Shown here: in pieces, positions 1-47,797 of the stretch | How the letters are laid out: each line of letters opens with the position of its first letter | How positions within the stretch are numbered: the stretch's first letter is position 1 | Source of the DNA: a virus | Taxonomy: Duplodnaviria > Heunggongvirae > Uroviricota > Caudoviricetes | Length of the DNA stretch: 47,797 nt | Virus record (IMG/VR): IMGVR_UViG_2571042438_000008 | Direction: 5' to 3' (one strand) | Made by a program: the position numbers and the translations under genes | Notes under the pieces: model-generated | What the model was told of the DNA's origin: nothing | Database searches by the model: none | The model's input: only the letters and a program-made list of their open reading frames with translations

Positions 1-1
1 G

Positions 2-289
2 GTTGAAGATGTAGTAAATAGCTTGGGTGGAGAGGTAAACATAACAGAATGGTTTGAAACATCACCACCTGGCGAACCATATACAGCCTCAATTGTTGCT
101 TCGATTAACTCTTTTGATGGTGCTGTTCCTTCGAAAGAGATGTTGGAGGATACGTTAAGAAGTATCAAGAGTGCAAAGTCGGCAAGAACACTATTTACAT
201 TTTCGCAAGCAACCAATGTTTCAGGTGGTGTTGGTATTGTCGGTGCTTTCCAGCCTGTGTCTTATGTACGATTAATTGGTGAGTGCTAA
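2..289 (+). CDS. Tail/baseplate protein, P2 gpI-like, C-terminal part (same gene as 47254..47797 across the circular junction)
   Basis: The reading frame is continuous with the ORF that opens at ATG 47254. Bases 1-251 are identical to 47547-47797. The gene lies between the baseplate J-like gene and the tail fibre, as in P2/Mu-type tails. Confidence 0.7.
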   Translation, partial: VEDVVNSLGGEVNITEWFETSPPGEPYTASIVASINSFDGAVPSKEMLEDTLRSIKSAKSARTLFTFSQATNVSGGVGIVGAFQPVSYVRLIGEC

Positions 290-319
290 TTTGCGATTTG
301 TTAATCCAAGGAATTAAGC

Positions 320-3166
320 GTGAGTAAATTATTATTTACGATGACTGACGCCGGGCGTAAGGCGCTGGTTAATGCCAACAAGACTGGAACAAATAAAGTT
401 GAGATCGTTTCTGTTGGTTTAGGTAGTAGATATTATGCCACATCAACCACACAAACAAAAATAACAGATGAAATAAAGCGACTTACCACAATAGGAGGCA
501 AAGTCGTTTCTCCTGATACCATTCATGTAACTGCGAAGGATGATAGTAAAGATGAGTATGCTGTCCATACAATAGGTTTGTATACAAATAAAGGAACATT
601 GTTTGCTGTATACTCGCAAGAACAAGTAATAATAAATAAAGCATCTTCTACAATTGCTTTAATATCAAGTGATATAGCAATTAAAAATCTTGATACTAAA
701 AACATTACATTTGGTGATGTTGAGTTTATTAACCCTCCCGCAACCGAAACTGTTGTTGGAGTAGCAAGATTTGCTAATGAACAAGAAATTGATGCAGGTA
801 CAGATGATTCCCTGGCTGTTTCAGCAAAGCGGCTTAAGCAAGCTATTGTAAAACATGAGCAATCACGTAATCATCCTGATGCAACTTTAACATCAAAAGG
901 CATTGTTCAACTCAGTAATGCCACCAATAGCACGTCTGAAAAGCTCGCAGCGACGCCTAAGGCTGTTAAGGCTGCATATGACCTGGCTGACGGAAAATAT
1001 ACCGCCCAGAATGCCACCACGGCACAAAAAGGGATAGTTCAGCTCAGTAGTGCCACTAACAGTACGTCTGAAACGCAGGCGGCAACGCCAAAAGCGGTCA
1101 AGGCAGCAAATGACAACGCAAATTCACGTCTGGCGAAAAATCAGAACGGTGCAGATATCCAGGATAAATCAGCTTTTCTGGACAATGTTGGCGTTACCAG
1201 CCTGACGTTTATGAAAAACAATGGCGAAATGCCGCTTGATGCTGATCTGAATACGTTTGGTCCTGTTAAGGCTTATTCAGGTATCTGGTCTAAAGCAACA
1301 TCCACCAACGCAACACTGGAGAAAAATTTCCCGGAAGATAATGCTGTCGGTGTGCTTGAGGTTTTTGCTGCCGGCAATTTTGCAGGTACGCAACGCTTTA
1401 CCACGAGAGACGGCAATGTATACATGCGTAAACTCGCCAATAAGTGGAATGGCACTGATGGTCCGTGGGGCGTATGGCGTCACACTCAATCTGCTACCCG
1501 CCCTTTGAGTACGACTATAGACCTGAATACGCTTGGAGCCGCCGAGCATCTTGGTTTATGGCGTAACAGTAGCTCAGCTATAGCTTCATTTGCCCGCAAT
1601 TATCCGGAAGAAGGGAGCTATGCTCAGGGGATTCTCGAAGTTCTTGAAGGCGGCGGATATTCGCGAACACAGCGTTACACTACCAGTCGTGGAAATATGT
1701 ATGTACGCTGCCTTACCGCAAGCTGGGATGCATCAAATCCGCAGTGGGGACAGTGGCTAAGAATCGGCAGCCAGACTGCAAGCGGTTTCTTTGAAGGCGA
1801 TCTGAATAATCTGACCGATCCTGGTATTTACAGTGTTACAGGAAAGGCAACAAACGGTCCGATGCTGGACGCTGCTGGGGCGACATTGCTTGGGATACTG
1901 GAAGTAATCAGGCGTTTTGATGGTGTATCTGTCTGGCAGCGTTACACAACCACAGGAAAATCAGAAACCACACAGGGGCGCACTTTTGAGCGCGTCTACG
2001 CCGGGAGCACATGGACCGAATGGCGAGAAGTGTATAACTCCTTTTCGTTGCCCCTGAATCTGGGTATTGGCGGCGCAGTGGCAAAACTCACCAGCCTGGA
2101 CTGGCAGACCTACGACTTTGTGCCGGGCAGTCTGATAACCGTTCGGCTTGATAACATGACCAACATTCCCGACGGTATGGACTGGGGCGTCATTGATGGT
2201 AACCTGATAAACATCGCTGTTGGCCCAAGTGATGATACCGGTACGGGGCGCTCAATGAAGGTATGGCGCAGCACTGTAAGTAAAGCCAACTACCGCTTTT
2301 TTATGGTGCGCATTTCAGGAAATCCGGGAAGCCGCACGATCACAGCAAGACGAGTACCAATCATTGACGAAGCCCAGACATGGGGCGCGGAACAGACATT
2401 CAGCGGTGGTCTTTCAGGCGAACTATCCGGCAATGCTGCTACAGCAACAAAGCTGAAAACGGCAAGGACAATTAACGGCGTAAAATTTGACGGCTCGGCA
2501 AATATTGAAGCGTTTCCGCCAGGTGTTCCGCTGCCGTGGCCATCAGATACGCCACCTGCAGGTTATGCAATCATGCAGGGGCAGACGTTTGATAAGGCAG
2601 CATATCCGAAACTGGCTATTGCCTATCCTTCTGGTGTTATTCCAGATATGCGCGGCTGGACAATCAAGGGCAAACCCGCCAGTGGTCGGGCCGTATTGTC
2701 TCAGGAACAGGATGGCATTAAATCGCACACCCACAGTGCCAGCGCATCCAGTACGGATTTGGGTACGAAAACCACATCGTCGTTTGATTACGGTACTAAA
2801 TCAACGAATAACACAGGTGCACATACCCACAATGTATCTGGTACTGCAAATAGTGCTGGCGCACATACTCATACCGTTCCATTAAGGAGACCAAACAGTG
2901 GCGGTATGAATTTCGACTGGCTGGATGGTTCATCAAGTGGCACGGTGGTGGGGAATGGAACTGTGCCTTCTTCTGGCGCACATACCCACTCAGTATCAGG
3001 TACCGCTACAAGTGCTGGGGCACATGCACACACTGTTGGTATTGGCGCTCATACGCACTCTGTTAAGATTGGTTCACATGGACACACCATCACCGTTAAC
3101 GCTGCTGGTAACGCGGAAAACACCGTTAAAAACATCGCATTTAATTATATTGTGAGGCTTGCATAA
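320..3166 (+). CDS. Tail fibre protein (mosaic, side-tail-fibre type)
   Basis: 948 aa. Two copies of the conserved fibre repeat [24 protein letters not shown]. Three tandem ~85-aa knob-like repeats ([18 protein letters not shown] / [18 protein letters not shown] / [19 protein letters not shown]). The C-terminus carries GAHTHS/HxH repeats like T4 gp37, Mu S and lambda Stf-type fibres. It is followed by a Tfa gene. Confidence 0.9.
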
Positions 3167-3783
3167 TGGCATTCAGAATGAGTGAACAATCACGTACCGT
3201 AAAAATTTATAACCTGCTGGCCGGAACTAATGAGTTTATTGGTGAAGGTGACGCATATATTCCACCTCATACAGGGCTGCCAGCTAATTCTACAGATATC
3301 GCCCCACCGGAAATTCCTGCTGGCTTTGTGGCAGTTTTTAACAGTGAAAATGAATCGTGGAATATTGTTGAAGACCATCGTGGTAAAACGGTCTATGACG
3401 TGGCGTCGGGGGACGCATTGTTTATTTCTGAACTCGGACCGCTACCAGAGAATGTCACCTGGTTGTCGCCAGCAGGGGAGTATCAGAAGTGGGACGGCGT
3501 ATCCTGGGTGAATGATGAGGAAGCAGAAAAACTGTTTCGGATACGGGAAGCGGAAGAGAAAAAGGCAAGGTTGATCCAGGAAGCAACAGATAACATCGCA
3601 ATTCTGCAGGATGCAGTTAATCTTGAAATAGCAACAAACGAGGAAAATTCACAACTGGATTCCTGGAGAAAATACAGAGTATTAGTGAGTAGAATTGACA
3701 CCAGTACAGCTCCGGATATCGTATGGCCAGAGCTGATGAATCAGGGTTATGTTCGGGAGGACGAGCAGATAACTTCAGACTGA
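3166..3783 (+). CDS. tfa: Tail fibre assembly protein (Tfa / P2 G / Mu U family)
   Basis: The start overlaps the fibre stop (TAATG). The N-terminus ..[47 protein letters not shown].. is typical of the Tfa chaperone family. Confidence 0.85.
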
Positions 3784-4310
3784 AATTTAGTGATGAATGT
3801 TGAATCATCAGGAATATCATGCAATACCAATGCATGAGCACCTATTGTGACATTGTTTCCTATACGCACTTTGCCACCAAGAATGGTGGCATTACAACCA
3901 ATGGTCACATTATGCCCTATAACAATATCCATATCATTAAATTCCCCGCGAAGTCCAATAGTTACTCCGGGCTTAATTGAACAATTTTCACCGATTGTTA
4001 CTTTGTGACCGATAACAACACTGTTGAGATAAGAAATATCAAAGCCTTTCCCTATATTTACAGTTAAAGGGACTGTTACATTATATTTATCAAGAATGAA
4101 ACGTTCTATTTTTCCCGCAATCTTCCGACAGTATCCGCCTTTATCAAAAAGGTATTTGGCTATGCGCCACCAAAATAAATAACGAACCCTTCTATGTTTT
4201 ATTGCGCGAACAATTGCCTTTCGCCAGGAGAAAGGACGCTCGCTACCGATTACTTCATAGTGAATACAGTCTTTAAGTTCATTAATATTCATATCTTTAT
4301 TATTCAGCAT
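3747..4310 (-). CDS. Hexapeptide-repeat (LbH) O-acetyltransferase, WcaB/CysE-like; probable moron
   Basis: Repeated [LIV]-G-x4 hexapeptides ([49 protein letters not shown]). It is convergent with tfa and overlaps its 3-prime end by 37 bp. The region is visibly more AT-rich than its neighbours. Confidence 0.8.
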
Positions 4311-4725
4311 AAGATAATCATGTGACCAATTATTGTAATAATTTTAATGGTATGTTTCTACTGGCTATCCAGCGTGTCTGATATCCAGTAACAAATCGTC
4401 AACACGGGTGCAATCAAATGGTGAGTGTTAAGACTGACCACTTATTACCAGGTATGAGTGGCCAGCATTAAATCAGAACAGCCCTTTAACTGAACTGGCC
4501 GCGCTGTTAAGGGATGATGTCACCTTATCTTTGAAGCCGGACAGCATATTGCTGAACGATGAGTTTACCGCAGGTTTCTGGCTGGGAATCATTGACTGGA
4601 GTTAGGCCAGTAGTATGATGCTCGCAAAACGAGATCCAATTTAGATCCTTTTACTGGTGGATTATCGTTCGATCAGTGAGAGACTTCGTGCATGACCGAA
4701 AGTGTTGTGGTAGAGTTCTCTTAAA

Positions 4726-4740
4726 ACCACGTAACGTGGT
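4726..4740. promoter_or_regulatory. Perfect ACCAC-N5-GTGGT palindrome (operator-like) upstream of the repA control region
   Basis: The sequence is ACCACGTAACGTGGT. The same 5+5 palindrome occurs at the cI/cro intergenic region (14748, 14851) and downstream of cI (13997). Confidence 0.5.
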
Positions 4741-4782
4741 TATGATTGTGGGTGTCTGGTTGGAAAGTGACCAGATATGGAA

Positions 4783-4897
4783 ACAAAAAGCCCGCAGATA
4801 AATCTGCGGGCTTCTTGCGACATCCACGGAAAACCAACAACTAACCATGGGCGCCTCGACAACTCCCATTATACGTTGGTTTTCCGTGGACGCAAGA
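4783..4897 (-). ncRNA. Candidate CopA-like antisense RNA controlling repA
   Basis: Read on the minus strand there is a 22-bp interrupted stem (4814-4838 / 4875-4896) with a 36-nt loop. It is followed by the GC hairpin GCCCGCAGA-TTTA-TCTGCGGGC (4790-4811) and a U-run (complement of 4781-4789). A weak promoter-like TAGAGA-N17-TATGTT sits just upstream on the minus strand. The position immediately 5-prime of repA matches IncFII copA/copT. Confidence 0.55.
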
Positions 4898-4905
4898 GCG
4901 AACAT

Positions 4906-5754
4906 ATGGATAGACCAATGCCGTCTCTACGTTCAGCTTACGTTTGTAATTTGTCGCCGGAGTTCCAGCCTCCAAAGCACCATACGCACAAGCTGCCGCT
5001 GGTGTTATCTGATGCTTTACAGCGCATTAATGGGCGTGATCTTACGTGTGAGGTTGCGTTCTACGTTAATCAACCGTCAGAGCGGAAGCGCCGGATAAAC
5101 GAGCATCGTCGTCGGGCGATTAATGCTGTGATCGCTGCGATTTTGCACCATGTAAACATCATTTCTAAGCGGGTTCTGGCCAGTGCTGAGGCGTTGGCTG
5201 ATTTTTGCGGCCTGTCTACCGTATCCGAAGCTGGGAACAAGTCTATAACGCGCTGTACAAGGGCGTTGTCGCAACTGAAAGCGTTAGGTTTTATTGATTA
5301 TGAACGTCGCTGGGATCGGGTGAATAAACAGTATTGGCCAGCGAAAATAGAGATTCGTGATCAACTGCTGGAAACCGTTGGTATTACTGAACAAGCATGG
5401 AGACGTGCGGTTAGCCAGAAACTTAATTACTTCAATGCGAAGAATAGCGAACGGCTTAAAAAAGCGATAACGGAGGCTGATTATAAGCGTATTGTTATTC
5501 AGGAGCAGATGGAGAATGTATGGCATCAGAGGAAGACGGCCAGAGAGATAAAGGCAAAACAGAAAGCAGCGGAGAGAGCTGCGCGTCTTGTTCGGGAAAA
5601 GGGAGAGGCCGAACTTCGTCATCAAATCACTAGAGAGGTTAGCCAGGAATTTGCTGATGGCATGTATCCTGGAGCTGACCTTGCATATTTACGATCCCTC
5701 GTTGAGCAGCGTTATAACAGGTTAAGAAAGACCTGGAAATCACTCCAACATTAA
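4906..5754 (+). CDS. repA: Plasmid replication initiator, IncFII RepA family
   Basis: 282 aa from ATG 4906; the ORF is open from 4777 but that part is the hairpin region. The core RRAINAVIAAILHH..GNKSITRCTRALSQLKALGFIDYERRWD parallels the R1/R100 RepA1 core as I recall it (RRAIDALLQGLCFHY..GKLSITRATRALTFLSELGLITYQTEYD). A DnaA box and an AT-rich origin follow the gene. Confidence 0.85.
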   Translation: MDRPMPSLRSAYVCNLSPEFQPPKHHTHKLPLVLSDALQRINGRDLTCEVAFYVNQPSERKRRINEHRRRAINAVIAAILHHVNIISKRVLASAEALADFCGLSTVSEAGNKSITRCTRALSQLKALGFIDYERRWDRVNKQYWPAKIEIRDQLLETVGITEQAWRRAVSQKLNYFNAKNSERLKKAITEADYKRIVIQEQMENVWHQRKTAREIKAKQKAAERAARLVREKGEAELRHQITREVSQEFADGMYPGADLAYLRSLVEQRYNRLRKTWKSLQH

Positions 5755-5759
5755 CCCAC

Positions 5760-6030
5760 CTGAATGATGAATCCGGTTTTACCGGAGGATTATCTACGTC
5801 GCAATAAAATATCTGTTCAAAAAACAATCTAAATTAATTTTCTCTAAACCGGAACACAGCAAAAATATCGCCTTTACAGGCATCGGCTAATAAAGTTATC
5901 CACAGTTTTGATATGTATATGCAAATGGTTTTTTATAATAGATGCACTAAACAAATAAATGCAAAATCACTTTCTTTTATTAAGACTTTCTTTATTTAAC
6001 TTACGCAGGCTTTGCCTGTGAATATGTTCG
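5760..6030. other. Probable plasmid origin (oriR-like, AT-rich, downstream of repA)
   Basis: An AT-rich, ORF-free block directly after repA, as in IncFII replicons. It contains a consensus DnaA box. Confidence 0.6.
5896..5904 (+). promoter_or_regulatory. DnaA box, perfect consensus TTATCCACA
   Basis: An exact 9-mer inside the AT-rich region after repA. Confidence 0.7.
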
Positions 6031-6342
6031 CCCTTGCAGCGAGCTAAAGCTCGCGCCGGTTCGAGTCGCTACGCTCAAATATACCTCCTCCGGCACTTGC
6101 CGGAGGCATGGAGCAGCCTGATCATCCTTTTCGAAACGGCGCGTTTCGAACTATACAAAATCAATTTATATAAGGCCGAAATAAGGCCTACGGCCGGGCT
6201 TTGCAGGAGGAAGGGGCGAGCCTTATCAATAAACGTCGAGAAATACGCACACAGTAGCCATCAGAACGCGATAAAACGTAAGAAACATCATTTCCTATTA
6301 GACATAGAAAACTTGTCTTATACGCAATGTAGTAAATTTCTA

Positions 6343-6371
6343 TTGCCACATAGGAAAAGATTTCCTACCAT
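6343..6371 (+). promoter_or_regulatory. Promoter-like element TTGCCA-N17-TACCAT with spacer palindrome AGGAAA-AGA-TTTCCT
   Basis: It has the same architecture as the triplicated cassette promoters (TTTACA-N17-TATGGT with GGGAAA-AAA-TTTCC in the same spacer position). A perfect TATAAT also lies at 6378-6383. Confidence 0.45.
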
Positions 6372-6385
6372 CGTAGATATAATAA

Positions 6386-6685
6386 ATGGAGATGGTTATG
6401 GATAAAGATACTGTTTTAAAAATGTTGAATCCGGCTTGTTTAAAAAAAGCGGATGAATGGGAATCTCCTACATGTGGAGAAGTTCGGGCAGTCATTGGCC
6501 TCACCGGAATGAGTGGCTCGCAGTTGGCCAAAAAACTAGGCTTAAAAGATAGTCGCAATGTTCGCAACTGGCAGATGTTAAAGGAGTCCACATCCAGATC
6601 CAGCATTCCGTATGCAGCCTGGGCGCTGCTGTGTTACTTCGCTGGGTTAGGGTTAATCTTCATTGATAACAAAACAGATGTTTGA
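6386..6685 (+). CDS. Small HTH DNA-binding protein (XRE-like); start may be ATG 6398
   Basis: The HTH-like segment is GMSGSQLAKKLGLKDSRNVRNW. A GGAGA sits 6 nt before ATG 6398. The stop overlaps the next ORF. Confidence 0.7.
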   Translation: MEMVMDKDTVLKMLNPACLKKADEWESPTCGEVRAVIGLTGMSGSQLAKKLGLKDSRNVRNWQMLKESTSRSSIPYAAWALLCYFAGLGLIFIDNKTDV

Positions 6686-6708
6686 AACATGCAAATATGA
6701 GGTTTGTT

Positions 6709-6972
6709 ATGGAACTTGTACGCAAAACACGCAAAGAGTTCTTGGACCTGTATCGCATGGGAGCTTTCACTTGTGTTGTGGCTACCCAGGACGAAGTGAC
6801 AAAAAGCTGGCGGCTTTTTGCTCTCAATAAAAAAGGGATTGCCGTTTTCATTGAAAAAGCCCGTGGTGGTATCCGCGAATGGGCGGGATTGAATTATGTG
6901 GCTGATTTTTGCGCAGCTATGGGGATTCGTCGCTGGGAAGTCCATATGCCAGGAGTAAAGTCACAAAAATAG
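6709..6972 (+). CDS. Hypothetical protein (alternative starts 6682 TTG, 6697 ATG)
   Basis: GAGG lies 6 nt upstream of ATG 6709. The gene is co-oriented with, and abuts, the HTH gene. I recognise no family. Confidence 0.5.
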   Translation: MELVRKTRKEFLDLYRMGAFTCVVATQDEVTKSWRLFALNKKGIAVFIEKARGGIREWAGLNYVADFCAAMGIRRWEVHMPGVKSQK

Positions 6973-7000
6973 GGCTTTCGCGTCGAAAATGAGGCGAAAC

Positions 7001-7016
7001 TGAAAACGAGATTTCA
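7001..7016. promoter_or_regulatory. ARG-box-like palindrome TGAAA-ACGAGA-TTTCA (possible accessory site for Xer recombination)
   Basis: It resembles the ArgR half-site pattern TGAAT-N6-ATTCA. It lies about 110 bp on the XerC-arm side of the core site, as in cer-type sites. Confidence 0.3.
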
Positions 7017-7113
7017 TTAACAAATAAGCAACATAAAAAACGGTGGAAAACGCCCAGGAAAACATGATCTTTTGAGCGGATTTTTTAGATCCGACAATGA
7101 ACGGTGATCCGGT

Positions 7114-7141
7114 GGTGCCGATAACGTCCATTATGTTAAAT
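7114..7141 (+). other. dif/cer-like XerC/XerD recombination core site (multimer resolution)
   Basis: GGTGCCGATAA-CGTCCA-TTATGTTAAAT compared with E. coli dif GGTGCGCATAA-TGTATA-TTATGTTAAAT. The XerD arm matches 11/11, the XerC arm 9/11, and the spacer is 6 bp. Confidence 0.7.
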
Positions 7142-7154
7142 AGCCCCGTTTTTC

Positions 7155-7206
7155 TTGAAATTATAACCCACAGGTTATATAGTTAGTGATATAAACTACA
7201 GGTTAT
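7155..7206 (+). promoter_or_regulatory. Promoter TTGAAA-N17-TATAGT with two operator palindromes (ATAACC-CACA-GGTTAT, ATAAAC-TACA-GGTTAT)
   Basis: The -35 is at 7155-7160 and the -10 at 7178-7183. IR1 (7163-7178) sits in the spacer and IR2 (7191-7206) just downstream, immediately before the toxin-antitoxin pair. Confidence 0.6.
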
Positions 7207-7216
7207 AGGATTGAGC

Positions 7217-7564
7217 ATGTGGACGGTACTTTTTAGCCAGCGATTTGACGACTGGCTAAATGAGCAAGAAGACGCTCTTCAGGAAAAGGTTTTGGCTGAT
7301 TTGAAAAAGCTACAGGTTTACGGACCTGAGTTACCCAGGCCATATGCCGATACCGTAAAAGGTTCTCGGTACAAAAATATGAAAGAGCTTCGCGTTCAGT
7401 TTTCTGGCCGTCCGATAAGAGCCTTTTATGCGTTCGATCCGATTCGTCGGGCCATCGTTCTTTGTGCAGGAGACAAAAGTAACGATAAGCGGTTTTATAA
7501 AAAACTGGTGCGTATAGCTGAGGATGAGTTTGCAGCACATCTGAACACACTGGAGAGCAAGTAA
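7217..7564 (+). CDS. higB: Type II toxin, HigB-like / RelE-ParE superfamily (phage Gp49-type)
   Basis: 115 aa. The block ..YGPELPRPYADTVKGSRYKNMKELRVQFSGRPIRAFYAFDPIRRAIVLCAGDK.. is typical of the killer-protein family. The toxin-first order with an overlapping XRE antitoxin (ATGA-type junction) fits HigBA. Confidence 0.8.
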   Translation: MWTVLFSQRFDDWLNEQEDALQEKVLADLKKLQVYGPELPRPYADTVKGSRYKNMKELRVQFSGRPIRAFYAFDPIRRAIVLCAGDKSNDKRFYKKLVRIAEDEFAAHLNTLESK

Positions 7565-7863
7565 TGAGAACATTAGATGAGGTGATTGCCAGCCGTTCAC
7601 CTGAAAGCCAGGCGCGAATTAAAGAAATGGCAGATGAGATGATTCTTGAGGTCGGCTTGCAGATGATGCGTGAAGAACTCCAGTTATCACAAAAACAGGT
7701 TGCTGAGGCGATGGGTATAAGCCAGCCAGCAGTAACAAAGCTGGAGCAGCGCGGAAATGATTTAAAGCTGGCGACATTAAAGCGTTACGTTGAAGCTATG
7801 GGAGGCAAATTAAGCCTGGATGTTGAGCTTCCTACAGGAAAGCGAGTAGCGTTCCATGTCTAA
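7564..7863 (+). CDS. higA: Type II antitoxin, HigA-like XRE-family HTH
   Basis: The HTH is LSQKQVAEAMGISQPAVTKLEQ. The start overlaps the toxin stop. Confidence 0.8.
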   Translation: MRTLDEVIASRSPESQARIKEMADEMILEVGLQMMREELQLSQKQVAEAMGISQPAVTKLEQRGNDLKLATLKRYVEAMGGKLSLDVELPTGKRVAFHV

Positions 7864-7871
7864 CATAATGT

Positions 7872-7890
7872 AAGGCCCCATTGGGGCCTT
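7872..7890. terminator. GC hairpin between convergent genes (bidirectional terminator candidate)
   Basis: AAGGCCCC-ATT-GGGGCCTT between the stop at 7863 (+) and the stop at 7897 (-). Confidence 0.55.
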
Positions 7891-7896
7891 ACTTAT

Positions 7897-8181
7897 TTAC
7901 TTACCATTTTTGCGGTTTTTTTCGGACTTCATAAGCTGGCTAACGCGCCCAGGTGTGATATTTAACATGCGGCTTACTTCAGCTTGTGATCCTACTTCCT
8001 CTACTAGCGATGCAACATAGCGAGATTTTCCTGAGGAGGTTAATCCATTATATGTTGCTCGTGCGACTTTTCCCTGAGCTTCTCTCATATCAACTAATGC
8101 CTGAGCAACCTGCTCAAAACCTTTAATTGTTACTTCTGTTAATGCTCGAATAGCATCAATTTCAGATTTTGGTTTAGCCAT
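7897..8181 (-). CDS. Small DNA-binding protein with C-terminal HTH
   Basis: 94 aa with a GGAGGTG Shine-Dalgarno. The HTH-like segment is SQAEVSRMLNITPGRVSQLM. It is divergent from cassette copy 1. Confidence 0.65.
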   Translation of the reverse strand: MAKPKSEIDAIRALTEVTIKGFEQVAQALVDMREAQGKVARATYNGLTSSGKSRYVASLVEEVGSQAEVSRMLNITPGRVSQLMKSEKNRKNGK

Positions 8182-8228
8182 TTGGCACCTCCAATTGTTT
8201 AAAATGTGTTAATTGTAAAATTCAGCCG

Positions 8229-8247
8229 ATACCATGTTCAATGGTAT
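8229..8247. promoter_or_regulatory. Perfect palindrome ATACCAT-GTTCA-ATGGTAT overlapping a minus-strand promoter (TTGAAA-N18-TATACC)
   Basis: 7-bp arms with a 5-bp spacer. It overlaps the -10 and start region of the promoter for 7897..8181. The pattern is related to ACCAC-N5-GTGGT but with T/A at the inner position. Confidence 0.5.
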
Positions 8248-8339
8248 ACCATTGCTGAAATGTCTTTTTCAAGACCTTGCCAATAAGCTAAACAAAAATG
8301 TTTAATGTGCAGCCTAAAAAAGCACCAGTCACTATTATT

Positions 8340-8441
8340 TATATAATTATAGATTTATATAAAAAGTGCTTTACGGGTGGGAAAAAATTTCCTATGGTTA
8401 TACCCGAAACCGAGCGATACCCGCCCTGGTTAAACCGGAGA
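8340..8441 (+). repeat. Promoter-leader cassette, copy 1 of 3 (102 bp)
   Basis: One mismatch to 17297-17398. It consists of an AT box, -35 TTTACG (8370-8375), the spacer palindrome GGGAAAAAATTTCC, -10 TATGGT (8393-8398), and the leader ..TATACCCGAAACCGAGCGATACCCGCCCTGGTTAAACCGGAGA. Confidence 0.85.
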
Positions 8442-8448
8442 TAACCCG

Positions 8449-8829
8449 ATGAGCATGATTAAAATCCGCAAAAACGCTTTCCTTAAAATTCAAACTATCC
8501 TGGCTGGTTCTGTCGGCGTGATTTGCCGTTCTTCTTCAAGCCGCATCGATGACGGCTACGATGATGAGTATCGTGTGTCCTCGTGCGATGAGGCTTTAAC
8601 CTGGCTGAAGGAGAATCAGGAACGTGCCCAGGTATATCTGGAAACAGAGAACGGCAATCAGATGCTGCGTATTAGCGGTCGTTATGGATTTGAAACTACA
8701 TTCATGGCCTATTTTAATCAGGCTTACTTTGACAAGGAGCTGGCCTGGTACACTGACCGCATGAGCAAAAGCGAGCCAGCCCCGATTACACCGCCGAACA
8801 ATAAACCATTTTTATTCCTCGTTAAGTAA
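8449..8829 (+). CDS. Hypothetical protein (first gene behind cassette copy 1)
   Basis: 126-aa ORF starting 8 nt after the cassette GGAGA. I recognise no family. Confidence 0.6.
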   Translation: MSMIKIRKNAFLKIQTILAGSVGVICRSSSSRIDDGYDDEYRVSSCDEALTWLKENQERAQVYLETENGNQMLRISGRYGFETTFMAYFNQAYFDKELAWYTDRMSKSEPAPITPPNNKPFLFLVK

Positions 8830-8837
8830 ACACAATG

Positions 8838-8864
8838 CGCAAAGTGTCATTTTGACACTTTGCG
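8838..8864 (+). terminator. 11-bp perfect hairpin (possible terminator or RNA stabiliser)
   Basis: CGCAAAGTGTC-ATTTT-GACACTTTGCG directly after the 8829 stop. The U-tract is weak. Confidence 0.45.
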
Positions 8865-8892
8865 AGTGTTAATATTGTTCGAGGAGGATGCT

Positions 8893-9166
8893 ATGACGGG
8901 TTATGAATTGAAATTATGGCGTCGTGGGATGAATTGGACGCAGGAGCGAGCCGCTGAAGAGTTTGGGATATCGTTGGCTACATATAAGCGATATGAGAAG
9001 GGTGAGCCGCCGAGGGGGCATTGAGATGGCCATTCGCGTTCTGTCGTTTGACGATATGGTTAAGGATCTTTCACACCTTGATAAAGATGCGATTCTGTTA
9101 AGGCTGCAAACCCTTGTATGGGAAAAGGTTAAAGTGTCGTCAGAATTGGAACAAGGGATCAAATGA
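8893..9166 (+). pseudogene. XRE-family HTH gene interrupted by a frameshift at a G5 run (9014-9018)
   Basis: A GAGGAGGA Shine-Dalgarno precedes ATG 8893. Frame 1 reads MTGYELKLWRRGMNWTQERAAEEFGISLATYKRYEKGEPPRGH and stops at 9024. Removing one G gives ..EPPRGIEMAIRVLSFDDMVKDL.., which continues to 9166 (about 91 aa). Confidence 0.6.
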
Positions 9167-9215
9167 TCCTTTACGGATCGTTTTATGGTGGTGTAATGTA
9201 AGCGCCAGAAAGACA

Positions 9216-9239
9216 AAAACCGCCTTGCCGGGCGGTTTT
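9216..9239. terminator. Bidirectional rho-independent terminator
   Basis: AAAACCGCC-TTGCCG-GGCGGTTTT, with A/T runs on both sides. Confidence 0.7.
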
Positions 9240-9776
9240 CAGTCTGAAATTTAAATCTTGCTTGGTAGGCTGGATTTAAAAAGACACCTCTTGATTGGGG
9301 CGGCTTTCTTGCGTCTAAAGATAATCAAATCTTTTTGCGCCTGCAACCCCTTTTTTACTGGTGCCCATTTCAGACTCACGCTCGCGTCGTTGTCTTTGCC
9401 ACTTCGTTGGGTTCGGTGTTTTTGGGCGAAGTGGCGCGCGGGTATGCGTACAAGGGGAAAGTGTGCTGACGCAAGCCAGGAACAGCGATCTAAACTAAGT
9501 CGAGTCTGAGAAAGGCAGGAGTGCGACAACTCGCCTGTGCTCTATGAGCAGAAGAAGGTATATCAGACGACCAATGGCATGATTGTGGGCCACAGGGCGC
9601 ACACGGCGGCGAAGCATTGGAAACGATGTGGAGCTATCTGGTGGCATGAGTTCCGGTACTCGATCTCGAGCTTTTTTTGATGCTTTTGAGAAGGGGCCGG
9701 AACTCCGGTAAAGGGCACCCTGTATGGGGGGAGGGGGGGTTGTGTCTGAAGGGTGGCTATCGGTTATGGTGGAATT

Positions 9777-9965
9777 ATGATGCGTAGAAAAGCGAGTTTG
9801 CTGCAAGCTATTGGGTCCATTATTTCTTTGTTTCCGGCAGTTGATCATTTTCGTCATATGGCGACACGTTCGAGTATGGGCTTGGCGCGTGACGCTGACG
9901 CTATTCGAAAGGATTTTCAGAAAGTCTCTGGTGTTGATAAGAGAGAAAAGAGTAAGGGGCCGTAG
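9777..9965 (+). CDS. Small hypothetical protein (62 aa; ORF open from 9753)
   Basis: MMRRKASLLQAIGSIISLFPAVDHFRHMATRSSMGLARDADAIRKDFQKV.. is not low-complexity. GGTGGA lies upstream of ATG 9777. The ORF ends inside a GC hairpin. Confidence 0.35.
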   Translation: MMRRKASLLQAIGSIISLFPAVDHFRHMATRSSMGLARDADAIRKDFQKVSGVDKREKSKGP

Positions 9966-9971
9966 CCCCTT
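9954..9971 (-). terminator. GC hairpin after the antirepressor gene stop
   Basis: AAGGGGC-CGTA-GCCCCTT. On the minus strand it is followed by a pyrimidine/U-rich tract. Confidence 0.45.
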
Positions 9972-9975
9972 GTAG

Positions 9976-11175
9976 TTATGGTCTGCTTTTCTGTGCCAGC
10001 TTATCAGCACATGTTTTTATCAGATCCTGTAGTGTCCTGGCTGGCAGGTTTGCATCCAGTACGCTGAGTATGCTGTTGTGATCTGCTTGGTCGACTACTT
10101 TGCCTGTCGGTGGTAGTAGCTTGAGCTGAGGATTCAGGTTTTCGTCAAAGCTGATAAGTGCTCTGGCGTTTCTGAGCAGATCAAGAAGTAAGGCTGATAT
10201 CACATTTTCCTGAGTCATTGCTGGCAGACTTAGCGCCGCTTTGGTTTTCCCTGTTGCCTTGTCAAACTCCTTGATTAGTTCCTTCCTGTAGTTCGGTTCC
10301 GTTAATAGCCGATTATGCTCTGTTGCCGCGCGGATAATCGTTTTTTCCTGGTATAGTCGTTTAGCCAGATCACGCTCGTACTGTGTTTTTAACACGCTGC
10401 TGATAGCGTTAAAGGCTTCAATGTAGGCCAGCTTGATATCTTTCACGCCTGGACCGTCGATGCTCTCCATGAGCAAGGTAAATCCGTCTTTTGTCATGCG
10501 ATAGATTGTTATTTCGCGGTCGCTTCCTTCCAGCGGTCGTTGCTCTTTAAAGAAGTGACGCGCCGCAGCCGTGCGAGGAATGCGTAGCGCATCGATGGCC
10601 ATAACGATGGAATTGTTTGTGGTGCTGAATGCCTGGGCAACATCGGCTGAGGTTGTGAGTGGCTCGTTGTTGCACACTTTAATGTAAAACATCGGTTTGG
10701 CGTTGAGCGTATCGACAACCTCACGAGCATTGCTTGGCGAGACGGTTACGGTCGCGGCCGTTTGCGCGTTCCGGCTGAAATAGCAGTCTTCCAGCCGTTC
10801 GAACACATCCCACGCTTGGTTAGTTTCAAGCATTTTGGCGTGACGTGCAGCCCCGCGTTCTGTCCAGAGAATGAGGGAGCGGGCTTTCGGGGAAATTTGT
10901 AACCCTCTTAAAGATGGTTGCACATTTTGTGAGTTACTTAAAGTAACCCGCAAATTTTGTGAGTGACTTAAAGTCACTCGCAAAGTTTTTAACTCATCGC
11001 CAGCCACTTTGAAAAAATGCTTTCCTTCAATAAAGCGGTTTGCGTTACGTGAGTAATTTTTTTTGATGTTATCAACGTCTGTGCCGTATAGCTTTGCCAG
11101 TAGTTCAGTAGTGATAACGGGGATCTGGTTATGCAGGATAGGCTGTAGGGTGTTAACGGTCGGAAGCGTTTTCAT
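9976..11175 (-). CDS. ant: Antirepressor-like protein (N-terminal ORF6N/KilA-N-like domain + Rha-like domain)
   Basis: The N-terminus IPVITTELLAKLYGTDVDNIKKNYSRNANRFIEGKHFFKV...ILWTERGAARHAKMLETNQAWDVFERLEDCYF is ORF6N-type. The middle EPLTTSADVAQAF..IYRMTKDGFTLLMESIDGPGVKDIKLAYIEAFN is Rha-type. The start overlaps the upstream ORF stop (ATGA). Confidence 0.8.
   Translation of the reverse strand: MKTLPTVNTLQPILHNQIPVITTELLAKLYGTDVDNIKKNYSRNANRFIEGKHFFKVAGDELKTLRVTLSHSQNLRVTLSNSQNVQPSLRGLQISPKARSLILWTERGAARHAKMLETNQAWDVFERLEDCYFSRNAQTAATVTVSPSNAREVVDTLNAKPMFYIKVCNNEPLTTSADVAQAFSTTNNSIVMAIDALRIPRTAAARHFFKEQRPLEGSDREITIYRMTKDGFTLLMESIDGPGVKDIKLAYIEAFNAISSVLKTQYERDLAKRLYQEKTIIRAATEHNRLLTEPNYRKELIKEFDKATGKTKAALSLPAMTQENVISALLLDLLRNARALISFDENLNPQLKLLPPTGKVVDQADHNSILSVLDANLPARTLQDLIKTCADKLAQKSRP
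10921..10980. repeat. Two tandem 30-bp repeats inside ant, each holding a 5-bp-arm palindrome (GTTAC-TTAAA-GTAAC / GTGAC-TTAAA-GTCAC)
   Basis: 10921-10950 and 10951-10980 differ at 4 positions. Two of those differences are compensatory (T:A to G:C) and preserve the palindrome. Confidence 0.8.
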
Positions 11176-11399
11176 TTTGCACCTCCCATAACTACTTTGG
11201 TTACGAGGGAGATTTTTGCGTCAGAAACAGCGTTATCGTTGCTGGCGATGCGCATAGCTTCGCGCTCGATGATTTCAGTCAGGCGGAATTTATCGGCGTA
11301 TGAGGCTTTCTTGAGAAGGATCTTTACGAGGTTGACGTAATAGTCATGGGGTAGGTTTGTCATTGTGATATCTCCAGTATATGGAACTATCACCGCCAT
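11172..11399 (-). CDS. Small protein translationally coupled to ant (position equivalent to P1 icd); alternative start ATG 11363 with a GGAG Shine-Dalgarno
   Basis: 75-aa ORF (63 aa from 11363). Its stop overlaps the ant start codon. I make no family call. Confidence 0.55.
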   Translation of the reverse strand: MAVIVPYTGDITMTNLPHDYYVNLVKILLKKASYADKFRLTEIIEREAMRIASNDNAVSDAKISLVTKVVMGGAK

Positions 11400-11413
11400 T
11401 CGAGGCTAATCAA

Positions 11414-11497
11414 ATGGTGGTGAGCCGTACAGGGTTAGCCTTACCGGACACAATGACGAACCGGCGCGGATTTCTCCGCCCCTGTACGACCCACCAT
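11414..11497 (-). ncRNA. Candidate structured regulatory RNA (c4-like) in the ant operon leader
   Basis: An 84-nt three-way structure. The outer stem is ATGGTGG/CCACCAT (7 bp), the second stem GTACAGGG/CCCTGTAC (8 bp), and the inner hairpins are GCGGA-TTTC-TCCGC (11466-11479) and CCGG..CCGG (11444-11464). The loop segment AGGCUAA (minus-strand RNA) is complementary to UUAGCCU, which occurs in two flanking direct repeats GAUUAGCCUC (11402-11411 and 11567-11576). Confidence 0.35.
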
Positions 11498-11525
11498 AAT
11501 TTGGGCGTAACAGTGCTCTACGCAT

Positions 11526-11545
11526 AAAAAAACCGCTAACGCGGT
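11526..11545 (-). terminator. Rho-independent terminator (minus strand) inside the ant leader
   Basis: On the minus strand ACCGC-GTTA-GCGGT is followed by T7. Confidence 0.65.
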
Positions 11546-11658
11546 ATGCGCCATCGTGTTATTCAGGAGGCTAATCCCGGCCGTAGATTTTGCTACGGCT
11601 CGGAAAGTGTCCACCAATGGCGCATTTATGTCAATACGGCGGGATTTTAACAGAGACA

Positions 11659-11673
11659 ACCACATAGCGTGGG
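11659..11673. promoter_or_regulatory. Near-perfect operator-like palindrome ACCAC-ATAGC-GTGGG in the ant leader
   Basis: 9/10 match to the ACCAC-N5-GTGGT family. It lies beside a minus-strand TAAAAT -10-like hexamer. Confidence 0.4.
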
Positions 11674-11691
11674 TTTATTGGTAGGCAGAAA

Positions 11692-11807
11692 CAAAAAAAC
11701 CGCCCTATTGAGGACGGTTCTTTCGTGCTGATCGGATTCGCGGTCCTTTCAGCATTACGTTGTTGTATAAACAACCACGCAAGCACAAGCAGCAAGTTAA
11801 TTTTACC
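11692..11807 (-). ncRNA. Candidate ~115-nt sRNA (promoter TTGAAG-N16-TATTAC, internal hairpin, strong terminator)
   Basis: Minus-strand features: -35 at 11836-11841 and -10 at 11814-11819; 5-prime region ..ACUUGCUGCUUGUGCUUGCG..; hairpin GTTGTT-TATA-CAACAAC; terminator AACCGUCC-UCAAUA-GGGCGGUU plus U7 (11692-11719). Nucleotides 11779-11793 are the exact complement of plus-strand 12037-12051. Confidence 0.45.
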
Positions 11808-12116
11808 CAAAAGGTAATAATAGTCCACTATTATGCTTCAAAAAATTGTGGTTCTTGTTGTGCCTGCAAACTCACAGATTGTGGGTAGGTTACTGATTTT
11901 GTGAAAATAAACGAGTTTTTTCGTTTAATTTCTTTCCTATTACTAATCTTAAAATAATCGTAAAATACCTGTGGACCTTCCCGCCGATTCGCACCCGGGC
12001 ACCGACTTTAGGGGAGGATTCTCCGTTGCCGTACATGCAAGCACAAGCAGCCGTGCTTGCTCTCGCGTTGTTTTCGTCGGTGGGGATGCCGTGAAACGGC
12101 CTGTAAGGGCCATACA

Positions 12117-12239
12117 ATGAAAAAATACTGTATGTGTATTTTTATCGTTGTTACTGGGGCTTTGTTTACGCCACATGGGGAGGGTTGGAAGATTACTGAT
12201 AACGCTCTGAATGTGACGATAAACATTAGCAGCAAGTAG
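12117..12239 (+). CDS. Small hydrophobic peptide (40 aa), candidate type I toxin or small membrane/secreted protein
   Basis: MKKYCMCIFIVVTGALFTPHGEGWKITDNALNVTINISSK. A strong plus-strand terminator follows immediately. A TAAAAT -10-like hexamer at 11961-11966 would give a ~145-nt structured 5-prime UTR. The Shine-Dalgarno is weak. Confidence 0.4.
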   Translation: MKKYCMCIFIVVTGALFTPHGEGWKITDNALNVTINISSK

Positions 12240-12244
12240 CGATT

Positions 12245-12268
12245 AGGCCCCTTCGGGGGCCTTTTTTT
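12245..12268 (+). terminator. Rho-independent terminator (plus strand)
   Basis: AGGCCCC-TTCG-GGGGCCT followed by T7. Confidence 0.8.
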
Positions 12269-12278
12269 ATGGCTGAAT

Positions 12279-12428
12279 TTAAACGCTGGAGCGCATTAAG
12301 CCTTTCAGAACTGCTTCACGTACCCATTCTGGCCTGGTGGATAGCAGGGCAAATAAGCAGCCAGCTTGCAGCCGTTTGAGGTCGGTTAGACGAGTTTTCA
12401 GTAACCGTGTATATTGTTGCTCGGACAT
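12279..12428 (-). CDS. Small hypothetical protein (49 aa from ATG 12428)
   Basis: AAGGGGA Shine-Dalgarno 8 nt upstream. It is the last gene of the par operon direction. Confidence 0.4.
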   Translation of the reverse strand: MSEQQYTRLLKTRLTDLKRLQAGCLFALLSTRPEWVREAVLKGLMRSSV

Positions 12429-12490
12429 AACAAATTCCCCTTGTTGTGTCGCGACGGCCAACAGTTGGCGCTGGAGGCCGTCACCTTCTC

Positions 12491-12739
12491 TTACTTCTGG
12501 TTGTATTGAGCCTTGAGTAACTCAAAAGACTTTGTCAGCACTTCTTTCAATGACATATCCATTGAGCTGGCGAACGTTTTGTACTCGCGTTTAAATTCAG
12601 GGTCGACGTTAAACGCCATTTGTGCCCCACCTGATTTGGTTCTGGTTGGCGTTTCAGTCGGGTCGAAAACCTGCGGTTGTTCGATCGATGGCGGTACGCC
12701 TTTGCTGTTCTTCTTTGGTGGTTTTGATGGTGCGGCCAT
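12491..12739 (-). CDS. Small partition/centromere-binding protein, ParG/omega-like (disordered N-terminal tail + RHH-like C-terminus)
   Basis: 82 aa, directly downstream of parA. The C-terminus MAFNVDPEFKREYKTFASSMDMSLKEVLTKSFELLKAQ has a beta-alpha-alpha pattern. Its size and position fit type Ib par systems. Confidence 0.6.
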   Translation of the reverse strand: MAAPSKPPKKNSKGVPPSIEQPQVFDPTETPTRTKSGGAQMAFNVDPEFKREYKTFASSMDMSLKEVLTKSFELLKAQYNQK

Positions 12740-12751
12740 GTGTATCCCCTC

Positions 12752-12786
12752 TTATATAAATCTATAAAACTATAATTATATATTAT
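12752..12786. repeat. AT box (TTATATAAATCTATAAAACTATAATTATATATTAT) between parA and the parG-like gene
   Basis: Member of the dispersed AT-box family built from TATAATTATA and ATAAATCTATA words. Confidence 0.7.
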
Positions 12787-13451
12787 GCGGCAGTAGTCAG
12801 AGCCTCAAGCTGGTTGATAATCCCCTGAATAACGTCGTCTGCCTTTTTGCGTGGCGCAACGTATGAGCACTCAATGAGGCTTAAGCCCTTATCCTGAGCT
12901 TTGCTCAGAGCTGGCTTGTGGGGAATGTACTTATCGACAACAAAGTATGGCGTATTAGCCAGGTACTCTTGGGCTTCAATATAGTCAGCTTCGTTTTCAG
13001 CCGCGCCGGAAAACACCATGCAAATTTTCTTGATTGGTACACCCTTTTTAACGATGCCGTGAGCAGTGTTAACGGTGGTTTCCAGGTCATCGGTAGAGAA
13101 TCGGGTTGGCAAAATAACCATATCCAGAAATTCAGATAGCTTCGGTACTGATTCAGATGCGTAGGCACCGCCATCGACGATAACCAGGTCGTATACTTCT
13201 GATTCGATGATTTTCTGGACTTGTGATGGTGTGCCGCACGGCTGCGCCGCGATTGCTGGTTCGATATTGTTGGCCATTCTGCGTTGTACCCAACGCGTTA
13301 CCGTTCCGTTAAGCACATCCATATCGATCAGGCATACATTCCAGCCAGCCTTTGCATAAGCAACTGCTAAAGCACGGGCAATTGTTGATTTGGTTACGCC
13401 GCCTTTTCCGTTGAAAATACCTACAGAGATAGTCATTTGTCGAGGCTCCAT
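12783..13451 (-). CDS. parA: Partition ATPase ParA (type Ib, deviant Walker A)
   Basis: GKGGVTKST Walker A box. 222 aa with no N-terminal HTH extension. Confidence 0.9.
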   Translation of the reverse strand: MEPRQMTISVGIFNGKGGVTKSTIARALAVAYAKAGWNVCLIDMDVLNGTVTRWVQRRMANNIEPAIAAQPCGTPSQVQKIIESEVYDLVIVDGGAYASESVPKLSEFLDMVILPTRFSTDDLETTVNTAHGIVKKGVPIKKICMVFSGAAENEADYIEAQEYLANTPYFVVDKYIPHKPALSKAQDKGLSLIECSYVAPRKKADDVIQGIINQLEALTTAA

Positions 13452-13459
13452 GTGTTTGG

Positions 13460-13491
13460 TTATATAATTCTATAAATCTATATTTATAGAA
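13460..13491. repeat. AT box upstream of parA (TATATAATTCTATAAATCTATATTTATAGA)
   Basis: AT-box family member. Candidate centromere/operator. Confidence 0.7.
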
Positions 13492-13530
13492 CGAGGTAAG
13501 CATAACCAACTTTTTGGCTGATGAAAAGCG

Positions 13531-13565
13531 TTTTATATAATTATATAAATCTATAATCATATAAG
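13531..13565. repeat. AT box upstream of parA (TTTTATATAATTATATAAATCTATAATCATATAA)
   Basis: AT-box family member. Candidate centromere/operator. Confidence 0.7.
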
Positions 13566-13586
13566 CGGGCGTTAGCCCGCTTGCAG

Positions 13587-13961
13587 TCAGAGGTCAGCTA
13601 TCGTTGATATCAGTTGATTTGCTAGCTGTCGCTGTTTACGTGAGAGGGTTAGAGCAGCTTCTGAGCGGTCGCTAAGAGGGGGGGTTTCATCAAGAATCAT
13701 GAGGCATACAGAAATAATAGCCCTGTTATATGCCATCAATGGCTGGCACAGCTTCGATACCGCTGGCACATCGTATTGTAAGGCCGTTTTGAGGCAGACT
13801 TTTTGTTCTGATGCCAGATGAAGGATAGATTCTATCCAGTCGATATCTTTCTCATTATCAATGATTTGGCATAACATACACTCAATCGCTATGTTCAACG
13901 CTTGGATTTCGATTCCAGCAGTGATCAGAGTTTCGTTTTTATTGGCTGTATGTAATTCCAT
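13587..13961 (-). CDS. Hypothetical protein
   Basis: 124-aa ORF between cI and the par locus, with an AAGAGG Shine-Dalgarno. Confidence 0.6.
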   Translation of the reverse strand: MELHTANKNETLITAGIEIQALNIAIECMLCQIIDNEKDIDWIESILHLASEQKVCLKTALQYDVPAVSKLCQPLMAYNRAIISVCLMILDETPPLSDRSEAALTLSRKQRQLANQLISTIADL

Positions 13962-13996
13962 GCGTAGCCTCTTTTATACTTTTACATGTTGTCAAA

Positions 13997-14011
13997 ACCA
14001 CAAAATGTGGT
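13997..14011. promoter_or_regulatory. Perfect ACCAC-AAAAT-GTGGT palindrome
   Basis: Located between the cI stop and the next minus-strand gene, overlapping a TTGACA hexamer. Confidence 0.5.
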
Positions 14012-14053
14012 TTTTTTGAGCGTAGAAATGCACGGCTTTCGCCGTGCTGTGTA

Positions 14054-14710
14054 TCATAACCAGTTGACAACACTAACTACGCGGCCAAGAACTTTATAAC
14101 GCTTAAATTCCTCGTTATTCAGATGCTTAGTGTTCATTTCAGCATCCCTTTCGGTTGACAGCATAACAGCATTGTCACCCGGTATGACTCTACAGTGCCT
14201 CAAAACAACCAGGCCATTTCTGTCTTCAAGGGCATAGATCCCCTCATGAATCTCTGTATCGTCTGTATTAATCAGGACTTGGGAGCCTGGGGATATTGTT
14301 GGTGACATTAACTCATCGTTGCTCTGGAGAACTGACAGAGACGATGGGTTGATGTTCTTGCTTCGTAGAATCTCCTGTTCTATCGCCAGCACTGGCTTTT
14401 CTCCGGCGTGCGATGCTATGTCATTTTTTATAGCTACAAGCCCAGGAATAACAGGAGCGTTAGTATTCTGGGGTGGGAACGGGTTATCTGTTAAGCACGC
14501 GATATAAGGCGCTGATGCTTTCAGGGCGTGCGCGATTTTCTTGATGGCAGGTATAGATGGTTGTCTTAATCCGGCCTCATAGTTCTGCAAGGTGCTTAAG
14601 CCTATTCCAGTGACTTGCTGGAGATCTCCGGCAGTCATGCCGGATTGTTTCCGTAGAGTCTGAATGCGCAGACCTATTTCTTTCTTGATGTTCTCGTCGT
14701 TGCTTTTCAT
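14054..14710 (-). CDS. CI-like repressor (XRE HTH + S24 LexA-like C-terminal domain, catalytic dyad apparently substituted)
   Basis: The N-terminal HTH is MTAGDLQQVTGIGLSTLQNYEAG. The C-terminus aligns by eye to the S24 fold: DELMSPTISPGSQVLIN against GDSMEPTI.dGd.vlv, and GLVVLRHCRV against ..vvKRl... The gene is divergent from a Cro-like gene across an operator-rich region. Confidence 0.85.
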   Translation of the reverse strand: MKSNDENIKKEIGLRIQTLRKQSGMTAGDLQQVTGIGLSTLQNYEAGLRQPSIPAIKKIAHALKASAPYIACLTDNPFPPQNTNAPVIPGLVAIKNDIASHAGEKPVLAIEQEILRSKNINPSSLSVLQSNDELMSPTISPGSQVLINTDDTEIHEGIYALEDRNGLVVLRHCRVIPGDNAVMLSTERDAEMNTKHLNNEEFKRYKVLGRVVSVVNWL

Positions 14711-14747
14711 GTCTCATCAATCGTGAATGGTGGGTTATTTATACATT

Positions 14748-14762
14748 ACCACATTTAGTGGT
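14748..14762. promoter_or_regulatory. Operator: perfect ACCAC-ATTTA-GTGGT
   Basis: In the cI/cro divergent intergenic region. Confidence 0.6.
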
Positions 14763-14850
14763 TTTCACATGGTAAGACGAGAGGTGGACCACAAATAGAA
14801 GGTTATTTTTTGTTTCGCCCATTGAAAAACTCACGATATGTGGTTTTAAT

Positions 14851-14865
14851 ACCACGTATCGTGGT
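14851..14865. promoter_or_regulatory. Operator: perfect ACCAC-GTATC-GTGGT
   Basis: In the cI/cro intergenic region. Degenerate relatives lie at 14788-14804 (ACCAC-AAATA-GAAGGTT) and 14830-14844 (CTCAC-GATAT-GTGGT). Confidence 0.6.
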
Positions 14866-14884
14866 TTTAACTGGAGTTCGTTAA

Positions 14885-15379
14885 ATGACCTTTCAGGAGT
14901 GGGTTGACGAAAATGGAGGCCAAATTGGTGTTGCCAGAAAGTTTTGCTTTACGTCATCACTGATTGGTGCCTGGTATCGCTTCGAGAGATTCCCTCGTGC
15001 GGATAACCTGACGCTGCTGGTGGCGTATTCGGAAGGCCGGATTAACGTCCAGCAATGGGCGGCAGATTTTGCCGAACGTCAGCGCCAGCGTAGCGATGGC
15101 ACATCGGTTCGGCAGAACAAGATCAAAGGGAATCTCCCTGTTAACTGCTTATCAAGGCTGAAAGCGGTTTTCTCTGAGCTGGGGATGCCTGCGGAGCGTT
15201 GCAATCTACGCGGTCCGCGATTCATTGCTCGCTGGAAACACTCACACGTAACCGTTTCAGAGGTTCGTGATGCGATTACCGTGCTGGAGCTTAAGAATAA
15301 AGATTCCAGCGATATCGAGCTGATTCATAAGGAGATTAGCAACGCCCGGCGTTCAGCACTTGGGAGGCTTGAGGAATGA
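14885..15379 (+). CDS. Cro/YdaS-like HTH protein with C-terminal extension (first gene of rightward operon)
   Basis: Divergent from cI. The N-terminus QEWVDENGGQIGVARKFCFTSSLIGAWYRFERFP resembles the Cro/YdaS-type HTH. Confidence 0.55.
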   Translation: MTFQEWVDENGGQIGVARKFCFTSSLIGAWYRFERFPRADNLTLLVAYSEGRINVQQWAADFAERQRQRSDGTSVRQNKIKGNLPVNCLSRLKAVFSELGMPAERCNLRGPRFIARWKHSHVTVSEVRDAITVLELKNKDSSDIELIHKEISNARRSALGRLEE

Positions 15380-15891
15380 TGATTCTGGCCTTCTTTGGTG
15401 ATAATCACCAGATTCAATCGCAGGTGGTGCACTACCTTGATCAAACGATTAAAGGATTTGTTATCGATCATATTGATAACGATAGCAAACGTCTATCTGT
15501 AGAGCAGAAAATTGGAGGTGTGCAGCGACTGGTTGCCAGCCGTAACAGACGTGACACCGTAACAGTCGTTACGGGGATTACGGAGGTCATGGAGTACCAG
15601 ATGTTGCTGCATCGTGGAGCTGTTTTCTGCGTTCTTCCTGGTATTCTGCCAGCAATTCTTGCTCGTGGTTTTGTCCCTATTGATGAGTCGTTCTTATATG
15701 TAACCCCAAGCCGTTCCCTTCTGGATACGGAGGCGAAGCGTCGCATTTATATGATGCCGGACGAGGCATTTTCTGAATGTTACCGCCGTGAAATGAGGTT
15801 GGGTAAACGAGAAGTGTCTGTTGTTCGTGATGGCAGGTTTTTAAGAAGCCGCACGGTGAAAAGCACCAGAAATGACGGGGGCCATCAATGA
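15376..15891 (+). CDS. Hypothetical protein
   Basis: 171-aa ORF with start overlapping the upstream stop (ATGATGA). Confidence 0.6.
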   Translation: MMILAFFGDNHQIQSQVVHYLDQTIKGFVIDHIDNDSKRLSVEQKIGGVQRLVASRNRRDTVTVVTGITEVMEYQMLLHRGAVFCVLPGILPAILARGFVPIDESFLYVTPSRSLLDTEAKRRIYMMPDEAFSECYRREMRLGKREVSVVRDGRFLRSRTVKSTRNDGGHQ

Positions 15892-16121
15892 GTAGTTATG
15901 TTCGCGGTGCTGCGATGCATTGCCAGAATCCCCAATTCTGGCGCTTTCTGACCAGTAAAACAGGGAAGAACGTTTCAAACAGTTCTGAGGCCTCTGTGAT
16001 TCTGCGTGAGTTTTGCGGGATCTCATCCCGTAAAGAGCTGGCAAAGAACTACGCGGCCAGAAGCATGTATGTCCAGTTAATCAACGAGTTCAACCTCTTT
16101 ATCAATGGTAAGGGGCGCTGA
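15888..16121 (+). CDS. Hypothetical protein
   Basis: 77-aa ORF with overlapping start and stop on both sides. Confidence 0.55.
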   Translation: MSSYVRGAAMHCQNPQFWRFLTSKTGKNVSNSSEASVILREFCGISSRKELAKNYAARSMYVQLINEFNLFINGKGR

Positions 16122-16525
16122 TGAACGGACGTACACCAACGAAGAAAGAGAAACTTTATATACAAGCGGTGCTCACTCACGTGGGTTGCATAGCTTGCAT
16201 TATTGATGGCCGTGAAATTGAGAATCCAGAGCTGTGGACGGAGCTACATCACGATCCTGATTACGGCAGCGTTGATGAGAATTGCCACTTCCATAGCTTT
16301 GGGTTGTGCGCACCACATCATCGCGGTGTTGTGCCTGGTGGTGGGCGTGTGCCTCCGCATATTGCCGTTCGTCACCCTCCCCTGAGTAATTGTGCTCGCT
16401 TTGTTGAGCGTTATGGCACAGATGAATTTTTGTGTGCGCAGACGTGGGAGCTGTTGCCGCAGTCAGTTAAAGACGAAATTGGGTTTGATCTTAGTCTTGG
16501 TGAAGTACCAGGGGATACCAAATGA
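16121..16525 (+). CDS. HNH-type nuclease, P1 Ref-like (recombination enhancement) family
   Basis: The Cys/His pattern GCIACI..ELHHDP..FGLCAPHHRG is as I recall it for Ref-family proteins. The gene sits in an early operon. Confidence 0.5.
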   Translation: MNGRTPTKKEKLYIQAVLTHVGCIACIIDGREIENPELWTELHHDPDYGSVDENCHFHSFGLCAPHHRGVVPGGGRVPPHIAVRHPPLSNCARFVERYGTDEFLCAQTWELLPQSVKDEIGFDLSLGEVPGDTK

Positions 16526-16854
16526 GATATACCGGCTTTCGCAAACCAGCGACAAGGAAAAGCAAATACGGCAATAAAAAAACGGTTGTCGATGATATCG
16601 CTTTTGATAGCAAAAAAGAGGCTGATTACTACTGCGAACTGAAGCTACTGAGAAAAGCTGGCCGCGTTGTGACGTTTCTTATGCAGGTGCCTTTTCATCT
16701 GCCAGGTGGTGTCGTTTATAAACTTGATTTCATGGTGTTTTATGACGATGGGACGATTGATTGTGTCGACACTAAAGGTGTGCGAACAGACGTCTACATC
16801 ATGAAGAAAAAGCAGGTAGAGGCGCTTTATCCCGTCACGATACGGGAGATCTGA
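16522..16854 (+). CDS. DUF1064-family protein (putative PD-(D/E)XK-like endonuclease/resolvase)
   Basis: KYGNKKTVVDDIAFDSKKEADYYCELKLL..KLDFMVFYDDG..DTKG matches the DUF1064 signature. Confidence 0.75.
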   Translation: MRYTGFRKPATRKSKYGNKKTVVDDIAFDSKKEADYYCELKLLRKAGRVVTFLMQVPFHLPGGVVYKLDFMVFYDDGTIDCVDTKGVRTDVYIMKKKQVEALYPVTIREI

Positions 16855-16857
16855 ACA

Positions 16858-17235
16858 GTGAGACGCGATCTGGATAGCTTGTTTGAGCTATGGGCGCTGT
16901 GGGTGCGCAATGGCTGCAACGCCCGTAGCGGTTTCGCGTCGATGTTAGAAATGATGATGGTTACGCGCTGCCAGTTTACCGGAGGGGGCGGCGCACCAAA
17001 TGACTCACTGGAAACCAGTATAGAGGGAGCGGTGACGGCCCTCACGGTAGTTGATGAGACTGCGGCGCTGGTTGTCCGAATTGAATACGGGGCGTGGGAG
17101 ATTCGGGGCCTCGACATAAATGCACCGCATATTGATAAAGCCCACGCCCTTTCTCTTAGCCTCAGACAGTATCGCCGGAAGCTGGCAAAAGCCAGGGCGT
17201 ATGTTGTCGACTATTTGAAAAAGCGAAGAGAGTAA
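16858..17235 (+). CDS. Antitermination protein Q-like
   Basis: 125 aa. The LFELWALWVRNG.. N-terminus and the ..LSLSLRQYRRKLAKARAYVVDYL C-terminus resemble the Phage_antitermQ family. It is the last gene of the early operon and is directly followed by cassette copy 2. Confidence 0.5.
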   Translation: MRRDLDSLFELWALWVRNGCNARSGFASMLEMMMVTRCQFTGGGGAPNDSLETSIEGAVTALTVVDETAALVVRIEYGAWEIRGLDINAPHIDKAHALSLSLRQYRRKLAKARAYVVDYLKKRRE

Positions 17236-17296
17236 AAGTGTCATTTTGAGCTGTTTTGATGGTGTGTAGACATCGGGAACATCGAAAATCTATAAA

Positions 17297-17398
17297 TATA
17301 TAATTATAGATTTATATAAAAAGTGCTTTACAGGTGGGAAAAAATTTCCTATGGTTATACCCGAAACCGAGCGATACCCGCCCTGGTTAAACCGGAGA
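17297..17398 (+). repeat. Promoter-leader cassette, copy 2 of 3 (102 bp)
   Basis: -35 TTTACA at 17327-17332, -10 TATGGT at 17350-17355. Identity with copy 3 continues to the ATG (AATCTGATGA). An extra inverted AT word ATCTATAA lies upstream (17288-17295). Confidence 0.85.
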
Positions 17399-17404
17399 AA
17401 TCTG

Positions 17405-18472
17405 ATGAATAAACAAGTAATTATTTCTGACTGGATCAACAACCCTAACAGCCTGTTAAGCACTGATACTGGCTACCTATTACGCCATGTTAATGGTCGT
17501 ATGGTCAAAAGCGATGAGCACGAAACCTTTTTCTTTGTTGAAGACGATGGGCGTATCTATGAGGATGGTTACTCTTATGAAGCCCAAACTGGTTGTATCC
17601 CTGCGGAGCTGGTGGACGTAACAGAAGATCTGCGCAAAGCATGGCTTGAACAGCAGCAGCGCGGAGATGATTACGTAAACACCTATCAGGAACGCCAGAA
17701 CGCGCGTCTTGCCCGATATATTGCTCGTGCAGAAAAAGCCAGAAAAGAAGGTGCGGTAGCGCATAAGCGAGCGCATGACCTGTTGGATGTGATCCCGTTA
17801 GGCCAGCCGATTTTAGTTGACCATTATAGCGCGAAAGGCCATCGCCGCCGTTTGTCTAAAGCTGATGCGTTATTCAGAAAAGCGTTTGTTGAATGCGAAA
17901 GTAAAGCATCACACTACGAGAGCAAAGCCGCAGGTGTTGGTCGTAATGGAATTTCGTCTGATGATCCTGATGCGCTATTTAAGTTGCTTCGTAAGCTGCA
18001 AGGCTGCATGAAGTCACACGTCAAAATGAAGGCCGCAAATAAGGCCATTCGCAAATACAAAAAAGACCAAATACAGCAGCTTTCTGCATTAATCGATCTC
18101 AGGTTTACAGAAAGCGAAGCCAAAGAGTTACTGGCCGGAGATTTCTGTGGGCACATCGGATTCCCTTCATACGCACTGAGCAACAATAACGCCGAAATCA
18201 AACGACTACAGAGCCGTATTAAGGAGCTTGAATCGGTCAAGTCTGTAACAGGAGCACAGCGCGAAGAATACGACGGCTTTTCTATGGAGATAGATCCAGA
18301 GGATAACCGCATCCTGTTTTATTTCCCTGGCAAACCAGAGGCAAACATTCGTTCGCTGCTTAAATCACGCGCCTTTAAGTGGAGTCCAACCCGTAATGCA
18401 TGGGTTCGCAAGATTACTCCAAACGCCCTGGCTGATGCCCGATATCTAAAAGAATCGCTATTGAAAGCCTGA
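17405..18472 (+). CDS. DUF3560-family protein
   Basis: 355 aa from ATG 17405. The block GQPILVDHYSAKGHRRRLSKAD..ISSDDPDA..MKAANKAIRKY and the C-terminal FKWSPTRNAWVR fit DUF3560, a family common in plasmid leading regions. The upstream extension MVIPETERYPPWLNRRNL is just the cassette leader. Confidence 0.7.
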   Translation: MNKQVIISDWINNPNSLLSTDTGYLLRHVNGRMVKSDEHETFFFVEDDGRIYEDGYSYEAQTGCIPAELVDVTEDLRKAWLEQQQRGDDYVNTYQERQNARLARYIARAEKARKEGAVAHKRAHDLLDVIPLGQPILVDHYSAKGHRRRLSKADALFRKAFVECESKASHYESKAAGVGRNGISSDDPDALFKLLRKLQGCMKSHVKMKAANKAIRKYKKDQIQQLSALIDLRFTESEAKELLAGDFCGHIGFPSYALSNNNAEIKRLQSRIKELESVKSVTGAQREEYDGFSMEIDPEDNRILFYFPGKPEANIRSLLKSRAFKWSPTRNAWVRKITPNALADARYLKESLLKA

Positions 18473-18503
18473 CAGTAAGCCTACGGCGGGACGTCTCCCG
18501 CCG

Positions 18504-18536
18504 TATATAGAATTATATATTTATACAAATGTATAA
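18504..18536. repeat. AT box (TATATAGAATTATATATTTATACAAATGTATAA)
   Basis: AT-box family member at an operon boundary. It is preceded by the hairpin ACGGCGGGA-CGTC-TCCCGCCGT (18484-18505). Confidence 0.6.
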
Positions 18537-18549
18537 GGACGCCTCGACA

Positions 18550-18831
18550 ATGAAACGCAAAATTATTAACCCCCAAGATGTGATTAATTTCCTGACCGAT
18601 CACCCATGTTCAAAAGTGGACGTAATCGCGGAGCACATTGGTGTGTCGCAGAACTCTATGCGTTGCAGACTGAGAAGCATGGTTGCCGAAGGACAGATAA
18701 CAACCAGGAAAATAAATGGTTGCCTGTACTACTCCGCTAAACCGGAATTGCCATTTGGCATGAATCCTAACTCCATGTTGTTTAACACCTTATTAGCCAA
18801 AGTTAAGCCGTTGAGAGGGGCTGTGGCATGA
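18550..18831 (+). CDS. Winged-helix DNA-binding protein (alternative start 18529)
   Basis: INFLTDHPCSKVDVIAEHIGVSQNSMRCRLRSMVAEGQI is a MarR/wHTH-like pattern. Confidence 0.55.
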   Translation: MKRKIINPQDVINFLTDHPCSKVDVIAEHIGVSQNSMRCRLRSMVAEGQITTRKINGCLYYSAKPELPFGMNPNSMLFNTLLAKVKPLRGAVA

Positions 18832-19193
18832 GCATCAAAACCCATACCGGAATAATCATTACCAATGATGGTGAGAAAAGAGTGAAGTTGCGCGAAACGC
18901 CGACAACCTGGTGTGTTGGTCCGAAAGAAACATATCGCAAGGAAGATGGCCGTCGTTGTGGGGCACCACTTTCCCGCCGTCGCCTCCTTTTGAGCACGAT
19001 AAAACCTATCGGGCAGGTTGAGCAACCAACGACTCCGGTAACGAAGATTTCAGACAAGAGTCTGGCAAACCTGATCGCTGATGCGGACAAGGTGCTGGAG
19101 CGGAACACCCCCGTTGCAGATGAGGAATGGTGGCAGGATTTCCGAGCCGCAATGCTAGAGCTTCAGGAACGTCGTCGGGAGGAGTTGAAGTGA
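18828..19193 (+). CDS. Hypothetical protein
   Basis: 121-aa ORF with overlapping junctions. Confidence 0.55.
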   Translation: MSIKTHTGIIITNDGEKRVKLRETPTTWCVGPKETYRKEDGRRCGAPLSRRRLLLSTIKPIGQVEQPTTPVTKISDKSLANLIADADKVLERNTPVADEEWWQDFRAAMLELQERRREELK

Positions 19194-19381
19194 GCAAGAA
19201 AAATGCCGGATGGGTCAGGCCAATGAAGGCGAATAAACATCATTATTTTAATGAAGGTGAAGTAACCAGCATTTGCGGCCGTTGGATGTATTTTGGTGAT
19301 TACCGTGAGCCAGACACTTTTGAGAGTCCTGATGATTGCGTGTCTTGTCGCCGGAAATTGAACAAGGTGGCTTCTAAATGA
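19190..19381 (+). CDS. Small Cys-containing protein (GTG start)
   Basis: GTGA overlap with the upstream stop and a GGAGGAG Shine-Dalgarno. ICGRW..CVSC suggests a zinc-ribbon-like fold. Confidence 0.45.
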   Translation: MSKKNAGWVRPMKANKHHYFNEGEVTSICGRWMYFGDYREPDTFESPDDCVSCRRKLNKVASK

Positions 19382-19989
19382 AAGAACGTGGTGTTGTTTT
19401 TAATGACGATATGGTTAGGGCCATCCTCGAAGGAAGGAAGACGCAGACTCGCCGACCTGTAAAAAATGTCAGGGCCGATAACTGCCTGGTTATCCGTAAA
19501 CCGACAAAGAAACGCAATGGTGTCTATACCCACGTTATGGATGCACTGGAACATGGTTTATGCCCGTTCGGTAACGTTGGTGATCGCATATGGGTCCGTG
19601 AAACATTCAACGCTTTTTGGCTGGATAACGATGTCATTCAGGAAATCAAAGATGGTGTCTCTCTGGCTTCTGAACTGTGTGATTACAAGGCTGATTACTC
19701 AGATAGTAGCAAGCCAGCTGAGGGCTGGACCCCGTCGATTCACATGCCGCGCTGGGCTTCGCGTATTTTGCTGGAAATTACCGACGTGCGTGTGGAGCGG
19801 CTGCATGACATGAGCGAGGCAGATGCTAAAGCAGAAGGCGCATCTCCGGTGACGTACAAGATTACACCGCCGGAAGCTGTTTATCGCGTTGGCTTTGGTG
19901 ATATCTGGCGCGGTATTTACGGGCAAGAGAACTGGCTATCTAACCCGTGGGTATGGGTAATTGAGTTTAAGCGTATTAAGGAAGCATAA
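19378..19989 (+). CDS. ASCH/PUA-like domain phage protein
   Basis: FNDDMVRAILEGRKTQTRRP..GDRIWVRE..SIHMPRWASRILLEITDVRVERLHDMSEADAKAEG is a signature I recognise from ASCH-like phage proteins. Confidence 0.55.
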   Translation: MKERGVVFNDDMVRAILEGRKTQTRRPVKNVRADNCLVIRKPTKKRNGVYTHVMDALEHGLCPFGNVGDRIWVRETFNAFWLDNDVIQEIKDGVSLASELCDYKADYSDSSKPAEGWTPSIHMPRWASRILLEITDVRVERLHDMSEADAKAEGASPVTYKITPPEAVYRVGFGDIWRGIYGQENWLSNPWVWVIEFKRIKEA

Positions 19990-19991
19990 CT

Positions 19992-20336
19992 ATGAGCAAA
20001 TCACTTAACGCACGCTGCATCCGTCGCTGGACCGTCGAATTTAAAGGCCGCTGCGACTCAAAATATAGCCCGTATTGGCGTAAGCGCGACCTGCGGGGGT
20101 ACATCCGTGAGGTTGCACTGAACACCGCGGATTGCATGGTCGAGCGTATGGCCGAGGATAATGCGATGGTAGATTTTCAGGGGGCTAATCGAGGATGGTC
20201 GCCGGAGTTCTCAGCCTGGTACCACGAACGCCGTGAACAGTATCTCAAAGAGGCGCGCGACCATCTGAACGAAGACGCCACCAATGACGAGGTTGACGAG
20301 GAGATTCAGAACGAGCTGGAGGCCTGGAATGACTAA
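19992..20336 (+). CDS. Hypothetical protein
   Basis: 114-aa ORF. Confidence 0.55.
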   Translation: MSKSLNARCIRRWTVEFKGRCDSKYSPYWRKRDLRGYIREVALNTADCMVERMAEDNAMVDFQGANRGWSPEFSAWYHERREQYLKEARDHLNEDATNDEVDEEIQNELEAWND

Positions 20337-21045
20337 CAGCACAGCAATTAACTATCAGGCACTACGTGAGATAGCAAAACAGGCAACACAAGGCGAATGG
20401 GTCGCATTTATTTCGTCGGGTACTGGTACATATGCGGTGCATACACCCGGTGATAAACGATGTGAAGACGTTATCAAATGGACCGGCTTTGACGGACAGA
20501 AAAACGCAGAGAACAACGCTCGTTATATCGCAGCTTTCAACCCAGAAGTAGTGCAGGCGTTGCTGAATGAACGGGAAGCACAAAGCAAACGCATTGCTGA
20601 ACTGGAGGCCAGTCGTGCGGCGCTGGCGGCGGAGAATGCAGGGCTTAAGGCGATATGTGATGACCGTCGCAGGTTCATCATGAATGGGGTGCAGACGGGT
20701 TATATCAAGGTGCCAACAGCGGAAACAGCTCCAGACCTTGAGACAATTCGCATTGCTATATCACCACAAAAGCCCATTCCAGCCACCGATGCTTTCCTGG
20801 CTGAAATACGTGCGGAGGCACGCAACGAGGGGATTAACTACACCGCAAGCCGTCTTGCTGCTGCGTTCAATCACGGATTTATCAATAAGTCTTTGCGTGA
20901 AGTTTTCGACGTTACACGCATGATTTTGTCAGCGAAAGAAGAGTTGGCTAATGAACCGCACCCGATTGATGGCCTGTCCGGTGAATATGCGGAGAAATCT
21001 CTTGAGGAGTGGGCGGAACAGATTCGTAAAGGAGGCGACAAGTGA
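20329..21045 (+). CDS. Ead/Ea22-like family protein
   Basis: The N-terminus ..LREIAKQATQGEWVAF..YAVHTP.., the phrase ENNARYIAAFNPEVVQALLNE and a coiled coil fit the family. ATGA overlap with the upstream gene. Confidence 0.6.
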   Translation: MTNSTAINYQALREIAKQATQGEWVAFISSGTGTYAVHTPGDKRCEDVIKWTGFDGQKNAENNARYIAAFNPEVVQALLNEREAQSKRIAELEASRAALAAENAGLKAICDDRRRFIMNGVQTGYIKVPTAETAPDLETIRIAISPQKPIPATDAFLAEIRAEARNEGINYTASRLAAAFNHGFINKSLREVFDVTRMILSAKEELANEPHPIDGLSGEYAEKSLEEWAEQIRKGGDK

Positions 21046-21233
21046 GCAATTTAGCGAGGCTACGAGCAGTATTTAGATATTCAGAGCGGGTAATGAGGCA
21101 CATACAACCGAAAACATGGCAGAAATTGGATTCTGTGGGAGTTAAGTTGGAGAAGATTACTCAACTTAAGCAGTGGAATATCGGCGAATATTATGGAAGT
21201 CCTGGTCGGGATGTTCAGTTGGTAAAAAGTTGA
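21042..21233 (+). CDS. Hypothetical protein
   Basis: 63-aa ORF with a GTGA overlap. Confidence 0.4.
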   Translation: MSNLARLRAVFRYSERVMRHIQPKTWQKLDSVGVKLEKITQLKQWNIGEYYGSPGRDVQLVKS

Positions 21234-21378
21234 ACATTGCTTTTTTATTGATCGATTAACCACGATATGAAGGTTTTTTTATGGGGAAACCTTGTTTTAG
21301 GTGGTAACTGGGTGTAGTGTTTCATTTAACGTAGTAAAACTGCGTTAAGCGATTACCGCGTAATTTGTTGCTTTATGA

Positions 21379-21410
21379 AGCCCTGCCTTTTTCGGCGGGG
21401 CTTTTTTTTT
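21379..21410 (+). terminator. Strong rho-independent terminator immediately upstream of the lysis genes (tR-prime-like)
   Basis: AGCCCTGCC-TTTTTC-GGCGGGGCT followed by T9. Confidence 0.8.
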
Positions 21411-21423
21411 AACGAGGATTTCA

Positions 21424-21819
21424 ATGTCAGCAGAACCAATTTCCGGTACGGCCGTTGCTGCTGGTGGCCTGATGGGTGCCAGCGTTTTTGGTATTGCAAC
21501 TGGTATTGATTACGGCGTTGTATTCGGGGCATTTGCTGGCGCTGTTTTCTATGTTGCTACAGCGGTGAATATTAGCCGTCTCAAGCTGATTGGCTATTTC
21601 TTTACATCGTTCATTGTTGGAGTGATTGGAGCGCCGTTAGTTGGCTCATTTCTTGCTAAATGGACCAGCTACAACGATCGTCCTCTGGATGCGCTTGGTG
21701 CGGTTATTGTGGCTGCATTGACCATTAAAATCCTCACGTTCGTAAACAGCCAGGATCTCGGTAGCATCTTTGGAATGCTTTCCCGCTTACGTGGAGGGGG
21801 TTCAAATGGTAAGCAGTGA
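21424..21819 (+). CDS. Multi-pass membrane protein, holin/antiholin candidate
   Basis: 131 aa with Gly/Ala-rich predicted TM segments. It is the first gene of the lysis cassette. Confidence 0.45.
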   Translation: MSAEPISGTAVAAGGLMGASVFGIATGIDYGVVFGAFAGAVFYVATAVNISRLKLIGYFFTSFIVGVIGAPLVGSFLAKWTSYNDRPLDALGAVIVAALTIKILTFVNSQDLGSIFGMLSRLRGGGSNGKQ

Positions 21820-22102
21820 CCCGTCAGCACTGATTAATGCGGTGCTTTGCACAGTAATAGTAATGGCGCTGATGCTTTATCGACGGAAAGACTCCAGGCA
21901 TCGTCCATTTGTTTCCTTTCTGGCTTATATTTACGTCATTGTATACGCCAATGTTCCCTTCCGTTATGTGTTCGGTCTTTATCAAGAATCCCACTGGCTG
22001 GTGGTTATTGGAAATCTGATTATCTGCATCGTTGTTCTGTATTTCAGGGGCAATCTGGCGCGGATAGTTGACGCATTAGGGTTTAATCATGACCAAAGAT
22101 GA
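21806..22102 (+). CDS. Holin candidate (3 predicted TM segments)
   Basis: GGAGGGGG Shine-Dalgarno before ATG 21806. 98 aa. It sits immediately upstream of, and overlaps, the endolysin gene. Confidence 0.55.
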   Translation: MVSSDPSALINAVLCTVIVMALMLYRRKDSRHRPFVSFLAYIYVIVYANVPFRYVFGLYQESHWLVVIGNLIICIVVLYFRGNLARIVDALGFNHDQR

Positions 22103-22631
22103 GATTTTTAACAGCGTTCTTGGAAAAGAGGGCGGCTATGTGGATCACCCTGACGACAAGGGAGGCCCAACAAAGTGGGGCATTACTCAGAACACTGCCC
22201 GTGCTCATGGATACCGTGGCGATATGCGCGATTTAACCCGCGAACAGGCACTGGAAATCCTTGAGGCTGATTACTGGTACGGACCACGCTTTGATCAGGT
22301 GGCCGCATTATCCTCTGATATTGCCGCAGAGCTGTGTGATACCGGTGTGAATATGGGGCCAACAGTGGCGTCCAAAATGCTTCAACGCTGGCTGAATGTG
22401 TTCAATCTGCGTGGGAAGCTGTATCCCGATTTGGATGCAGATGGACGAATCGGTCCACGTACCATTAATGCGCTGCGTGCTTATCTTGGGAATCGGGGAA
22501 AAGACGGCGAACGGGTGATGCTGACGTCGCTGAACTGTACGCAGGGCGAACGCTATCTGGAGCTGGCGGAGAAGCGCGAGGCGAATGAGTCGTTTGTCTA
22601 CGGCTGGATGAAAGAGCGAGTGGTGGTATGA
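22089..22631 (+). CDS. Endolysin, glycoside hydrolase family 108 + C-terminal peptidoglycan-binding domain
   Basis: GKEGGYVDHPDDKGGPTKWGIT (GH108 signature) and ..DADGRIGPRTINAL.. (PG_binding_3-like). Confidence 0.85.
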   Translation: MTKDEIFNSVLGKEGGYVDHPDDKGGPTKWGITQNTARAHGYRGDMRDLTREQALEILEADYWYGPRFDQVAALSSDIAAELCDTGVNMGPTVASKMLQRWLNVFNLRGKLYPDLDADGRIGPRTINALRAYLGNRGKDGERVMLTSLNCTQGERYLELAEKREANESFVYGWMKERVVV

Positions 22632-22906
22632 CTGGTTTGAAGGCCGTTTTGTCATTTATTGGCACAATTATATTGGTTGCATTCGGCGCGTTTGGTTTTG
22701 GTCGTATGAAGGGGCGAGAAAAGGCCGAAGATGAAGCTGAAAAGCAGCGCATTAATGAGAATGCAGCCGCCGTAAAAGCCACTGCGGAGCGGCGTATAGA
22801 AGTGACAAAAGAGGTGGGGAATGTACATCAGAGTGTTAACCATATGGCTGATGACGATGTTGATCGCGAGCTGCGGGAGTCGTGGAAGCGTCCCGGTGGT
22901 GGTTGA
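22628..22906 (+). CDS. i-spanin (Rz-like)
   Basis: An N-terminal TM segment followed by a charged coiled coil. The o-spanin gene overlaps it. Confidence 0.7.
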   Translation: MTGLKAVLSFIGTIILVAFGAFGFGRMKGREKAEDEAEKQRINENAAAVKATAERRIEVTKEVGNVHQSVNHMADDDVDRELRESWKRPGGG

Positions 22907-23030
22907 TACCGCCTGTGATTGGGTAAAGCCCATCTACCTGACTGATCACGATATCGATGTTATGGACCGCCAGACAAAGAAAGATATTCTGGCTCATAAC
23001 AGGGCATGGGAAATCAACTGCCCCAAGTAA
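22821..23030 (+). CDS. o-spanin (Rz1-like lipoprotein), overlapping the i-spanin 3-prime end in another frame
   Basis: Signal sequence with lipobox LIASC. 69 aa. Confidence 0.7.
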   Translation: MYIRVLTIWLMTMLIASCGSRGSVPVVVDTACDWVKPIYLTDHDIDVMDRQTKKDILAHNRAWEINCPK

Positions 23031-23064
23031 TATATATTTCTATAATTATATAAATATATAGTTA
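23028..23064. repeat. AT box (TAATATATATTTCTATAATTATATAAATATATAGTTA)
   Basis: AT-box family member directly after the lysis cassette. Confidence 0.6.
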
Positions 23065-23199
23065 CAACATTCTATGCGCTTTTCTCATGGGCGCACGCAT
23101 CAACCATGTTTGTCTGATATGCCGCCGCGCCCAAAAATCCTGAATTTATTGGCTGGGATTTTCGTGCGCGGCGCCACACCAGACAAACAGATCAAATAT

Positions 23200-23275
23200 G
23201 GCCCCTTAGCTCAGTGGTTAGAGCAGGCGACTCATAATCGCACGGTCATCGGTTCAAATCCGGTAGGGGCCACCA
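23200..23275 (+). tRNA. tRNA with anticodon CAU, tRNA-Ile2 (ileX-like) rather than Met
   Basis: A 76-nt cloverleaf, GGCCCCTTAGCTCAGTGGTTAGAGCAGGCGACTCATAATCGC..GGTTCAAATCC..GGGGCCACCA, with the anticodon at 23233-23235 and an encoded CCA. The 5-prime half is identical to E. coli ileX as I recall it. The acceptor stem has C4-G69 and C5-G68. Confidence 0.9.
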
Positions 23276-23483
23276 ATTCACTCTCACACATAAAGATAAG
23301 CGCGGTGGAGTTACTTCCTTCGTGCTCATCTTTATGCGTGCCTGGTGCGCATTTCGGGCGAACGTGGGGCTAAGTTACAGGCAGGGCCTGTTATCCGCAA
23401 AGGGGTAAAAGCTGGAGCGGCACGGAACTGTAGCCGTGTTACCAAAACAGCGTTGTCGGGCGATATCCGGCACACAACAGGCA

Positions 23484-23515
23484 AGGGCATTAATCAGTCT
23501 GGTTAGTGCCCTTTT
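23484..23515 (+). terminator. Rho-independent terminator candidate
   Basis: AGGGCATTA / TAGTGCCCT form a 9-bp stem with an 11-nt loop, followed by TTTT. Confidence 0.5.
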
Positions 23516-23583
23516 CGTTGTGTCTGCTGTAGAGCTGGCCAGCGTTATGACTGCCGGAGATCAGCGCCGGAGGCACAACTAAC

Positions 23584-24171
23584 ATGGAGGCAATTGCATT
23601 GTTTAATCTGATTTATGCAGATCCCCCCTGGGAATACAAAGATAAGTGTAAGGATGGGAATCGTGGAGCTGGTTTTAAGTATCCAACGATGAAAGCTGAG
23701 GATATTGCTCGTATTCCTGTCTGGCAGCTTGCTAATCCTGAATCGTGTTTGTTGGCCATGTGGTGGGTTCCGACTCAGCCAGAAGAAGCGTTGCTGGTGG
23801 TGAAAGCATGGGGATTCAGGCTTATGACCATGAAGGGCTTCACATGGAACAAATGTGGTAGCCGACAACCAGATAAGCTGGTGATGGGGATGGGGCATAT
23901 GACTCGTGCAAACAGTGAAGATTGCTTGTTTGCGGTAAAAGGCAAATTGCCGACCCGCCTTGATGCGGGGATCATTCAGTCGTTTACATCGCCTCGTCTG
24001 GAGCATTCTCGGAAGCCTGATGTGGTTCGTGACAAGCTGGTAAGGCTGTTAGGTGATGTTCCTCGTATTGAGCTGTTTTCTCGCGGTGATTTACCTGATG
24101 GTTGGCATGGCTGGGGCAACCAGTGCAATGGAGGTATCCAGTTGCATGATGCTCTCTGGCAAGTGGCATAA
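23584..24171 (+). CDS. MT-A70 family DNA N6-adenine methyltransferase
   Basis: DPPW catalytic motif (IYADPPWEY). FKYPTMK and EHSRKPD are typical MT-A70 blocks. Confidence 0.85.
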   Translation: MEAIALFNLIYADPPWEYKDKCKDGNRGAGFKYPTMKAEDIARIPVWQLANPESCLLAMWWVPTQPEEALLVVKAWGFRLMTMKGFTWNKCGSRQPDKLVMGMGHMTRANSEDCLFAVKGKLPTRLDAGIIQSFTSPRLEHSRKPDVVRDKLVRLLGDVPRIELFSRGDLPDGWHGWGNQCNGGIQLHDALWQVA

Positions 24172-24174
24172 AAT

Positions 24175-24276
24175 TATATAATTATATATTTATATAAAAA
24201 GTGCTTTACAGGTGGGAAAAAATTTCCTATGGTTATACCCGAAACCGAGCGATACCCGCCCTGGTTAAACCGGAGA
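24175..24276 (+). repeat. Promoter-leader cassette, copy 3 of 3 (102 bp)
   Basis: One mismatch to copy 2. -35 TTTACA at 24205-24210 and -10 TATGGT at 24228-24233. Confidence 0.85.
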
Positions 24277-24282
24277 AATCTG

Positions 24283-24552
24283 ATGAAAGTACAAGACCGT
24301 GAAGTAGTAAAAAACCTCCTGCAATACCTGACCTCAAAAAACCTGACGGGCAGCGTTGAGTTCCGTGAAGCGTTAAAACATTTCAACGTCACTACGGTTT
24401 ATCGTTGGGAAAACAAACATTCTGAAAGACCGTATGTGGTGGATGTTTTTGCGCCTGATATTGAGTGCGGTTTTGAGCGTCATTCGTTCAAGGAGAAACA
24501 TTCTGCTGATTTTTTTTGTGAGGTTGTATGTGCGGCAGGAGATGATGAGTGA
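24283..24552 (+). CDS. Hypothetical protein (first gene behind cassette copy 3)
   Basis: 89 aa from ATG 24283 (GGAGA Shine-Dalgarno). The upstream extension in the ORF track is the cassette leader. Confidence 0.6.
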   Translation: MKVQDREVVKNLLQYLTSKNLTGSVEFREALKHFNVTTVYRWENKHSERPYVVDVFAPDIECGFERHSFKEKHSADFFCEVVCAAGDDE

Positions 24553-24749
24553 TGCGTATTTCCTTCAAACGTGCGACTGAGCAGCAACGCAAAGAGTTCC
24601 TGGCTGATGATGTTGCGGCCGTTTATGACCTCATGAAAGAGGTTGTGGAATCAGGGAACTACACGGCGGCAAAGATGCTTAAACTGCAATTCTTGCTGGG
24701 CGACCTGAAATACAAATCCGAAGTTGTCGCCGGACGACGCGAGCATTAA
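24549..24749 (+). CDS. Hypothetical protein
   Basis: 66-aa ORF with a GTGATG overlap. Confidence 0.5.
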   Translation: MMRISFKRATEQQRKEFLADDVAAVYDLMKEVVESGNYTAAKMLKLQFLLGDLKYKSEVVAGRREH

Positions 24750-24771
24750 ACCGTAACGATAACGAACAACG

Positions 24772-24798
24772 AGCCTCGGCAATTGCCGGGGCTTTTTT
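24772..24798 (+). terminator. Rho-independent terminator
   Basis: AGCCTCGGC-AATT-GCCGGGGCT followed by T6. Confidence 0.8.
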
Positions 24799-24823
24799 AC
24801 ATCCAGACAAAGGAGAACATGGG

Positions 24824-25123
24824 ATGCCTTCGACAAGCACCAAAAAAGAAATGGCGGTTAGTGATGTGCTTTACGCGCTTTCGACTATATGTGACGGAGC
24901 AATGATGAGGATGAAAGTCCTCCGTGAAGCATACGGAAAAAGTCACGATGAGGCAGCTAAAGAATGCCTGAATGAGATTGTGGACTTCATTGATAACCAT
25001 CGTTCAGTTATATCGCGTCAACCGACAGAGTCGTCCATCACGATTAGCGCACCGGTTATCAATATATCAGTAACTGCGGCGTGTAAATCAGCAGCGGAAG
25101 ATGATCGTGCTTATGCCGAGTGA
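24824..25123 (+). CDS. Hypothetical protein
   Basis: 99-aa ORF with an AAGGAGAA Shine-Dalgarno. Confidence 0.55.
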   Translation: MPSTSTKKEMAVSDVLYALSTICDGAMMRMKVLREAYGKSHDEAAKECLNEIVDFIDNHRSVISRQPTESSITISAPVINISVTAACKSAAEDDRAYAE

Positions 25124-25313
25124 TTTGTTCTGGTTTCCGCTTCCAATAAGAGATTTGTTGGTATTTCTGGCTGGCGCTTACGTCTGGAGAAAAGCGAAAG
25201 ACACCTCGTTATCTTTGAGGTTTGTCTTAGCTATATCGGTAGGAACCGCGCTGGGTACGGCGTATCTCTTGATATTACTGGAGGTATTCATTGAAAAATG
25301 GATAGTTTCATGA
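25101..25313 (+). CDS. Small membrane protein (2 predicted TM segments)
   Basis: 70 aa with hydrophobic segments LLVFLAGAYVW and AISVGTALGTAYLLILL. Confidence 0.45.
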   Translation: MIVLMPSDLFWFPLPIRDLLVFLAGAYVWRKAKDTSLSLRFVLAISVGTALGTAYLLILLEVFIEKWIVS

Positions 25314-25462
25314 ATGGTCTTGGCATTTTTCTGATGATTGTGGCCGTGTGTTTTTGTATCTCGCTGGTGGTTATTGCTGGTGTCCTGTGGCGCATCTTAG
25401 TGGCGCAGAGAGCTTTTCGGCTTAAGCGGGAGCAAATGCGCCTTGATTTCTATCGAAAGTAA
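25310..25462 (+). CDS. Small membrane peptide (50 aa, 1 TM segment); not in the supplied ORF track
   Basis: ATGA overlap with the previous gene. The sequence is MNGLGIFLMIVAVCFCISLVVIAGVLWRILVAQRAFRLKREQMRLDFYRK. A terminator follows. Confidence 0.4.
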   Translation: MNGLGIFLMIVAVCFCISLVVIAGVLWRILVAQRAFRLKREQMRLDFYRK

Positions 25463-25469
25463 CTCTTAC

Positions 25470-25499
25470 AGCCTCGCGGTGTCGCGGGGCTTTTATTTT
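25470..25499 (+). terminator. Rho-independent terminator
   Basis: AGCCTCGCG-GTGT-CGCGGGGCT followed by TTTTATTTT. Confidence 0.8.
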
Positions 25500-25591
25500 C
25501 AGGTGATGTTATGGAAAAGAAAGAAGATAAACCGATTGCCATTGGTGCAGAGTCTGTTCCGTTTAAGTTTGAATGATCCCAACTGGTAACA

Positions 25592-25921
25592 ATGCGTATC
25601 AGTGAAGAGTGGGGAGAAGTACAAGCCCGTGCTCAGTATGCAAATGGCGAAAACCAGTATTTGATTCACTATCAGGCGGCTGATGGTCGTGCTACCACAG
25701 AGTGGTTCGGTGAATCGATGTTGATTGCGATGGAAGATGATCGTTATCCAGGCTGCCCTGTTTTTGCCTGTGTTGATTTGCCAGAAGGCGCGGTACTTGA
25801 AGACGACAAAGAAGAATGCTCGTCTGATGGCGAACTTGTCATTACCGGAATCGTTGATGGTAAGCCGGAATACTCTCGTATTGAGGTAAATAACGGCCGC
25901 ATCCGTTTGATCCCTGCGTAA
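25592..25921 (+). CDS. Hypothetical protein
   Basis: 109-aa ORF. Confidence 0.5.
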   Translation: MRISEEWGEVQARAQYANGENQYLIHYQAADGRATTEWFGESMLIAMEDDRYPGCPVFACVDLPEGAVLEDDKEECSSDGELVITGIVDGKPEYSRIEVNNGRIRLIPA

Positions 25922-25974
25922 CGCATTACAGCAGCTCTTGTGCTTATCAGGGGCTGCGATAATGCGCAAACCAA

Positions 25975-26026
25975 AGCTGCCTCATTAACTCCAGCTCGCT
26001 GTGGAGTTAATGCTGGTGGCTTTTTT
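25975..26026 (+). terminator. Long compound hairpin + T6 (terminator)
   Basis: The inner stem is CATTAACTCCA / TGGAGTTAATG (11 bp). An outer wobble-containing stem surrounds it, followed by TTTTTT. Confidence 0.65.
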
Positions 26027-26155
26027 ATTACTGGAAGGTGGGCGACCGCCGTCAGTTGCGACCTGACGACAGTCATTCATACCCACAGGGTGCCGTGGAT
26101 ACAAACCGAGGCCCACTTGCTTGCACAAGCGAGGGGATTTTAGCGGATAAACGGC

Positions 26156-26779
26156 ATGACAAAACATCTTAATGTGGTTTCTTTACCACTTTCTGTGTTG
26201 ATTGGTTATGAAAAGAACGCTCGCACACACTCCGTGGAGCAGGTAGATCAGATTGTTGCCAGCATACAGGAGTACGGATGGACTAATCCGATCCTGATAG
26301 ACGAGAACAACGTTGTAATTGCTGGTCATGGTCGAATTGCTGCGGCCACTCAGTTGGGGATGGATGAGGTTCCCTGCATTGTTCTGGAAGGGCTAACGGA
26401 GAATCAGAAGAAGGCATATCGTCTGGCCGACAACCGTATTCCGCTGAATGCTGGTTGGGATGAAGAGTTGTTAAGCGCGGAGCTTGCAGATCTTGCGGCC
26501 GATGATTTTGCTCTGGACTCAATTGGTTTTACTCAGCGCGAACTGGATAACTTATTGAGTGCGGCGGTCTACGATGACACAGAGGGTATGGATATCCCAT
26601 TTGAGAAGGATGAGGCCAAATCAGGCGTAAAAGTTCAGTACCTGTCATTTGGAGGTCATAAAATCCCGGCAACGGATGAGGAAGCGGATCGTTTTGACTG
26701 CGCGGTGTCTCGTTATGTTGATGATAATGGCAGCTATATCGGATTTGTATCCGCATTGCTGGCTGGGGAGGTGTGCTGA
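26156..26779 (+). CDS. ParB/Srx-fold (ParB-like nuclease domain) protein, paralogue 1
   Basis: KNARTHSVEQVDQIVASIQEYGWTNPILIDENNVVIAGHGRIAAATQLGMDEVPCIVL..QKKAYRLADNRIPLNAGWDEELL. It is a full-length paralogue of 29446..30036. Confidence 0.8.
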   Translation: MTKHLNVVSLPLSVLIGYEKNARTHSVEQVDQIVASIQEYGWTNPILIDENNVVIAGHGRIAAATQLGMDEVPCIVLEGLTENQKKAYRLADNRIPLNAGWDEELLSAELADLAADDFALDSIGFTQRELDNLLSAAVYDDTEGMDIPFEKDEAKSGVKVQYLSFGGHKIPATDEEADRFDCAVSRYVDDNGSYIGFVSALLAGEVC

Positions 26780-28152
26780 TGCTTCACCTCAATTACGACA
26801 TAACGCACCTACGCGGCGCGGAATATAACCCGCGTTTTATCGGTGAGGATGATCTTGCGAGGCTGGCGGAAAGCGTCAGGGAGCTGGGGCTTGTGAAGCC
26901 ATTGATAGTGCGCGGCGATTTGCTGGTGGCGGGACACCAAAGGACGAAGGCGCTACGTAAGTTGGGAATAACGCGTGCTGCGGTGTATGTGTTGCCCTGT
27001 GAAACGACGGTATACGACGAAGTACGGTTTAACCAACTGCATAACGGAACGGATTTTGATAGCGGAGATGAGCGTTGCAGGGTGTCCGGTCTGGAAGATA
27101 AGCATGGTTTTGTTCAGGTATCGGCAAGCCAGATCTCAGGCAATATGCGCGCGAAAATGGCATATGTTCGAAAGAACATAGCGGAACTGGTTATCAAGTA
27201 TGGTCCGTGGGGTGGTTGTGTTGCTACTCAGTCTGGCGAGGTTATTCACTGTGCTCAGTATGCATTAGCAGCGAAGATGACGCGCACACCGCTAACGGTG
27301 TTTGTGATCCCTGATGTTGAGAAGGAAAAATACCAAAGTTATCTGAATAAAACTTATGGTGTATTTGAGTATTCTCATCTGGAGAAAACAACATACATCC
27401 AGACGTATGCGCAGCTTATGCGGTTGCGTAATGGTGGCAGCCTGAAATCAAACCTGTATGAGTCGTTGATCCTCCCGATCATTGCCAAGACGCCAAGAGG
27501 AATTGATTTTGGTTCGGGGCAGGGAGACTACGCGCGAATGCTCAGGGCAAAGGGATATAACCTGCATGATCTCGAGCTTTTCCGCCGTAAGGGCGCTGGA
27601 AACACTCTGGATAGGACCGCAACAAACCGGATGATTGATACGCTGGTGGACGACTTAAAAACGCGAGGGCGTTACGACTACGTGATTTGCGATAGCGTTT
27701 TGAACTCGGTCGATAGTGTCGAGGCTGAATGGTCCGTTCTGACGGTTCTGAAAGGCTTGTGTAAAGCTGGTGGGTCAATATTCTTTTCTGGCCGTAGCCG
27801 TGGAGAGCTGGAAACCGTCCTGAAACAAACACAAGCGGCGAGTTCCAAAAGCCGGCTTTATTTTATTGATCATAACGGTTTTACCGCGTTGTACCGGAAG
27901 GGGCACTGGTTTTACCAGAAGTTTCACTCTGATGATGAAGTGAAGCAGTTGTGTCGTGTACATGGTTTCAGGATTAAGCGGTCAATATTCAACTGTAAGA
28001 GCTGGTATTTGCACGTCATTAACGATGATTCCCTTAGTTGGGCGAGTCTGGAGAAAGCTGTTCGTTTTGAGTTTGAGTTGCCGTTGCCTGGTGGTTCAAC
28101 AATCGGACGATCTGATGATGTGCTGGCGGCTTTCCGGCCGTTGATTAAGTAG
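26779..28152 (+). CDS. Fusion protein: N-terminal ParB/Srx-like domain + C-terminal class I SAM-dependent methyltransferase
   Basis: N-terminus: YNPRFIGEDDLARLAESVRELGLVKPLIVRGDLLVAGHQRTKAL. C-terminus: IDFGSGQGDY (motif I), YDYVICDSVLNSV, GGSIFFSG. No DPPY/NPPY-type DNA-MTase motif is seen. TGATG overlap with the upstream gene (the ORF is open from GTG 26773). Confidence 0.7.
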   Translation: MLHLNYDITHLRGAEYNPRFIGEDDLARLAESVRELGLVKPLIVRGDLLVAGHQRTKALRKLGITRAAVYVLPCETTVYDEVRFNQLHNGTDFDSGDERCRVSGLEDKHGFVQVSASQISGNMRAKMAYVRKNIAELVIKYGPWGGCVATQSGEVIHCAQYALAAKMTRTPLTVFVIPDVEKEKYQSYLNKTYGVFEYSHLEKTTYIQTYAQLMRLRNGGSLKSNLYESLILPIIAKTPRGIDFGSGQGDYARMLRAKGYNLHDLELFRRKGAGNTLDRTATNRMIDTLVDDLKTRGRYDYVICDSVLNSVDSVEAEWSVLTVLKGLCKAGGSIFFSGRSRGELETVLKQTQAASSKSRLYFIDHNGFTALYRKGHWFYQKFHSDDEVKQLCRVHGFRIKRSIFNCKSWYLHVINDDSLSWASLEKAVRFEFELPLPGGSTIGRSDDVLAAFRPLIK

Positions 28153-28168
28153 TGTGTAGGAGGCGCTG

Positions 28169-28888
28169 GTGGCTGACAGAATTGAGATAAAGATGGATTT
28201 TTCTTCTCAGGATATTCAACGACAACTCCAGCGCCTTGAAGAACGCGAATTGCCGTTCGCAATGGCGCTTGCGGCAACCAGAACGGCAAAGGCTTCTCAG
28301 GCTGCGATTAAGAATGAAATTAATCGGGTATTTGACAGGCCCACGCCGTGGATTCAGAACTCTACTTACGTTTTGGCCGCAAAGAAGAGTGATCCTACAG
28401 CCATTGTGTATGCTCGTGAATGGGGAGGAACGCCAGCCCCTGTAACGTTGACTCCGCAAATCGAAGGTGGACAACGACAGTACAAACGCTCAGAAGGGGC
28501 GCTAAGGGCTGGTGGATATTTGCCTAACGGCTGGCAGCTTGCTCCTGGTCCCGGTGCAAAGCTGGACAAATACGGGAATATTTCGCGGGGGCAATTACAG
28601 CAGGTCTTATCTGGCCTAAGAGTTCAGCGAGATGCGCATCAAAATCGCCGTCAGGGCAAGCCTACGGAGTTTTTTGTTGTTCGACCTGGTACAAGTAACC
28701 CGCTTCAACCAGGCGTCTGGCAGCGCGTTGGGCGGCGTCCTACGTTGATCCTTACGTTTATCCAGCAACCTAACTATTCGCAGCGTCTTGATTGGCATGG
28801 CGTGGCGCTGCGTGCTGGTGAGGATGCGTTTGCTGATGAAGTCACAAAGGCTATTGATGACATTCTTTCTAAGACTTTCTCTCGTTAA
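28169..28888 (+). CDS. Hypothetical phage protein
   Basis: 239-aa ORF (GTG start, AGGAGG Shine-Dalgarno). No family recognised with confidence. Confidence 0.6.
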   Translation: MADRIEIKMDFSSQDIQRQLQRLEERELPFAMALAATRTAKASQAAIKNEINRVFDRPTPWIQNSTYVLAAKKSDPTAIVYAREWGGTPAPVTLTPQIEGGQRQYKRSEGALRAGGYLPNGWQLAPGPGAKLDKYGNISRGQLQQVLSGLRVQRDAHQNRRQGKPTEFFVVRPGTSNPLQPGVWQRVGRRPTLILTFIQQPNYSQRLDWHGVALRAGEDAFADEVTKAIDDILSKTFSR

Positions 28889-28939
28889 TCATCGTGTGGT
28901 TGATGGTGTTGTTATGCAGAGTGTATTCACTGTGTTCTG

Positions 28940-29445
28940 TAGCGTCGCTCGCTGGCTGTCTGTGGGTGGGCACGAGCATCGTTTCATCGTCCGGCAGAAT
29001 TGGGTCCTTCTGGCCAAAAGCGTTGGATGCGGGTCATTCGAACCCCGATGTTCGGCTAGCTAAACGTGAAAAAAGTTAGGTTAAAAGTTGCGGTAAAAGA
29101 AATTTACCCATCTCATTGAAAAATATTGGGAAAACGTGATTTTTTGCTGTGCTTGTGATGGTGAAAAGAAAGTAGAGAATTTTCTTTTAGATCATCAAGA
29201 TACGCGCAGATCTTTAACCAATGCAAGGCTGTTTTGATAAAAATCTTTATAAATCATGCAAATACATCCAATCTTTTAACCAAAACACCATCGGAAGATC
29301 CTTTTTACTTATAAAAACTTAATAAAACCAGATAATTATGCTGGTTTGTGTGATTTTTTATGAGTAAAAAGATCGTCATTTTTCTCTTTTAGTATCAATA
29401 AGTTAAACATTTTTCTTTAACCTGTTGTGTTATGGCGGTTAAAAA
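28940..29445. other. ORF-poor region upstream of the packaging genes: candidate cos/pac region
   Basis: A GC-rich ~120 bp is followed by ~380 bp of AT-rich DNA. The AT-rich part has four GATC sites (29190, 29210, 29296, 29371) and three CTTTAACC-like words (about 29212, 29272, 29415). Its position relative to the Nu1-like and GpA-like terminase genes matches lambda cos. Confidence 0.3.
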
Positions 29446-30036
29446 ATGGCTCTAAAAATCGAATATTTACCAGTCGGTAAGCTGCTCAGATATGCCAAAA
29501 ATTCACGGACTCATTCAGATGAGCAAGTTGAACAGTTGGTGAACAGTATCCGTGAGTTCGGTTTCACTAATCCTGTGCTGATCGATGAAAAGAATGAACT
29601 GATTGCGGGGCATGGGCGGCTTGCAGCAGCCGAAATTCTGGAAATGGATAAAGTTCCGGCGATTCGGTTGAGTAACCTTTCTGAAAAACAGAAGAAGGCG
29701 TACAGGATTGCAGATAACAAGCTGGCCTTAAATGCTGGCTGGGATATGCAGCTTCTGGCCGAAGAAGTCAAAGAGTTAATGGATGATGATTTTGATATTG
29801 ATCTGCTTGGGTTTAATGATGCAGAGCTTGACGAAATGTTAAGCGATGAACAGCCGCAGGAAGAAGACGATAATTCTTCCCCTGTTGTTCAAATTAAGTA
29901 CCTGGCTATTGATAAAGAACGTATTCCCGCGACGGATATGGAAATTGCATTGTTGCTGGATGTTTATCGTCAGTACCACGACGCGCATGAAACGCATGAG
30001 GGATTTGTTCAGTATCTTGCTAATGGTTGCAAGTAA
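29446..30036 (+). CDS. ParB/Srx-fold (ParB-like nuclease domain) protein, paralogue 2
   Basis: KNSRTHSDEQVEQLVNSIREFGFTNPVLIDEKNELIAGHGRLAAAEILEMDKVPAIRL..QKKAYRIADNKLALNAGWDMQLL. The stop overlaps the TerS start (TAATG). Confidence 0.8.
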   Translation: MALKIEYLPVGKLLRYAKNSRTHSDEQVEQLVNSIREFGFTNPVLIDEKNELIAGHGRLAAAEILEMDKVPAIRLSNLSEKQKKAYRIADNKLALNAGWDMQLLAEEVKELMDDDFDIDLLGFNDAELDEMLSDEQPQEEDDNSSPVVQIKYLAIDKERIPATDMEIALLLDVYRQYHDAHETHEGFVQYLANGCK

Positions 30037-30587
30037 TGGCCATCGTCAGTAAGTCAGAGTTTGCCCGCCGGAAAGGTATTTCTCCGGCAATGGTTACGAA
30101 GCTCTGTCGTTCCGGTCGCATTCCAGTGCTGAAAAGCGGCAAGCTGGATTTTGATAAAGCCAGTGCGGCTTATGAAGCGAGCCGACAGGTTGGTCGTGAG
30201 GTATCTGCTGAAAATGGAAAAAGAGGGCATGGGATATCTTCGGAACAACCAGAGTTACCCGCTGATGATGCCGGATTAGCTGGTGGTACTTCCGGTGTTG
30301 CGGTGCAATTCAACAAGGCTAAGACCGCAGAAAAAATTTATCAGGCAAAGCTGAAACGCCTTGAATTTGAAGAAAAGGAAGGCTCTCTCATCGCTAAAGA
30401 TGCGGTCAGGGATGATGCATTTCTGGCAGCTAATGAATTGCGTAGCCGCTTATTTAGTATTGCTCCAAGAGCAGCTCCCCGTTGTGAAGGCAAAACAGCC
30501 AGGGAGATCGAACGCATTATTGAAGACGAGATTAATTTTGCGCTTCAGGCGCTCCAGGAATCCCGATTTATTAAGCAGGAAGAATAA
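30036..30587 (+). CDS. Terminase small subunit (Nu1-like wHTH N-terminus)
   Basis: MAIVSKSEFARRKGISPAMVTKLCRSGRIPV resembles the Nu1-type N-terminal DNA-binding domain. The gene is immediately upstream of TerL. Confidence 0.7.
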   Translation: MAIVSKSEFARRKGISPAMVTKLCRSGRIPVLKSGKLDFDKASAAYEASRQVGREVSAENGKRGHGISSEQPELPADDAGLAGGTSGVAVQFNKAKTAEKIYQAKLKRLEFEEKEGSLIAKDAVRDDAFLAANELRSRLFSIAPRAAPRCEGKTAREIERIIEDEINFALQALQESRFIKQEE

Positions 30588-30592
30588 ACCTC

Positions 30593-32449
30593 ATGGGCGA
30601 AACAGTATGGAGCACCGCTTTTTTCCGTGCGCTTCGCCCTAAATCACGGCTAACTGTTTCCGAATGGGCTGATAAGTATCGTCATGTAGCGCCGGGAACG
30701 TCTCCAGAGCCAGGGCCGTGGCGTACAAGCCGAGTGCCATATTTGCGTGAACCAATGGATGTTATTGGTGACGCTGATACAGAAACAGTAGTGATGCAAT
30801 GTAGCTCGCAAATTGGTAAATCCGAATTACAGCTAAATGTTATGGGTTACTTTGCAGATCAGGAGCCATCTCCTCAGTTGATGATTTATCCAACGGTAGA
30901 GGCGGCTGAGGCTTTTTCAAAGGAGCGTATTGATCCGACGTTCAAATATTCCCCTGGTTTGAAACACAAGCTGCATGAAGGGAAAGAGGGGCGCGGTGCA
31001 GCCAAAAAGTCCAGCACGACTATACGTATGAAGCATTACGCTGGTGGATATATAGCACTTGTTGGTGCTAATTCCCCAGCAGGTCTTGCATCCAGGCCAA
31101 TTCGAATACTGTTAGCTGATGAGATTGATCGTTACGGTGTGACGCAGGAGGGCGACCCACTAAAACTAGGTATTCAGCGTACTACCAACTTTCATAATCG
31201 TAAGAAAGTTTTTGTTTCTACTCCTGTTTTGGAGGAAACGAGCAAAATCCACAAGTGGTTTAAGCTCTCCGATCAGCGTTACTACCATGTTCCTTGCCCA
31301 TGTTGTGGCACCATGCAGGTGATGAAATGGTCGCAAGTCAGATGGGATAAGAGCGATTCAGGTGAGGCGTTACCGGAAACGGCCAGATATGAGTGCTGTG
31401 AGTGCGGCGGGATTATGCGCGGATCTGGTAAACCAGACGTTGATTGGTTGGCGAAGGGGGTATGGATAGCTGAACATACTGGAGTTAAAGGTATTGTTGG
31501 TTTTCATATTAACAGTCTTTACTCCCCGTGGGTTGCATTGTCAGAGCTGGTTGAAGAATTTACGGAAGCAACCAGAAACCGCGATAAAAATGGATTAATG
31601 GAGTTTATTAACCTTAAGCTGGGTGAGCCATGGAAAGAGGATGCTAAAGACGATATCGATCCTGAATACTTGTTGCAACGCAGAATAAGGTTTGAAGAGT
31701 TTTTACCAGATGATGTTTTATTGTTAAGTGCTGGTGTTGACGTACAGGACACGTATTTAGTTTGTGAATTGGTCGGTTGGGGAAAAGGTAAGGAGTCATG
31801 GGGGATAGAATATAAAATATTCCCAGGTGATCCCGCACAAGATGTTGTCTGGAAACAACTTGATGAATACTTACTCCGTAGCTGGTCATTCCGTGACGGT
31901 CGAAAATTACAGATTTCTTCCGTTTGTATTGACTCTGGTGGGCATTTTACGACAGAGGTATATCGCTTTACTAAGCCGAGAGAATCAAGGCGAATATACT
32001 CTATCAGGGGGCGTGGTGGGGTAGGTTTACCGTTTATAGGAAAGCCAAGTAATAATAACCGTGTGGGTGCTATGTTGTTTAATTTGGGGGTTGATGATGG
32101 TAAAGGGACCATCATGGCAAGAATTAAACTACATGATCCTGGTCCTGGTTATATGCATTTCCCATTAGATTCTGACAGAGGATATGATACCGAATACTTT
32201 AAAGGATTATTATCAGAGAAGAAAATATTTGAATATAAAAATGGGCAGACAAAAGAAAAGTGGGTAAAAGTCTACGAGCGTAACGAGCCTCTTGATTGCC
32301 GTAACTATGCAACTGCCGCGATGGAAATTCTGAACCCTAATTTTAACTGGCTTGCCGAACAGGAAATGCGAGGTAATGTGTATGTGCAGAACTCGTCAGG
32401 TATACGTAGAAGACGCCGTAGAGTTATAAGTAAAGGCGTAACCATATAG
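30593..32449 (+). CDS. Terminase large subunit, lambda GpA family
   Basis: 618 aa. The N-terminal block LTVSEWADKYRHVAPGTSPEPGPWRTSRVPYLREPMD and a Walker-like SSQIGKSE fit GpA. It is followed by W, portal and protease genes in lambda order. Confidence 0.9.
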   Translation: MGETVWSTAFFRALRPKSRLTVSEWADKYRHVAPGTSPEPGPWRTSRVPYLREPMDVIGDADTETVVMQCSSQIGKSELQLNVMGYFADQEPSPQLMIYPTVEAAEAFSKERIDPTFKYSPGLKHKLHEGKEGRGAAKKSSTTIRMKHYAGGYIALVGANSPAGLASRPIRILLADEIDRYGVTQEGDPLKLGIQRTTNFHNRKKVFVSTPVLEETSKIHKWFKLSDQRYYHVPCPCCGTMQVMKWSQVRWDKSDSGEALPETARYECCECGGIMRGSGKPDVDWLAKGVWIAEHTGVKGIVGFHINSLYSPWVALSELVEEFTEATRNRDKNGLMEFINLKLGEPWKEDAKDDIDPEYLLQRRIRFEEFLPDDVLLLSAGVDVQDTYLVCELVGWGKGKESWGIEYKIFPGDPAQDVVWKQLDEYLLRSWSFRDGRKLQISSVCIDSGGHFTTEVYRFTKPRESRRIYSIRGRGGVGLPFIGKPSNNNRVGAMLFNLGVDDGKGTIMARIKLHDPGPGYMHFPLDSDRGYDTEYFKGLLSEKKIFEYKNGQTKEKWVKVYERNEPLDCRNYATAAMEILNPNFNWLAEQEMRGNVYVQNSSGIRRRRRRVISKGVTI

Positions 32450-32460
32450 AGGAAATATAA

Positions 32461-32700
32461 ATGAACAATGAAGCATTTTCTCTGACTGAAGCCAGAGAGA
32501 TGTTATCTGTCTGGCGGGAAGCATATCGCGCTATTGCTATTGGCGGTCAGTCATATAAATTTGGTACGCGGCAGTTAACTCGTGCGGATTTATCAGAAGT
32601 CAGAAAAGAGATGGATTACTGGCGTAATGAAGTAGAAAGATTATCAGCAGGTATACGCCGAGGCCCACGAATTAAACGAGTGGTGATAAGAGATTTATGA
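32461..32700 (+). CDS. Head-tail joining protein, lambda gpW-like
   Basis: 79 aa between TerL and the portal gene. ..YKFGTRQLTRADLSEVRKEMDYWRNEVERL. Confidence 0.7.
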   Translation: MNNEAFSLTEAREMLSVWREAYRAIAIGGQSYKFGTRQLTRADLSEVRKEMDYWRNEVERLSAGIRRGPRIKRVVIRDL

Positions 32701-34271
32701 ATATTCTTGATCGAGTTATTGCGCCGTTTTCACCTCAGAGGGCATTAAATCGAGCTTTGGCAAGAAAACGGTTAGAAGCACTTGAAGGTATTAATAACCT
32801 TGGATATTCACGTCATGGTGCAAGCACTCATAAAAAATCATTAAGGGGTTGGTTTAGTAAAGCTGGTTCTCCTGATGATGATATTGTTAAAAATATAGAT
32901 AAATTGCGTGAGCGTTCTCGTGATCTCTTCATGGGAAACCCGCTATCGGTTGGCGCAATAAAAACTATCAGGACAAACGTTGTTGGTTCCGGTTTAAAAC
33001 TAAATGCGAACATTGATGCCGATTTCTTGGGGATGACGCAGGAAGAAGCGCGAGCATGGGAAAAGCATGTTGAGCGTGAGTTTAGATTATGGGCTGATTC
33101 TCCAAATTGTGATGCATCAAGAATGTGTACTTTTGGACAATTGCAATCATTGGTCCAAATATCTGCGTTAACATCTGGCGATATATTTGCTGCGCTACCA
33201 GTTATTAAGCGTAAGGGTGTTATATATGATTTGTGCGTCTATTTAATTGAAGGTGATCGTGTTTGCAATCCAGAGGATCGTTTTATACCAAATCTTTACG
33301 GTGGCGTAGAGGTTGGTGAATTTAGCGAGCCTGTGGCGTACTGGGTTGCAAAACATCACCCAGCCGGGACTTCTGGTTTTGTAACCCGCAAGTGGGAACG
33401 TATTCCCGCATATGGGAGTAAAACAGGAAGAAGAAATATTCTGCATGTCATGCAGGATTTTGAAAGGCCTGGGCAACGCCGTGGCGTTCCTGTCCTTGCT
33501 CCTGTAATTGAAGCATTGAAGCAGTTAGGACGATACACCGATGCTGAATTGGTTGCTGCGGTTGTGTCAGGGATGTTTACTGTCTTTATTAAAACAGACG
33601 CTCCTGATGGGCCAGTCGGTGAATCGGGTATCCCTCAGTACGAGCAGATCGATAACCATGATGATAACACCCAAGAAATGGGGAATGGCTCCATAGTAAG
33701 TTTGGGTGAAGGTGAGTCGATAGATACAGCAAATCCCGGGCGACCAAATACGGCATTTGATGGTTTTGTTGTCGCCATATGCCGTCAAATTGGGGCTGCT
33801 TTAGAACTCCCTTACGAACTCTTGGTAAAGCATTTTACAGCAAGTTATAGCGCAAGCAGGGCCGCATTACTTGAAGCCTGGAAAATGTTCCGTATGCGAC
33901 GTGACTGGATGGTTCAGTCATTTTGCCAACCGATCTATGAGGAATGGTTGGCCGAAGCCGTTGCTAAAGGTCGTGTTATTGCCCCTGGTTTTTTTTATGG
34001 GCCTGAATATCGCGCTGCATGGAGTGGCGCTCAATGGTATGGCCCATCACAAGGCCAATTAGATCCCCTTAAAGAAGTCAAAGCTGCAAAACTGCGTGTT
34101 GAGGAAACATTCTCTACCCGTGAAAAAGAAGCGGCTGAAATGTCAGGTCTTAACTGGGAAGAAACCGCACAAATCTGTGGCAGAGAAGAGAATGCTCGCC
34201 GTGAGTTGGGGCTTATTACACCTCCTGTTTCTGAGGTAAATGAACAAAATATGGAGACTGATGATGCCTAA
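32697..34271 (+). CDS. Portal protein, lambda gpB family
   Basis: 524 aa, with position and size matching lambda-type portals. Confidence 0.85.
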   Translation: MNILDRVIAPFSPQRALNRALARKRLEALEGINNLGYSRHGASTHKKSLRGWFSKAGSPDDDIVKNIDKLRERSRDLFMGNPLSVGAIKTIRTNVVGSGLKLNANIDADFLGMTQEEARAWEKHVEREFRLWADSPNCDASRMCTFGQLQSLVQISALTSGDIFAALPVIKRKGVIYDLCVYLIEGDRVCNPEDRFIPNLYGGVEVGEFSEPVAYWVAKHHPAGTSGFVTRKWERIPAYGSKTGRRNILHVMQDFERPGQRRGVPVLAPVIEALKQLGRYTDAELVAAVVSGMFTVFIKTDAPDGPVGESGIPQYEQIDNHDDNTQEMGNGSIVSLGEGESIDTANPGRPNTAFDGFVVAICRQIGAALELPYELLVKHFTASYSASRAALLEAWKMFRMRRDWMVQSFCQPIYEEWLAEAVAKGRVIAPGFFYGPEYRAAWSGAQWYGPSQGQLDPLKEVKAAKLRVEETFSTREKEAAEMSGLNWEETAQICGREENARRELGLITPPVSEVNEQNMETDDA

Positions 34272-35328
34272 TTGGTGGGAAATAAAAAATAGCACGGGTG
34301 AAGATGACTCTCCGGCTGAACTTTTAATTTACGGGTATATTGGTGAATTTGATGAGGTTTCTTCTTCTGACATAGTTAATAAATTAAAGGATATTTCATC
34401 AAATACTATCAACGTAAAAATTAATAGTTATGGTGGTTCTGTTTTTACTGCTCAAGCTATTCTTTCATCATTAAAGCGTCATAAGGCGAATATTACGGTT
34501 TATATCGACGGGATTGCTGCATCGGCTGCAACTATTATTGCAATGGCGGGTGATAAAATTATTATCCCATCTAATGCTATGATGATGATCCATAATCCGT
34601 GGACATTTGCTGCTGGCGATGCGGATGAATTGCGTGATATTGCTGAGATGATGGATAAGATACGCAATAGTATTTTATCTGCATATAAGGAGAAAACAGG
34701 GCTTTCTGAGGATAAATTAATTGAACTAATGGATCAGGAAACATGGCTAAATGCAGAAGAGGCTGTAGAGCTTGGATTTGCTGACGAAGTTGAAAAACCA
34801 ATACGCTTATCCGCTTCTATAAAGGAAGGGATGCTTTCGCTTAATGGAATAACTTTTGAAGCATCAAGGTTTTCAAAATTACCTGATTCACTCGCAAAGT
34901 TGCCGCAAAATAAAAATGAGTTATCTACTGAATCAAATGAACAAAATGAGGACGATATTGTGACTCTTGATGAATTAAAAAATAAATATCCAGAATTATA
35001 CAATCAGGTTTTTAATGCTGGTAAAGACGAGGGCGTTAAATCAGAACGCGAGCGCATTGAAACAATCGAGAATAGCGTGATTCCTGGTCATGACGACCTG
35101 GTTAAGAATGCAAAATTCAAAACAGGAGTTTCTGCGGCTGAACTTGCTTTGGAAATTATGAATGCAGAGCGAGCGCGTAACAAAAACTTTCTTAATCAAC
35201 GGCAAGAAGACGCAAGTGAGGTGAATGATTCAGTTGATGTTAATCAACCAGAAAACAACGGCAACAAACAGGCTGAAGCAGTAAAAAATGTTATTGGGTC
35301 AGTATTTAAAAACCGCGATAAAAATTAA
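34261..35328 (+). CDS. Head maturation protease / scaffold (ClpP/S49-like, lambda gpC family)
   Basis: INSYGGSVFTAQAILSSLKRHKANITVYIDGIAASAATIIAMAGDKIIIPSNAMMMIHNPW. GGAGA Shine-Dalgarno before ATG 34261 (the ORF is open from 34240). Confidence 0.85.
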   Translation: MMPNWWEIKNSTGEDDSPAELLIYGYIGEFDEVSSSDIVNKLKDISSNTINVKINSYGGSVFTAQAILSSLKRHKANITVYIDGIAASAATIIAMAGDKIIIPSNAMMMIHNPWTFAAGDADELRDIAEMMDKIRNSILSAYKEKTGLSEDKLIELMDQETWLNAEEAVELGFADEVEKPIRLSASIKEGMLSLNGITFEASRFSKLPDSLAKLPQNKNELSTESNEQNEDDIVTLDELKNKYPELYNQVFNAGKDEGVKSERERIETIENSVIPGHDDLVKNAKFKTGVSAAELALEIMNAERARNKNFLNQRQEDASEVNDSVDVNQPENNGNKQAEAVKNVIGSVFKNRDKN

Positions 35329-35337
35329 GGTGAGTTT

Positions 35338-35721
35338 ATGCGAGAGTCTTTTTCATTTGAACCAGATAATCTGATTATTTCTGGTGGTATGCCAGCAATT
35401 CCAACAAGTATTAAACTTGCCAGCGGTAAAGTAAAACGGGGTGAGTTACTTGCTTTTGTCAGTATTGATCAGACAACAAATGTTGTCACTGTGGCGCCAA
35501 TAAATCTCTCTGGTGAAGGGGAGGCAAAAGAACCGTATTGTATCGCTCAACACAATATTGATGCGACTGATTCAGCGCAAGTTGGAACAGCATGGCTGAC
35601 CGGAATGTTCAATGCACATGCGGTTATCCTTCCTGAATCAGCAAAGATTGCCGATGTATATCTGGCTTGCCGGAAGGTTGGGATATTCCTTAATACCGCA
35701 CAACAAAATCCATCTGCATAA
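35338..35721 (+). CDS. Head decoration protein (lambda gpD-like)
   Basis: 127 aa, immediately upstream of the major capsid gene. Confidence 0.65.
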   Translation: MRESFSFEPDNLIISGGMPAIPTSIKLASGKVKRGELLAFVSIDQTTNVVTVAPINLSGEGEAKEPYCIAQHNIDATDSAQVGTAWLTGMFNAHAVILPESAKIADVYLACRKVGIFLNTAQQNPSA

Positions 35722-35741
35722 TATAAAGAGGTCGTATTTTT

Positions 35742-36785
35742 ATGCCGAATATTGATATTTTTGAACGACGTACAATGCTTGAGCCTGTTATTCAGAATTT
35801 CAAGGCTCGTCGTTTTCTTCTTCGTACCTTTTTTCCTGGTGTTCAGACCTTTAATACAAAGAAAGTTGATCTGGATTTTGTTCGCGGGGGCCGTACTATG
35901 GCTCCGTTTGTTGGTAAAGGTTTTGGCTCAAAAACCGTTGAGCGACGCGGCTTTGTAACGAGAACTCTGGAGCCACCACTTGTTGCACCTGATTTGGTAA
36001 CAACAGCCGAGCTGCTTTTAAACAGGCTTCCGGGTGAGAATATTTACAACGCAAAATCGCCAGAAGAACGAGCCGCCGAGCAATTAGGTAAAGATTTGCT
36101 TGAGCTTGATGAAATGGTTAACCGCCGTGAAGAATGGATGTGTGCACAAGTCTTGTTTACGGGGCAGGTTGATATTGTTGGTGAAGGAGTGGATGACACA
36201 GTTTATTTTTGGCCTGAAGAGGAAGGAGATAAACCATATCTTGAACTGACAGGTGATGATTTATGGAGTGCAGCAAAATCAGATCCGTTGGTCAATGTTC
36301 GCAACTGGAAACGTCGGGTATCACTAACTTCAGGTTTTACACCTCGTGTTGCCGTAATGGGCGCAAAAGTTGTTGATGCCTTCGTTAAAAATGAAGCAGT
36401 AACTAAATATCTTGATAATCGCCGAAAAGAGCTTGGGTATATTGAGCCTAAGGAGTTAGAAGAAGGCGTAACTCATTATGGCAATCTTGAAGGTGTCGAT
36501 TTTTATGGTTACGACGAACTTATTCGCAATGATAAAACAGGAAAACCAGAACCATTAGTACCGGAAGATAAGATCCTCTTTGGCTCTCCTGGTCGAGGAA
36601 CGATGCTGTATGGTGCTGTAGAGCTTGTAGATGACGCCGAAAAGACTCTAACGATTGTTGAGTCGCCACGAGTTCCAGACACCTGGGTAACTCGTAAGCC
36701 GGCTGGCCGTTATGTTGCCATGAAGTCATCTCCACTGCCTAATCCTGGTGTGGCTGATGCCTATCTGGTGGCTAAGGTGGTTTAA
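35742..36785 (+). CDS. Major capsid protein (lambda gpE family)
   Basis: 347 aa. N-terminal MPNIDIFERRTMLEPVIQNFKARRFLLRTFFP and position in the lambda gene order. Confidence 0.85.
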   Translation: MPNIDIFERRTMLEPVIQNFKARRFLLRTFFPGVQTFNTKKVDLDFVRGGRTMAPFVGKGFGSKTVERRGFVTRTLEPPLVAPDLVTTAELLLNRLPGENIYNAKSPEERAAEQLGKDLLELDEMVNRREEWMCAQVLFTGQVDIVGEGVDDTVYFWPEEEGDKPYLELTGDDLWSAAKSDPLVNVRNWKRRVSLTSGFTPRVAVMGAKVVDAFVKNEAVTKYLDNRRKELGYIEPKELEEGVTHYGNLEGVDFYGYDELIRNDKTGKPEPLVPEDKILFGSPGRGTMLYGAVELVDDAEKTLTIVESPRVPDTWVTRKPAGRYVAMKSSPLPNPGVADAYLVAKVV

Positions 36786-37178
36786 ATGGCCAGACTGATT
36801 AAAAACATTGATACGATAAGCCACGGCTCGCTAAAAGCGGGCCGTTTGCTTAATGGGCTAATGGATAACTCCAGAATTGCCGAACTGATTGCGTCAGGAC
36901 ATGCTATTGCCACCGAAGAGGATGGTGATTTGGCATCGGCTGGGGGCTATGATGCTGCTAAGTTAGCTTTTGAGCATGGATACGCATCTGCTGTTAATGA
37001 TGCTGTGGACGCAGGGTTGATTACGCGAACGGAGGCGGGTAGCTGTGTATTCGAGGTTGAGTTTGAGGATGATGGCGGCAATGAGGAAATGGTTGCTGAT
37101 GATTCATCTGAGTCTGTAGCTACTTCTGATACCAGTAATGCGAAAAAATCAACGCAAAAAAAAGGTAATAAGAAGTAA
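36786..37178 (+). CDS. Hypothetical head-associated protein (acidic, Lys-rich tail)
   Basis: 130-aa ORF with a TAAATG junction to the capsid gene. Confidence 0.55.
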   Translation: MARLIKNIDTISHGSLKAGRLLNGLMDNSRIAELIASGHAIATEEDGDLASAGGYDAAKLAFEHGYASAVNDAVDAGLITRTEAGSCVFEVEFEDDGGNEEMVADDSSESVATSDTSNAKKSTQKKGNKK

Positions 37179-37522
37179 TGAACTCCTTCAAAGAGGTTAT
37201 AGCGCAAGATATTTCTGCAATATTCCTCAATGAAAAAGAGTTTGCCGATACATATAACATAGACGGCAAGGATATCCTTGCCGTTATTGATACAGACCTT
37301 ATTCATGAGCGTAATAAACGCTCATATGCTGAGTTTGCAGAGGGAATAAATCAGGGGCAAATAATATTATTTGTTTCAAGAAAAGATTTTCCTGTTCTCC
37401 CTGTCAAAGACCAGTCAATGAAAATCAACGGTAAAAGTTATATTGTTGATGAAGTATCAGATAATGTTGGTGTATTGGAAATAACTCTCACTGTTAATAC
37501 TAACAGAGGAATGCCGATTTGA
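37178..37522 (+). CDS. Head-tail connector/adaptor candidate
   Basis: 114-aa ORF with an overlapping junction, positioned between the head and tail modules. Confidence 0.5.
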   Translation: MNSFKEVIAQDISAIFLNEKEFADTYNIDGKDILAVIDTDLIHERNKRSYAEFAEGINQGQIILFVSRKDFPVLPVKDQSMKINGKSYIVDEVSDNVGVLEITLTVNTNRGMPI

Positions 37523-38004
37523 TTAATCTTTTGATAGATGCAATAAAAAATCGGTTGGAACATGAGGTTTTCCATGATTTATTAGTGCAGGGGCCTCCTT
37601 ATGATGAAACAGACAGCGATATTAAATTGTTTGTTCCAACAATATTTAAAGGGTACTTGCCTCCTAAATCACAACCATCTCCAGATAAACCGCCAGAATT
37701 TCCTCATGTGATTATCAGACCCACGGAAGGAGGAATGCAGCCTGAAACGGATGAAGTTAAGGTTAAGTTTCTTCTAGGTGGTTTTTGTGAGGACCATACT
37801 GGGTATGAATGGGTAATGGCTCTTCTTGAAAGGATGATGTTTCATTTTCAGGAGAAGCCTTTACTTGAAGAGAAATTTCTCTTTCAGGGTGATATCAGAT
37901 GGCGAATGTTTGATGATCAACCATATCCATATTGGATAACGGAAGCAACTGGAACGTGGCTAGTATTAAAGCCTCAGAATATTCAGTCTCAGGAGTTTAT
38001 CTAA
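37519..38004 (+). CDS. Head-tail joining / tail completion candidate
   Basis: 161-aa ORF (TTG start) with an overlapping junction. Confidence 0.5.
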   Translation: MINLLIDAIKNRLEHEVFHDLLVQGPPYDETDSDIKLFVPTIFKGYLPPKSQPSPDKPPEFPHVIIRPTEGGMQPETDEVKVKFLLGGFCEDHTGYEWVMALLERMMFHFQEKPLLEEKFLFQGDIRWRMFDDQPYPYWITEATGTWLVLKPQNIQSQEFI

Positions 38005-38295
38005 ATGGCTAATAAGAAAAGTAGTAAAGAAGATATAGAAAAGAAGGAAGATGTTGCTCAAACATTTGTATATATAGGACCAACAATCCCTCAACTCTCA
38101 ATTTTGAAGCATAAACTATTTAAGAATGGCTTATCTCCAGAGTGTGAAAAATTAATATCACATATTCCTGGTGCAAAGTGTTTGTTTGTGGCAACCAGTG
38201 ATTTTGCAGATGCAGAAAAAAGACTTTCTGATAAAACCAGTGTCGAGTATGTAATGTACTCTAGAGTTTCTTCTTCTATCATGGAGATTAAATAA
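38005..38295 (+). CDS. Hypothetical virion-module protein
   Basis: 96-aa ORF directly upstream of the sheath gene. Confidence 0.5.
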   Translation: MANKKSSKEDIEKKEDVAQTFVYIGPTIPQLSILKHKLFKNGLSPECEKLISHIPGAKCLFVATSDFADAEKRLSDKTSVEYVMYSRVSSSIMEIK

Positions 38296-39758
38296 TGGGA
38301 TATCGCCACGGTATTTATATATCTGAGCTGGCTACATCTATAACTCCTCCAGTACAAGTTAGTGCTGGGTTGATTGTCGCATTTGGTACAGCTCCTGTTA
38401 ATCAGTTAGAAGATCCAGCCTCAGCGGTAAATAAACCTATCATTGCTTATACATACGCAGAGGCCGTATCTAAAATAGGATATAGCACAAACTTCGAGAA
38501 ATATACTTTAAGCGAAGTAATTAAAGTCGCATTTGGAATATATGGTGTTGCGCCAGTTGTATTTATCAATGTGCTTGATCCAGCAAAGCATAAGAAAGAC
38601 GTAACTGATGAGGTAGTAAAACTTTCTGGCGGGAAAGGTACGCTCTCTAACGATGGTGTCTTATATAAATCTGTTGTTGTGAAAAAAGCAGATGGTGATT
38701 CGGCAGGGTTAACGGTTGATACCGATTATGTGCTGGCGCTGGATGATAATGGCTATACGGTCATTACCGCTATTAGCGGAGGAAAAATTACCGAAAAAGA
38801 CGCTACTCTTAAGGTTAGTTATACACATCTTGATCCCGGTGCCGTAACTAAAAATGACATTATCGGTGGTGTGGATTCCAACACTAAAGCCAATACAGGG
38901 CTTGAGTTACTGTCTGATGTGTATCCCCGCTTCAAGTTGGTTCCTGGACAAGTGATTGCGCCTGGATTTAGTTCTGATAGTGAAGTTGGTCAGCTAATGG
39001 CGGCTAAAGCCGCGTTGATTAGTGAATTGTTCAAAGCAGAAGCCATAACTGATGCACCGACCGATAAATCTACTATCAGTGATTACTCGGCTGTTCCTGA
39101 ATGGAAACAGAACAATAATCACATGGCCGCTAACCAGACAGTGTGCTGGCCGATGGTGAAACTTGGTGACAATATTTACCATCACTCAACCCATTTAGCG
39201 GCCGCAACATGCTTGCTGGATAGTCAGTATGGCGATATTCCATCACGTTCTCCGTCAAATATAAAACTACAGATGGACGGTGCTGTACGTAAAGATGGCA
39301 GTGAAGTATGGCTTAACATTAGCCAGGCAAACTACTTAAATGGACAGGGGATTGTAACAAGCCTTAATTTTGATGGTTGGAAATCATGGGGAAACCGTAA
39401 TGCTATTTATCCAACATCTACAGACCCCAAAGACGCATTTCGTGTTTGCCGACGTATGTTTAACTGGGTGGGTAATACGTTAATTCTTTCGCATTGGTCA
39501 AAAATAGACAATCCTGCAAACCGTCGATTAATTGAATCGATTGTTACAAGTGCGAATATTTGGCTTAACGGCCTCACAGGTAATCAGGATATTGCAGGTG
39601 GTGTTGTTACCTTTGATCAGTCTGAAAACACGATTACGTCATTGATGGACGGGATTGTTAAATTCCATGTAAAAATGACACCATTCTCACCTGCCAGAGA
39701 TATAGAGTTCGTCATGGAATATAATCCTGATTATCTGCTGAACTTGTTTTCTGAATAA
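38295..39758 (+). CDS. Tail sheath protein
   Basis: 487 aa. N-terminal GYRHGIYISELATSITPPVQVSAGLIVAFGTAPVN is typical of contractile sheath proteins. The tube gene follows. Confidence 0.85.
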   Translation: MGYRHGIYISELATSITPPVQVSAGLIVAFGTAPVNQLEDPASAVNKPIIAYTYAEAVSKIGYSTNFEKYTLSEVIKVAFGIYGVAPVVFINVLDPAKHKKDVTDEVVKLSGGKGTLSNDGVLYKSVVVKKADGDSAGLTVDTDYVLALDDNGYTVITAISGGKITEKDATLKVSYTHLDPGAVTKNDIIGGVDSNTKANTGLELLSDVYPRFKLVPGQVIAPGFSSDSEVGQLMAAKAALISELFKAEAITDAPTDKSTISDYSAVPEWKQNNNHMAANQTVCWPMVKLGDNIYHHSTHLAAATCLLDSQYGDIPSRSPSNIKLQMDGAVRKDGSEVWLNISQANYLNGQGIVTSLNFDGWKSWGNRNAIYPTSTDPKDAFRVCRRMFNWVGNTLILSHWSKIDNPANRRLIESIVTSANIWLNGLTGNQDIAGGVVTFDQSENTITSLMDGIVKFHVKMTPFSPARDIEFVMEYNPDYLLNLFSE

Positions 39759-39774
39759 ATAATAGGAGGTTGCT

Positions 39775-40296
39775 TTGAGCAATCAAATTCCTGAGAGACT
39801 TATTAACTTTACAGTATACGGTGAGGGAAACCGTATTATCGGTGTTGCTGACGCAAAGCTGCCATCAATTGAGATGATGACAGAAACTGTTAGTGGTGCA
39901 GGTATCGCTGGAGAGCTTGATAGCGGAACGCTGGGGCATTTCAAACCAATGACTGTCTCTCTTAAATGGCGAACTCTGACCTCTGCTGGTACAAAATTAT
40001 TTCTATCCTCATCGCATCAGGTAGATTTTCGCGGTAGCCAGCAGGTTTATGATGCCGGAACAGGAAAATATAAAACGGTTCCTATTCGAGCTTCAATGAA
40101 GCTAAATCCTAAAAAACTGGATTTGGGTTCGCTACAGGTAGCAAAGGCCACTGATTCAGAAAATGAATTCGAAGTTCTCTATATCAAATTATTTATTGAT
40201 GGGAAAGAAGTCTTAGAAATTGATAAGTTGAACTTTATTTGTATCTTTGATGGCGAAGATATATTAAAAACTGTTCGTGATGATTTAGGTTTATAA
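39775..40296 (+). CDS. Tail tube protein (P2 FII family)
   Basis: LINFTVYGEGNRIIGVADAKLPSIEMMTETVSGAGIAGELDSG matches the FII-type signature. Confidence 0.8.
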   Translation: MSNQIPERLINFTVYGEGNRIIGVADAKLPSIEMMTETVSGAGIAGELDSGTLGHFKPMTVSLKWRTLTSAGTKLFLSSSHQVDFRGSQQVYDAGTGKYKTVPIRASMKLNPKKLDLGSLQVAKATDSENEFEVLYIKLFIDGKEVLEIDKLNFICIFDGEDILKTVRDDLGL

Positions 40297-40305
40297 GGTG
40301 AAAAA

Positions 40306-40587
40306 ATGGAAACCGTTAAATTAAGTAAAGAATATCGTTTTGAAGACTTTGAGCCAGTGACTGAACTCAACCTTGATTTAGACAACCTAAAAGGCAGTGA
40401 TATTTTAGAGGTATCGGACTTACTGCAATCTCAAGGGCATGTTTCAGTTCAAACATCACTTGATAATAAAGTCCATGCAGCCTTGGCTGCTCGCTGTATT
40501 GGTCGTCCAATAGAGTATCTGAATGGATTACCAGCGAAAGACTTTGTTAAAGTTTGTCAAAAGGTACAGAATTTTTTGCTCTCGTAG
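40306..40587 (+). CDS. Tail assembly chaperone (P2 gpE-like)
   Basis: 93 aa between the tube and tape-measure genes. The slippery heptamer lies near its 3-prime end. Confidence 0.75.
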   Translation: METVKLSKEYRFEDFEPVTELNLDLDNLKGSDILEVSDLLQSQGHVSVQTSLDNKVHAALAARCIGRPIEYLNGLPAKDFVKVCQKVQNFLLS

Positions 40588-40736
40588 GTTTTGATGAGCA
40601 AAAACCTATTGATAAGCAAATAATGAGGGCCGCGAGTTCTCTATCTCAATCATCTCAATCAACACCTATATCCTACTGGCTTTCGCTTCGGTTGAGGCGA
40701 ATCGTCGCATGGATTGACGTGTTTAATGAGGATTAA
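40306..40736 (+). CDS. Tail assembly chaperone, -1 frameshift product (gpE+E-prime-like)
   Basis: TTTTTTG at 40572-40578. The -1 frame is open from there (..FFALVGFDEQKPID..) to 40736, just before the tape-measure start. Confidence 0.7.
40572..40578 (+). other. Programmed -1 ribosomal frameshift slippery site TTTTTTG
   Basis: Same heptamer and same position as the P2 E/E+E-prime frameshift. Confidence 0.7.
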
Positions 40737-40741
40737 TACTA

Positions 40742-43534
40742 ATGGCCAGCAATAAGAACTTTAAGCTGGCTTTTGAAATTGGCGGCAAAGTTGCCGCCTC
40801 TCTCCCCAAAAGTTTTACTACAGCTAATCAGGCTGTTGCTAAATTAAATGCCGAGCTTGCTGGATTAACGAAAGAACATGGGGAAATTCAAAAGCTACAA
40901 TCTGTAAAAGTAAAGGTTGGACAGACTGCCCTCGAATATCATAAAGCTGCCGCTCGCGTTGAAGAGTTACAGAAGCAAATAAAAAACACGGCCAATCCAA
41001 CCAGAGCGATGCTTCGTGACTTTGAGAAGGCAAAAACACATTCATCGAATTTACGAGCATCACTACGTTCTCAGCGTGAAGAACTGGCCGCTTTAAAGTC
41101 TGCCTATCAGGGAGCTGATACATCTGCCAGAGCTTTGGCCTCAAGAGAGAAAGAGCTTAAAGCCAGCATTGATCGTAATCGTGAGGCTCAGGCCCGTAGC
41201 GTTGAGCAGGTTAACCGCTACAGAACGGCTTTGGCTTTAGCCAGAGCAAATGTTCAGCAAGTGAAAAAACAGCAGGAGGAACTTAACCGGGCATTAGAAA
41301 AACAACGTATTGATAAAATTAACAGCTATAAAAATGCGTTGGCTGAAGCACGGAAAAATGTTCTTGCAGTAAAACGTGCTCAGGAGGAGTTAAACCGCGC
41401 GTTGGAAAGGCAGCGTGAATTGAAGCGAGAGCATCTTGGTGAGGCAAAGAGTCAACTTGTAAGGTCAGGATTACAAACTGGTGCTGTAGCGGCTGGTGCA
41501 TTTGCTGCTGCTAACAATGCAGCAAATTTCAATCGTGAAAACAAAATGATTGGTCTTACGGCAGATATGAAGCCGGAAGAAGTTCAGGCGATGGGGCAGG
41601 CGATGCTTGTTACCGGAACGGCTACCAACCAGTTTGCATCTGATATTCAGGCCGCTCAGGGTTTTCTCGTCGCTGCTGGGCAGGATTATAAAGAGGCTCA
41701 GGCGAATCTACTAACTATTGGGCGAACAGCTACAGCTACTGGCTCTGATATCCTCGATGTCTCGAAAGCATCATTTACATTAAGTGACTCATTGAAGATT
41801 GATCCATCTCAAATGAAGTCTGCAATGGGGATTCTGGTTCAGGCAGGGAAAGAGGGGAACTTTGAATTTAAAGATATGGCCAAAAATCTTCCTGTGCTTG
41901 GTGCTCAGTTCCAGGCATTAAAAATGGGAGGTAAAGAAGCAGCCGCGACGATGGGTGCAGCTTTGCAGATAGCTCGCAAGGGGGCTGCAACTTCGGATGA
42001 GGCTGCTAATAATATGAACAACTTTTTGGCAAAAATACTTTCCCCTGAAACACTAAAAAAAGCAAAGAAAAATTTCGGTGTAGATTTATATAAAATTGTT
42101 ACAACAGCGCAGAAAAAAGGGAAGAATCCATTCGAAGCTGCAATGCATTCTGTCATGAAAATGACTAAGAACGGAGATCAGAAGTTACTTGGTGAACTAT
42201 TTGGCGATATGCAGGTTCAGAACTTTGTTCGTCCGATGATTCAAAACTGGAAGGAATACCAGAGAATCAAAGCAACATCTCTTGGAGCTGGAAGTGCTGT
42301 TATTGACCGCGATTTTGCCAACATAACGAAAGATAATGCGGAGCGATTGAAACAATTACGTATTCAGGCTAGCAATGCATCATTAAGTTTTGGTCAGGCC
42401 TTGCAACCTGCTTTGAATGCCGCGCTTAGTGTTTTGGTTCCGCTGATTACAAAAATTAGTGAATTTGTAGCTAACAACCCCAATTTTGTGTCTCAGATAG
42501 TGATGGCGGCAGGTGCGTTTCTAACCATGAAAAGTGTGGTTATAGCGTGTAGGGTAGCTATGCTGGCTTTATCTGTAGCGACAAAGCTAACACCCTTCGG
42601 GTGGATTCAGATGGCTATATCTGCGCTGGTTGCCGCAGGAATATTGCTCTATCAGAATTGGGATAAGATCAGAGATTATGCTGTCAGAGTTTGGCCTTCT
42701 GTTAAGGAATATACAGTTAAATCATTTGAGGCTATAAAAAACTTTATCTTAAACTTTGACCTCAATGGATGGATTATATCTATGTTTGGTAAAGCATGGG
42801 ATTATCTTTCCAACATAAACTGGAGTTCGGCAGGTGTAAGAATTTACAGTACATTAATTAGTGCTTTTAAATGGATGTCTCCGCTTCCGTTCTTAATTAA
42901 AGCATTTAAAATTACAACAAATTACCTTTCTGGCATTAACTGGAGCGAAACAGGAAAGAAAATCATAGATACACTGGTATCTGTTTTTATGCGTTTTTCA
43001 CCAGTTGGACTCTTTATAAGAGCATTCCAATCTGTAACGACTTATTTATCTGGAATAAACTGGAGTGAGTCAGGCGCAAAAATAATTGAGACGTTAATCA
43101 CTGGGATAAAATCAAAAGCAAATGCTTTAATTAATGAAGTGAAAGGCGTTTTTTCTTCTGTACGTGAGTATTTACCGTTCTCTGACGCGAAAAAAGGTCC
43201 ATTCTCACAGCTAACAAAGTCAGGTGGTGCAATAATGACTACTCTGGCATCAGGTGTTAGCAGGAATAACAGCTTACAGAATGCAATAGCAAGCAAGTTC
43301 GGGCAATCAAATTTATCACCTCACGGGATATCTGCCGCCGGGACTTCTGGACCTCGCCAGAACGTTAACGCTGTGACTGGTGGAATAACCTATTCACCTG
43401 TAATCAATCTTCCGGCTGGTTCACCAAAGGAAACTGAGGCGGCAGCTAAAAGAGCATTAGATGCGGGATATTCTGATTTTGAGAAGAAATTGAGTGCTCA
43501 TATGTTCCAACAACGGAGATTAAGTTTTGGATGA
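40742..43534 (+). CDS. Tail tape measure protein
   Basis: 930 aa with an N-terminal coiled coil, a central TM-like hydrophobic block and repeated WS..G motifs. It follows the chaperone pair. Confidence 0.9.
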   Translation: MASNKNFKLAFEIGGKVAASLPKSFTTANQAVAKLNAELAGLTKEHGEIQKLQSVKVKVGQTALEYHKAAARVEELQKQIKNTANPTRAMLRDFEKAKTHSSNLRASLRSQREELAALKSAYQGADTSARALASREKELKASIDRNREAQARSVEQVNRYRTALALARANVQQVKKQQEELNRALEKQRIDKINSYKNALAEARKNVLAVKRAQEELNRALERQRELKREHLGEAKSQLVRSGLQTGAVAAGAFAAANNAANFNRENKMIGLTADMKPEEVQAMGQAMLVTGTATNQFASDIQAAQGFLVAAGQDYKEAQANLLTIGRTATATGSDILDVSKASFTLSDSLKIDPSQMKSAMGILVQAGKEGNFEFKDMAKNLPVLGAQFQALKMGGKEAAATMGAALQIARKGAATSDEAANNMNNFLAKILSPETLKKAKKNFGVDLYKIVTTAQKKGKNPFEAAMHSVMKMTKNGDQKLLGELFGDMQVQNFVRPMIQNWKEYQRIKATSLGAGSAVIDRDFANITKDNAERLKQLRIQASNASLSFGQALQPALNAALSVLVPLITKISEFVANNPNFVSQIVMAAGAFLTMKSVVIACRVAMLALSVATKLTPFGWIQMAISALVAAGILLYQNWDKIRDYAVRVWPSVKEYTVKSFEAIKNFILNFDLNGWIISMFGKAWDYLSNINWSSAGVRIYSTLISAFKWMSPLPFLIKAFKITTNYLSGINWSETGKKIIDTLVSVFMRFSPVGLFIRAFQSVTTYLSGINWSESGAKIIETLITGIKSKANALINEVKGVFSSVREYLPFSDAKKGPFSQLTKSGGAIMTTLASGVSRNNSLQNAIASKFGQSNLSPHGISAAGTSGPRQNVNAVTGGITYSPVINLPAGSPKETEAAAKRALDAGYSDFEKKLSAHMFQQRRLSFG

Positions 43535-43745
43535 TTATAGAACGGTTCAAGGGGACTCATGGGATAGTATCGCTTTAAAGTTGTATGGTAATGAGTACCT
43601 GTCTTATCTTCTTATTGATGCTAATACTGAGCACCGCTTTACGGTGCTTTTTTCTGCGGGAATTATTCTTAAAGTTCCTGATGCTCCGGTTATGCCAATA
43701 TCAGTAAACAATTTTCCTCCGTGGAGACGCAATAGTGTTACGTAA
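43527..43745 (+). CDS. Tail protein X-like (LysM domain)
   Basis: YRTVQGDSWDSIALKLYGNEYLSYLLIDAN..ILKVP is a LysM pattern, as in P2 gpX. Confidence 0.7.
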   Translation: MDDYRTVQGDSWDSIALKLYGNEYLSYLLIDANTEHRFTVLFSAGIILKVPDAPVMPISVNNFPPWRRNSVT

Positions 43746-44736
43746 AACGCTTTTTGATGTTATATATCAGAATGTAAATATTACCGCTCATATGTCACCT
43801 GATGTTTTGTCAATGTCTTATACAGATAATGAAGATGGTCAGGTCGATGATATTTCTATTATATTAAAAAATGATGATGGGAAATGGTCTGGAGACTGGA
43901 CACCTAAAAAGGGTGATTTTATTGATTTGAGCTTTAAGCCTATAAATCAAATCGTCCTTGAGTGCGGGAAATTCCAGGTAGATGGCATAACTTGCTCTGG
44001 ACCACCTTCTGTGGTTGAGGTAACTGCTGTTTCTGTTCCTATTTCATCAGGCATTAGACGTGATTTAAAAAGTAATGCATGGGAAAAAACAACTCTTAAA
44101 GATATAGCAACTTCTATAGCTAAATTAGCTAACCTTGAACTGTTGTTTCTTATTGATGGTGATAGTAATCCATATTATGCACGTGAAGATCAAATGGAGG
44201 AAAGCGATTTAAAATTTCTCCATCGACTTTGCCAGGATGAAGGGTTGTCGTTAAAGGTCACTGATAGCCAATTAATAATATTTGCTCAAGAGATGTTTGA
44301 GCAAAAAGATCCTATCGCTACGCTTACGTTAGGTATTGATGAGATAATCAGATATAGCTTTAGCACACAATCTACAGATTTGTATAAAAGTTGCACGTGC
44401 AAATATCGCGTACCTAAAAAAAGAAAGTCGCTTTCGTATACTTGGGTAGATCCATCCGTAGAAGAAGGGTCGAATCTTAAGATAAGAAAACTGGTAGCTA
44501 ATTTAGATGAAGCAAAACGTAAGGCAAAGGCTGCTTTGCGGCTTAAAAATAGATATCAAAATACCGGATCTTTAGTATTGGTTGGAGACACCAGATTGGT
44601 AGCTGGTGTAACTATAAATCTGGAGGGATTCGGTTCATTTTCTGGAAAATATCTTATATCGAAAGCTGTGCATTCAATTGGGACTAGTGGTTATACCACC
44701 TCGATTGATGTCCGAAGAGTAATTAATGGGTATTAA
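43735..44736 (+). CDS. Baseplate hub / late control gpD-like protein
   Basis: 333 aa, positioned after X and before the spike. The size and position fit gpD/Mu gp44-type proteins. Confidence 0.65.
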   Translation: MLRKTLFDVIYQNVNITAHMSPDVLSMSYTDNEDGQVDDISIILKNDDGKWSGDWTPKKGDFIDLSFKPINQIVLECGKFQVDGITCSGPPSVVEVTAVSVPISSGIRRDLKSNAWEKTTLKDIATSIAKLANLELLFLIDGDSNPYYAREDQMEESDLKFLHRLCQDEGLSLKVTDSQLIIFAQEMFEQKDPIATLTLGIDEIIRYSFSTQSTDLYKSCTCKYRVPKKRKSLSYTWVDPSVEEGSNLKIRKLVANLDEAKRKAKAALRLKNRYQNTGSLVLVGDTRLVAGVTINLEGFGSFSGKYLISKAVHSIGTSGYTTSIDVRRVINGY

Positions 44737-44738
44737 TT

Positions 44739-45359
44739 ATGAATGATTTAGAAACATTATTACGTCAGACTATAAGAGTTGGCGTTGTTTCTGATATTGA
44801 TGATGGTGATGTTACAGCAAGAGTTACTTTCGATGATCAGGATAACGTCACTTCGGCAAAGTTATCAGTTATTGTGAAAAATACAGATAAGAATGCTGAT
44901 TACTGGATGCCAGATATTGGTGAGCAAGTTTTGTGTATCTTTCATCCCGCGGGGCCGCAACAAGGTTTTATTCTTGGTAGTTTTTATGATGAAACACAGA
45001 AGCCGCCATCTAATACTGTTAATAAACGCGTCATTAGATTTAATAACGGAACTCGTATTGAGATAGACAGAGAATCTAATTTACTCCTTGTTGATGCTGT
45101 CGGAGATGTAACCATTAAGGCTACAGGAACCGTAACTATTGATGCTCCAGAAACCATCATTACCGGAAATGCTACAGTTGAAGGATTACTAACCTTCAAA
45201 GGTGGAATGAAAGGATCTTCTGCTGGAGGTGTTGCAGCTACAATTTCTGGGAATGTTAAGGTTGTTGGTGGTGATATAGATGTTGATGGGATTAAATCTA
45301 AAGGCCACCATCACACAGCTCAGGGGGAATACGCTCCGACAACGGAGGCTCAGGCATGA
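44739..45359 (+). CDS. Baseplate central spike (P2 gpV-like)
   Basis: An OB-fold-like N-terminus (RVGVVSDIDDGDVTARVTFDD), a beta-helical repeat region and a C-terminal His-rich apex (KGHHHTAQG). Confidence 0.7.
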   Translation: MNDLETLLRQTIRVGVVSDIDDGDVTARVTFDDQDNVTSAKLSVIVKNTDKNADYWMPDIGEQVLCIFHPAGPQQGFILGSFYDETQKPPSNTVNKRVIRFNNGTRIEIDRESNLLLVDAVGDVTIKATGTVTIDAPETIITGNATVEGLLTFKGGMKGSSAGGVAATISGNVKVVGGDIDVDGIKSKGHHHTAQGEYAPTTEAQA

Positions 45360-45823
45360 TTGTGGGTATGCTTGGTACAATGCCTTTTGTTGCCTCATCA
45401 ATAGTGGTGAATACGTTCAACAATTTTAAAAGGACGTCAAAGCGTCGTGTAGCGCGCCATGATGTTATTGGGCTTAAACCTGTTCTGGAGGATATAGGTC
45501 CAGATCTGGATGAAGTTAGTTTTAATATGCGGTTGGATACAACACTTGGCATTGTTCCATTGGCTGCGCTTTCATTACTTAGGACAATGCAATCAATTCA
45601 GGAAGTAAATCCTGTTGTAATTGGTATTCAGTATTTTGGTAATTTTATAATTACAGATATAGAGGAATCATGGACTTATTTCGGTCCAACTGGGAATCCA
45701 CGAGTGATTATCGTCGGCATTAAATTACAGGAAGTCGGACAGACCTCTCTGAAAGAAGCATTAGTTGATATTGCTGGCAATATAGAGTCAAAAACTAGAA
45801 GTGCGTTAGGTAAATTATTATGA
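45356..45823 (+). CDS. Tail protein, P2 gpU-like
   Basis: ..RRVARHDVIGLKPVLEDIGPDLDEVSFNMRL..LLRTMQS..PVVIG..GNFIITDIEESWTYFGPTGNPRVIIVGIKLQEV follows the GpU family pattern as I recall it. Confidence 0.55.
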   Translation: MIVGMLGTMPFVASSIVVNTFNNFKRTSKRRVARHDVIGLKPVLEDIGPDLDEVSFNMRLDTTLGIVPLAALSLLRTMQSIQEVNPVVIGIQYFGNFIITDIEESWTYFGPTGNPRVIIVGIKLQEVGQTSLKEALVDIAGNIESKTRSALGKLL

Positions 45824-46140
45824 ATAATACGTTTACCATATCATCACCTTCTTACTCGATTGATTGGTCGCCCAAAACAGTTGTAGAAGAAGTTTTGCAA
45901 AATGTCTCTACTATTATTAATACTCAAATTGGCACTGTACCATATGCCAGAAAATTAGGAATTAATTCAAGTCTTGTTGATAGCCCTAGTCCAATTTTTA
46001 TTGCTACAGCAACACGAGAAATAATTCAAAAAATTAGTGAGTTTGAGCCTAGAGCGATTATCCATTCTGTTACTTTTGAAAGAACGGACGTTTCTGATGG
46101 TTTTATTAGGCCAAAACTTGTGATAGGAGTTAGAGAATGA
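45820..46140 (+). CDS. Baseplate wedge protein (GPW/gp25 family)
   Basis: 106 aa immediately upstream of the J-like gene. ..VLQNVSTIINTQIGTVPYARKLG.. is a gp25-like pattern. Confidence 0.75.
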   Translation: MNNTFTISSPSYSIDWSPKTVVEEVLQNVSTIINTQIGTVPYARKLGINSSLVDSPSPIFIATATREIIQKISEFEPRAIIHSVTFERTDVSDGFIRPKLVIGVRE

Positions 46141-47261
46141 CGTTGCCGCGTGGTGGTTTGCCAGATATTACTTTCGCAGATTCTAACCCGACTGATATAA
46201 CAACTCGTTCAATCAGGGCTTTTGAGAGTATAACAGGTGAAACATTAGCACCTGCTGATCCACGTAGATTATTCATCTTATCATTGTGTGAGATTATTAT
46301 ACAGCAAAGAAAAGCTATCGATTTTTCTGCAAAACAAAACCTTCTTACATATGGTGAAGGTGAATATCTCGACCATATAGGCTATCTGACGGATACGCCT
46401 AGGCTGGAAGCTCAATCTGCCTTGACTACATTTGAGTTTAATCTGTCAACAAAATTATCGGGGATATATACAATACCTGCTGGCACTCAAGTTTCAACTG
46501 GAAATGGTGTTATTTTCCAAACAGATATTTTGTTGGAAATACCTGCTGGGAAAACAGTTGGTACAGTCTCAGGATATGCTGTTATACCTGGTTTATCTGG
46601 GAATGGCTTTTTACCAGGGCAAATAAATGAGTTGGTGACTCCGTTGCCGTATGTTTCCAGCGTAAGGAATGTAACAACATCTAATTCTGGTGCTGATACG
46701 GAGTCAGATGATAATTATGCTGAAAGAATAAAACTGTCGCCGGAAAAACTGTCTACAGCAGGGCCGGAGGATTCTTATAAATATTGGACAAGAACAGCCA
46801 ATCAGAATATAAAAGATGTGAATGTATATACACCATCGCCCGGAATTGTAGAAATCCGTTCTTTGTTAGAGAACGGAGATATACCTTCTAATGAACTATT
46901 AGAGCAGATAAATAGCGTTCTCTCTGCAACTAATATTCGACCATTCACAGATAAAGTTCTTGTTAAGAAACCAGAGAGCATTGAATACGATATAATAATT
47001 AAATACTGGATTAACTCATCGGACAAAAACAGAACAACTTTAATTCAAAGTGAGGTTGAGAAAGCTATTGATGAGTATAAACAATGGCAACGTTCGGTTA
47101 TGGGAAGAGATATAAATCCAGATGAAATTATTCAACGTTTAAAAAATGCTGGGGCTAAAAGATTAGAAATATCAAGTCCTGTTTTTACTGTGATTGGAGA
47201 GACACAGGTCGCCAGAGAGAGAAATATAAATTGCCAGTATGCGGGGTTAGAGGATGGCTGA
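46137..47261 (+). CDS. Baseplate protein J-like
   Basis: 374 aa, with position and size matching P2 J / Mu gp47. Confidence 0.8.
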   Translation: MTLPRGGLPDITFADSNPTDITTRSIRAFESITGETLAPADPRRLFILSLCEIIIQQRKAIDFSAKQNLLTYGEGEYLDHIGYLTDTPRLEAQSALTTFEFNLSTKLSGIYTIPAGTQVSTGNGVIFQTDILLEIPAGKTVGTVSGYAVIPGLSGNGFLPGQINELVTPLPYVSSVRNVTTSNSGADTESDDNYAERIKLSPEKLSTAGPEDSYKYWTRTANQNIKDVNVYTPSPGIVEIRSLLENGDIPSNELLEQINSVLSATNIRPFTDKVLVKKPESIEYDIIIKYWINSSDKNRTTLIQSEVEKAIDEYKQWQRSVMGRDINPDEIIQRLKNAGAKRLEISSPVFTVIGETQVARERNINCQYAGLEDG

Positions 47262-47797
47262 TATCTTTAATGTTAGCTTGTTGGATGTTTTACCTCCTAA
47301 CTTAGCTAGCGATCCCAACGTGATAGCTATGTCGAAAGCTATTGATGATGAACTACAAGCAATTAACAATTTAATATATAAGACAGAAATATATAGCGTT
47401 GTTGATAACCTGGACTCAGTTGTTCTCGATCATTTAGCTTGGCAATGGAATGCTGATACATGGAGGGATAGTTGGCCTGTATTGTTAAAGCGTTCTGTTT
47501 TTAAATCAATAATACGAACAAAGCGAATAAAGGGTACAAGGGCAGCGGTTGAAGATGTAGTAAATAGCTTGGGTGGAGAGGTAAACATAACAGAATGGTT
47601 TGAAACATCACCACCTGGCGAACCATATACAGCCTCAATTGTTGCTTCGATTAACTCTTTTGATGGTGCTGTTCCTTCGAAAGAGATGTTGGAGGATACG
47701 TTAAGAAGTATCAAGAGTGCAAAGTCGGCAAGAACACTATTTACATTTTCGCAAGCAACCAATGTTTCAGGTGGTGTTGGTATTGTCGGTGCTTTCC
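47254..47797 (+). CDS. Tail protein, P2 gpI-like (N-terminal part; runs off the window end and continues at 2..289); not in the supplied ORF track
   Basis: ATG 47254 overlaps the J stop. It translates MADIFNVSLLDVLPPNLASDPNVIAMSKAIDDEL..LDHLAWQWNADTWRDSWP..KRIKGTRAAVEDVVNSLGG, which is a gpI-family pattern. No stop is reached before the window end. Confidence 0.75.
   Translation, partial: MADIFNVSLLDVLPPNLASDPNVIAMSKAIDDELQAINNLIYKTEIYSVVDNLDSVVLDHLAWQWNADTWRDSWPVLLKRSVFKSIIRTKRIKGTRAAVEDVVNSLGGEVNITEWFETSPPGEPYTASIVASINSFDGAVPSKEMLEDTLRSIKSAKSARTLFTFSQATNVSGGVGIVGAF
47547..47797. repeat. Terminal overlap: exact copy of bases 1-251 (circular assembly artefact or circular permutation)
   Basis: Read directly: both segments start GGTTGAAGATGTAGTAAATAGC and end ..GTCGGTGCTTTCC. 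Confidence 0.95.

Follow-up and report, generated by a model that had tools for sequence, protein, structure and literature searches.

A probable P1-type immI module with a C4 antisense RNA in a 47.5-kb E. coli phage-plasmid

The window, by which we mean the whole 47,797-nt stretch of DNA that was analysed, carries on its minus strand a compact series of RNA elements leading into a small open reading frame and an antirepressor gene (Table 1). A plasmid identical to the window, p142_C, carries a RepA replicon, and in its RefSeq record the interval from the small ORF to the following gene is empty of annotation. The structural genes of this 47-kb element are unrelated to those of P1. Membership of the pSLy3 phage-plasmid group was considered and dropped, the pSLy3 group being related to SSU5, and the element is left here without a group name. 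A sequence-only reading had already proposed a P1 immI-like module with a small ORF coupled to an antirepressor gene, and every feature that it listed is found where it had placed it. The module is upheld by the Rfam matches, by a three-way alignment and by co-variation across 60 loci; several of its parts are read differently below.

Table 1 Features of the module and its neighbours, read 5′ to 3′ on the minus strand (window coordinates)
Feature	Position	Strand	Remarks
cI-like primary repressor gene, 218 aa	14054..14710	(-)	HTH_3 with a weak Peptidase_S24 match
Terminator 1	11692-11719	(-)	AACCGUCCU-CAAU-AGGGCGGUU, then U7; ends the putative TimR-like sRNA
Operator-like palindrome AACCCACGCTATGTGGTT	11658..11675	(-)	Core CCACGCTATGTGG at 11659-11673
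Probable sigma-70 promoter	11606..11634	(-)	TTGACA 11634-11629, 17-nt spacer, GACACT 11611-11606
IsrK-like leader RNA	11526..11599	(-)	Bears a1 and b1; Rfam isrK (RF01394); just upstream of C4
a1 UUAGCCU	11574-11568	(-)	Hairpin-2 loop of the IsrK-like leader; 7/7 match to a′
b1 ACACGAUGGCG	11559-11549	(-)	11-nt pairing with b′, two G-U pairs
Terminator 2	11526-11545	(-)	ACCGC-GUUA-GCGGU, then U7; ends the IsrK-like leader
C4 antisense RNA gene	11413..11501	(-)	Rfam RF01695, full length
b′ GUCAUUGUG	11457-11449	(-)	C4 hairpin-2 loop; with flanks, (C)GUCAUUGUG(U), 11458-11448
a′ AGGCUAA	11441-11435	(-)	C4 junction
a2 GAUUAGCCUC	11402..11411	(-)	Core UUAGCCU 11409-11403; directly 3′ of C4; 7/7 match to a′
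Hairpin	11365..11393	(-)	Pairs the GGAG Shine-Dalgarno sequence (11375-11372); draws a2 and b2 together
b2 CACAAUGAC	11359..11367	(-)	Spans AUG 11363-11361 of the 63-codon ORF; perfect 9/9 complement of b′
63-codon ORF, icd position	11172..11363	(-)	phrog_7886, match 1-63 of 63, E = 3.6e-47
Antirepressor gene ant, 399 aa	9976..11175	(-)	N-terminal ORF6N and Rha domain

The centre of the module is a C4 antisense RNA gene. The Rfam scan matched it to positions 1-87 of the 87 in RF01695 with 70.8 bits (E = 6.8e-12), against a gathering cut-off of 45. The sequence-only reading had seen a structured c4-like RNA at this point, as this match bears out, but had recognised no sequence similarity to P1 c4; the Rfam match and the alignment with P1 immI both show clear similarity. 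On folding, the 84-nt element at 11414-11497 forms a 17-bp closing stem with two hairpins (-46.6 kcal/mol, z = -6.35), and none of 200 shuffled sequences folded equally well. In an alignment of 16 diverse homologues, the window included, 15 of the 27 predicted pairs show compensatory changes and pairs are broken solely at alignment gaps. By analogy with P1, the mature RNA is predicted to extend from about 11495 to 11416. Two reading frames, a 39-codon ORF overlying C4 and an ORF opening at the 5′ end of C4 with the AUG in AUGGUGG, were considered and rejected as genes.

Just upstream of C4 lies a second RNA unit, which matches the Rfam isrK family over model positions 1-77 of 77 with 68 bits (gathering cut-off 50). 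The terminator scan also selects terminator 2 (11545-11532, then U7), and together these results corroborate the earlier proposal of a second unit ending there. The c4-a1b1 motif stands for the a1/b1 hairpins that lie upstream of C4 and are its targets in gamma-proteobacteria and phages (PMC2864571, Weinberg et al. 2010; RF03163). The Rfam match to this motif at 11560-11612, at 36.7 bits (E = 2.1e-07), falls under its gathering cut-off of 46.7, although the a1 and b1 sites are present. The two families appear to describe one element, which the isrK model captures better. Since both C4 and this second unit are matched above the Rfam gathering thresholds, the features listed here go far beyond chance.

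A probable sigma-70 promoter, read from the sequence, precedes the leader and probably drives a single isrK-C4-63-codon ORF-ant transcript with a predicted start near 11599. Its -35 element aligns with that of P1c4, a promoter annotated in P1, and with the promoter region of isrK in Gifsy-1, and the promoter is conserved within the window's lineage. A consensus promoter scan of the window does not report it, because its -10 element matches at only three of six positions. We note that the leader presents a1 and b1 in the order and spacing of the real target, and that it shares its promoter with C4.

Two regions of C4, a′ in the junction and b′ in the hairpin-2 loop, are each complementary to one site upstream and one downstream of the RNA. 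The sequence GATTAGCCTC, which contains the complement of a′, occurs at 11576-11567 and 11411-11402 and has no further copy on either strand of the window; b2 occurs once on the minus strand. The pairing of AGGCUAA with UUAGCCU had been proposed before and both repeats are confirmed, but the second loop/target pair, that of b′, had been overlooked. The site that would mask initiation was also placed differently. It had been taken to be the UUAGCCU repeat close to an ATG at 11399, which does begin 2 nt after the repeat but is not conserved; the repeat corresponds to a2 of P1, and it is b2 that lies at the start codon, ATG 11363. The segment containing both downstream sites (11355-11412) folds at -16.4 kcal/mol (z = -2.88).

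The pairings are maintained across the family. In 60 distinct related records the cognate a2 is found downstream in all 60 and the cognate a1 upstream in 57, whereas none of 2840 non-cognate pairs matches. These records contain nine a′ types and 17 b′ loops in 26 combinations. The longest pairing run of b′ averages 9.3 with its cognate b1 and 10.6 with its cognate b2, against around 6 with non-cognate sites. Within the window's own lineage, a′/a1/a2 and b′/b1/b2 change jointly while the flanks are nearly identical, and recognition triplets have been swapped among near-identical relatives, which lends indirect support to a C4 that would act in trans and set heteroimmunity. One relative, pO145_122715_2, has ACGCCAA as a′ with an unchanged b2; another, pGMI14-004_3, differs in both a and b. 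If C4 pairs with its targets, a2 and b2 are expected to change along with the C4 loops, as they do.

The 63-codon ORF occupies the position of icd in P1. Its start at 11363 is that annotated by PGAP in p142_C and, with the N-terminus, is conserved in relatives; the alternative ATG at 11399 was rejected as a start, being absent in relatives, and PGAP and the PHROG profile both favour 11363. The TGA of this ORF overlaps the ATG of ant in the sequence ATGA (11175-11172), with GGAGG 8 nt upstream, and from this geometry translation of ant would be coupled to that of the small ORF. The position and the overlap had been recognised in the sequence-only reading; the likeness to icd does not extend to the protein, as BLASTP yields no alignment with P1 Icd and the PHROG families differ (7886 for the 63-codon ORF, 1426 for Icd). 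Pfam and NCBIfam searches of the 63-codon ORF found nothing. Ant has Pfam matches to ORF6N (4.5e-20) and Phage_pRha (4.6e-12) and matches PHROG anti-repressor families. Its residues 1-169 are 49% identical to AnrP of Gifsy-1 (E = 2e-49). Against P1 Ant1 there is no significant BLASTP alignment; phrog_63 and phrog_1726 are common to the two proteins, with weak matches for the window's.

In p142_C, PGAP annotates ant as two separate pieces, which might indicate that the structure with its repeats is no more than a degenerate relic, or that it acts purely in cis as an attenuator from which no regulatory RNA is made. In the window the ant ORF is intact at 399 aa, and each of the six recognition elements is preserved and complements its partners. 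The coordinated triple changes in relatives moreover require ongoing selection for pairing, and we regard a relic or a simple attenuator as barely credible.

Upstream of the promoter sits the operator-like palindrome that had been pointed out earlier, and it is indeed present at that place. Its motif, CCAC-N5-GTGG with A/T-rich flanks, occurs six times in the window where 0.36 would be expected. Two sites (14749 and 14852) and one near-match (14828-14845) fall in the interval that separates the cI-like gene from the first early ORF, and a further site is found at 13998. Yersinia phage vB_YpM_41 has the same palindrome layout. In the window, the palindrome overlaps the zone where the -35 of a possible promoter with an extended -10 (TGtTAAAAT, 11652-11644) would lie. 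Because the motif recurs at the control region of the cI-like repressor itself, the palindrome is probably an operator, with the cI-like repressor as the candidate for binding it. This protein matches HTH_3 in Pfam (4.5e-11), its Peptidase_S24 match (0.0018) being below the cut-off, and it is annotated in p142_C as an XRE family regulator. It is presumed to be both the binder of the palindromes and the target of the antirepressor.

Further upstream, terminator 1 ends an RNA unit (unit 1) on the same strand. The sequence-only reading had placed the two terminators in line within one leader; both exist, but terminator 1 belongs to a separate transcription unit, with its own promoter-like site at 11827-11800 in the promoter scan. 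Over 15 nt, the 5′ end of unit 1 (11793-11779) is perfectly complementary to the divergent ryfA RNA (12037-12051), and on our reading of the sequence the pairing may run to 18 bp with one G-U. The ryfA RNA itself scores 141.8 bits in Rfam (cut-off 80), and a TimP-like ORF within it has a weak toxic_TimP match of 23 bits, below the cut-off of 45. A ryfA RNA, a divergent sRNA with a complementary 5′ end and an intrinsic terminator are thus all found, an arrangement which is the published timP/TimR layout (PMC7667032). Whole unit 1 against whole ryfA is uninformative in RNAduplex, at -60.2 kcal/mol against a shuffled mean of -62.1, and the exact 15-nt complement was used in its place. A weak Rfam match of unit 1 to the replication-control RNA RNAI (26.7 bits against 47) was set aside in favour of TimR, given the ryfA complementarity and the RepA replicon of the plasmid. 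On its sequence features we take unit 1 for a TimR-like sRNA that would serve as antitoxin to ryfA/timP, the divergent toxin gene, and that lies outside the immI leader.

This assignment bears on whether the whole 480-bp tract, unit 1 included, forms one immI leader composed of two sRNA units and C4. The three units do follow each other serially on one strand, and every one of them has either a terminator or a defined end. Apart from the promoter-like site and the 15-nt ryfA complement of unit 1, we note that pO145_122715_2 and vB_YpM_41 carry an unrelated gene in place of the ryfA and unit 1 cassette and keep the immI module from the palindrome onward. A single leader spanning the tract is accordingly a highly improbable arrangement.

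The module that begins at the palindrome closely follows the immI region of P1 and P7 (c4 - icd - ant1/ant2), whose c4 mechanism has been published (PMC12197685, PMC8198154). The order of promoter(s), a1, b1, terminator-like hairpin and C4 is shared, followed in both by a2 directly after C4 (4 nt after it in P1), b2 at the translation start and then the small ORF; the icd/ant1 overlap in P1 is likewise ATGA. The P1 C4 fold is that of the window, a′ and b′ occupying the junction and the hairpin-2 loop, respectively, and the two RNAs have in common the 5′ context AAUUAU/GGUGGG and a 3′ end of CCACC. Both elements are plasmid prophages with a primary-repressor operator upstream, that of the window being a candidate. 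In the three-way alignment of the window, annotated P1 immI and Gifsy-1 isrK, the -35 element, both leader hairpins, the terminator and C4 line up. The differences from P1 are equally plain. All six recognition sequences differ, so the window's module would have its own, distinct immunity specificity. In P1, b2 covers the Shine-Dalgarno sequence, whereas in the window it covers the AUG. The primary repressor is of the cI/XRE type in the window and is C1 in P1. The small ORF is unrelated to Icd, and Ant is an ORF6N and Rha protein; the protein parts thus appear analogous to those of P1, or remotely related at most.

Taken together, region 11400-11880 is very probably a secondary immunity (immI-type) module of a myovirus-type E. 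coli phage-plasmid of around 47.5 kb. By analogy it would be a P1-type immI switch, again with high probability, in which the small structured antisense RNA blocks translation of the antirepressor operon. In such a switch, the promoter at 11634-11606 would give a minus-strand transcript from about 11599, the first 74 nt of which would form the IsrK-like leader showing a1 and b1 and ending at the intrinsic terminator. Transcripts reading through would carry the C4 precursor. RNase P processes P1 C4, and by analogy it would cut this precursor at AAUUAU/GGUGGG to give an RNA of about 80 nt, with the long closing stem, the two hairpins, and a′ and b′ exposed. This RNA would pair with a2 just past its own 3′ end and with b2 over the AUG of the 63-codon ORF, stopping initiation of that ORF. 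Since the start of ant overlaps its stop (ATGA), synthesis of Ant would also be blocked; in P1 transcriptional polarity contributes too. With Ant absent, the cI-like repressor would hold the plasmid prophage quiescent. The leader RNA, by way of a1 and b1, could bind the C4 loops and probably tunes or relieves repression, as may be compared with IsrK in Gifsy-1, and the upstream cI-type operator probably couples the module to primary-repressor levels, like Oc4 in P1.

The isrK - 'orf45'/STnc1160 - anrP region of Gifsy-1 offers the second close comparison. The two hairpins and the terminator of the window's leader recur there, a C4 homologue follows downstream, and C4 is flanked by a and b sites just as in the window. 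In Gifsy-1 the antirepressor gene directly follows C4 and b2 overlaps the Shine-Dalgarno sequence of that gene, unlike in the window, where, as in P1, a small ORF (here of 63 codons) lies between C4 and ant and is coupled to the latter. The reading frame of 'orf45' is not preserved in the window. The Gifsy-1 prophage is lambdoid and integrated, and its AnrP leads to expression of AntQ. AnrP has been shown experimentally to be an IsrK-controlled, antirepressor-like inducer of Gifsy-1, and IsrK given in trans turns AnrP translation on (PMC4825925). The published model invokes alternative structures of a long mRNA and an upstream ORF, with no processed C4 RNA (PMC4825925). Its authors name the CI RNA of phage P4 as a structural analogue (PMC4825925). 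P4 CI RNA (seqA/seqC) is a processed small RNA that pairs with repeats on both sides of itself, as C4 does; it acts by premature transcription termination of replication genes and is likened to C4 by description.

Applied to the window, the Gifsy-1 model would have the long isrK-C4-ORF transcript silenced by pairing between the leader and the C4 region, and opened by short IsrK in trans; a translated ORF running through the C4 region would be what couples to ant, and no separate C4 repressor would be needed. The isrK match in the window, the homology of Ant to AnrP and the mutational and gel evidence obtained in Gifsy-1 (PMC4825925) all speak for such a riboswitch-like mechanism, and 'orf45' of Gifsy-1 has as its first AUG the one in AUGGUGG, at the 5′ end of C4. 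The ORF from this AUG, however, ends after 18 codons in the window, inside C4, and after 14 codons in P1 and eight in vB_YpM_41. Among close relatives the post-terminator ORF varies from 27 to 50 codons with differing C-termini, thus no conserved leader peptide reaches the 63-codon ORF. That a2 and b2 co-vary so strictly with the C4 loops also argues for C4 itself as the repressor, as does the stable processed RNA, STnc1160, reported from the Gifsy-1 isrK/C4 region in the IsrK paper itself (PMC4825925). We consider it unlikely that the window's module works in this way without a C4 repressor; the two models are not mutually exclusive and can both hold.

With C4 as the repressor, the leader can be given a more specific role. 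It is conceivable, though we put it forward tentatively and think it rather doubtful, that the IsrK-like leader is a dedicated decoy for C4 and that immI-type switches are three-RNA circuits of decoy, antisense and target behind a cI-type operator gate. If so, the fraction of transcripts stopping at or reading through the terminator would set the ratio of decoy to repressor, and Gifsy-1 'orf45' would be C4 itself and not a coding region. The swapping of a/b triplets, with its 26 combinations, would then amount to a combinatorial RNA immunity code spanning P1-like, lambdoid and 47-kb phage-plasmid lineages.

The immI module of the window reveals no new mechanism: the kind of switch is already well known, and this copy of it has its own recognition sequences. 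With this finding a common family of E. coli phage-plasmids gains regulatory RNA genes that had not been annotated. It also indicates that an RNA immunity switch in the style of P1 is used by a phage whose cI repressor is lambda-like and whose structural genes are unrelated. Close relatives differ almost solely in the six short recognition sequences, a pattern that would be the signature of heteroimmunity, and these differences may help to predict which co-resident or incoming relatives induce one another.

The Rfam scan of the window at gathering thresholds gave four matches, one of them a tRNA; the other three are listed in the table. These matches identify the three-way-junction element, which a sequence-only reading had described as a structured c4-like RNA, as a member of the C4 family, and the second unit of that reading, ending at terminator 11526-11545, as the a1/b1-bearing leader called IsrK in Salmonella Gifsy-1 (in P1 nomenclature, a1/b1 and a2/b2 are the targets upstream and downstream of C4, and a′/b′ its recognition sequences). 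All elements listed in that reading were indeed found where it had placed them. The 84-nt C4 element folds into a 17-bp closing stem around two hairpins (-46.6 kcal/mol, z = -6.35; 0/200 shuffles as stable). A permissive Rfam scan also placed c4-a1b1 (‘a1, b1 targets of C4 antisense RNA’) at 11560-11612, with 36.7 bits, below the cut-off of 46.7. We note that isrK (RF01394, in no clan) and c4-a1b1 (RF03163, clan CL00128) overlap on one element (11526-11612, minus strand); the two families appear to be two names for one RNA. Confidence in the core explanation, a C4-type immI switch, is high, and we infer that C4 is processed and acts in trans, the leader serving as a decoy.

Features of the immI-type module and its surroundings (window positions)
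Feature	Position	Strand	Basis or remark
C4 antisense RNA	11413-11501	-	Rfam, 70.8 bits, cut-off 45, full length
isrK	11526-11599	-	Rfam, 68 bits, cut-off 50
a′, AGGCUAA	11441-11435	-	C4 junction
a1, UUAGCCU	11574-11568	-	loop of second leader hairpin
a2, UUAGCCU	11409-11403	-	directly after C4
b′, GUCAUUGUG	11457-11449	-	loop of C4 hairpin 2
b1, ACACGAUGGCG	11559-11549	-	pairs with b′ over 11 nt, two G-U pairs
b2, CACAAUGAC	11367-11359	-	9-nt perfect complement of b′; includes ATG 11363
ryfA	11971-12267	+	Rfam, 141.8 bits
40-codon ORF in ryfA, MKKYCMCIFIVVTGALFTPHGEGWKITDNALNVTINISSK	12117-12239	+	weak full-length NCBIfam toxic_TimP match, 23 bits, cut-off 45
TimR-like sRNA	11793-11692	-	complement to ryfA, and terminator
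cI-like repressor gene	14054-14710		HTH_3 and weak S24 match
CCAC-N5-GTGG sites	14749-14761, 14852-14864; near-match 14828-14845		between cI-like gene and first rightward (early) ORF
CCAC-N5-GTGG site	13998-14010		just downstream of cI-like gene
CCAC-N5-GTGG sites	4727-4739, 44002-14		

In the entire window, on either strand, GATTAGCCTC occurs only at 11576-11567 and 11411-11402. The complementarity of AGGCUAA to the UUAGCCU of these repeats, noted earlier, holds, yet not as the sole pair, since a second one (b′ with b1 and b2) was found. The small ORF in the icd position most probably starts at ATG 11363, because this codon is the start used by PGAP in the identical plasmid p142_C, gives a match to PHROG profile 7886 that runs end to end (63/63 positions, E = 3.6e-47) and is kept in all close relatives; ATG 11399 is not conserved. 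With ATG 11363 as the real start codon, the site masking initiation would be b2 and not, as had been proposed, the UUAGCCU repeat beside ATG 11399, which is the equivalent of P1 a2. Between a2 and b2 lies a hairpin (11393-11365, z = -2.88) in which the GGAG Shine-Dalgarno sequence is paired and which draws these targets together. Translational coupling of the small ORF to ant is borne out by the overlap of stop and start as ATGA, with GGAGG upstream. In P1, a2 lies 4 nt after c4, b2 covers the icd ribosome-binding site and the ant1/icd overlap is likewise ATGA. Right downstream of a2 (window 11392-11398; GGTGGTGA context in relatives) a conserved GGUGGUGA complements UCACCACC, the 3′ strand of the stem that closes C4; such a segment could pair alternatively with this stem in the unprocessed transcript. 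The pairing is weaker in the window (GGCGGUGA).

IMG/VR was scanned for the conserved C4 5′ context, giving 80 loci, which together with P1, Gifsy-1, vB_YpM_41 and the window comprise 60 distinct C4-plus-flank records. Among them C4 occurs in 29 different sequences, with 9 a′ heptamers and 17 b′ loops in 26 a′/b′ combinations. The a2 zone contains the precise complement of a′ in 60/60 records and the a1 zone does so in 57/60, the remaining three matching at 6/7 positions; when a′ of one record was compared with the zones of records with a different a′, 0/2840 ordered pairs matched. The mean longest pairing run of b′ is 9.3 (b1) and 10.6 (b2) for cognate targets against 6.0 and 5.8 for non-cognate ones. 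Double changes are seen in 15/27 pairs of the C4 helices, and the only breaks in pairing are due to alignment gaps. Within the window's own lineage the recognition sequences change together between almost unchanged flanks: a′ is ACGCCAA in pO145_122715_2, where a1 and a2 both read UUGGCGU, and GUUCCAA in pGMI14-004_3 and the AR_0067 plasmid, where the complement is UUGGAAC. Changes of the b triplets are independent of those of the a triplets in this lineage, and a Vibrio plasmid combines the a specificity of the window with a different b. The a′/b′ combination of the window was found only in its own plasmid type. Such triplet co-variation is the pattern that would be expected of RNA-based heteroimmunity, as described for P1 and P7 (PMC12197685).

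The GenBank annotation of P1 gives the order operator Oc4, promoters P2c4 and P1c4, a1, b1, c4, a2, b2, icd, ant1. The -35 hexamer, both leader hairpins, the U-rich terminator, the C4 start AAUUAUGGUGGG and the CCACC end align in the window, P1 and Gifsy-1, and by blastn the window leader is ~72% identical over 112 nt to P1-like plasmids of 87-105 kb; the earlier statement that there is no sequence similarity to P1 c4 is therefore wrong. We read TTGACA (11634-11629), a 17-nt spacer and GACACT (11611-11606) as a candidate promoter, which would start near 11599, the first base of the isrK match. It aligns with the annotated P1c4 promoter and is conserved in the window's lineage; the consensus promoter scan missed it (11634-11606) because the -10 matches at 3/6 positions only. 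The palindrome AACCCACGCTATGTGGTT (11675-11658) has A/T-rich flanks and shares with other sites the motif CCAC-N5-GTGG, which occurs 6 times in the window against 0.36 expected. Its ‘operator-like’ label is plausible, as the motif recurs around the cI-like gene, including its control region, and vB_YpM_41, with a 100% identical repressor, has the same layout; we infer an operator function. The three palindromes clustered between the cI-like gene and the first early ORF resemble a tripartite operator. Possibly, the palindrome is also the -35 zone of an extended -10 promoter (TGtTAAAAT, 11652-11644), an arrangement that would mirror Oc4/P2c4 of P1.

A different mechanism was reported for Gifsy-1 by Hershko-Shalev et al., in which the long transcript adopts alternative structures, short IsrK binds in trans and translation of ‘orf45’ is coupled to anrP (PMC4825925). 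In the window, the frame from the AUG at the 5′ end of C4 reaches a stop within C4, after 18 codons, and the ORF that opens past the terminator ranges in length from 27 to 50 codons across close relatives, so a conserved leader peptide seems unlikely here. In Gifsy-1 the first AUG of ‘orf45’ is that of AUGGUGG at the 5′ end of the C4 homologue, which the frame crosses (2500-2645 in the Gifsy-1 comparison sequence). We note that the frame from this AUG is open for >110 codons in 38/60 related records; this could explain the antirepressor CDS annotated there in some phage records. The published helix b-I, pairing mid-IsrK with a downstream ‘orf45’ segment, looks by position like the a1-a′ pairing, and a stable processed RNA, STnc1160, comes from the same Gifsy-1 region, the system having been likened to P4 CI RNA (PMC4825925). 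We take the IsrK result as evidence that the a1/b1 leader can counteract C4, and not as evidence against the C4 model.

Ant (399 aa), which presumably targets the cI-like repressor, carries ORF6N and Rha domains and shares 49% identity over its N-terminal 169 residues with Gifsy-1 AnrP, an antirepressor-like protein whose translation is turned on by IsrK and which induces Gifsy-1 (PMC4825925). BLASTP gave no similarity to P1 Ant1, the two sharing weak PHROG matches only; similarity of the 63-codon ORF to P1 Icd was not detected. A ~30-nt tandem duplication inside the ORF6N domain (about 10925-10985, minus strand), encoding LRVTLSHSQN and LRVTLSNSQN, is an insertion relative to AnrP. In p142_C, PGAP annotates ant as two pieces, a ‘partial ORF6N’ pseudogene and a Rha-family CDS, although the window has an open frame of 399 codons.

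A promoter-like site of its own (11827-11800) and a very stable fold (z = -6.3) characterize the first sRNA-like unit, which ends in the terminator 11719-11692. At the 5′ end of the unit, 11793-11779 form a 15-nt perfect complement of the divergent ryfA RNA (12037-12051), and by our reading the pairing would extend to 18 bp with one G-U. The published timP/TimR layout is exactly that of this unit and ryfA (PMC7667032). A 573-bp opposite-strand gene replaces the whole cassette (window 11676-12270) in pO145_122715_2 (728-1300 of its comparison sequence) and vB_YpM_41 (4582-5154); conservation with both resumes exactly at the palindrome, which marks the exchange boundary. In one relative the replacement gene carries the annotation XRE family regulator, in the other it is called hypothetical. 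Given the promoter-like site, the ryfA complement and this exchange, the ‘two in-line terminators’ do not form one leader and belong to different systems. Adjoining the immunity module, the ryfA/timP-TimR-like type I toxin-antitoxin pair probably serves as a plasmid-addiction cassette.

Over the 1.15 kb around the module, identity is 100% to several E. coli plasmids of ~47.5-49 kb and 86% to vB_YpM_39, 41 and 44, three isolated myophages of Yersinia pestis; in complete E. coli genomes, 76/79 places that match this stretch are on plasmids. The window is a phage-plasmid, since p142_C encodes RepA and ParA together with terminase, portal, capsid, sheath, tube, baseplate, holins and an XRE-family repressor. 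A tRNA gene downstream of the lysis genes (23200-23272, plus strand, 67 bits; anticodon loop CUCAUAA, CAU) is carried in the p142_C annotation as tRNA-Ile. C4 homologues and the c4-a1b1 motif are already known in proteobacteria and phages (PMC2864571), and by blastn the leader-plus-C4 region is matched in 258 phage records, among them Gifsy-1 and many Stx phages. The locus is thus a further C4 module of a known kind, here previously unannotated: the RefSeq annotation of p142_C leaves the interval from the small ORF to the following protein gene without any feature. What sets the locus apart is a specificity of its own, an intervening ORF that is coupled as in P1 but unrelated in sequence, a b2 placed over the AUG and a putative cI-type operator.

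Follow-up and report, generated by a model that had tools for sequence, protein, structure and literature searches.

Do the two divergent transcription units at 11692-12268 of the viral DNA IMGVR_UViG_2571042438_000008 encode a toxin-antitoxin pair and, if so, does this pair belong to a new family? The whole stretch of 47,797 nucleotides was analyzed and is referred to here as the window. A preliminary description of the locus had proposed a type I toxin-antitoxin pair, divergent and trans-encoded, in which the sRNA is complementary to a short part of the 5' UTR of the toxin mRNA, and had stated that the peptide was unlike the known families. Our analysis indicated that the locus is most probably (about 90%) a type I toxin-antitoxin module of the timPR (RyfA/TimR) kind on a phage-plasmid of the myovirus type. 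The type I reading was supported because the plus-strand RNA matched the Rfam ryfA model, the peptide was similar to TimP and the minus-strand RNA was similar to TimR, and it was further supported, independently, because the two pairing segments co-vary in nature. A new toxin-antitoxin family was considered and rejected, as the peptide and both RNAs are homologous to the TimP/TimR system.

The timP/TimR system has been described in three papers (Andresen et al. 2020, PMC7667032; Eleftheraki and Holmqvist 2024, PMC11228461; Eleftheraki et al. 2026, PMC13000454). The small toxic inner-membrane protein TimP is translated from the RyfA RNA, and the divergently encoded sRNA TimR (STnc2070/RyfB) pairs through its 5' end with 18 nt of the timP 5' UTR and represses translation; this pairing was proven in Salmonella by compensatory mutants and in vitro translation (PMC7667032). 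The toxicity of TimP, the lower stability of TimR in comparison with the timP mRNA, the pseudoknot and the structural switch were all established by experiment (PMC7667032, PMC11228461, PMC13000454). In the RefSeq annotation of E. coli K-12, timR (b4811), ryfA (b4440) and timP (b4812) are located between sseA and sseB.

The plus-strand RNA was examined by an Rfam scan of the whole window, which gave a full-length match to RF00126 (ryfA, model positions 1-296 of 296) at 11971-12267 on the plus strand, with a score of 141.8 bits (E = 1.7e-36) against a gathering score of 80 bits. This match delimits a timP mRNA (RyfA RNA) of about 297 nt. The TAAAAT hexamer at 11961-11966 (+), to which a -10 function had been ascribed, was found 5 nt upstream of position 1 of the ryfA match; the equivalent hexamer of K-12 is TATTAT. 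No convincing -35 element was seen for timP, and the promoter consensus scan did not report a full sigma-70 site. The intrinsic terminator proposed at 12245-12268 (+) was present as a 7-bp G+C-rich stem (hairpin 12245-12262) followed by T7, and it matched the terminal hairpin of RF00126.

The timP ORF (40 aa plus stop, MKKYCMCIFIVVTGALFTPHGEGWKITDNALNVTINISSK) was present at 12117..12239 on the plus strand, as first described, and was supported by BLASTP, NCBIfam and its relatives. It starts at +147 of the mRNA, the same position as in K-12. BLASTP aligned the window peptide end to end with K-12 TimP with 36% identity (E = 4e-8), and the two peptides were 38% identical in a multiple alignment. 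The sole NCBIfam match was to NF040796 (toxic_TimP), with 23 bits (E = 7e-5), which is lower than the curated cut-off of 45 bits; the peptides of the relatives scored 22-29 bits and the TimP of plasmid pGDT4 scored 47 bits. This cut-off is an annotation threshold and not a biological criterion. Because the peptide falls below it, none of the inspected records of E. coli plasmids and Yersinia phages annotates the module; among them is the plasmid of the E. coli reference strain ATCC 25922, in which the module lies at about 12560-13145 of NZ_CP037450.1. Graded intermediates connected the window peptide to annotated TimP: peptides of related viral and metagenomic contigs were 64-67% identical to it, and the PGAP-named TimP of Yersinia pseudotuberculosis plasmid pGDT4 was 51% identical. 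An N-terminal hydrophobic block (mean Kyte-Doolittle value of 2.3-2.4 over residues 4-17) followed by a polar tail was common to all peptides compared. The view that the peptide stands outside the known families therefore fails, since BLASTP, NF040796 and the intermediates all place it in the TimP family. Pfam, which has no TimP model, gave no match to the window peptide, and a protein database search with the 40-aa peptide returned two clusters only, because ORFs this small are seldom called.

We also analyzed the timP leader. [quoted passage not shown] A contact between site 2 and site 4 frees the Shine-Dalgarno sequence (PMC13000454). Mapping of this model to the window gave a leader of 146 nt with SL1-SL4, followed by the ORF from +147, in agreement with the structured leader of about 145 nt noted before. 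The alignment comprised nine leaders, namely those of the window, seven mobile relatives and K-12. SL1 (11976..12017, +) holds pseudoknot site 1, CACCGAC (12000-12006), and its outer helix was 100% paired in the nine homologues, with one compensatory pair. Site 2, GCCGU (12028..12032, +), complements site 4, ACGGC (12096-12100), in the 5' flank of SL4, and 100% of the cells of this contact were paired in nine homologues including K-12. The hairpin GCAAGCAC-AAGCAGCC-GTGCTTGC, which had already been recognized, was present at 12037..12060 (+) and aligned to SL2 of the Rfam model, with 97% of its helix paired. The predicted TimR target (12034..12051, +) covers the 5' arm and loop of SL2 and lies at +64..+81 of the mRNA, in comparison with +67..+82 in K-12. 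SL3 (12063..12094, +) holds pseudoknot site 3, GUCGGUG (12076-12082), through which it pairs with SL1. This pseudoknot helix (12000-12006/12076-12082) was 100% paired in the nine homologues, and two of its pairs were changed on both sides in comparison with K-12 (CGCUGGC/GCCAGUG). SL4 (12096..12113, +), placed by the Rfam alignment, sequesters the Shine-Dalgarno sequence AAGGG (12105-12109); its helix was 91% paired, and two pairs were altered on both sides among the nine homologues. Over all 36 pairs of the nine leaders, 97.8% of the cells were in standard pairs and six pairs showed changes on both sides, while a control in which the partners were slid by 1-3 columns gave 36-45% paired cells. 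As judged from this alignment, all the published timP regulatory elements are present in the leader of the window.

The state of the ORF and of the leader bears on a reading in which the plus-strand RNA is mainly regulatory and modulates stress or virulence of the host, the ORF being incidental or natively non-toxic and the minus-strand RNA having a tuning function. RyfA was initially described as a non-coding sRNA, stress and virulence phenotypes are reported for ryfA mutants of UPEC and APEC, and native de-repression of TimP in Salmonella was not growth-inhibitory (PMC7667032). However, the ORF was open in all relatives, in which it showed an in-frame one-codon indel and a pN/pS of 0.1-0.6, that is, below 1 across diverged sequences. 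In addition, the conservation of the sequestered Shine-Dalgarno sequence, the pseudoknot and the site 2-4 contact is sensible only if translation matters. A mainly regulatory RNA is thus unlikely, and a translated toxin gene of the timPR type is the preferred reading.

On the minus strand, a TimR-like antitoxin sRNA of about 102 nt was assigned to 11692..11793 on the basis of an nhmmer match to K-12 TimR and a shared fold. Its 5' pairing end is single-stranded and is followed by two hairpins and an intrinsic terminator. The nhmmer search with the window sRNA matched both K-12 TimR copies (E = 1e-7 and 6e-7), including the annotated timR b4811, and no Rfam TimR model was matched. The predicted fold showed the same hairpin layout as K-12 TimR, and the K-12 locus has the same order as the window, namely terminator, conserved box, hairpin and target-complementary 5' end. 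The second hairpin bears the conserved box GGAUUCGCGGUCCUUUCAGCA (read on the plus strand); the conserved TimR box is GGTTCGCGGCCTTTCCAGCA in K-12 and GGATTCGCGGTCCTTTCAGCA in the window. The minus-strand RNA of 104 nt folded strongly (-43.5 kcal/mol, z = -6.3 in comparison with shuffled controls). Its intrinsic terminator (11692..11726, -), AACCGUCC...GGGCGGUU with a U-run, is the 3' hairpin of the MFE fold followed by U7 and was nearly invariant in relatives; the minus-strand terminator first described is upheld.

The sRNA promoter had been placed at TTGAAG-N16-TATTAC (11841->11814). This sequence was present, but it was not conserved in relatives, and it was rejected as the main sRNA promoter for this reason. 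The consensus scan gave TGGACT-N16-TAAAAT (11827->11800, -; -35 at 11827-11822 and -10 at 11805-11800) as the probable timR promoter, and the positions of its hexamers were kept in diverged relatives and in locus L017 (TAGACA-N16-TAAAAA). The promoter and the 5' end of the sRNA probably lie about 15 nt downstream of their first placement. The 5' end of TimR is predicted at about 11793, which is the first base of the complementarity, as in annotated K-12 TimR. The spacer between timR and timP (11794..11970), which contains the divergent promoters, was poorly conserved, whereas both flanking RNAs were conserved: identity between allele groups was 45-52% in the spacer, in comparison with 91-97% in TimR, 82-83% in the leader and 97-99% in the ORF.

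The complementarity between the two RNAs was then compared with chance expectation. The 47.8-kb window contained two exact copies of the 15-mer GCAAGCACAAGCAGC, one at 11779-11793 and the other at 12037-12051, which confirmed the repeat reported there. The chance expectation for this sequence with ≤2 mismatches was 0.16 matches, and simple arithmetic gave an expectation of about 1e-4 for an exact 15-mer common to a 150-nt leader and the 650 nt upstream. The extended match of 17 of 18 positions was also correct, and the odd position is a G.U wobble in RNA. The 5' pairing segment of TimR (nt 1-18, GCUGCUUGUGCUUGCGUG; 11776..11793, -) is predicted to pair with +64..+81 of the timP leader in a duplex of 18 uninterrupted pairs (1 G.U) that begins at nt 1 of the sRNA.

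A check of 15-mer conservation in homologues, which had been suggested with the original proposal, showed that the segments differ and yet stay complementary. Across about 30 loci, drawn from E. coli phage-plasmids, Yersinia phages, IMG/VR, metagenomic and Logan contigs, the sRNA-side and the mRNA-side copies changed together. The phage-plasmid clade contained five pairing alleles, given here as read on the plus strand: GCAAGCACAAGCAGC (the window type), GCA(A/G)GCACAAACAGC (for example, the ATCC 25922 plasmid and Yersinia phage vB_YpM_39), CACGCAAGCACAAGCGG (JE86-ST05_p3 type), ATGCAAGCACTAACCTG (loci L017 and L159) and ACTCGTA(T/G)GCACAAGTAAGC (locus L172). The K-12 version is GCAGGTG(C/T)TTCACAGC. 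Further alleles were found on other plasmids, and pGDT4 and a Serratia plasmid had their own 20-21 nt matches to SL2. The predicted energies of cognate duplexes ranged from -34 to -41 kcal/mol, while those between mobile types and K-12 were -20 to -25 kcal/mol, which equals the background level; the cognate duplex of the window had -35.9 kcal/mol in comparison with -21 kcal/mol for its pairing with the K-12 leader. Because the duplexes between mobile types and K-12 are weak, the plasmid timPR is predicted to be insulated from the chromosomal timPR of the host. Helix counts showed that G.U wobbles would still allow cross-pairing among the three closest alleles. Closely related alleles as mutually orthogonal specificities were rejected on this ground, and strong diversifying selection among the closest alleles was not supported for the same reason.

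Concerted change of both copies would also be expected if the 15-nt copies were DNA sites for a protein, such as an operator, an iteron or a centromere-like site, that co-evolve with the specificity of that protein. The copies are direct repeats about 258 bp apart, and they flank a divergent promoter region beside a partition locus, as such sites might. The homologous segments of Salmonella, however, act by RNA-RNA pairing, as the compensatory mutants showed (PMC7667032). Moreover, one copy invariably formed the 5' end of a small RNA with a terminator and the other lay in SL2, the length and register of the identity shifted among alleles (11 to 21 nt), and single differences between copies were mostly G.U-compatible, a property that is relevant to RNA but not to a DNA site. 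Protein-binding sites are thus a very improbable explanation, and pairing between TimR and the timP leader is preferred.

Next, the genomic context of the module was investigated. The window encodes a tail fibre, a large terminase, a major head protein, a tape measure protein, a CI-like repressor and an anti-repressor, and it represents a myovirus-type phage-plasmid whose structural half was 98-99% identical to Escherichia phages vB_EcoM-613R2 and vB_EcoM-473R2 and to Yersinia phages vB_YpM_39, 41 and 44. The same element was found again as circular, non-mobilizable plasmids of 46-52 kb in E. coli, E. fergusonii, E. albertii and Klebsiella aerogenes. The module was found in 59 plasmids of PLSDB and the adjacent ParA locus in 58, and three Yersinia phages also bear the module. 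Among complete E. coli genomes it was present in 72 of 5,426, and 73 of its 74 places were on plasmids. The timPR module is a core, nearly universal feature of the 46-52 kb phage-plasmid family and always lies beside ParA. A HigB/Gp49-type type II pair was also observed in the window at 7211-7863, 4 kb from the module.

The module is located between the ParA gene and an immI-like region that contains isrK, C4 RNA and the anti-repressor gene. The minus-strand RNA lies directly upstream of isrK/C4 (11599-11413, -) and of the anti-repressor gene, and it could in principle be a leader or attenuator of this downstream operon, and not a partner of the peptide gene. In many relatives, however, an HTH gene on the opposite strand is inserted between TimR and isrK, and in locus L017 the immI region is on the opposite side of timP while the TimR-like RNA still adjoins timP. 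TimR thus travels with timP and not with immI. As the sRNA also has a strong terminator and homology to TimR, an immI leader has very little probability, and the antitoxin of a timPR module remains the preferred assignment for this RNA.

The distribution of the module was searched for in several further ways. Scanning of genome contigs with the 15-nt TimR box GGATTCGCGGTCCTT gave chance matches only among the matches listed, none of which passed nhmmer. The same scan of viral contigs gave mostly chance matches, and the nhmmer filter left four new loci (L146, L159, L172 and L155). A metagenome scan with a 27-nt leader pattern added nine further loci without new alleles. Blastn from the window ('distant' mode) found no chromosomal ryfA; when K-12 was the query, the phage-plasmids were retrieved and the copies on conjugative plasmids came to light.

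The molecular mechanism of the window module would be that of Salmonella, transferred by homology, with sequence, structure and co-variation as the support obtained here. The mRNA of about 297 nt would start near 11971, and SL4 of its leader would hide the Shine-Dalgarno sequence. For the 40-aa TimP-like peptide of the inner membrane to be translated, the SL1-SL3 pseudoknot and the site 2-4 contact would be required, the contact freeing the Shine-Dalgarno sequence. The single-stranded 5' end of the TimR-like RNA (11793->11692) would pair over 18 bp with 12034-12051, the 5' arm and loop of SL2, and this duplex would open SL2, destabilize the active conformation and block translation. TimR would act by opening SL2 and disturbing the pseudoknot-dependent switch, and not by a standby-site mechanism as for tisB.

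As to function, the prospects are about even, or slightly less, that the module serves as a TimR-repressed membrane toxin in the retention of a low-copy plasmid-prophage; this role is suggested by its position next to par, by its core status in the family and by the predicted insulation from chromosomal TimR. In cells that have lost the plasmid, the timP mRNA would outlast the less stable TimR, so that toxin would be synthesized, and chromosomal TimR is not predicted to rescue plasmid-free cells. In Salmonella, deletion of timR under native expression left growth unimpaired and caused no persister or P22 phenotype (PMC7667032). Killing sufficient for post-segregational selection is therefore not assured. 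Post-segregational killing and abortive infection, both first suggested for the module, are conjectural roles. The HigB/Gp49-type pair on the same plasmid could already provide addiction. It is rather doubtful that the phage-plasmid timPR is a working addiction module, insulated by re-coded pairing, that kills or cripples cells free of the plasmid-prophage. If it were, the timPR family would gain its first clear biological function, as the role of chromosomal timPR is stated to be unknown (PMC7667032), and the pairing alleles might also decide which related phage-plasmids displace one another without triggering the toxin.

The timPR family, its geometry and its mechanism are already known, and PGAP has already given the name 'small toxic inner membrane protein TimP' to a plasmid copy, that of pGDT4. 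What is new here is modest: a diverged, systematically unannotated timPR clade that is fixed in a phage-plasmid family and has natural pairing alleles. A literature search, whose coverage was incomplete so that absence is not proven, found no paper on plasmid- or phage-borne timPR. As a fixed part of a low-copy phage-plasmid that adjoins the partition genes and lacks predicted pairing with TimR of the host, this copy offers a natural testbed for post-segregational killing, and the alleles found in nature can serve as compensatory mutants for both the TimR:SL2 pairing and the pseudoknot.

In comparison with known systems, hok/sok of plasmid R1 is the functional model for the proposed role, being a plasmid-borne type I membrane toxin that acts in post-segregational killing. 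Killing and stabilization were demonstrated for hok/sok, whereas for the window module they are hypothetical. Sok is a cis-encoded, overlapping antisense RNA that acts via mok, whereas in the window about 180 bp separate the sRNA gene from the mRNA and the two have no overlap. Hok has no relation to the window module in peptide or in mRNA fold; neither an overlapping cis antisense RNA nor a Hok-family peptide was found in the module, and its peptide had no Pfam match.

The tisB/istR-1, shoB/ohsC and zorO/orzO systems share with the window the divergent gene order, a small membrane toxin and an sRNA that is complementary to a short stretch of the 5' UTR well upstream of the ribosome-binding site. 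They showed no sequence or Rfam relationship to the window: Rfam includes models for their antitoxins, and a permissive Rfam scan of 11300-12400 (E up to 10) returned ryfA, C4, isrK and c4-a1b1 and, apart from these, weak chance matches only. The geometric likeness, which the preliminary description had drawn, is sound and was also drawn by the TimP authors (PMC7667032). The mRNAs of these three systems need processing, whereas the timP mRNA is unprocessed and relies on a structural switch, and in tisB and zorO the sRNA blocks a ribosome standby site, unlike in timP (PMC11228461).

The modules of pGDT4 (IncFII, conjugative) and of the Serratia plasmid pJSRIV001_1 resemble that of the window in their location on a mobile element, in the TimR-like RNA upstream and in the shared peptide pattern SGALLS..G.GGW.IS.NS..VTIN.SGK. 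Both plasmids are conjugative and carry the module near transfer or IS genes, whereas the window is a non-mobilizable phage-plasmid, and its peptide is further diverged than their clade (TGALFTPHGEGWKITDNALNVTINISSK).

The closest characterized relative is timP/TimR of Salmonella and E. coli. The window module differs from the chromosomal modules in lying on a phage-plasmid beside parA and an immI-like region, and not between sseA and sseB. It differs from K-12 in a peptide that is 36-38% identical, below the NCBIfam cut-off and unannotated in the records inspected, and in a different pairing sequence with no predicted pairing to the K-12 TimR or timP leader. What the two have in common is membership in ryfA, a peptide of 38-41 aa with an N-terminal hydrophobic, signal-like segment, and an ORF start at about +147. 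In both, the divergently encoded sRNA is about 100 nt long and complements, with its 5' end, about 18 nt of SL2 (around +65..+82), and the leader has four stem-loops, a pseudoknot between SL1 and SL3, the contact of site 2 with site 4 and a Shine-Dalgarno sequence that is sequestered.

The sequences of the timPR module, which comprises the timP mRNA (RyfA) and a TimR-like sRNA, were compared between allele groups, in which relatives are sorted by the sequence of the TimR/leader pairing segment. Between timR and timP, the spacer that holds the divergent promoters (window 11794-11970) was only 45-52% identical from group to group and had essentially been replaced; both RNAs flanking it and the par genes were 91-100% identical. 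Within timP, the leader was the more diverged part, with 82-83% identity compared with 97-99% for the ORF. These contrasts suggest mosaic recombination within the module.

A perfect 14-nt inverted repeat, CTGAATTTAAACGC / GCGTTTAAATTCAG, was also found at 12273-12286 and 12587-12600, with 300 nt between its arms. One arm lies just past the timP terminator and the other within the 82-aa ORF adjoining parA. Most relatives have a C-to-T change in the left arm that is not compensated in the other.

Copies of timPR were present on conjugative plasmids as well, at 3850-4450 of the Yersinia pseudotuberculosis pGDT4 locus (L186) and at 3990-4450 of the Serratia pJSRIV001_1 locus (L187). The former has a relaxase and transfer genes nearby and an additional truncated timPR copy just upstream of the first; IS6 elements are located near the latter. 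In E. coli K-12, the 1516-1790 region of the sseA-sseB locus (L002) contains a second TimR-like copy (about 1682-1790, minus strand), together with a ryfA 5' remnant overlapping the Rfam IS128 RNA. The annotated K-12 timR is the copy farther from ryfA, and its 5' end matches the ryfA leader.

The phage-plasmid of the window also carries a type II toxin-antitoxin pair at 7211-7863 (plus strand), in which the gene for a 117-aa Gp49/HigB-like toxin (PF05973) overlaps the start of that for a 99-aa HTH_3 antitoxin. This pair is possibly a second addiction module. A tRNA-Met (CAT) gene is located at 23200-23275 (plus strand).

In relatives with 80-83% identity, isrK and the TimR terminator are separated by an inserted plus-strand gene (L004 and L007, 956-1528; L006, 998-1525; L003, 4395-4934), which encodes an HTH-domain protein of about 175-190 aa. 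The carriers include the ATCC 25922 plasmid and Yersinia phages; the window has no HTH-domain gene at this position. Directly downstream of the TimR terminator, on the minus strand, lies an anti-repressor unit (11413-11612 plus two ORFs) resembling P1 immI, with isrK RNA (11599-11526), C4 antisense RNA (11501-11413), a 75-aa ORF (phrog_7886; 11399..11172) and a 399-aa anti-repressor/Rha-like protein (11175..9976). The match to the c4-a1b1 target family in this immI-like unit scored 36.7 bits, below the gathering score of 46.7.

Follow-up and report, generated by a model that had tools for sequence, protein, structure and literature searches.

The partition (par) locus of this element comprises a parA gene, the gene of a small ribbon-helix-helix (RHH) protein, and three AT-only boxes. 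Positions refer to the window, the whole stretch of 47,797 nucleotides that was analysed. The features of the locus are as follows.

12491-12739, minus strand: gene of the 82-aa ParG-like protein, with a disordered basic N-terminal tail and a C-terminal ribbon-helix-helix; proposed binder of the boxes
12752-12786, minus strand: box F, a four-unit array in the spacer that separates parA from the RHH gene, with 12 nt from its end to the ATG of the latter
12783-13436, minus strand: parA, encoding a 217-aa Walker-type partition ATPase of type Ib size
13460-13491, minus strand: box G, a four-unit array in operator position, shortly after the parA -10 and the inferred start of transcription
13499-13527, minus strand: putative parA promoter as read from the sequence, with -35 TTTTCA (13527-13522), a 17-nt spacer, and -10 TATGCT (13504-13499)
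13531-13565, minus strand: box H, a four-unit array directly upstream of the parA -35 and after the terminator hairpin of a gene for a 124-aa protein

Matches to the Pfam families CbiA, ParA, and MipZ span residues 5-186 of ParA, and its KGGxxKST Walker A motif is invariant across relatives. The parA counterpart in the E. coli plasmid p142_C is annotated as a ParA family protein. The locus has the composition of a type Ib partition system. ParA falls within about 200-220 aa and has no N-terminal helix-turn-helix (HTH) domain, a small-protein gene with a predicted RHH fold follows parA directly at a distance of 43 nt, and iterated short repeats (boxes F, G, and H, with four 8-bp units each) adjoin the operon. 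In the direction of parA, the order is hairpin, box H, -35, 17 nt, -10, 7 nt, box G, and GGAG..CCTCGACAA-ATG. The earlier note had three boxes flanking parA and the parG-like gene, and this arrangement is found, with G and H around the parA promoter and F between the genes. As 32-nt direct repeats, boxes F, G, and H have 84-88% identity with each other, and no other notable repeats are present in 12200-14000. The layout of array, -35, 17 nt, -10, array, and GGAG..CCTCGACAA-ATG is readable in most of nine lineages, with weak hexamers in some of them, and the RHH proteins of these lineages range down to about 40% identity. A counterpart of box F occurs inside the par operon in Salmonella, S. marcescens, and lineage L094.

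Bases 1-251 of the window are repeated as 47547-47797, and because of this terminal 251-bp repeat the window represents one circular element of 47,546 bp with a GC content of about 45%. Its annotation is that of a phage-plasmid and includes RepA, a toxin-antitoxin pair, a cI-like repressor, ParA, an early operon, lysis genes, and a contractile-tail virion module. The 3-kb stretch that was searched, 12000-15000, is identical to plasmid p142_C and has about 98.5% identity with three Yersinia pestis myophages (vB_YpM_39, 41, and 44). The phage-plasmid family is common and counts these three phages among its members. Complete plasmid records of the family number 61-63, and most of them come from E. 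coli of clinical and animal origin. The 48.5-kb plasmid NZ_CP009073 of the reference strain E. coli ATCC 25922 belongs to it. The maintenance biology of the family appears to be undescribed in the literature searched, where no description of the partition system or the boxes of this element was found.

Structure and positions of the eight boxes

Five further boxes lie outside the par locus, and all eight AT-only boxes that had been reported are present.

8333-8365, plus strand: box A, a three-unit array with an A-tract, followed by -35 TTTACG (8370-8375) and -10 TATGGT (8393-8398) of cassette 1
17285-17322, plus strand: box B, a four-unit array with an A-tract, followed by -35 TTTACA (17327-17332) and -10 TATGGT (17350-17355) of cassette 2
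18504-18536, plus strand: box D, a four-unit array between a hairpin (18486-18503) and the ribosome-binding site (RBS) of a winged-HTH-like gene (ATG at 18550)
23028-23064, plus strand: box E, a four-unit array about 135 nt upstream of tRNA-Met (23200-23275) and a DPPW-motif (MT-A70-like) gene
24168-24200, plus strand: box C, a three-unit array with an A-tract, followed by -35 TTTACA (24205-24210) and -10 TATGGT (24228-24233) of cassette 3

Windows with at least 27 A or T in 30 nt occur in the whole element only at the eight boxes, six of which also reach 28/30. Markov shuffles give a mean of 1.3 AT clusters (maximum 5) at 27/30 and 0.19 (maximum 2) at 28/30. The two words from which the boxes had been said to be built stand. 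The word TATAATTATA is a true palindrome and occurs six times, while ATAAATCTATA and its complement occur five times, in both cases exclusively within boxes.

Each box consists of three to four in-phase copies of the 8-bp unit WTTATAKA, with the near-palindrome TTATATAA. Among the 30 units, T3, T5, and A6 are invariant, and A4 and A8 are found in 26 and 28 units, respectively. The autocorrelation of the boxes peaks at lag 8, with a value of 0.64. The three-unit pattern TTATAN3TTATAN3TTATA, with up to two mismatches, has 24 matches against 0.22 expected, and all of them are in the eight boxes. The two-unit pattern has 41 matches against 1.17 expected; since 39 of them are in boxes, there is no ninth site in the element. 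All boxes are located within 8.3-24.2 kb, and none is in the virion genes or near repA. Not all of them are strictly intergenic, as had been claimed. There is a 4-nt overlap of box F (12752-12786) with the stop codon of parA, and one of the same length between box C (24168-24200) and the stop codon of the 195-aa DPPW-motif (methyltransferase-like) gene.

A promoter cassette is present in three copies and has boxes A, B, and C at its 5' edge, as the earlier note had proposed. The cassette consists of the box, GTGC, TTTACA (TTTACG in cassette 1), 17 nt, TATGGT, a leader of about 50 nt, GGAG, and ATG. The genes that follow start at 8449 (cassette 1, 126 aa), 17405 (cassette 2, a DUF3560 gene), and 24283 (cassette 3). 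The gap between box and -35 is 4 nt at A, B, and C, and 3 nt at box H of the parA promoter (TTATATAAAA-CGC-TTTTCA). The last part of boxes A, B, and C is an A-tract, located at about -40 to -46. A convincing sigma-70 promoter was looked for next to boxes D, E, and F, and none was found. The leader of box D, GGACGCCTCGACAATG, resembles the parA leader, and box D with its leader is similar to box G with the leader of parA. The 99-aa open reading frame after box E is probably spurious because it overlaps the tRNA-Met gene (23200-23275). RNA structure in the cassette leader was considered and dropped, as its folding is only marginally better than that of shuffled sequences (z = -2.1).

The par-proximal and distal boxes are related in sequence. 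With a weight matrix built from F, G, and H alone, the five distal boxes are the next five matches at 20.7-31.5 bits, and the best background site has 14.9 bits. A second comparison used the 7-mers of the whole spacer upstream of parA and involved no manual choice of boxes. The other six boxes share 13-29 of these 7-mers per 40 nt, and the maximum is 10 in the null and 12 in seven control spacers.

The 82-aa protein and the box word in relatives

Single-sequence searches with the 82-aa protein give no match in Pfam, NCBIfam, or the PDB, and a PHROGs search gives only a family of unknown function. A word-indexed homology search finds only relatives with at least 79% identity. Distant homologues are reached by an exhaustive profile search, which collects 102 proteins of similar size. 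In this family, the N-terminal tail is basic and rich in proline and contains a Lys-Gly that is invariant, and the C-terminal part has the motif LNFKV..EF.REFK..A....S...LL...F. Among 62 distant homologues, 24 match Pfam RHH_10, 15 match Antitox_RHH, and five match ParG (PF09274), the last with a best E of 2.7e-4. The 82-aa protein has no Pfam match itself and thus none to PF09274 above the Pfam gathering score. Searched against the PDB, the family profile has ParG of TP228 (1p94) as its best match, in register over the RHH at a sub-threshold E of 0.12; no omega chain was found in PDB searches up to E 10.

A first AlphaFold2 (AF2) run with a shallow alignment gives a pLDDT of 65. With a deep alignment, residues 41-80 are predicted with a mean pLDDT of 92-97 per 10-residue block, as an extended segment followed by two helices. 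The top Foldseek matches of the AF2 model are almost all RHH proteins (TM 0.7-0.85), including PutA, CopG, CdbA, Arc, AmrZ, and ParD. The label "ParG-like" is thus appropriate for the architecture, a disordered tail with a predicted RHH, and not for the sequence, which stays below the thresholds of the ParG and omega families. On the basis of the predicted structure, the 82-aa protein has the ParG/omega architecture and is outside both families by sequence criteria.

Salmonella plasmid NZ_LN890526 has 80% DNA identity in the par region and carries TATA-type boxes at all eight homologous places, with permuted units. Box E is kept there with the same downstream GTTACAACATT. The Serratia plasmids pJSRIV006_2 and YL4 p2 (the latter from S. 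marcescens) have the plasmid and early module in common with the element, one of the two has a lambda-like siphovirus virion module, and their RHH proteins are only 39-43% identical to the 82-aa protein. Their homologous boxes are located around the parA promoter (two), upstream of analogous cassettes (three), and before ggacNcctcgacaATG (one). In YL4 p2, an extra box lies between parA and the RHH gene. At the counterpart of box D, both Serratia plasmids keep the flank ggacNcctcgacaATG with the local word inside. The arrangement is conserved in elements of Escherichia, Salmonella, Serratia, and Pantoea whose virion modules differ.

The box word differs between these relatives. Boxes of E. coli and Salmonella contain TATA four to seven times per box and no TTAAA/TTTAA, whereas Serratia boxes contain TATA at most once and TTAAA/TTTAA two to six times per box. 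In Serratia and Pantoea relatives, par-proximal and distal boxes alike use TTAAAG instead of TTATAG. The flanks of the Serratia boxes stay homologous, and the word is replaced. The 7-mers of the spacer upstream of parA also find distal boxes in two Serratia plasmids, two Pantoea elements, and lineages L090, L094, L095, and L007. The unit is again 8 bp in these lineages, e.g., (TTCTTTAA)x3-4 in L094, and L007, as a third lineage, has the word TACAT.

Residue 42 of the RHH protein faces outward on the predicted DNA-reading strand, and its identity varies along with the word. It is Ala or Ser in E. coli and Salmonella with the word TTATA, Asn in eight lineages with TTAAA or TTAAC, and Thr in L007 with TACAT. 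This correlation is suggestive and no proof, as it includes two independent switches only and gives no clean code: L093 and L094 both have Asn-Phe-Lys, and their words differ (TTAACG vs. TTAAAG). If confirmed, the words TTATAG, TTAAAG, and TACAT with Ala/Ser, Asn, and Thr would make a compact system for DNA reading by the RHH beta-strand. Covariation by itself does not point to the RHH protein in particular, since all proteins of the module have diverged in the same lineages. The conjugative plasmid L093 is informative here. It has a homologous ParA/RHH pair, and its 8-bp arrays, of TTAACGAW, are confined to the surroundings of parA. In the 20 kb of L093 examined, neither a cI-like repressor nor a homologue of the 124-aa gene was found, and genes of the early operon were absent as well.

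Other candidate relatives contributed little. Erwinia phage LS-2018a, a weak RHH match, has no comparable boxes, and L092 was discarded as a spurious match. A profile search of genome contigs with the ParA alignment found only generic Walker-A ParA loci from unrelated phyla.

Proposed readers and functions of the boxes

Probably, at a rough probability of 0.66, the eight boxes are arrays to which the 82-aa RHH protein of the element itself binds, as the centromere-binding partner of ParA. This reading is built on the observed anatomy of the boxes, the predicted RHH fold, the sequence relation between par-proximal and distal boxes, and the concerted change of word. Dispersed centromere-like sites with an omega-like global role had been among the suggestions of the earlier note. 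The suggestion gains from the predicted fold, from the position of F, G, and H as the sole repeats of the par region, and from the par-derived matrix that retrieves the distal boxes. It gains further from the comparative data, in which par-proximal and distal boxes switch word together in diverged relatives. The RHH protein is favoured as the reader because of the arrays in L093, the tracking of the word by residue 42, and the 8-bp units, which are out of helical phase.

In the proposed mechanism, each WTTATAKA unit would bind one RHH dimer, and three to four adjacent dimers would coat a box cooperatively, in the manner of ParG on parH, omega on its heptads, and MetJ on metboxes. Boxes H and G around the parA promoter and box F inside the operon would together serve as centromere and autoregulatory operator. 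The five distal boxes would be extra copies of the array at other transcription units. Bound there, the RHH protein would tune and most probably repress these units in the plasmid state, and the distal sites may also add centromere capacity. Repression is expected by analogy with omega and ParG, possibly with the alpha subunit of the polymerase being displaced from the A-tract. Binding of the 82-aa protein to all eight arrays, if it occurs, would let a single partition protein of a temperate phage coordinate segregation with the expression of five further units.

Several points weigh against binding of the RHH protein at all eight arrays. The cassette boxes could be passive copies that are carried along with the cassette, and no promoter is evident next to boxes D, E, and F, which makes a regulatory role of these three less certain. 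The RHH protein is under the sequence thresholds of Pfam ParG and the PDB, with the ParG profile match at E=0.12. A par-less 32-kb derivative, pCREC-544_3, persists as a plasmid record. It was the sole record in a search for plasmids that have the cassettes and lack the RHH gene, and it is uninformative on cassettes without that gene because it is a recent 32-kb deletion derivative.

An unlikely extension of the preferred reading makes the RHH protein a copy-number-sensing switch that joins plasmid maintenance to phage development. At low copy, all eight arrays would be occupied, and the three cassette operons, the box-D operon, and the tRNA/methyltransferase unit would be held down. Amplification after induction would bring eight arrays (about 30 units) per copy and titrate the protein. 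This would lift the repression of the distal units and of the par operon, with no dedicated lytic regulator involved. If true, a centromere-binding protein would be a core part of the lysis-lysogeny circuitry of a phage-plasmid.

The best surviving alternative, which is unlikely, is that the distal boxes are additional centromeres only, bound by the RHH protein for segregation, with no meaningful effect on transcription. Phage-plasmid N15 employs four separate inverted-repeat (IR) centromere sites (PMC7205306). The adjacency to promoters would then be a by-product of cassette duplication, which agrees with boxes D and E having no evident adjacent promoter and with the number and placement of boxes around par varying among lineages. 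However, boxes A, B, and C lie at a constant 4 nt from the -35, much like box H, and the spacing is also readable in Serratia cassettes despite their other word. This fixed geometry favours regulation over a role as centromere only. In addition, the RHH partition proteins that have been studied control the promoters overlapped by their sites (PMC9499535).

It is less probable still that another protein of the element binds the boxes. The candidates are the conserved 124-aa protein, whose gene lies between cI and parA, the winged-HTH-like protein of the gene after box D, and the cI-like repressor. All of them also diverge between lineages of differing box word, and the 124-aa gene always adjoins par in phage-plasmids. 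Even so, L093 has 8-bp arrays at its ParA/RHH locus and yet none of these genes in the 20 kb examined, and tandem 8-bp units out of helical phase suit RHH dimers and not HTH dimers. The cI-like repressor is rejected as box binder, since the divergent spacer between cI and the early operon (14711-14884) has a different inverted repeat and no box.

Intrinsic promoter features read without a dedicated protein, i.e., UP elements contacted by the C-terminal domain of the RNA polymerase alpha subunit or stacked -10-like TATAAT hexamers, are a very improbable explanation. Boxes A, B, C, and H are at about -40 to -75, the A-tract of the cassettes (about -40 to -46) looks like a proximal UP subsite and is kept in Serratia cassettes, and TATAAT is found inside most E. 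coli boxes. However, box G is downstream of the -10, and boxes F and D are directly before an RBS, so that a host-generic element confined to about -40 to -60 agrees in position with A, B, C, and H only. The strict 8-bp phase with invariant T3, T5, and A6 is no property of UP elements. The host polymerase is conserved, and a signal that it reads would not be expected to switch with lineage at every site. TATAAT is absent from Serratia boxes. The UP-element proposal of the earlier note thus survives only as a possible add-on, as it cannot explain boxes G, F, and D or the lineage-specific words.

The remaining proposal, that H-NS, IHF, or Fis, as a nucleoid-associated protein of the host, acts at operon boundaries by silencing or bending AT-rich DNA, accounts for the extreme AT content of the boxes in a genome of about 45% GC and is hardly credible otherwise, since elements of related hosts differ in word and the TATA-type element also grows on Yersinia pestis, a member of the same family as Serratia with its TTAAA elements. 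We know of no binding motif of H-NS, IHF, or Fis that resembles the ordered 8-bp units.

Comparison with known systems

The tandem 8-bp units are similar to those of MetJ. MetJ is an RHH repressor that binds two to five tandem 8-bp palindromic metboxes, with one dimer per unit and cooperative contacts between dimers. In contrast to the proposed role of the 82-aa protein, MetJ is a chromosomal metabolic repressor with a co-repressor and no partition role, and there is no sequence relationship.

UP elements share with the boxes their A/T-rich nature at about -40 to -60, and the cassette A-tract is at the position of the proximal subsite. The boxes differ by their phased 8-bp repeats, their occurrence past promoters and before an RBS, and their lineage-specific word.

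The IR sites of N15 are scattered through the phage genome near regulatory regions. N15 resembles the present element in being a phage-plasmid with a partition protein that has several separate sites, which is the arrangement proposed here. Its SopB has four natural separate IR sites and no single clustered centromere (PMC7205306). In contrast to the RHH protein and tandem arrays found here, N15 has a type Ia HTH ParB (SopB) and single palindromes of the 16-bp class.

The closest known system is omega/parS of pSM19035, and the next is ParG/parH. To our knowledge, ParG sites are confined to the par locus, whereas five arrays are distal here. The TP228 system includes ParG, the centromere parH, and the O_F operator. 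ParG, of about 80 aa, is likewise an RHH protein whose N-terminal tail is disordered, and its gene is located directly after that of a small ParA (ParF). The centromere is similar to the boxes in being an AT-rich array upstream of the operon with an 8-bp register, composed of a 4-bp box and a 4-bp AT spacer (PMC3130281). ParG coats parH, which consists of tetramer boxes with AT-rich spacers, in a cooperative manner that tolerates rearrangement (PMC3130281). The box word is ACTC in parH and WTTATAKA here, and the match of the family profile to ParG is sub-threshold at E=0.12.

The omega system also combines a small RHH protein with a flexible N-terminal tail, a Walker ParA, and contiguous short repeats that are direct or inverted (PMC9499535). 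Several arrays per replicon are located over promoters of different operons, and the omega sites serve as both centromere and operator (PMC9499535). The parS arrays have 7-10 heptads and overlap three promoter regions, and at least four contiguous repeats are needed for activation of the ParA ATPase (PMC9499535). Arrays are likewise found here at predicted promoters of different operons, with H and G at the parA promoter and A, B, and C at the cassettes. The dual role of the sites is known for omega, whereas the arrays of the present element are known from their sequence. The unit here is the 8-bp WTTATAKA and not the 7-bp WATCACW of omega, and neither such heptads nor, in PDB searches up to E 10, sequence homology to omega are found. 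The host is Gram-negative, the replicon is a phage-plasmid, and the eight sites are spread over 16 kb, with one of them upstream of a tRNA gene. The present system is thus different from the known ones in its 8-bp near-palindromic unit, in a protein outside both sequence families, and in its occurrence on an enterobacterial phage-plasmid with eight sites over 16 kb.

Modular relatives of the element

The plasmid pCREC-544_3 (NZ_CP024829.1; 32,182 bp), recorded as circular, is a family member derived by deletion. Absent from it are cI, the entire early operon, and the par locus; still present are RepA, the toxin-antitoxin pair, one promoter cassette, and the virion genes. The Serratia sp. JSRIV006 sequence NZ_CP074139.1 shares with the window a plasmid/early module comprising RepA, Rha, RHH, ParA, cI, Ref, and DUF1064, which lies there beside a lambda-like siphovirus virion module. 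The corresponding module in E. coli and S. marcescens adjoins contractile-tail modules. Maintenance and virion modules therefore recombine as separate blocks.

Promoter cassettes and the tRNA gene

The window carries three copies of the cassette, and a tRNA gene lies downstream of box E, one of the AT boxes (arrays of the 8-bp unit WTTATAKA proposed as sites for the 82-aa RHH protein).

8366-8448 (+), cassette copy
17323-17404 (+), cassette copy
24201-24282 (+), cassette copy
23200-23275 (+), tRNA-Met (CAT) gene

Each cassette opens with a putative promoter, TTTACA-17-TATGGT; a leader about 50 nt long comes next, and then a ribosome-binding site. The leader is almost the same in all three, and its folding is only marginally better than that of shuffled sequences (z = -2.1). 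The genes behind the cassettes, encoding 126 aa, DUF3560, and 89 aa, are mutually unrelated. The Serratia plasmids pJSRIV006_2 and YL4 p2 each have an analogous cassette in three copies, with the related leader ..CGGCCGGGCA..CCAACCGGAGATAA..ATG. The 99-aa ORF at 23074-23373, which comes from a mechanical ORF listing, overlies the tRNA-Met gene and is probably not a gene.

The RHH protein and candidate cI operators

14831-14864 (+), inverted repeat with a 14-bp stem, TCACGATATGTGG..CCACGTATCGTGG, within the cI/early divergent spacer
about 13979-14018, related motif CCACAAAATGTGG, between the conserved 124-aa gene and cI
12700-12703, K13-G14 codons of the 82-aa protein
11971-12267 (+), ryfA sRNA, matched over its full length (Rfam RF00126, 141.8 bits)

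The inverted repeat and its related motif are candidate cI operators, and they differ from the AT boxes. Lys13-Gly14, in the disordered N-tail of the 82-aa protein, is invariant among RHH homologues of 38-48% identity. The ParG tail contains an arginine finger, and by analogy Lys13-Gly14 is a candidate ParA-stimulating motif. The ryfA match is convergent with the RHH gene and lies at its 3' end.

A possible c4-ant-like immunity region

11413-11501 (-), C4 antisense RNA (Rfam RF01695, 70.8 bits)
11526-11599 (-), isrK RNA (Rfam RF01394, 68 bits)
9976-11175 (-), Rha/ORF6N anti-repressor-like ORF, immediately downstream of both RNA matches

These three features together look like an immunity module of the P1/P7 immI c4-ant type, here in a non-P1 phage-plasmid.

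Follow-up and report, generated by a model that had tools for sequence, protein, structure and literature searches.

The ACCAC-N5-GTGGT palindromes dispersed over the window, that is, the whole stretch of 47,797 nucleotides that was analysed, are predicted from the sequence, with a probability of about 0.75, to be operators of its CI protein, forming a regulon in which repA, the isrK/C4-ant operon and the late leader would all be tied to immunity. The sites exist and are non-random, their arms and positions are conserved in eight lineages, and they track an invariant recognition helix. The window is a myovirus phage-plasmid of ~48 kb with genes encoding an IncFII-type RepA, ParA and a CI-like repressor, and in the stretches compared it was 97-99% identical to E. 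coli plasmids and three Yersinia phages. A CI search returned 58 plasmid records with CI at an identity of at least 95%, a repA leader search returned 63 records, among them a plasmid of the reference strain E. coli ATCC 25922, and the immunity region was also present in three isolated Yersinia phages. The element is common in E. coli and is without earlier study; nothing on the regulation, binding or expression of this phage-plasmid family was found in the literature searched. Membership in the pSLy3 phage-plasmid group was considered and is wrong, pSLy3 being a relative of SSU5.

Perfect copies of ACCAC-N5-GTGGT were counted, and five were found in the window against 0.01 expected in dinucleotide shuffles, none of 100 shuffles reaching five. 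The first-pass annotation had listed four perfect copies and had called them non-chance; all four were recovered (4726-4740, 13997-14011, 14748-14762 and 14851-14865) and the departure from chance was borne out, the total being five since a copy at 44001-44015 had been missed. The 9/10 copy it placed at 11659-11673 is real, and its ACCAC-N5-GAAGGTT pair is present at 14788-14804 and 21259-21275; for this variant with at most one mismatch, 0.16 copies were expected and two copies were reached in 1 of 100 shuffles. In the weight-matrix scan that the annotation had proposed, a matrix trained on the sites of other lineages only was applied to the window, and six sites (designated O1, O2, O3, OL, O-rep and O-ant) scored 22.0-31.0 bits, far above the maximum of 17.2 bits in 100 shuffles, the next match in the window scoring 11.9 bits. 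When the six window sites themselves served to build the matrix, orthologous full sites scored at least 19.7 bits in six lineages with 60-66% CI identity; composite sites of relatives scored 10.1-17.1 bits where detected, and the immunity-region copies in L014 and L027 fell under the 9-bit listing threshold. The window holds six strong and two to three weak sites, symmetric 15-mers. A further weak match (11871-11885) was rejected as a site, being without conservation in other lineages.

Conservation was followed in seven further lineages with CI 60-66% identical, including Salmonella, Citrobacter, Klebsiella aerogenes and a Yokenella-like lineage. O1, O2, O3 and OL were present in every lineage of this kind examined, O-rep and O-ant wherever the locus covers the region and the module is comparable, and the late site in 8/8 lineages. 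Mean pairwise identity was 0.97 in the arms, 0.89 in the flanks within 3 bp, 0.60 in the N5 spacer and 0.69 in the far flanks. All arm deviations (CCCAC, CTCAC, GTGGG and GTGAT) were one-sided and none was compensated, a pattern that speaks for contact by a protein rather than for an RNA hairpin. In a Serratia relative with CI 33% identical, the recognition helix STLQNYE was kept, together with GTGGTT/AACCAC half-sites at OR, at OL, upstream of repA and upstream of the holin gene, where ACCAC half-sites were noted; 9 of the 24 GTGGTT/AACCAC hexamers lay in the intergenic 15% of that genome. In contrast, the 82-aa ParB-like protein (39% identity) and the AT-rich repeats near parA had both diverged in this relative. 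The proposal of a dispersed set of CI-type operators touching immunity, the antirepressor operon, replication and the late region is therefore supported by positions conserved in eight lineages, and also by invariant arms, free spacers and the invariant CI recognition helix.

In the immunity region, O1, O2, O3 and one composite site all lie within 14711-14884 and overlap the predicted -35/-10-like hexamers of divergent promoters. O1 (14851-14865, perfect palindrome ACCACGTATCGTGGT, 31.0 bits, conserved in 7 lineages) spans about -6 to +9 of a predicted PR, the assigned hexamers of which are TTGAAA (-35, 14822-14827) and TTTAAT (-10, 14845-14850). O2 (14830-14844, CTCACGATATGTGGT, 8/10 match, 25.2 bits) occupies the 17-bp spacer of the predicted PR and lies 21 bp from O1 centre-to-centre, with invariant inner arms GTGGT-N6-ACCAC; it was missing from the earlier site list, which was incomplete in this respect. 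O3 (14748-14762, perfect palindrome ACCACATTTAGTGGT, 25.6 bits) reaches from about -31 to about -17 in the predicted PRM, the driver of cI, which would have a -10 TATAAA (14743 to 14738, minus strand) and a weak -35. The composite variant site (14788-14804, plus strand, ACCACAAATAGAAGGTT) lies between O3 and O2, about -61 from the predicted PR start, and ACCAC-N5-GRAGG was kept in 7/7 aligned lineages. The spacings were 21 bp between O1 and O2 and 81-83 bp between O2 and O3 in all lineages, and 40-42 bp from the composite site to O2 and to O3 each in lineages with a measured position. A divergent switch with putative operators over both predicted promoters was found in this layout, which is conserved in 7 lineages. 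A simple promoter scan at OR recovered none of the assigned promoters.

The gene cI (14054-14710, minus strand) encodes a 218-aa protein with an HTH_3 N-terminal domain (E=4.5e-11) and a weak S24-like C-terminal domain, and its full length matches PHROG families of CI-like repressors (phrog_4 repressor, 1e-26). The Peptidase_S24 match (E=0.0018) reached 18.4 bits, below the Pfam cut-off of 23.3; comparison with LexA by BLASTP and hhalign gave no usable alignment, and a PDB sequence search returned HTH domains only. The recognition helix STLQNYE is invariant among proteins with 33-66% identity. The first rightward gene (14885-15379, plus strand) encodes a 164-aa protein of phrog_7452 (unknown function), in which residues ~1-70 are predicted to form a five-helix bundle (pLDDT 78-88). 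The best fold matches of this N-terminal domain were Cro and YdaS proteins (3bd1, 8co2 and 6on0), with target-normalised TM scores of 0.59-0.67 and E-values that are not significant.

OL (13997-14011, perfect palindrome, 30.8 bits) has the cI terminator hairpin (14030-14047) on one side and orf124, which starts at 13961, on the other. Its arms were invariant in 9 sequences and its spacer varied (AAAAT, AAATC, AAAGC, GAAAC, GTAAC, GATTC and GCAAC); no convincing sigma-70 promoter was found there. Directly downstream of OL, orf124 (13587-13961, minus strand, phrog_7632) precedes parA and is syntenic in all lineages. The parA gene is type Ib-like and is accompanied by an 82-aa ParB-like gene; a ParA search of genome contigs returned two Clostridia loci only, both unrelated. 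A family of AT-rich repeats, distinct from the ACCAC/GTGGT sites, was observed directly upstream of parA and at other loci.

For the replication region, O-rep (4726-4740, perfect palindrome, 30.6 bits) precedes the probable repA start (4918) by 178-192 nt and lies about 107 nt downstream of a conserved promoter TTGACT-16-TATGAT (4592-4619). Five lineages keep it, its spacer varying among them, and it adjoins TATGAT (4741-4746), the lone -10-like element there, which weakens to TAAGAA in two lineages. As in N15, a site of the repressor-operator type was found at a plasmid replication gene, here upstream of the repA leader, and the Serratia half-site occupies the corresponding region. The repA frame (4777-5754, plus strand) belongs to the IncFII_repA family (PF02387, E=1.2e-43), with the match beginning at residue 52; repA of relatives is annotated from a downstream ATG, and the true start is probably 4918. 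On the minus strand of the leader (4777-4917), a hairpin and terminator are conserved that may represent an antisense RNA, and in this hairpin the change from GCCCGCAG/CTGCGGGC to GCCCGCGG/CCGCGGGC is compensatory. An Rfam CopA search of the leader gave no match, only an unclassified hairpin with terminator being present. No ORF of suitable size for copB was found between the promoter at 4592-4619 and the palindrome, and a copB-like gene is taken to be absent because only ~105 nt separate the two; in relatives, a 4-nt indel interrupts an ORF on the minus strand (4651-4905). The element has an IncFII RepA, with neither a copB gene nor a CopA-family RNA detected. The repA control region had no DNA similarity to classical IncFII plasmids and matched this family only, and the R1/R100 promoters could not be placed by such similarity.

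The antirepressor operon (9976-11599, minus strand) comprises, all on that strand, an isrK-like RNA (11599 to 11526; 68 bits against an Rfam threshold of 50), a C4 antisense RNA (11501 to 11413; 70.8 bits against 45), a 75-aa ORF between C4 RNA and Ant (11399 to 11172), and an ORF6N/Ant protein matching anti-repressor PHROGs (11175 to 9976). As in immI of P1, P7 and N15, a C4 RNA lies upstream of ant in one operon, here directly upstream of the 75-aa ORF and Ant. O-ant (11659-11673, ACCACATAGCGTGGG, 9/10 match, 22.0 bits) occupies roughly positions -36 to -22 of a promoter candidate of the extended -10 type, TGTTAAAAT (11652 to 11644, minus strand), and lies 67 nt upstream of the isrK 5' end, the isrK promoter being well supported. 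The earlier description of this copy as lying in the leader of the ant operon needs correction in that the site is upstream of the isrK and C4 RNA genes and not of a 74-aa protein. O-ant was kept in 6 sequences, even though L005 and L007 have an unrelated upstream flank and the 24 nt downstream differ between groups. No LexA box was found near the ant operon, and the single CTGT-N8-ACAG (at 37491) is at chance level.

The late composite site (21259-21275, plus strand, ACCACGATATGAAGGTT) is followed by a 5' hairpin and terminator (21379-21410) and stands at about -60 relative to a promoter candidate that is itself conserved (-35 TTGTTT, 21292-21297; -10 TAGTGT, 21315-21320). Across 8 lineages neither half of the site changes and its N5 varies, and ACCAC-N5-GAAGG is conserved at both positions, immunity and late. 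GAAGG as a small-ORF or Shine-Dalgarno signal was considered and rejected, no conserved ORF lying downstream.

In the proposed mechanism, the sites of consensus AAAACCAC-R-N3-Y-GTGGTTTT would be operators of the CI-type HTH repressor (14054-14710), a CI dimer placing one STLQNYE helix on each ACCAC/GTGGT arm, with arm centres 10 bp apart. We infer from the DNA sequence which protein binds, where the promoters lie, and in which direction and how strongly each site would regulate. Since O1 and O2 cover the PR start site and spacer, CI would shut off the rightward early operon, and since O3 lies in the spacer of a weak PRM, cI expression would be limited; the weak composite site would stand in helical phase between O2 and O3. 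Single distal sites would carry CI control to four more places, OL, O-rep, O-ant and the late site. OL would be a CI site directly after the cI terminator and before orf124, and at O-rep, in the leader/promoter region of an IncFII-type replicon without copB, CI in lysogens would keep RepA supply and copy number down, induction releasing both. At O-ant, CI would sit over the -35 region of the upstream promoter of the isrK-C4-ant operon, and the late site would be a half-strength CI site ~60 bp upstream of the late-leader promoter. The Cro-like partner probably shares the palindromes with CI.

Several observations stand against the CI reading: the late composite site (about -60) and O-ant (-67 from the isrK promoter) are at non-classical positions for a repressor, and a half-site that is merely weak would not account for the strictly kept GAAGG of the composite site. 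The promoter results at OL, O-rep and OR, the S24 match below the cut-off and the constant company of CI and the Cro-like protein count on this side too. A wider scheme, which is possible and on balance unlikely, would place CI in the role of CopB, joining immunity and copy number, with activating or looping upstream sites and two interlocking global regulators. Under such a scheme, CI or a complex of CI and its partner at the -60 to -67 sites would activate the anti-antirepressor RNA or loop distal DNA to the switch, the conserved composite half-site would be something other than a simple repression site, and an AT-rich repeat network would operate as a second regulator alongside the CI network.

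It is improbable that the sites are bound mainly or only by another protein encoded by the element, for which the 164-aa Cro-like product is the best candidate; the network would then serve the lytic phase, for example by switching off cI, repA control and ant. The 164-aa protein is as conserved and syntenic as CI, and its N-terminus is predicted to be a Cro/YdaS-like helical bundle. As every lineage has both CI and the Cro-like protein, sequence comparison cannot tell which one binds. However, the prophage repressor occupies the OR operators in the cited lambdoid and N15-type switches, the HTH of CI is confidently assigned, with a recognition helix that stays unchanged as the half-site does, and the fold matches of the 164-aa protein are statistically not significant. 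Cro and CB of N15, phiKO2 and PY54 have different site preferences (PMC4997575), so two proteins need not share every site.

There is very little to be said for the palindromes being dispersed partition (centromere) sites of a small ParB-like protein, as with sopC of N15, the centromeres of which are dispersed as four scattered sopC sites. The element does carry the type Ib-like parA and the 82-aa gene, and OL is ~550 bp upstream of parA, but the repeats that change in Serratia together with the ParB-like protein, as expected of a plasmid centromere, are the AT-rich repeats upstream of parA, the GTGGT half-site staying constant, and half of the palindrome sites are packed in the cI-cro promoter region. 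A function of the palindromes as RNA, whether they form small hairpins or weakly terminate transcription in both directions (intrinsic terminators of A-run, stem and T-run), is scarcely credible: the extended sites do fold at -5.6 to -8.2 kcal/mol with A and T runs beside them, and the O2/O1 region was flagged by a terminator scan, but the arms are invariant without covariation and each deviation breaks pairing, neither compensated stems nor positions at transcript ends were found, O1, O2 and O3 are located inside the hexamers and spacers of promoters and not at gene ends, the stems have only 3 G-C pairs, and a proper cI terminator hairpin already adjoins OL.

Among known systems, the P1 C1 precedent put forward by the first-pass annotation is apt for the dispersed logic and is not the best match, which is CB of N15/phiKO2, with a lambda-like switch and operators at repA. 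CB of N15/phiKO2 binds three OR operators and also OL operators at the repA promoter, and copy number falls (PMC4997575). The element resembles N15/phiKO2 as a phage-plasmid with a lambda-like divergent repressor/cro switch, several palindromic operators and extra operators of the same repressor at the replication gene, which here are putative and read from sequence. The antirepressor locus of N15 is under C4-type RNA control, and an antirepressor locus with a C4-type RNA is also present in the element. Unlike N15, which has a primase-type RepA, the element is circular with an IncFII-type RepA, the leader of which has a hairpin and terminator; cI and repA are 9.3 kb apart (adjacent in N15), the operators are 15-bp ACCAC-N5-GTGGT and not of the 16-bp T-A-N10-T-A type, and additional sites lie at the ant operon and the late leader.

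C1 of P1 acts at 22 dispersed asymmetric operators (PMC8546580). The likeness to P1 is that of one prophage repressor with operators scattered over a plasmid prophage; however, the P1 operators are asymmetric 17-mers (ATTGCTCTAATAAATTT), 22 in number, whereas those of the element are symmetric 15-mers, 6-9 in number, and its repressor is a CI-like protein of the XRE/HTH_3 type, probably with two domains, in a lambda-type divergent switch. In P1, one C1 operator (Op51, c4-icd-ant immI) lies at the promoter region of the C4 RNA and antirepressor, and others lie at replication functions. Neither asymmetric 17-bp operators in a number of ~22 nor a C1-family protein was found in the element, which is P1-like in dispersal and outside the P1 C1 family. 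The switch resembles that of lambda CI in its HTH repressor, here of putatively two domains, in a divergent PR and PRM with three predicted operators between them, in neighbouring sites spaced by whole helical turns and in a separate operator set on the other side of cI; it differs from lambda in that OL is a single site by the cI terminator without a clear promoter, in its further distal sites, and in being on a plasmid rather than an integrated prophage. With IncFII R1/R100, the element shares an IncFII-family RepA, a conserved upstream promoter, a dyad-symmetric protein site near repA (CopB at repA P2 in R1/R100; putative in the element) and a leader that has a hairpin of antisense type with a terminator (CopA RNA in R1/R100). 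It differs from them in having no copB-like gene, Rfam CopA match or nucleotide similarity in the control region, and the dyad at its repA matches the phage repressor operator. The wiring is already known from N15 and P1 and is met here in a common, unstudied E. coli element; the N15/P1 principle is extended to an IncFII-type replicon, with no new principle. The site map offers a testable wiring in which lysogeny would be coupled to the copy number of the plasmid, to control of the antirepressor and to the late genes, and it supplies defined 15-bp targets for mutagenesis.

A candidate tandem pair (26164-26199, ACATCTTAATGTGGT and ACCACTTTCTGTGTT) occupies codons 3-15 of a ParB/Srx-like gene; its inner arms GTGGT-N6-ACCAC have the O2/O1 layout, a pattern found twice against 0.02 expected, and conservation is uninformative there because the region is ~95% conserved overall; the pair is uncertain as an operator pair. 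The fifth perfect copy (44001-44015) is inside a tail gene (43735-44736, codons G-P-P-S-V-V), is without the A/T flanks and is not among the 25 best weight-matrix matches; in Salmonella the peptide is kept with both arms altered at synonymous positions, indicating that this copy is probably fortuitous and not functional. The palindrome ATACCAT-N5-ATGGTAT, which had been described as related to the operator network, is present at 8229-8247, and the kinship was not upheld. It departs from the other sites at an otherwise invariant arm position and is restricted to loci with the adjacent 94-aa gene module, and judged by its sequence and distribution it is a local element belonging to a separate accessory module.

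The window represents all or nearly all of a phage-plasmid of ~48 kb. Circular E. coli plasmids of 46-52 kb, among them pEC488-4 and one from ATCC 25922, share up to 99.7% identity with its segment 3000-18000. The Yersinia phages vB_YpM_39, 41 and 44 match this segment at ~98% identity over 85% of its length, and their immunity region is 99% identical to that of the window. The window contains myovirus structural genes and genes encoding an IncFII-family RepA (annotated at 4777-5754), a small ParA (12783-13451, minus strand), a CI-like repressor of 218 aa (14054-14710, minus strand) with an HTH_3 domain and, C-terminally, a weak S24-like domain, and a divergent 164-aa protein (14885-15379). 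The true repA start is probably 4918, downstream of the annotated 4777, since repA of the relatives begins at the equivalent ATG and the Pfam match to RepA begins at residue 52. With 13 clusters, the CI protein family is small; comparison was performed with seven further lineages whose CI is 60-66% identical (Salmonella L014 and L029, Citrobacter-type L027 and L028, C. amalonaticus L025, K. aerogenes L026 and Yokenella-like L013/L023) and with a distant Serratia plasmid (L015, NZ_CP074139.1; CI 33% identical). In the Serratia plasmid, lambda-like siphovirus head and tail genes stand in place of the myovirus set beside the same module of repA, ant, parAB, orf124, cI and the 164-aa gene, indicating that the plasmid/immunity module moved between phage morphotypes.

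The first-pass annotation had reported four perfect copies of the palindrome ACCAC-N5-GTGGT as too many for chance. The non-chance part stands, with 0.01 copies expected in dinucleotide-preserving shuffles, but the count is five (4726, 13997, 14748, 14851 and an extra copy at 44001). Copies with one mismatch were found at 11659, as had been noted, and at 26185, and one with two mismatches at 14830, 21 bp from the 14851 site; the extended form common to the genuine sites is AAAACCAC-R-N3-Y-GTGGTTTT. The weight-matrix scan proposed earlier was performed with a matrix trained on the sites of other lineages only, the window being excluded, and with 100 shuffles as control. Six window sites, at 14851 (O1), 14830 (O2), 14748 (O3), 13997 (OL), 4726 (O-rep) and 11659 (O-ant), scored 22.0-31.0 bits, compared to a shuffle maximum of 17.2 bits (n = 100) and 11.9 bits for the next-best window match. 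Both claimed copies of the composite variant ACCAC-N5-GAAGGTT also occur, at 14788-14804 and 21259-21275. The observation is thus confirmed, and its interpretation as a dispersed CI-type operator network is supported by strong comparative evidence, namely conserved positions, invariant arms and an invariant CI helix; promoter positions, protein binding and the direction of regulation from the distal sites are predicted.

In the lineages with 60-66% identical CI, O1, O2 and O3 lie at the same positions between cI and the 164-aa gene, OL recurs directly past the cI terminator, and a site is present upstream of the repA leader in every locus extending that far. A site upstream of the antirepressor operon was observed in E. 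coli-type loci, L025, L029 and L023, and none was found there in the Salmonella and Citrobacter-type L014, L027 and L028, which have a different ant module. A second matrix, based on the window's own six sites, gave at least 19.7 bits for the orthologous full sites of six of these lineages and 10.1-17.1 bits for composite sites where detected; the immunity-region composite copies in L014 and L027 were below the 9-bit listing threshold. Mean pairwise identity was 0.97 for arm columns, 0.89 for the three flanking bases, 0.60 for the N5 spacer and 0.69 for farther flanks. The OL spacer varies (AAAAT, AAATC, AAAGC, GAAAC, GTAAC, GATTC, GCAAC) with constant arms, and all arm deviations (CCCAC, CTCAC, GTGGG, GTGAT) are one-sided and uncompensated. 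Such changes together with a free spacer are characteristic of recognition by a dimeric DNA-binding protein rather than of an RNA stem, and the sites folded as hairpins are weak (-5.6 to -8.2 kcal/mol).

In the switch region, PR is predicted from sequence as TTGAAA (14822-14827), a 17-bp spacer and TTTAAT (14845-14850), with O2 filling the spacer and O1 covering the start site. PRM, which would drive cI, is likewise predicted, with a -10 TATAAA (14743->14738, minus strand) and a weak -35, and O3 lies at about -31 to -17 of it. These hexamers are kept or swapped for equivalents in the relatives; a generic promoter scan did not report them. The distances O1-O2 (21 bp) and O2-O3 (81-83 bp) hold in all lineages, and 40-42 bp separate the composite site ACCAC-N5-GRAGG (14788-14804) from both O2 and O3 in the lineages measured, placing all switch sites roughly on one helix face and suggesting cooperative binding.

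OL (13997-14011) sits between the conserved cI terminator hairpin and orf124 (13587-13961, minus strand). No convincing promoter was identified there, and OL may repress a weak promoter, block cI read-through or act as a looping partner. O-rep (4726-4740) adjoins TATGAT (4741-4746), with a conserved TTGACT-16-TATGAT promoter ~107 nt upstream and the repA leader downstream. On the minus strand of this leader, a conserved long hairpin (4819-4897) and a terminator (4783-4812) make the interval 4777-4917 a candidate for encoding a copy-control antisense RNA, and the terminator stem has one compensatory change (GCCCGCAG/CTGCGGGC to GCCCGCGG/CCGCGGGC). The candidate matched neither CopA nor any other family in Rfam. 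The layout resembles IncFII antisense control, although the repA control region has no DNA similarity to classical IncFII plasmids and lacks a copB gene. In plasmid R1 a CopB-controlled promoter lies at this place upstream of repA, whereas here the place is taken by the phage operator.

The antirepressor operon (9976-11599, minus strand) begins with an isrK-like RNA (11526-11599, minus strand) and a C4 antisense RNA (11413-11501, minus strand) leading into the Ant gene. These Rfam matches rule out a 74-aa ORF at 11441-11665 as a protein gene, and the isrK/C4-antirepressor arrangement is of the P1/N15 immI type. A conserved TTGACA-17-GACACT promoter places +1 exactly at the isrK 5' end (11599). 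O-ant (11659-11673) lies 67 nt upstream of the isrK start, a distance fixed in all lineages while the sequence on either side is unconserved, and overlaps with the -35 region of a candidate extended -10 promoter (TGTTAAAAT, 11652->11644, here; the other group has TGGTAGATT). The arrangement suggests tandem ant promoters, the upstream one repressor-controlled, similar to P1, where P51b/Op51 lies upstream of P51a. Adjoining the ant leader is a full-length match to ryfA RNA (11971-12267, plus strand; 141.8 bits), probably a type I toxin locus, which may serve as a plasmid-maintenance module.

In the late composite site (21259-21275), both halves are invariant and N5 is variable in eight lineages. 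The site is ~60 bp upstream of the promoter-like block TTGTTT-17-TAGTGT, and the immunity-region copy is ~61 bp from the PR start; the motif could be a weak operator of CI or could be shared with another factor. The late leader (21292-21410), conserved in eight lineages, comprises this block, a 5' hairpin (AACGTAG-TAAAA-CTGCGTT) and an intrinsic terminator, followed by holin genes. Such a layout suggests antitermination control of the late genes; no antiterminator was identified for it.

A centromere role of the ACCAC sites is argued against by the Serratia plasmid. There, identity of the 82-aa ParB-like protein falls to 39% and the AT-rich repeats close to parA differ in sequence, while the half-sites GTGGTT/AACCAC persist. 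Perfect palindromes are absent, but the half-sites are found again at OR, at OL (as a pair ~19 bp apart) and upstream of repA and of the holin gene, and 9/24 hexamers are intergenic although intergenic DNA makes up 15% of that genome. The CI recognition helix STLQNYE is invariant in all three aligned lineages, including Serratia, and CI is taken as the predicted main binder. The N-terminal five-helix domain of the 164-aa protein was confidently modelled, with Cro and YdaS proteins as best structural matches at non-significant E-values. This Cro-like protein co-occurs with CI in all lineages, so comparison cannot tell which of them binds, and it is a probable second user of the sites. By eye, CI residues ~130-150 (SNDELMSPTISPG) show no GDSM-type serine motif in the S24-like domain, and no LexA box was seen near the ant operon, which, given the presence of that operon, suggests induction by antirepressor rather than self-cleavage.

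Dispersed repressor-operator wiring is already known from other systems, and this element adds a further case. The closest functional parallel is N15/phiKO2, in which CB, the prophage repressor, occupies three OR operators as well as two OL operators located at the repA promoter and thereby lowers copy number (PMC4997575), although the window's replicon is unrelated to that of N15. The element also works like the classical P1 C1 network of 22 asymmetric operators (PMC8546580), yet is outside the C1 family. The literature search found no publication on regulation of this phage-plasmid family.

Three further motifs were considered. The perfect copy at 44001-44015 is inside a tail gene (codons GPPSVV), without the flanks and R/Y spacer ends, and is not among the 25 best matches of the other-lineage matrix. 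Salmonella retains the peptide with both arms altered at synonymous positions, and this copy is regarded as fortuitous. At 26164-26199, two half-degenerate sites in tandem have inner arms GTGGT-N6-ACCAC as at the O2/O1 junction (0.02 expected, 2 found). They are candidate sites within the opening codons of a ParB/Srx-like gene, in a block ~95% conserved throughout, where conservation is uninformative. The ATACCAT-N5-ATGGTAT motif at 8229-8247, previously placed in the network as a related site, does not belong there. This perfect 19-bp palindrome (ATACCATGTTCAATGGTAT), 48 nt upstream of a 94-aa HTH-like gene (7897-8181, minus strand), was seen only in loci with that gene module and is probably the gene's own, separate local operator.

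A second dispersed repeat family was also observed, a ~60-bp cassette (TATATAATTATAGATTTATATAAAAAGTGCTTTACAGGTGGGAAAAAATTTCCTATGG) at 8340-8398, 17297-17354 and 24175-24232, upstream of three genes and reaching into the ATG of two (17351, 24229). Related copies are at 13460-13560 (upstream of parA, minus strand), 12752-12771, 7162-7190, 18521 and 23041, and AT-rich palindromes TTATA-N6-TATAA upstream of parA are related to the cassette. The Salmonella and Serratia relatives carry their own versions at corresponding positions. The repeats of this family are possible operators or centromere sites for the 82-aa ParB-like protein, whose binding would define a second regulon. A tRNA gene (23200-23272, plus strand) is present in the late/accessory region. 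In addition, a ~120-bp GC-rich non-coding block (within 26012-26150) lies downstream of a Chi sequence (GCTGGTGG, 26012-26019) and upstream of the ParB/Srx-like and terminase genes; its Salmonella counterpart is almost the same, and the block is a possible packaging site or structured RNA.

Follow-up and report, generated by a model that had tools for sequence, protein, structure and literature searches.

The repressor gene at this locus raises the question of how lysogeny could be ended if the protein that maintains it is unable to cut itself. The window, by which we mean the whole stretch of 47,797 nt of viral DNA that was analyzed (IMG/VR record IMGVR_UViG_2571042438_000008), encodes a CI-like repressor. 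According to the original prediction this repressor has lost the Ser/Lys catalytic dyad of the S24 peptidases, and induction would proceed through an antirepressor operon under RNA control instead of through RecA-stimulated self-cleavage. We followed this up with profile searches, alignments, structure prediction and a comparison with four relatives (L005–L008).

Domain Organization of the Repressor

14054..14710, minus strand: immunity repressor gene, 218-aa ORF
Repressor residues ~11–70: XRE HTH
Repressor residues ~76–106: variable linker
Repressor residues ~107–218: LexA/S24-fold domain, predicted to be catalytically dead

The gene lies exactly where it had been placed, and its product has the expected organization of an XRE HTH followed by a LexA/S24-fold C-terminal domain (CTD), as seen in Pfam, in profile searches and in an AlphaFold model. 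The N-terminal part is an HTH of the XRE/Cro-C1 type, as in CI-type immunity repressors. Pfam HTH_3 matches residues 16–69 (E = 4.5e-11), and a profile search of the PDB returned the HTH domains of 434, P22 C2 and SinR at about 1e-10 to 1e-11. Among the PHROG families, phrog_4 “transcriptional repressor” is matched over the full length of the protein (E = 9.6e-27) and phrog_6201 “CI-like repressor” by its C-terminal part.

The CTD escapes the usual annotation. Pfam Peptidase_S24 matches residues 113–212 at 18.4 bits, below the cut-off of 23.3 bits, the NCBIfam matches are to HTH models only, and the public PGAP annotation reads “helix-turn-helix domain-containing protein” and nothing more. Annotation pipelines thus miss the S24-fold domain after loss of the dyad. 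A search of the PDB with the single sequence returned HTH domains only and no S24 structure, and hhalign of a 10-sequence family profile against a single LexA sequence gave a probability of 0.1.

Using a word-indexed search, we found 12 close homologues with 60–100% identity in E. coli, Citrobacter, Klebsiella, Yokenella and Salmonella, and an exhaustive profile search with the CTD yielded 636 relatives at E ≤ 1e-3. The CTD profile matched UmuD′ (1.7e-5) and LexA chains in the PDB, and a profile built from 112 canonical domains carrying both Ser and Lys scored the repressor at 75 bits. The AlphaFold2 model made with a 133-sequence alignment has a pLDDT of 92.2; it superseded a run with only the 12 close homologues, in which the pLDDT of the CTD was below 50. 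The CTD has the LexA/signal-peptidase-like beta fold of the S24 family, with detectable homology. Based on the confidence of the model, the PDB profile matches and the score of the canonical profile, we conclude that the domain assignment is correct and that, by its sequence, the CTD is a true homologue of the LexA/lambda CI/UmuD (S24) domain, beyond mere resemblance.

The Catalytic Positions and the Cleavage Site

14309..14311, minus strand: codon of Leu134, which three alignments place where S24 peptidases have their nucleophile Ser (LexA S119); invariant in the 12-member family
14198..14203, minus strand: codons of Leu170 and Arg171, the two candidates for the position of the general-base Lys (LexA K156), from the canonical profile and from MAFFT, respectively

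The catalytic positions were located in three alignments: an hmmsearch family profile with 150 remote relatives, a MAFFT L-INS-i alignment with LexA, lambda CI and UmuD, and the 112-domain canonical profile. The catalytic residue numbers of the LexA, CI and UmuD sequences used with MAFFT came out correct; the alignment of GDSM and VKKL was reproduced with the deposited UmuD sequence when the CTD profile was compared with the PDB. Every alignment made places D132-E133-L134-M135-S136-P137-T138-I139 on G-D-S-M-E-P-T-I without gaps, and all three put L134 in the column of LexA S119, CI S149 and UmuD S60. Thus, the Leu that had been read by eye at the position of the nucleophilic Ser is indeed there.

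For the general-base Lys the alignments give two neighboring positions. The canonical profile aligns V169-L170-R171-H172 with v-K-R-l, which puts the Lys on L170, and an ungapped comparison of GLVVLRHCRVIPGD with relatives of the GLVVKRLQRMITGD type likewise places the Lys on Leu170 and the Arg that follows it on Arg171. MAFFT with LexA, CI and UmuD, where the hairpin is one residue longer, puts the Lys on R171 instead. We favor Leu170; the DSSP strands of the model (157–162 and 168–176) would fit this register if G157 corresponds to the Gly of UmuD G-D-I-V. The register V-L-R-H of the original prediction, with Leu in place of Lys, is therefore the one given by the canonical profile and the ungapped comparison. 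At either position the Lys has been lost, and there is no Lys in the repressor between K118 and K195. The HMM-based alignment, run as a check on the reading by eye, places neither Ser nor Lys at the catalytic positions.

The column of the LexA A84-G85 bond reads PG, SG, PQ, SS, TT or NN in the family. The linker of the repressor does contain an Ala102-Gly103 pair, and the homologues have SG, TG, AG, P-G, GS or P-D there, so the pair is not conserved.

The nucleophile Ser, the general-base Lys and a conserved Ala-Gly (or Cys-Gly) scissile bond, three defining features of the S24 family, are thus absent, and the repressor should therefore be filed as a non-peptidase homologue and not as an S24 peptidase. 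As judged from the alignments, its S24-fold domain is a pseudo-enzyme with non-catalytic residues at both positions of the dyad. Because the Ser and Lys are gone, RecA-stimulated self-cleavage of the repressor is very unlikely, given the established mechanism of the S24 autopeptidases.

Conservation of the Putatively Inactive Domain

Ten residues around the former active site (D132, L134, M135, P137, T138, I139, R171, H172, C173 and R174) are invariant in the 12 homologues, and S136 varies between S and A. The tetrapeptide R171-H172-C173-R174 (codons 14199–14188, minus strand) lies on the strand that formerly carried the catalytic base; present in 12/12 close homologues, it is also found in the remote relative P0018, and in the wider Ser-less clade it reads R-[W/F/R]-[G/A/V/I]-R.

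Selection was assessed in four family members, among which synonymous sites are near saturation (pS 0.53–0.88). The CTD has a pN of 0.14–0.28 at a pS of 0.53–0.74, and dN/dS is 0.10–0.22 where it could be estimated. The pN of the HTH is 0.07–0.12, and the linker, the expected place of any cleavage site, is at 0.32–0.48 the least constrained of the three regions. The low pN of the CTD at near-saturated pS indicates that the dead domain is kept by purifying selection for some function and is not decaying.

Among 148 remote representatives, 93 have the Ser, the Lys and the cleavage-site Gly. The Ser is missing in 28, with 22 of these also lacking the Lys and 19 having Arg there, and the closest remote relatives of the repressor are all in this Ser-less group. 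A relative is encoded in 83 genomes of Vibrio phages, and the one examined, K334, has a Lys-less L-R-W-I-R strand. The repressor of Haemophilus phage SuMu, a weak tblastn match, was considered as a further degenerate example and rejected, since it has the canonical AG, Ser and Lys. Within this sample, loss of the dyad is frequent (∼20% of the remote relatives) and usually concerted.

Candidate Operators and the Early Operon

14748..14865: candidate operator cluster in the divergent intergenic region between cI and the early operon, with ACCACATTTAGTGGT (14748), CTCACGATATGTGGT (14830, two mismatches) and ACCACGTATCGTGGT (14851)
13997..14011: operator-type palindrome ACCACAAAATGTGGT, directly past the repressor stop and ahead of orf124-parA-orf82; position conserved in L005–L008
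11659..11673: one-mismatch palindrome of the operator type, preceding the −35 of the isrK/ant promoter by 25–39 bp
4726..4740: operator-type palindrome without mismatch, ahead of the IncFII-type repA (4777..5754)
44001–44015: exact operator-type palindrome within a tail ORF
14885..15379, plus strand: first gene of the early (lytic) operon, in the Cro position (phrog_7452)

The motif ACCAC-N5-GTGGT occurs in five exact copies in the window, where 0.01 would be expected. Two exact palindromes and one with two mismatches fall within the 174 bp that separate the repressor gene from the early operon (14710–14885). Hence, the repressor gene diverges from an early lytic operon across repeated operator-type sites, the arrangement of a CI-type repressor. 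Further down the early operon, Pfam identifies a Ref-like nuclease, a DUF1064 gene and a DUF3560/primase-like gene, and this synteny is conserved in L005–L008. The nuclease gene (16121–16525, plus strand, PF16786), which resembles the RecA-dependent Ref of P1, is the sole obvious RecA-linked function on the element, the repressor itself being predicted not to respond to RecA.

Exact copies of the palindrome with other spacers are found at the intergenic region and at the post-stop site in all four relatives, and upstream of repA in L005, L006 and L008. The repressors of these relatives are 61–65% identical to that of the window with an invariant recognition-helix region, which fits the conservation of the palindrome. 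The HTH most likely binds these 15-bp ACCAC-N5-GTGGT palindromes, as predicted from motif and helix. The copies outside the intergenic region suggest that the repressor also touches the replication and partition genes.

LexA Boxes

It had also been noted that no LexA box was apparent near the promoters, and this holds for the whole window: neither a motif search nor a weight matrix gave a box above chance. The sequence CTGT-N8-ACAG occurs once, at 37491 within a structural gene, with 0.5 occurrences expected by chance. A 20-bp LexA weight matrix based on 22 SOS boxes of E. coli, which themselves score 12.3–25.4 bits, reaches 13.4 bits at best, in the tape-measure ORF; in shuffled sequence the maximum averages 12.7 bits. 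No LexA box was found in the immunity regions of the four relatives either. In the lysis region of L007, from Klebsiella aerogenes, CTGT-N8-ACAG is present at 96–115 with a score of 14.6 bits.

The Candidate Antirepressor Module

11634–11606, minus strand: promoter TTGACA-17-GACACT just upstream of isrK, read from the sequence
11526..11599, minus strand: isrK-family RNA at the 5′ end of the ant operon (Rfam RF01394, 68 bits, cut-off 50)
11413..11501, minus strand: C4-family antisense RNA of the P1/P7 immI type (Rfam RF01695, 70.8 bits, cut-off 45)
11172..11399, minus strand: 75-aa ORF from the ORF list, its stop overlapping the ant start (ATGA), in the position of P1 icd
9976..11175, minus strand: Ant, candidate antirepressor of 399 aa that combines ORF6N and pRha domains (Pfam ORF6N, E = 4.5e-20; Phage_pRha, E = 4.6e-12)

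The candidate antirepressor module lies 3 kb from the repressor gene and consists, in this order, of a promoter, isrK, C4, the 75-aa ORF and Ant. Elaborate RNA control in front of ant had been mentioned, and the two Rfam matches, both above cut-off, confirm that RNA elements of this kind are located there. The immI region of P1 is laid out as c4-icd-ant, and the window likewise has a C4 RNA upstream of a small leader ORF that is coupled to ant. The operator-like site near the ant promoter is located upstream of the −35 and does not overlap the promoter.

Ant matches several anti-repressor families in PHROGs (best E = 4e-59), of which phrog_8244 is matched end to end. In the 100%-identical plasmid p142_C (L002, 2699–3415), PGAP annotates ant as a 238-aa “Rha family transcriptional regulator,” compared with the full ORF of 399 aa. 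Since phrog_8244 is covered end to end by the full ORF, the start chosen in the public annotation is probably an internal one.

Proposed Switch and Alternatives

Our preferred reading, to which we assign a probability of roughly 0.7, is that the protein is the primary immunity repressor of the element, that its CTD is a pseudo-enzyme, that it is not cleaved, and that RNA-gated Ant is its likeliest off-switch; operator binding, dimerization, non-cleavage and inactivation by Ant are the parts of it that we infer. The XRE HTH would bind the palindromes at the early operon, at the post-stop site and upstream of repA. The CTD would presumably let the repressor dimerize and bind its operators cooperatively, a role that this fold has in lambda CI and 186 CI. 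Since the repressor would be unable to cut itself, RecA filaments could not inactivate it directly. The likeliest off-switch would be Ant, which may inactivate the repressor by protein-protein contact. Synthesis of Ant would be gated post-transcriptionally by the C4-like and IsrK-like RNAs together with the translationally coupled leader ORF, by analogy with P1 immI, and Ant would be released when the C4/IsrK control is overcome. Of the original claim that induction bypasses RecA, the first half is strengthened by the lost dyad, the unconserved Ala-Gly pair and the missing LexA box; the second half, the route through Ant, is carried forward here as a proposal.

The repressor might instead be inactivated by something other than Ant, such as a host protease (Lon, ClpXP), another small antirepressor encoded by the phage, or dilution or copy-number effects of the plasmid prophage; the role of ant would then be confined to superinfection or heteroimmunity, like that seen in P22 and P1. 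This could account for L007, where the immunity region is syntenic and no C4, isrK or pRha gene is found in the 2.8 kb from 12213 to 15003, after the par genes; because of L007, Ant may not be obligatory. However, the L007 contig ends at that point, which leaves the absence unproven, and the C4-pRha module is present at the same locus in the three other relatives (L005, L006 and L008), two of which have isrK as well. The architecture of Ant does vary, the proteins of the relatives being pRha-only and 138–259 aa long, the ant promoter has neither a LexA box nor an overlapping operator, and many small unannotated ORFs surround the immunity region, all of which would leave room for another factor. 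Yet among the ∼25 neighboring proteins that were scanned there is no ImmA/COG2856-type protease and no other recognizable antirepressor. On balance, we consider inactivation by a factor other than Ant unlikely.

A role in plasmid maintenance instead of lysogeny, with immunity encoded elsewhere, was also considered. The gene points in the same direction as orf124, parA and the gene for the 82-aa partner, which follow it directly; it could thus head a cI-orf124-parA-orf82 operon and regulate repA, in line with the palindromes past its stop and ahead of repA. Nevertheless, the long divergent early operon and the three palindromes in the 174-bp gap form the classical cI/cro layout, the PHROG repressor match to phrog_4 is full-length, and a second CI-like or C1-like repressor was not encountered, which makes an exclusive maintenance role highly improbable. 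The two roles are not mutually exclusive; the CB repressor of N15 reportedly also controls repA.

It is just as hard to believe that the repressor still cleaves itself or responds to RecA through substitute residues such as His172/Cys173 or Arg171, with a cut at Ala102-Gly103: the invariant R171-H172-C173-R174 on the former Lys strand and the Ala-Gly pair would speak for it, but there is no substitute for the Ser (position 134 is invariant Leu, and the neighboring S136 varies between S and A), the wider Ser-less clade has W, F or R in place of the His and G, A, V or I in place of the Cys, neighboring residues of a beta-strand face opposite sides, and A102-G103 is unconserved in the least constrained segment of the protein.

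Our preferred reading, a non-cleaved repressor with Ant as its off-switch, can be extended. The relic S24 cleft could be the docking site of Ant, the repressor palindromes could couple lysogeny, partition and replication, and induction could be SOS-independent, timed by RNA and specific to this lineage. In this full form we regard the extension as rather improbable.

Comparison With Known Systems

The closest precedent is the CI repressor of phage 186 (PDB 2FJR/2FKD), which shares with the window repressor a LexA-like fold devoid of the Ser/Lys dyad. 186 CI lacks the canonical active site, the position of the base being taken by Arg152 (PMC12984324); what inactivates it is the antirepressor Tum and not cleavage (PMC3121763). 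No relationship between the two was detected at the level of sequence: identity in structural alignments is 13–15%, and the 186 CI chains are absent from the 19 PDB matches of the CTD profile (E ≤ 0.01), among which UmuD and LexA do appear. They differ in that the nucleophile peptide is partly deleted in 186 CI, whereas in the window repressor the G-D-S-M-x-P-T-I block is intact apart from substitutions. Moreover, Tum is under LexA control, while the window has no LexA box above chance and its candidate antirepressor appears to be gated by RNA. Lambda CI, P22 C2, LexA and UmuD are autopeptidases of MEROPS family S24; the nucleophile Ser, the Lys base and a conserved Ala-Gly site are all missing in the window repressor.

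With regard to the antirepressor, the arrangement of a C4-family and an isrK-family RNA ahead of a small ORF coupled to the antirepressor gene is like that of P1/P7 immI and of isrK-orf45-anrP in Gifsy-1, where IsrK controls translation of the antirepressor AnrP (PMC4825925). The primary repressor of P1, C1, is by contrast not of the XRE/S24-fold type, and the Ant of the window is a fusion of ORF6N and pRha.

Non-cleaved repressors that are inactivated by antirepressors have been described for the Gifsy phages, 186 and N15 (PMC3121763). Gifsy GfoR/GtgR, N15 CB and SPC32H Rep resemble the window in having a non-cleaved repressor and induction by an antirepressor, both of which are predicted on the side of the window. 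With a length of only 136 aa, the Gifsy repressors have no CTD, whereas the window repressor keeps its CTD, and the antirepressor genes of Gifsy, N15 and SPC32H are controlled by LexA, for which no box was found in the window. A repressor with a degenerate S24 fold is thus of an already known kind, and the window brings little that is conceptually new after 186 CI/Tum, Gifsy, N15 and SPC32H.

The Element and Its Relatives

The window represents a nearly complete circular phage-plasmid of ∼48 kb with an IncFII-type repA, a ParA and a myovirus structural module. Its immunity region is 99% identical to that of the Yersinia phages vB_YpM_39/41/44, and ∼66 non-mobilizable plasmids of 46–51 kb from E. 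coli, Salmonella and Klebsiella, for example p142_C (NZ_CP048340.1), are 96–100% identical to the window. These phages and the p142_C-type plasmids are its only closest matches. An N15-like identity was rejected, and so was membership in the pSLy3/SSU5 group of phage-plasmids, pSLy3 being a member of the SSU5 supercommunity (PMC7969092). Yersinia phage HQ103 is an unrelated 32-kb P2-like phage. The group of the element was not found in the phage-plasmid typing papers examined, and searches of the literature on the repressor or its phage family yielded a genome mention only.

The element is common, being present as near-identical plasmids in E. coli, Salmonella and Klebsiella from clinical and animal sources and as free Yersinia-infecting phages, and it is therefore useful to know that its lysogeny switch appears not to be wired to RecA self-cleavage or LexA. 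Screens for induction by mitomycin or UV, and the release of phage triggered by antibiotics, may turn out differently here than for lambdoid prophages.

Several further features of the element were observed. The ryfA RNA family has a strong match between the ant operon and the partition genes (11971–12267, plus strand, 141.8 bits, cut-off 80); this ryfA-like element may be a small toxin/sRNA addiction module. The ORF at 7211..7564 (plus strand) encodes a Gp49/HigB-like toxin (Pfam PF05973) and is followed by a 99-aa ORF at 7564..7863, the counterpart of which in relatives is an HTH_37/HTH_3 antitoxin, so that the pair resembles a toxin-antitoxin module. Finally, a 187-aa ORF (3747–4310, minus strand) adjoins two long ORFs at 320..3166 and 3166..3783 (plus strand), which are putative tail-fiber genes. 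By its position it may be the hin-like DNA invertase annotated in vB_YpM_41. The long putative tail-fiber ORF has 948 aa, compared with 744 aa in its presumed counterpart in vB_YpM_41, which would fit an invertible host-range segment.
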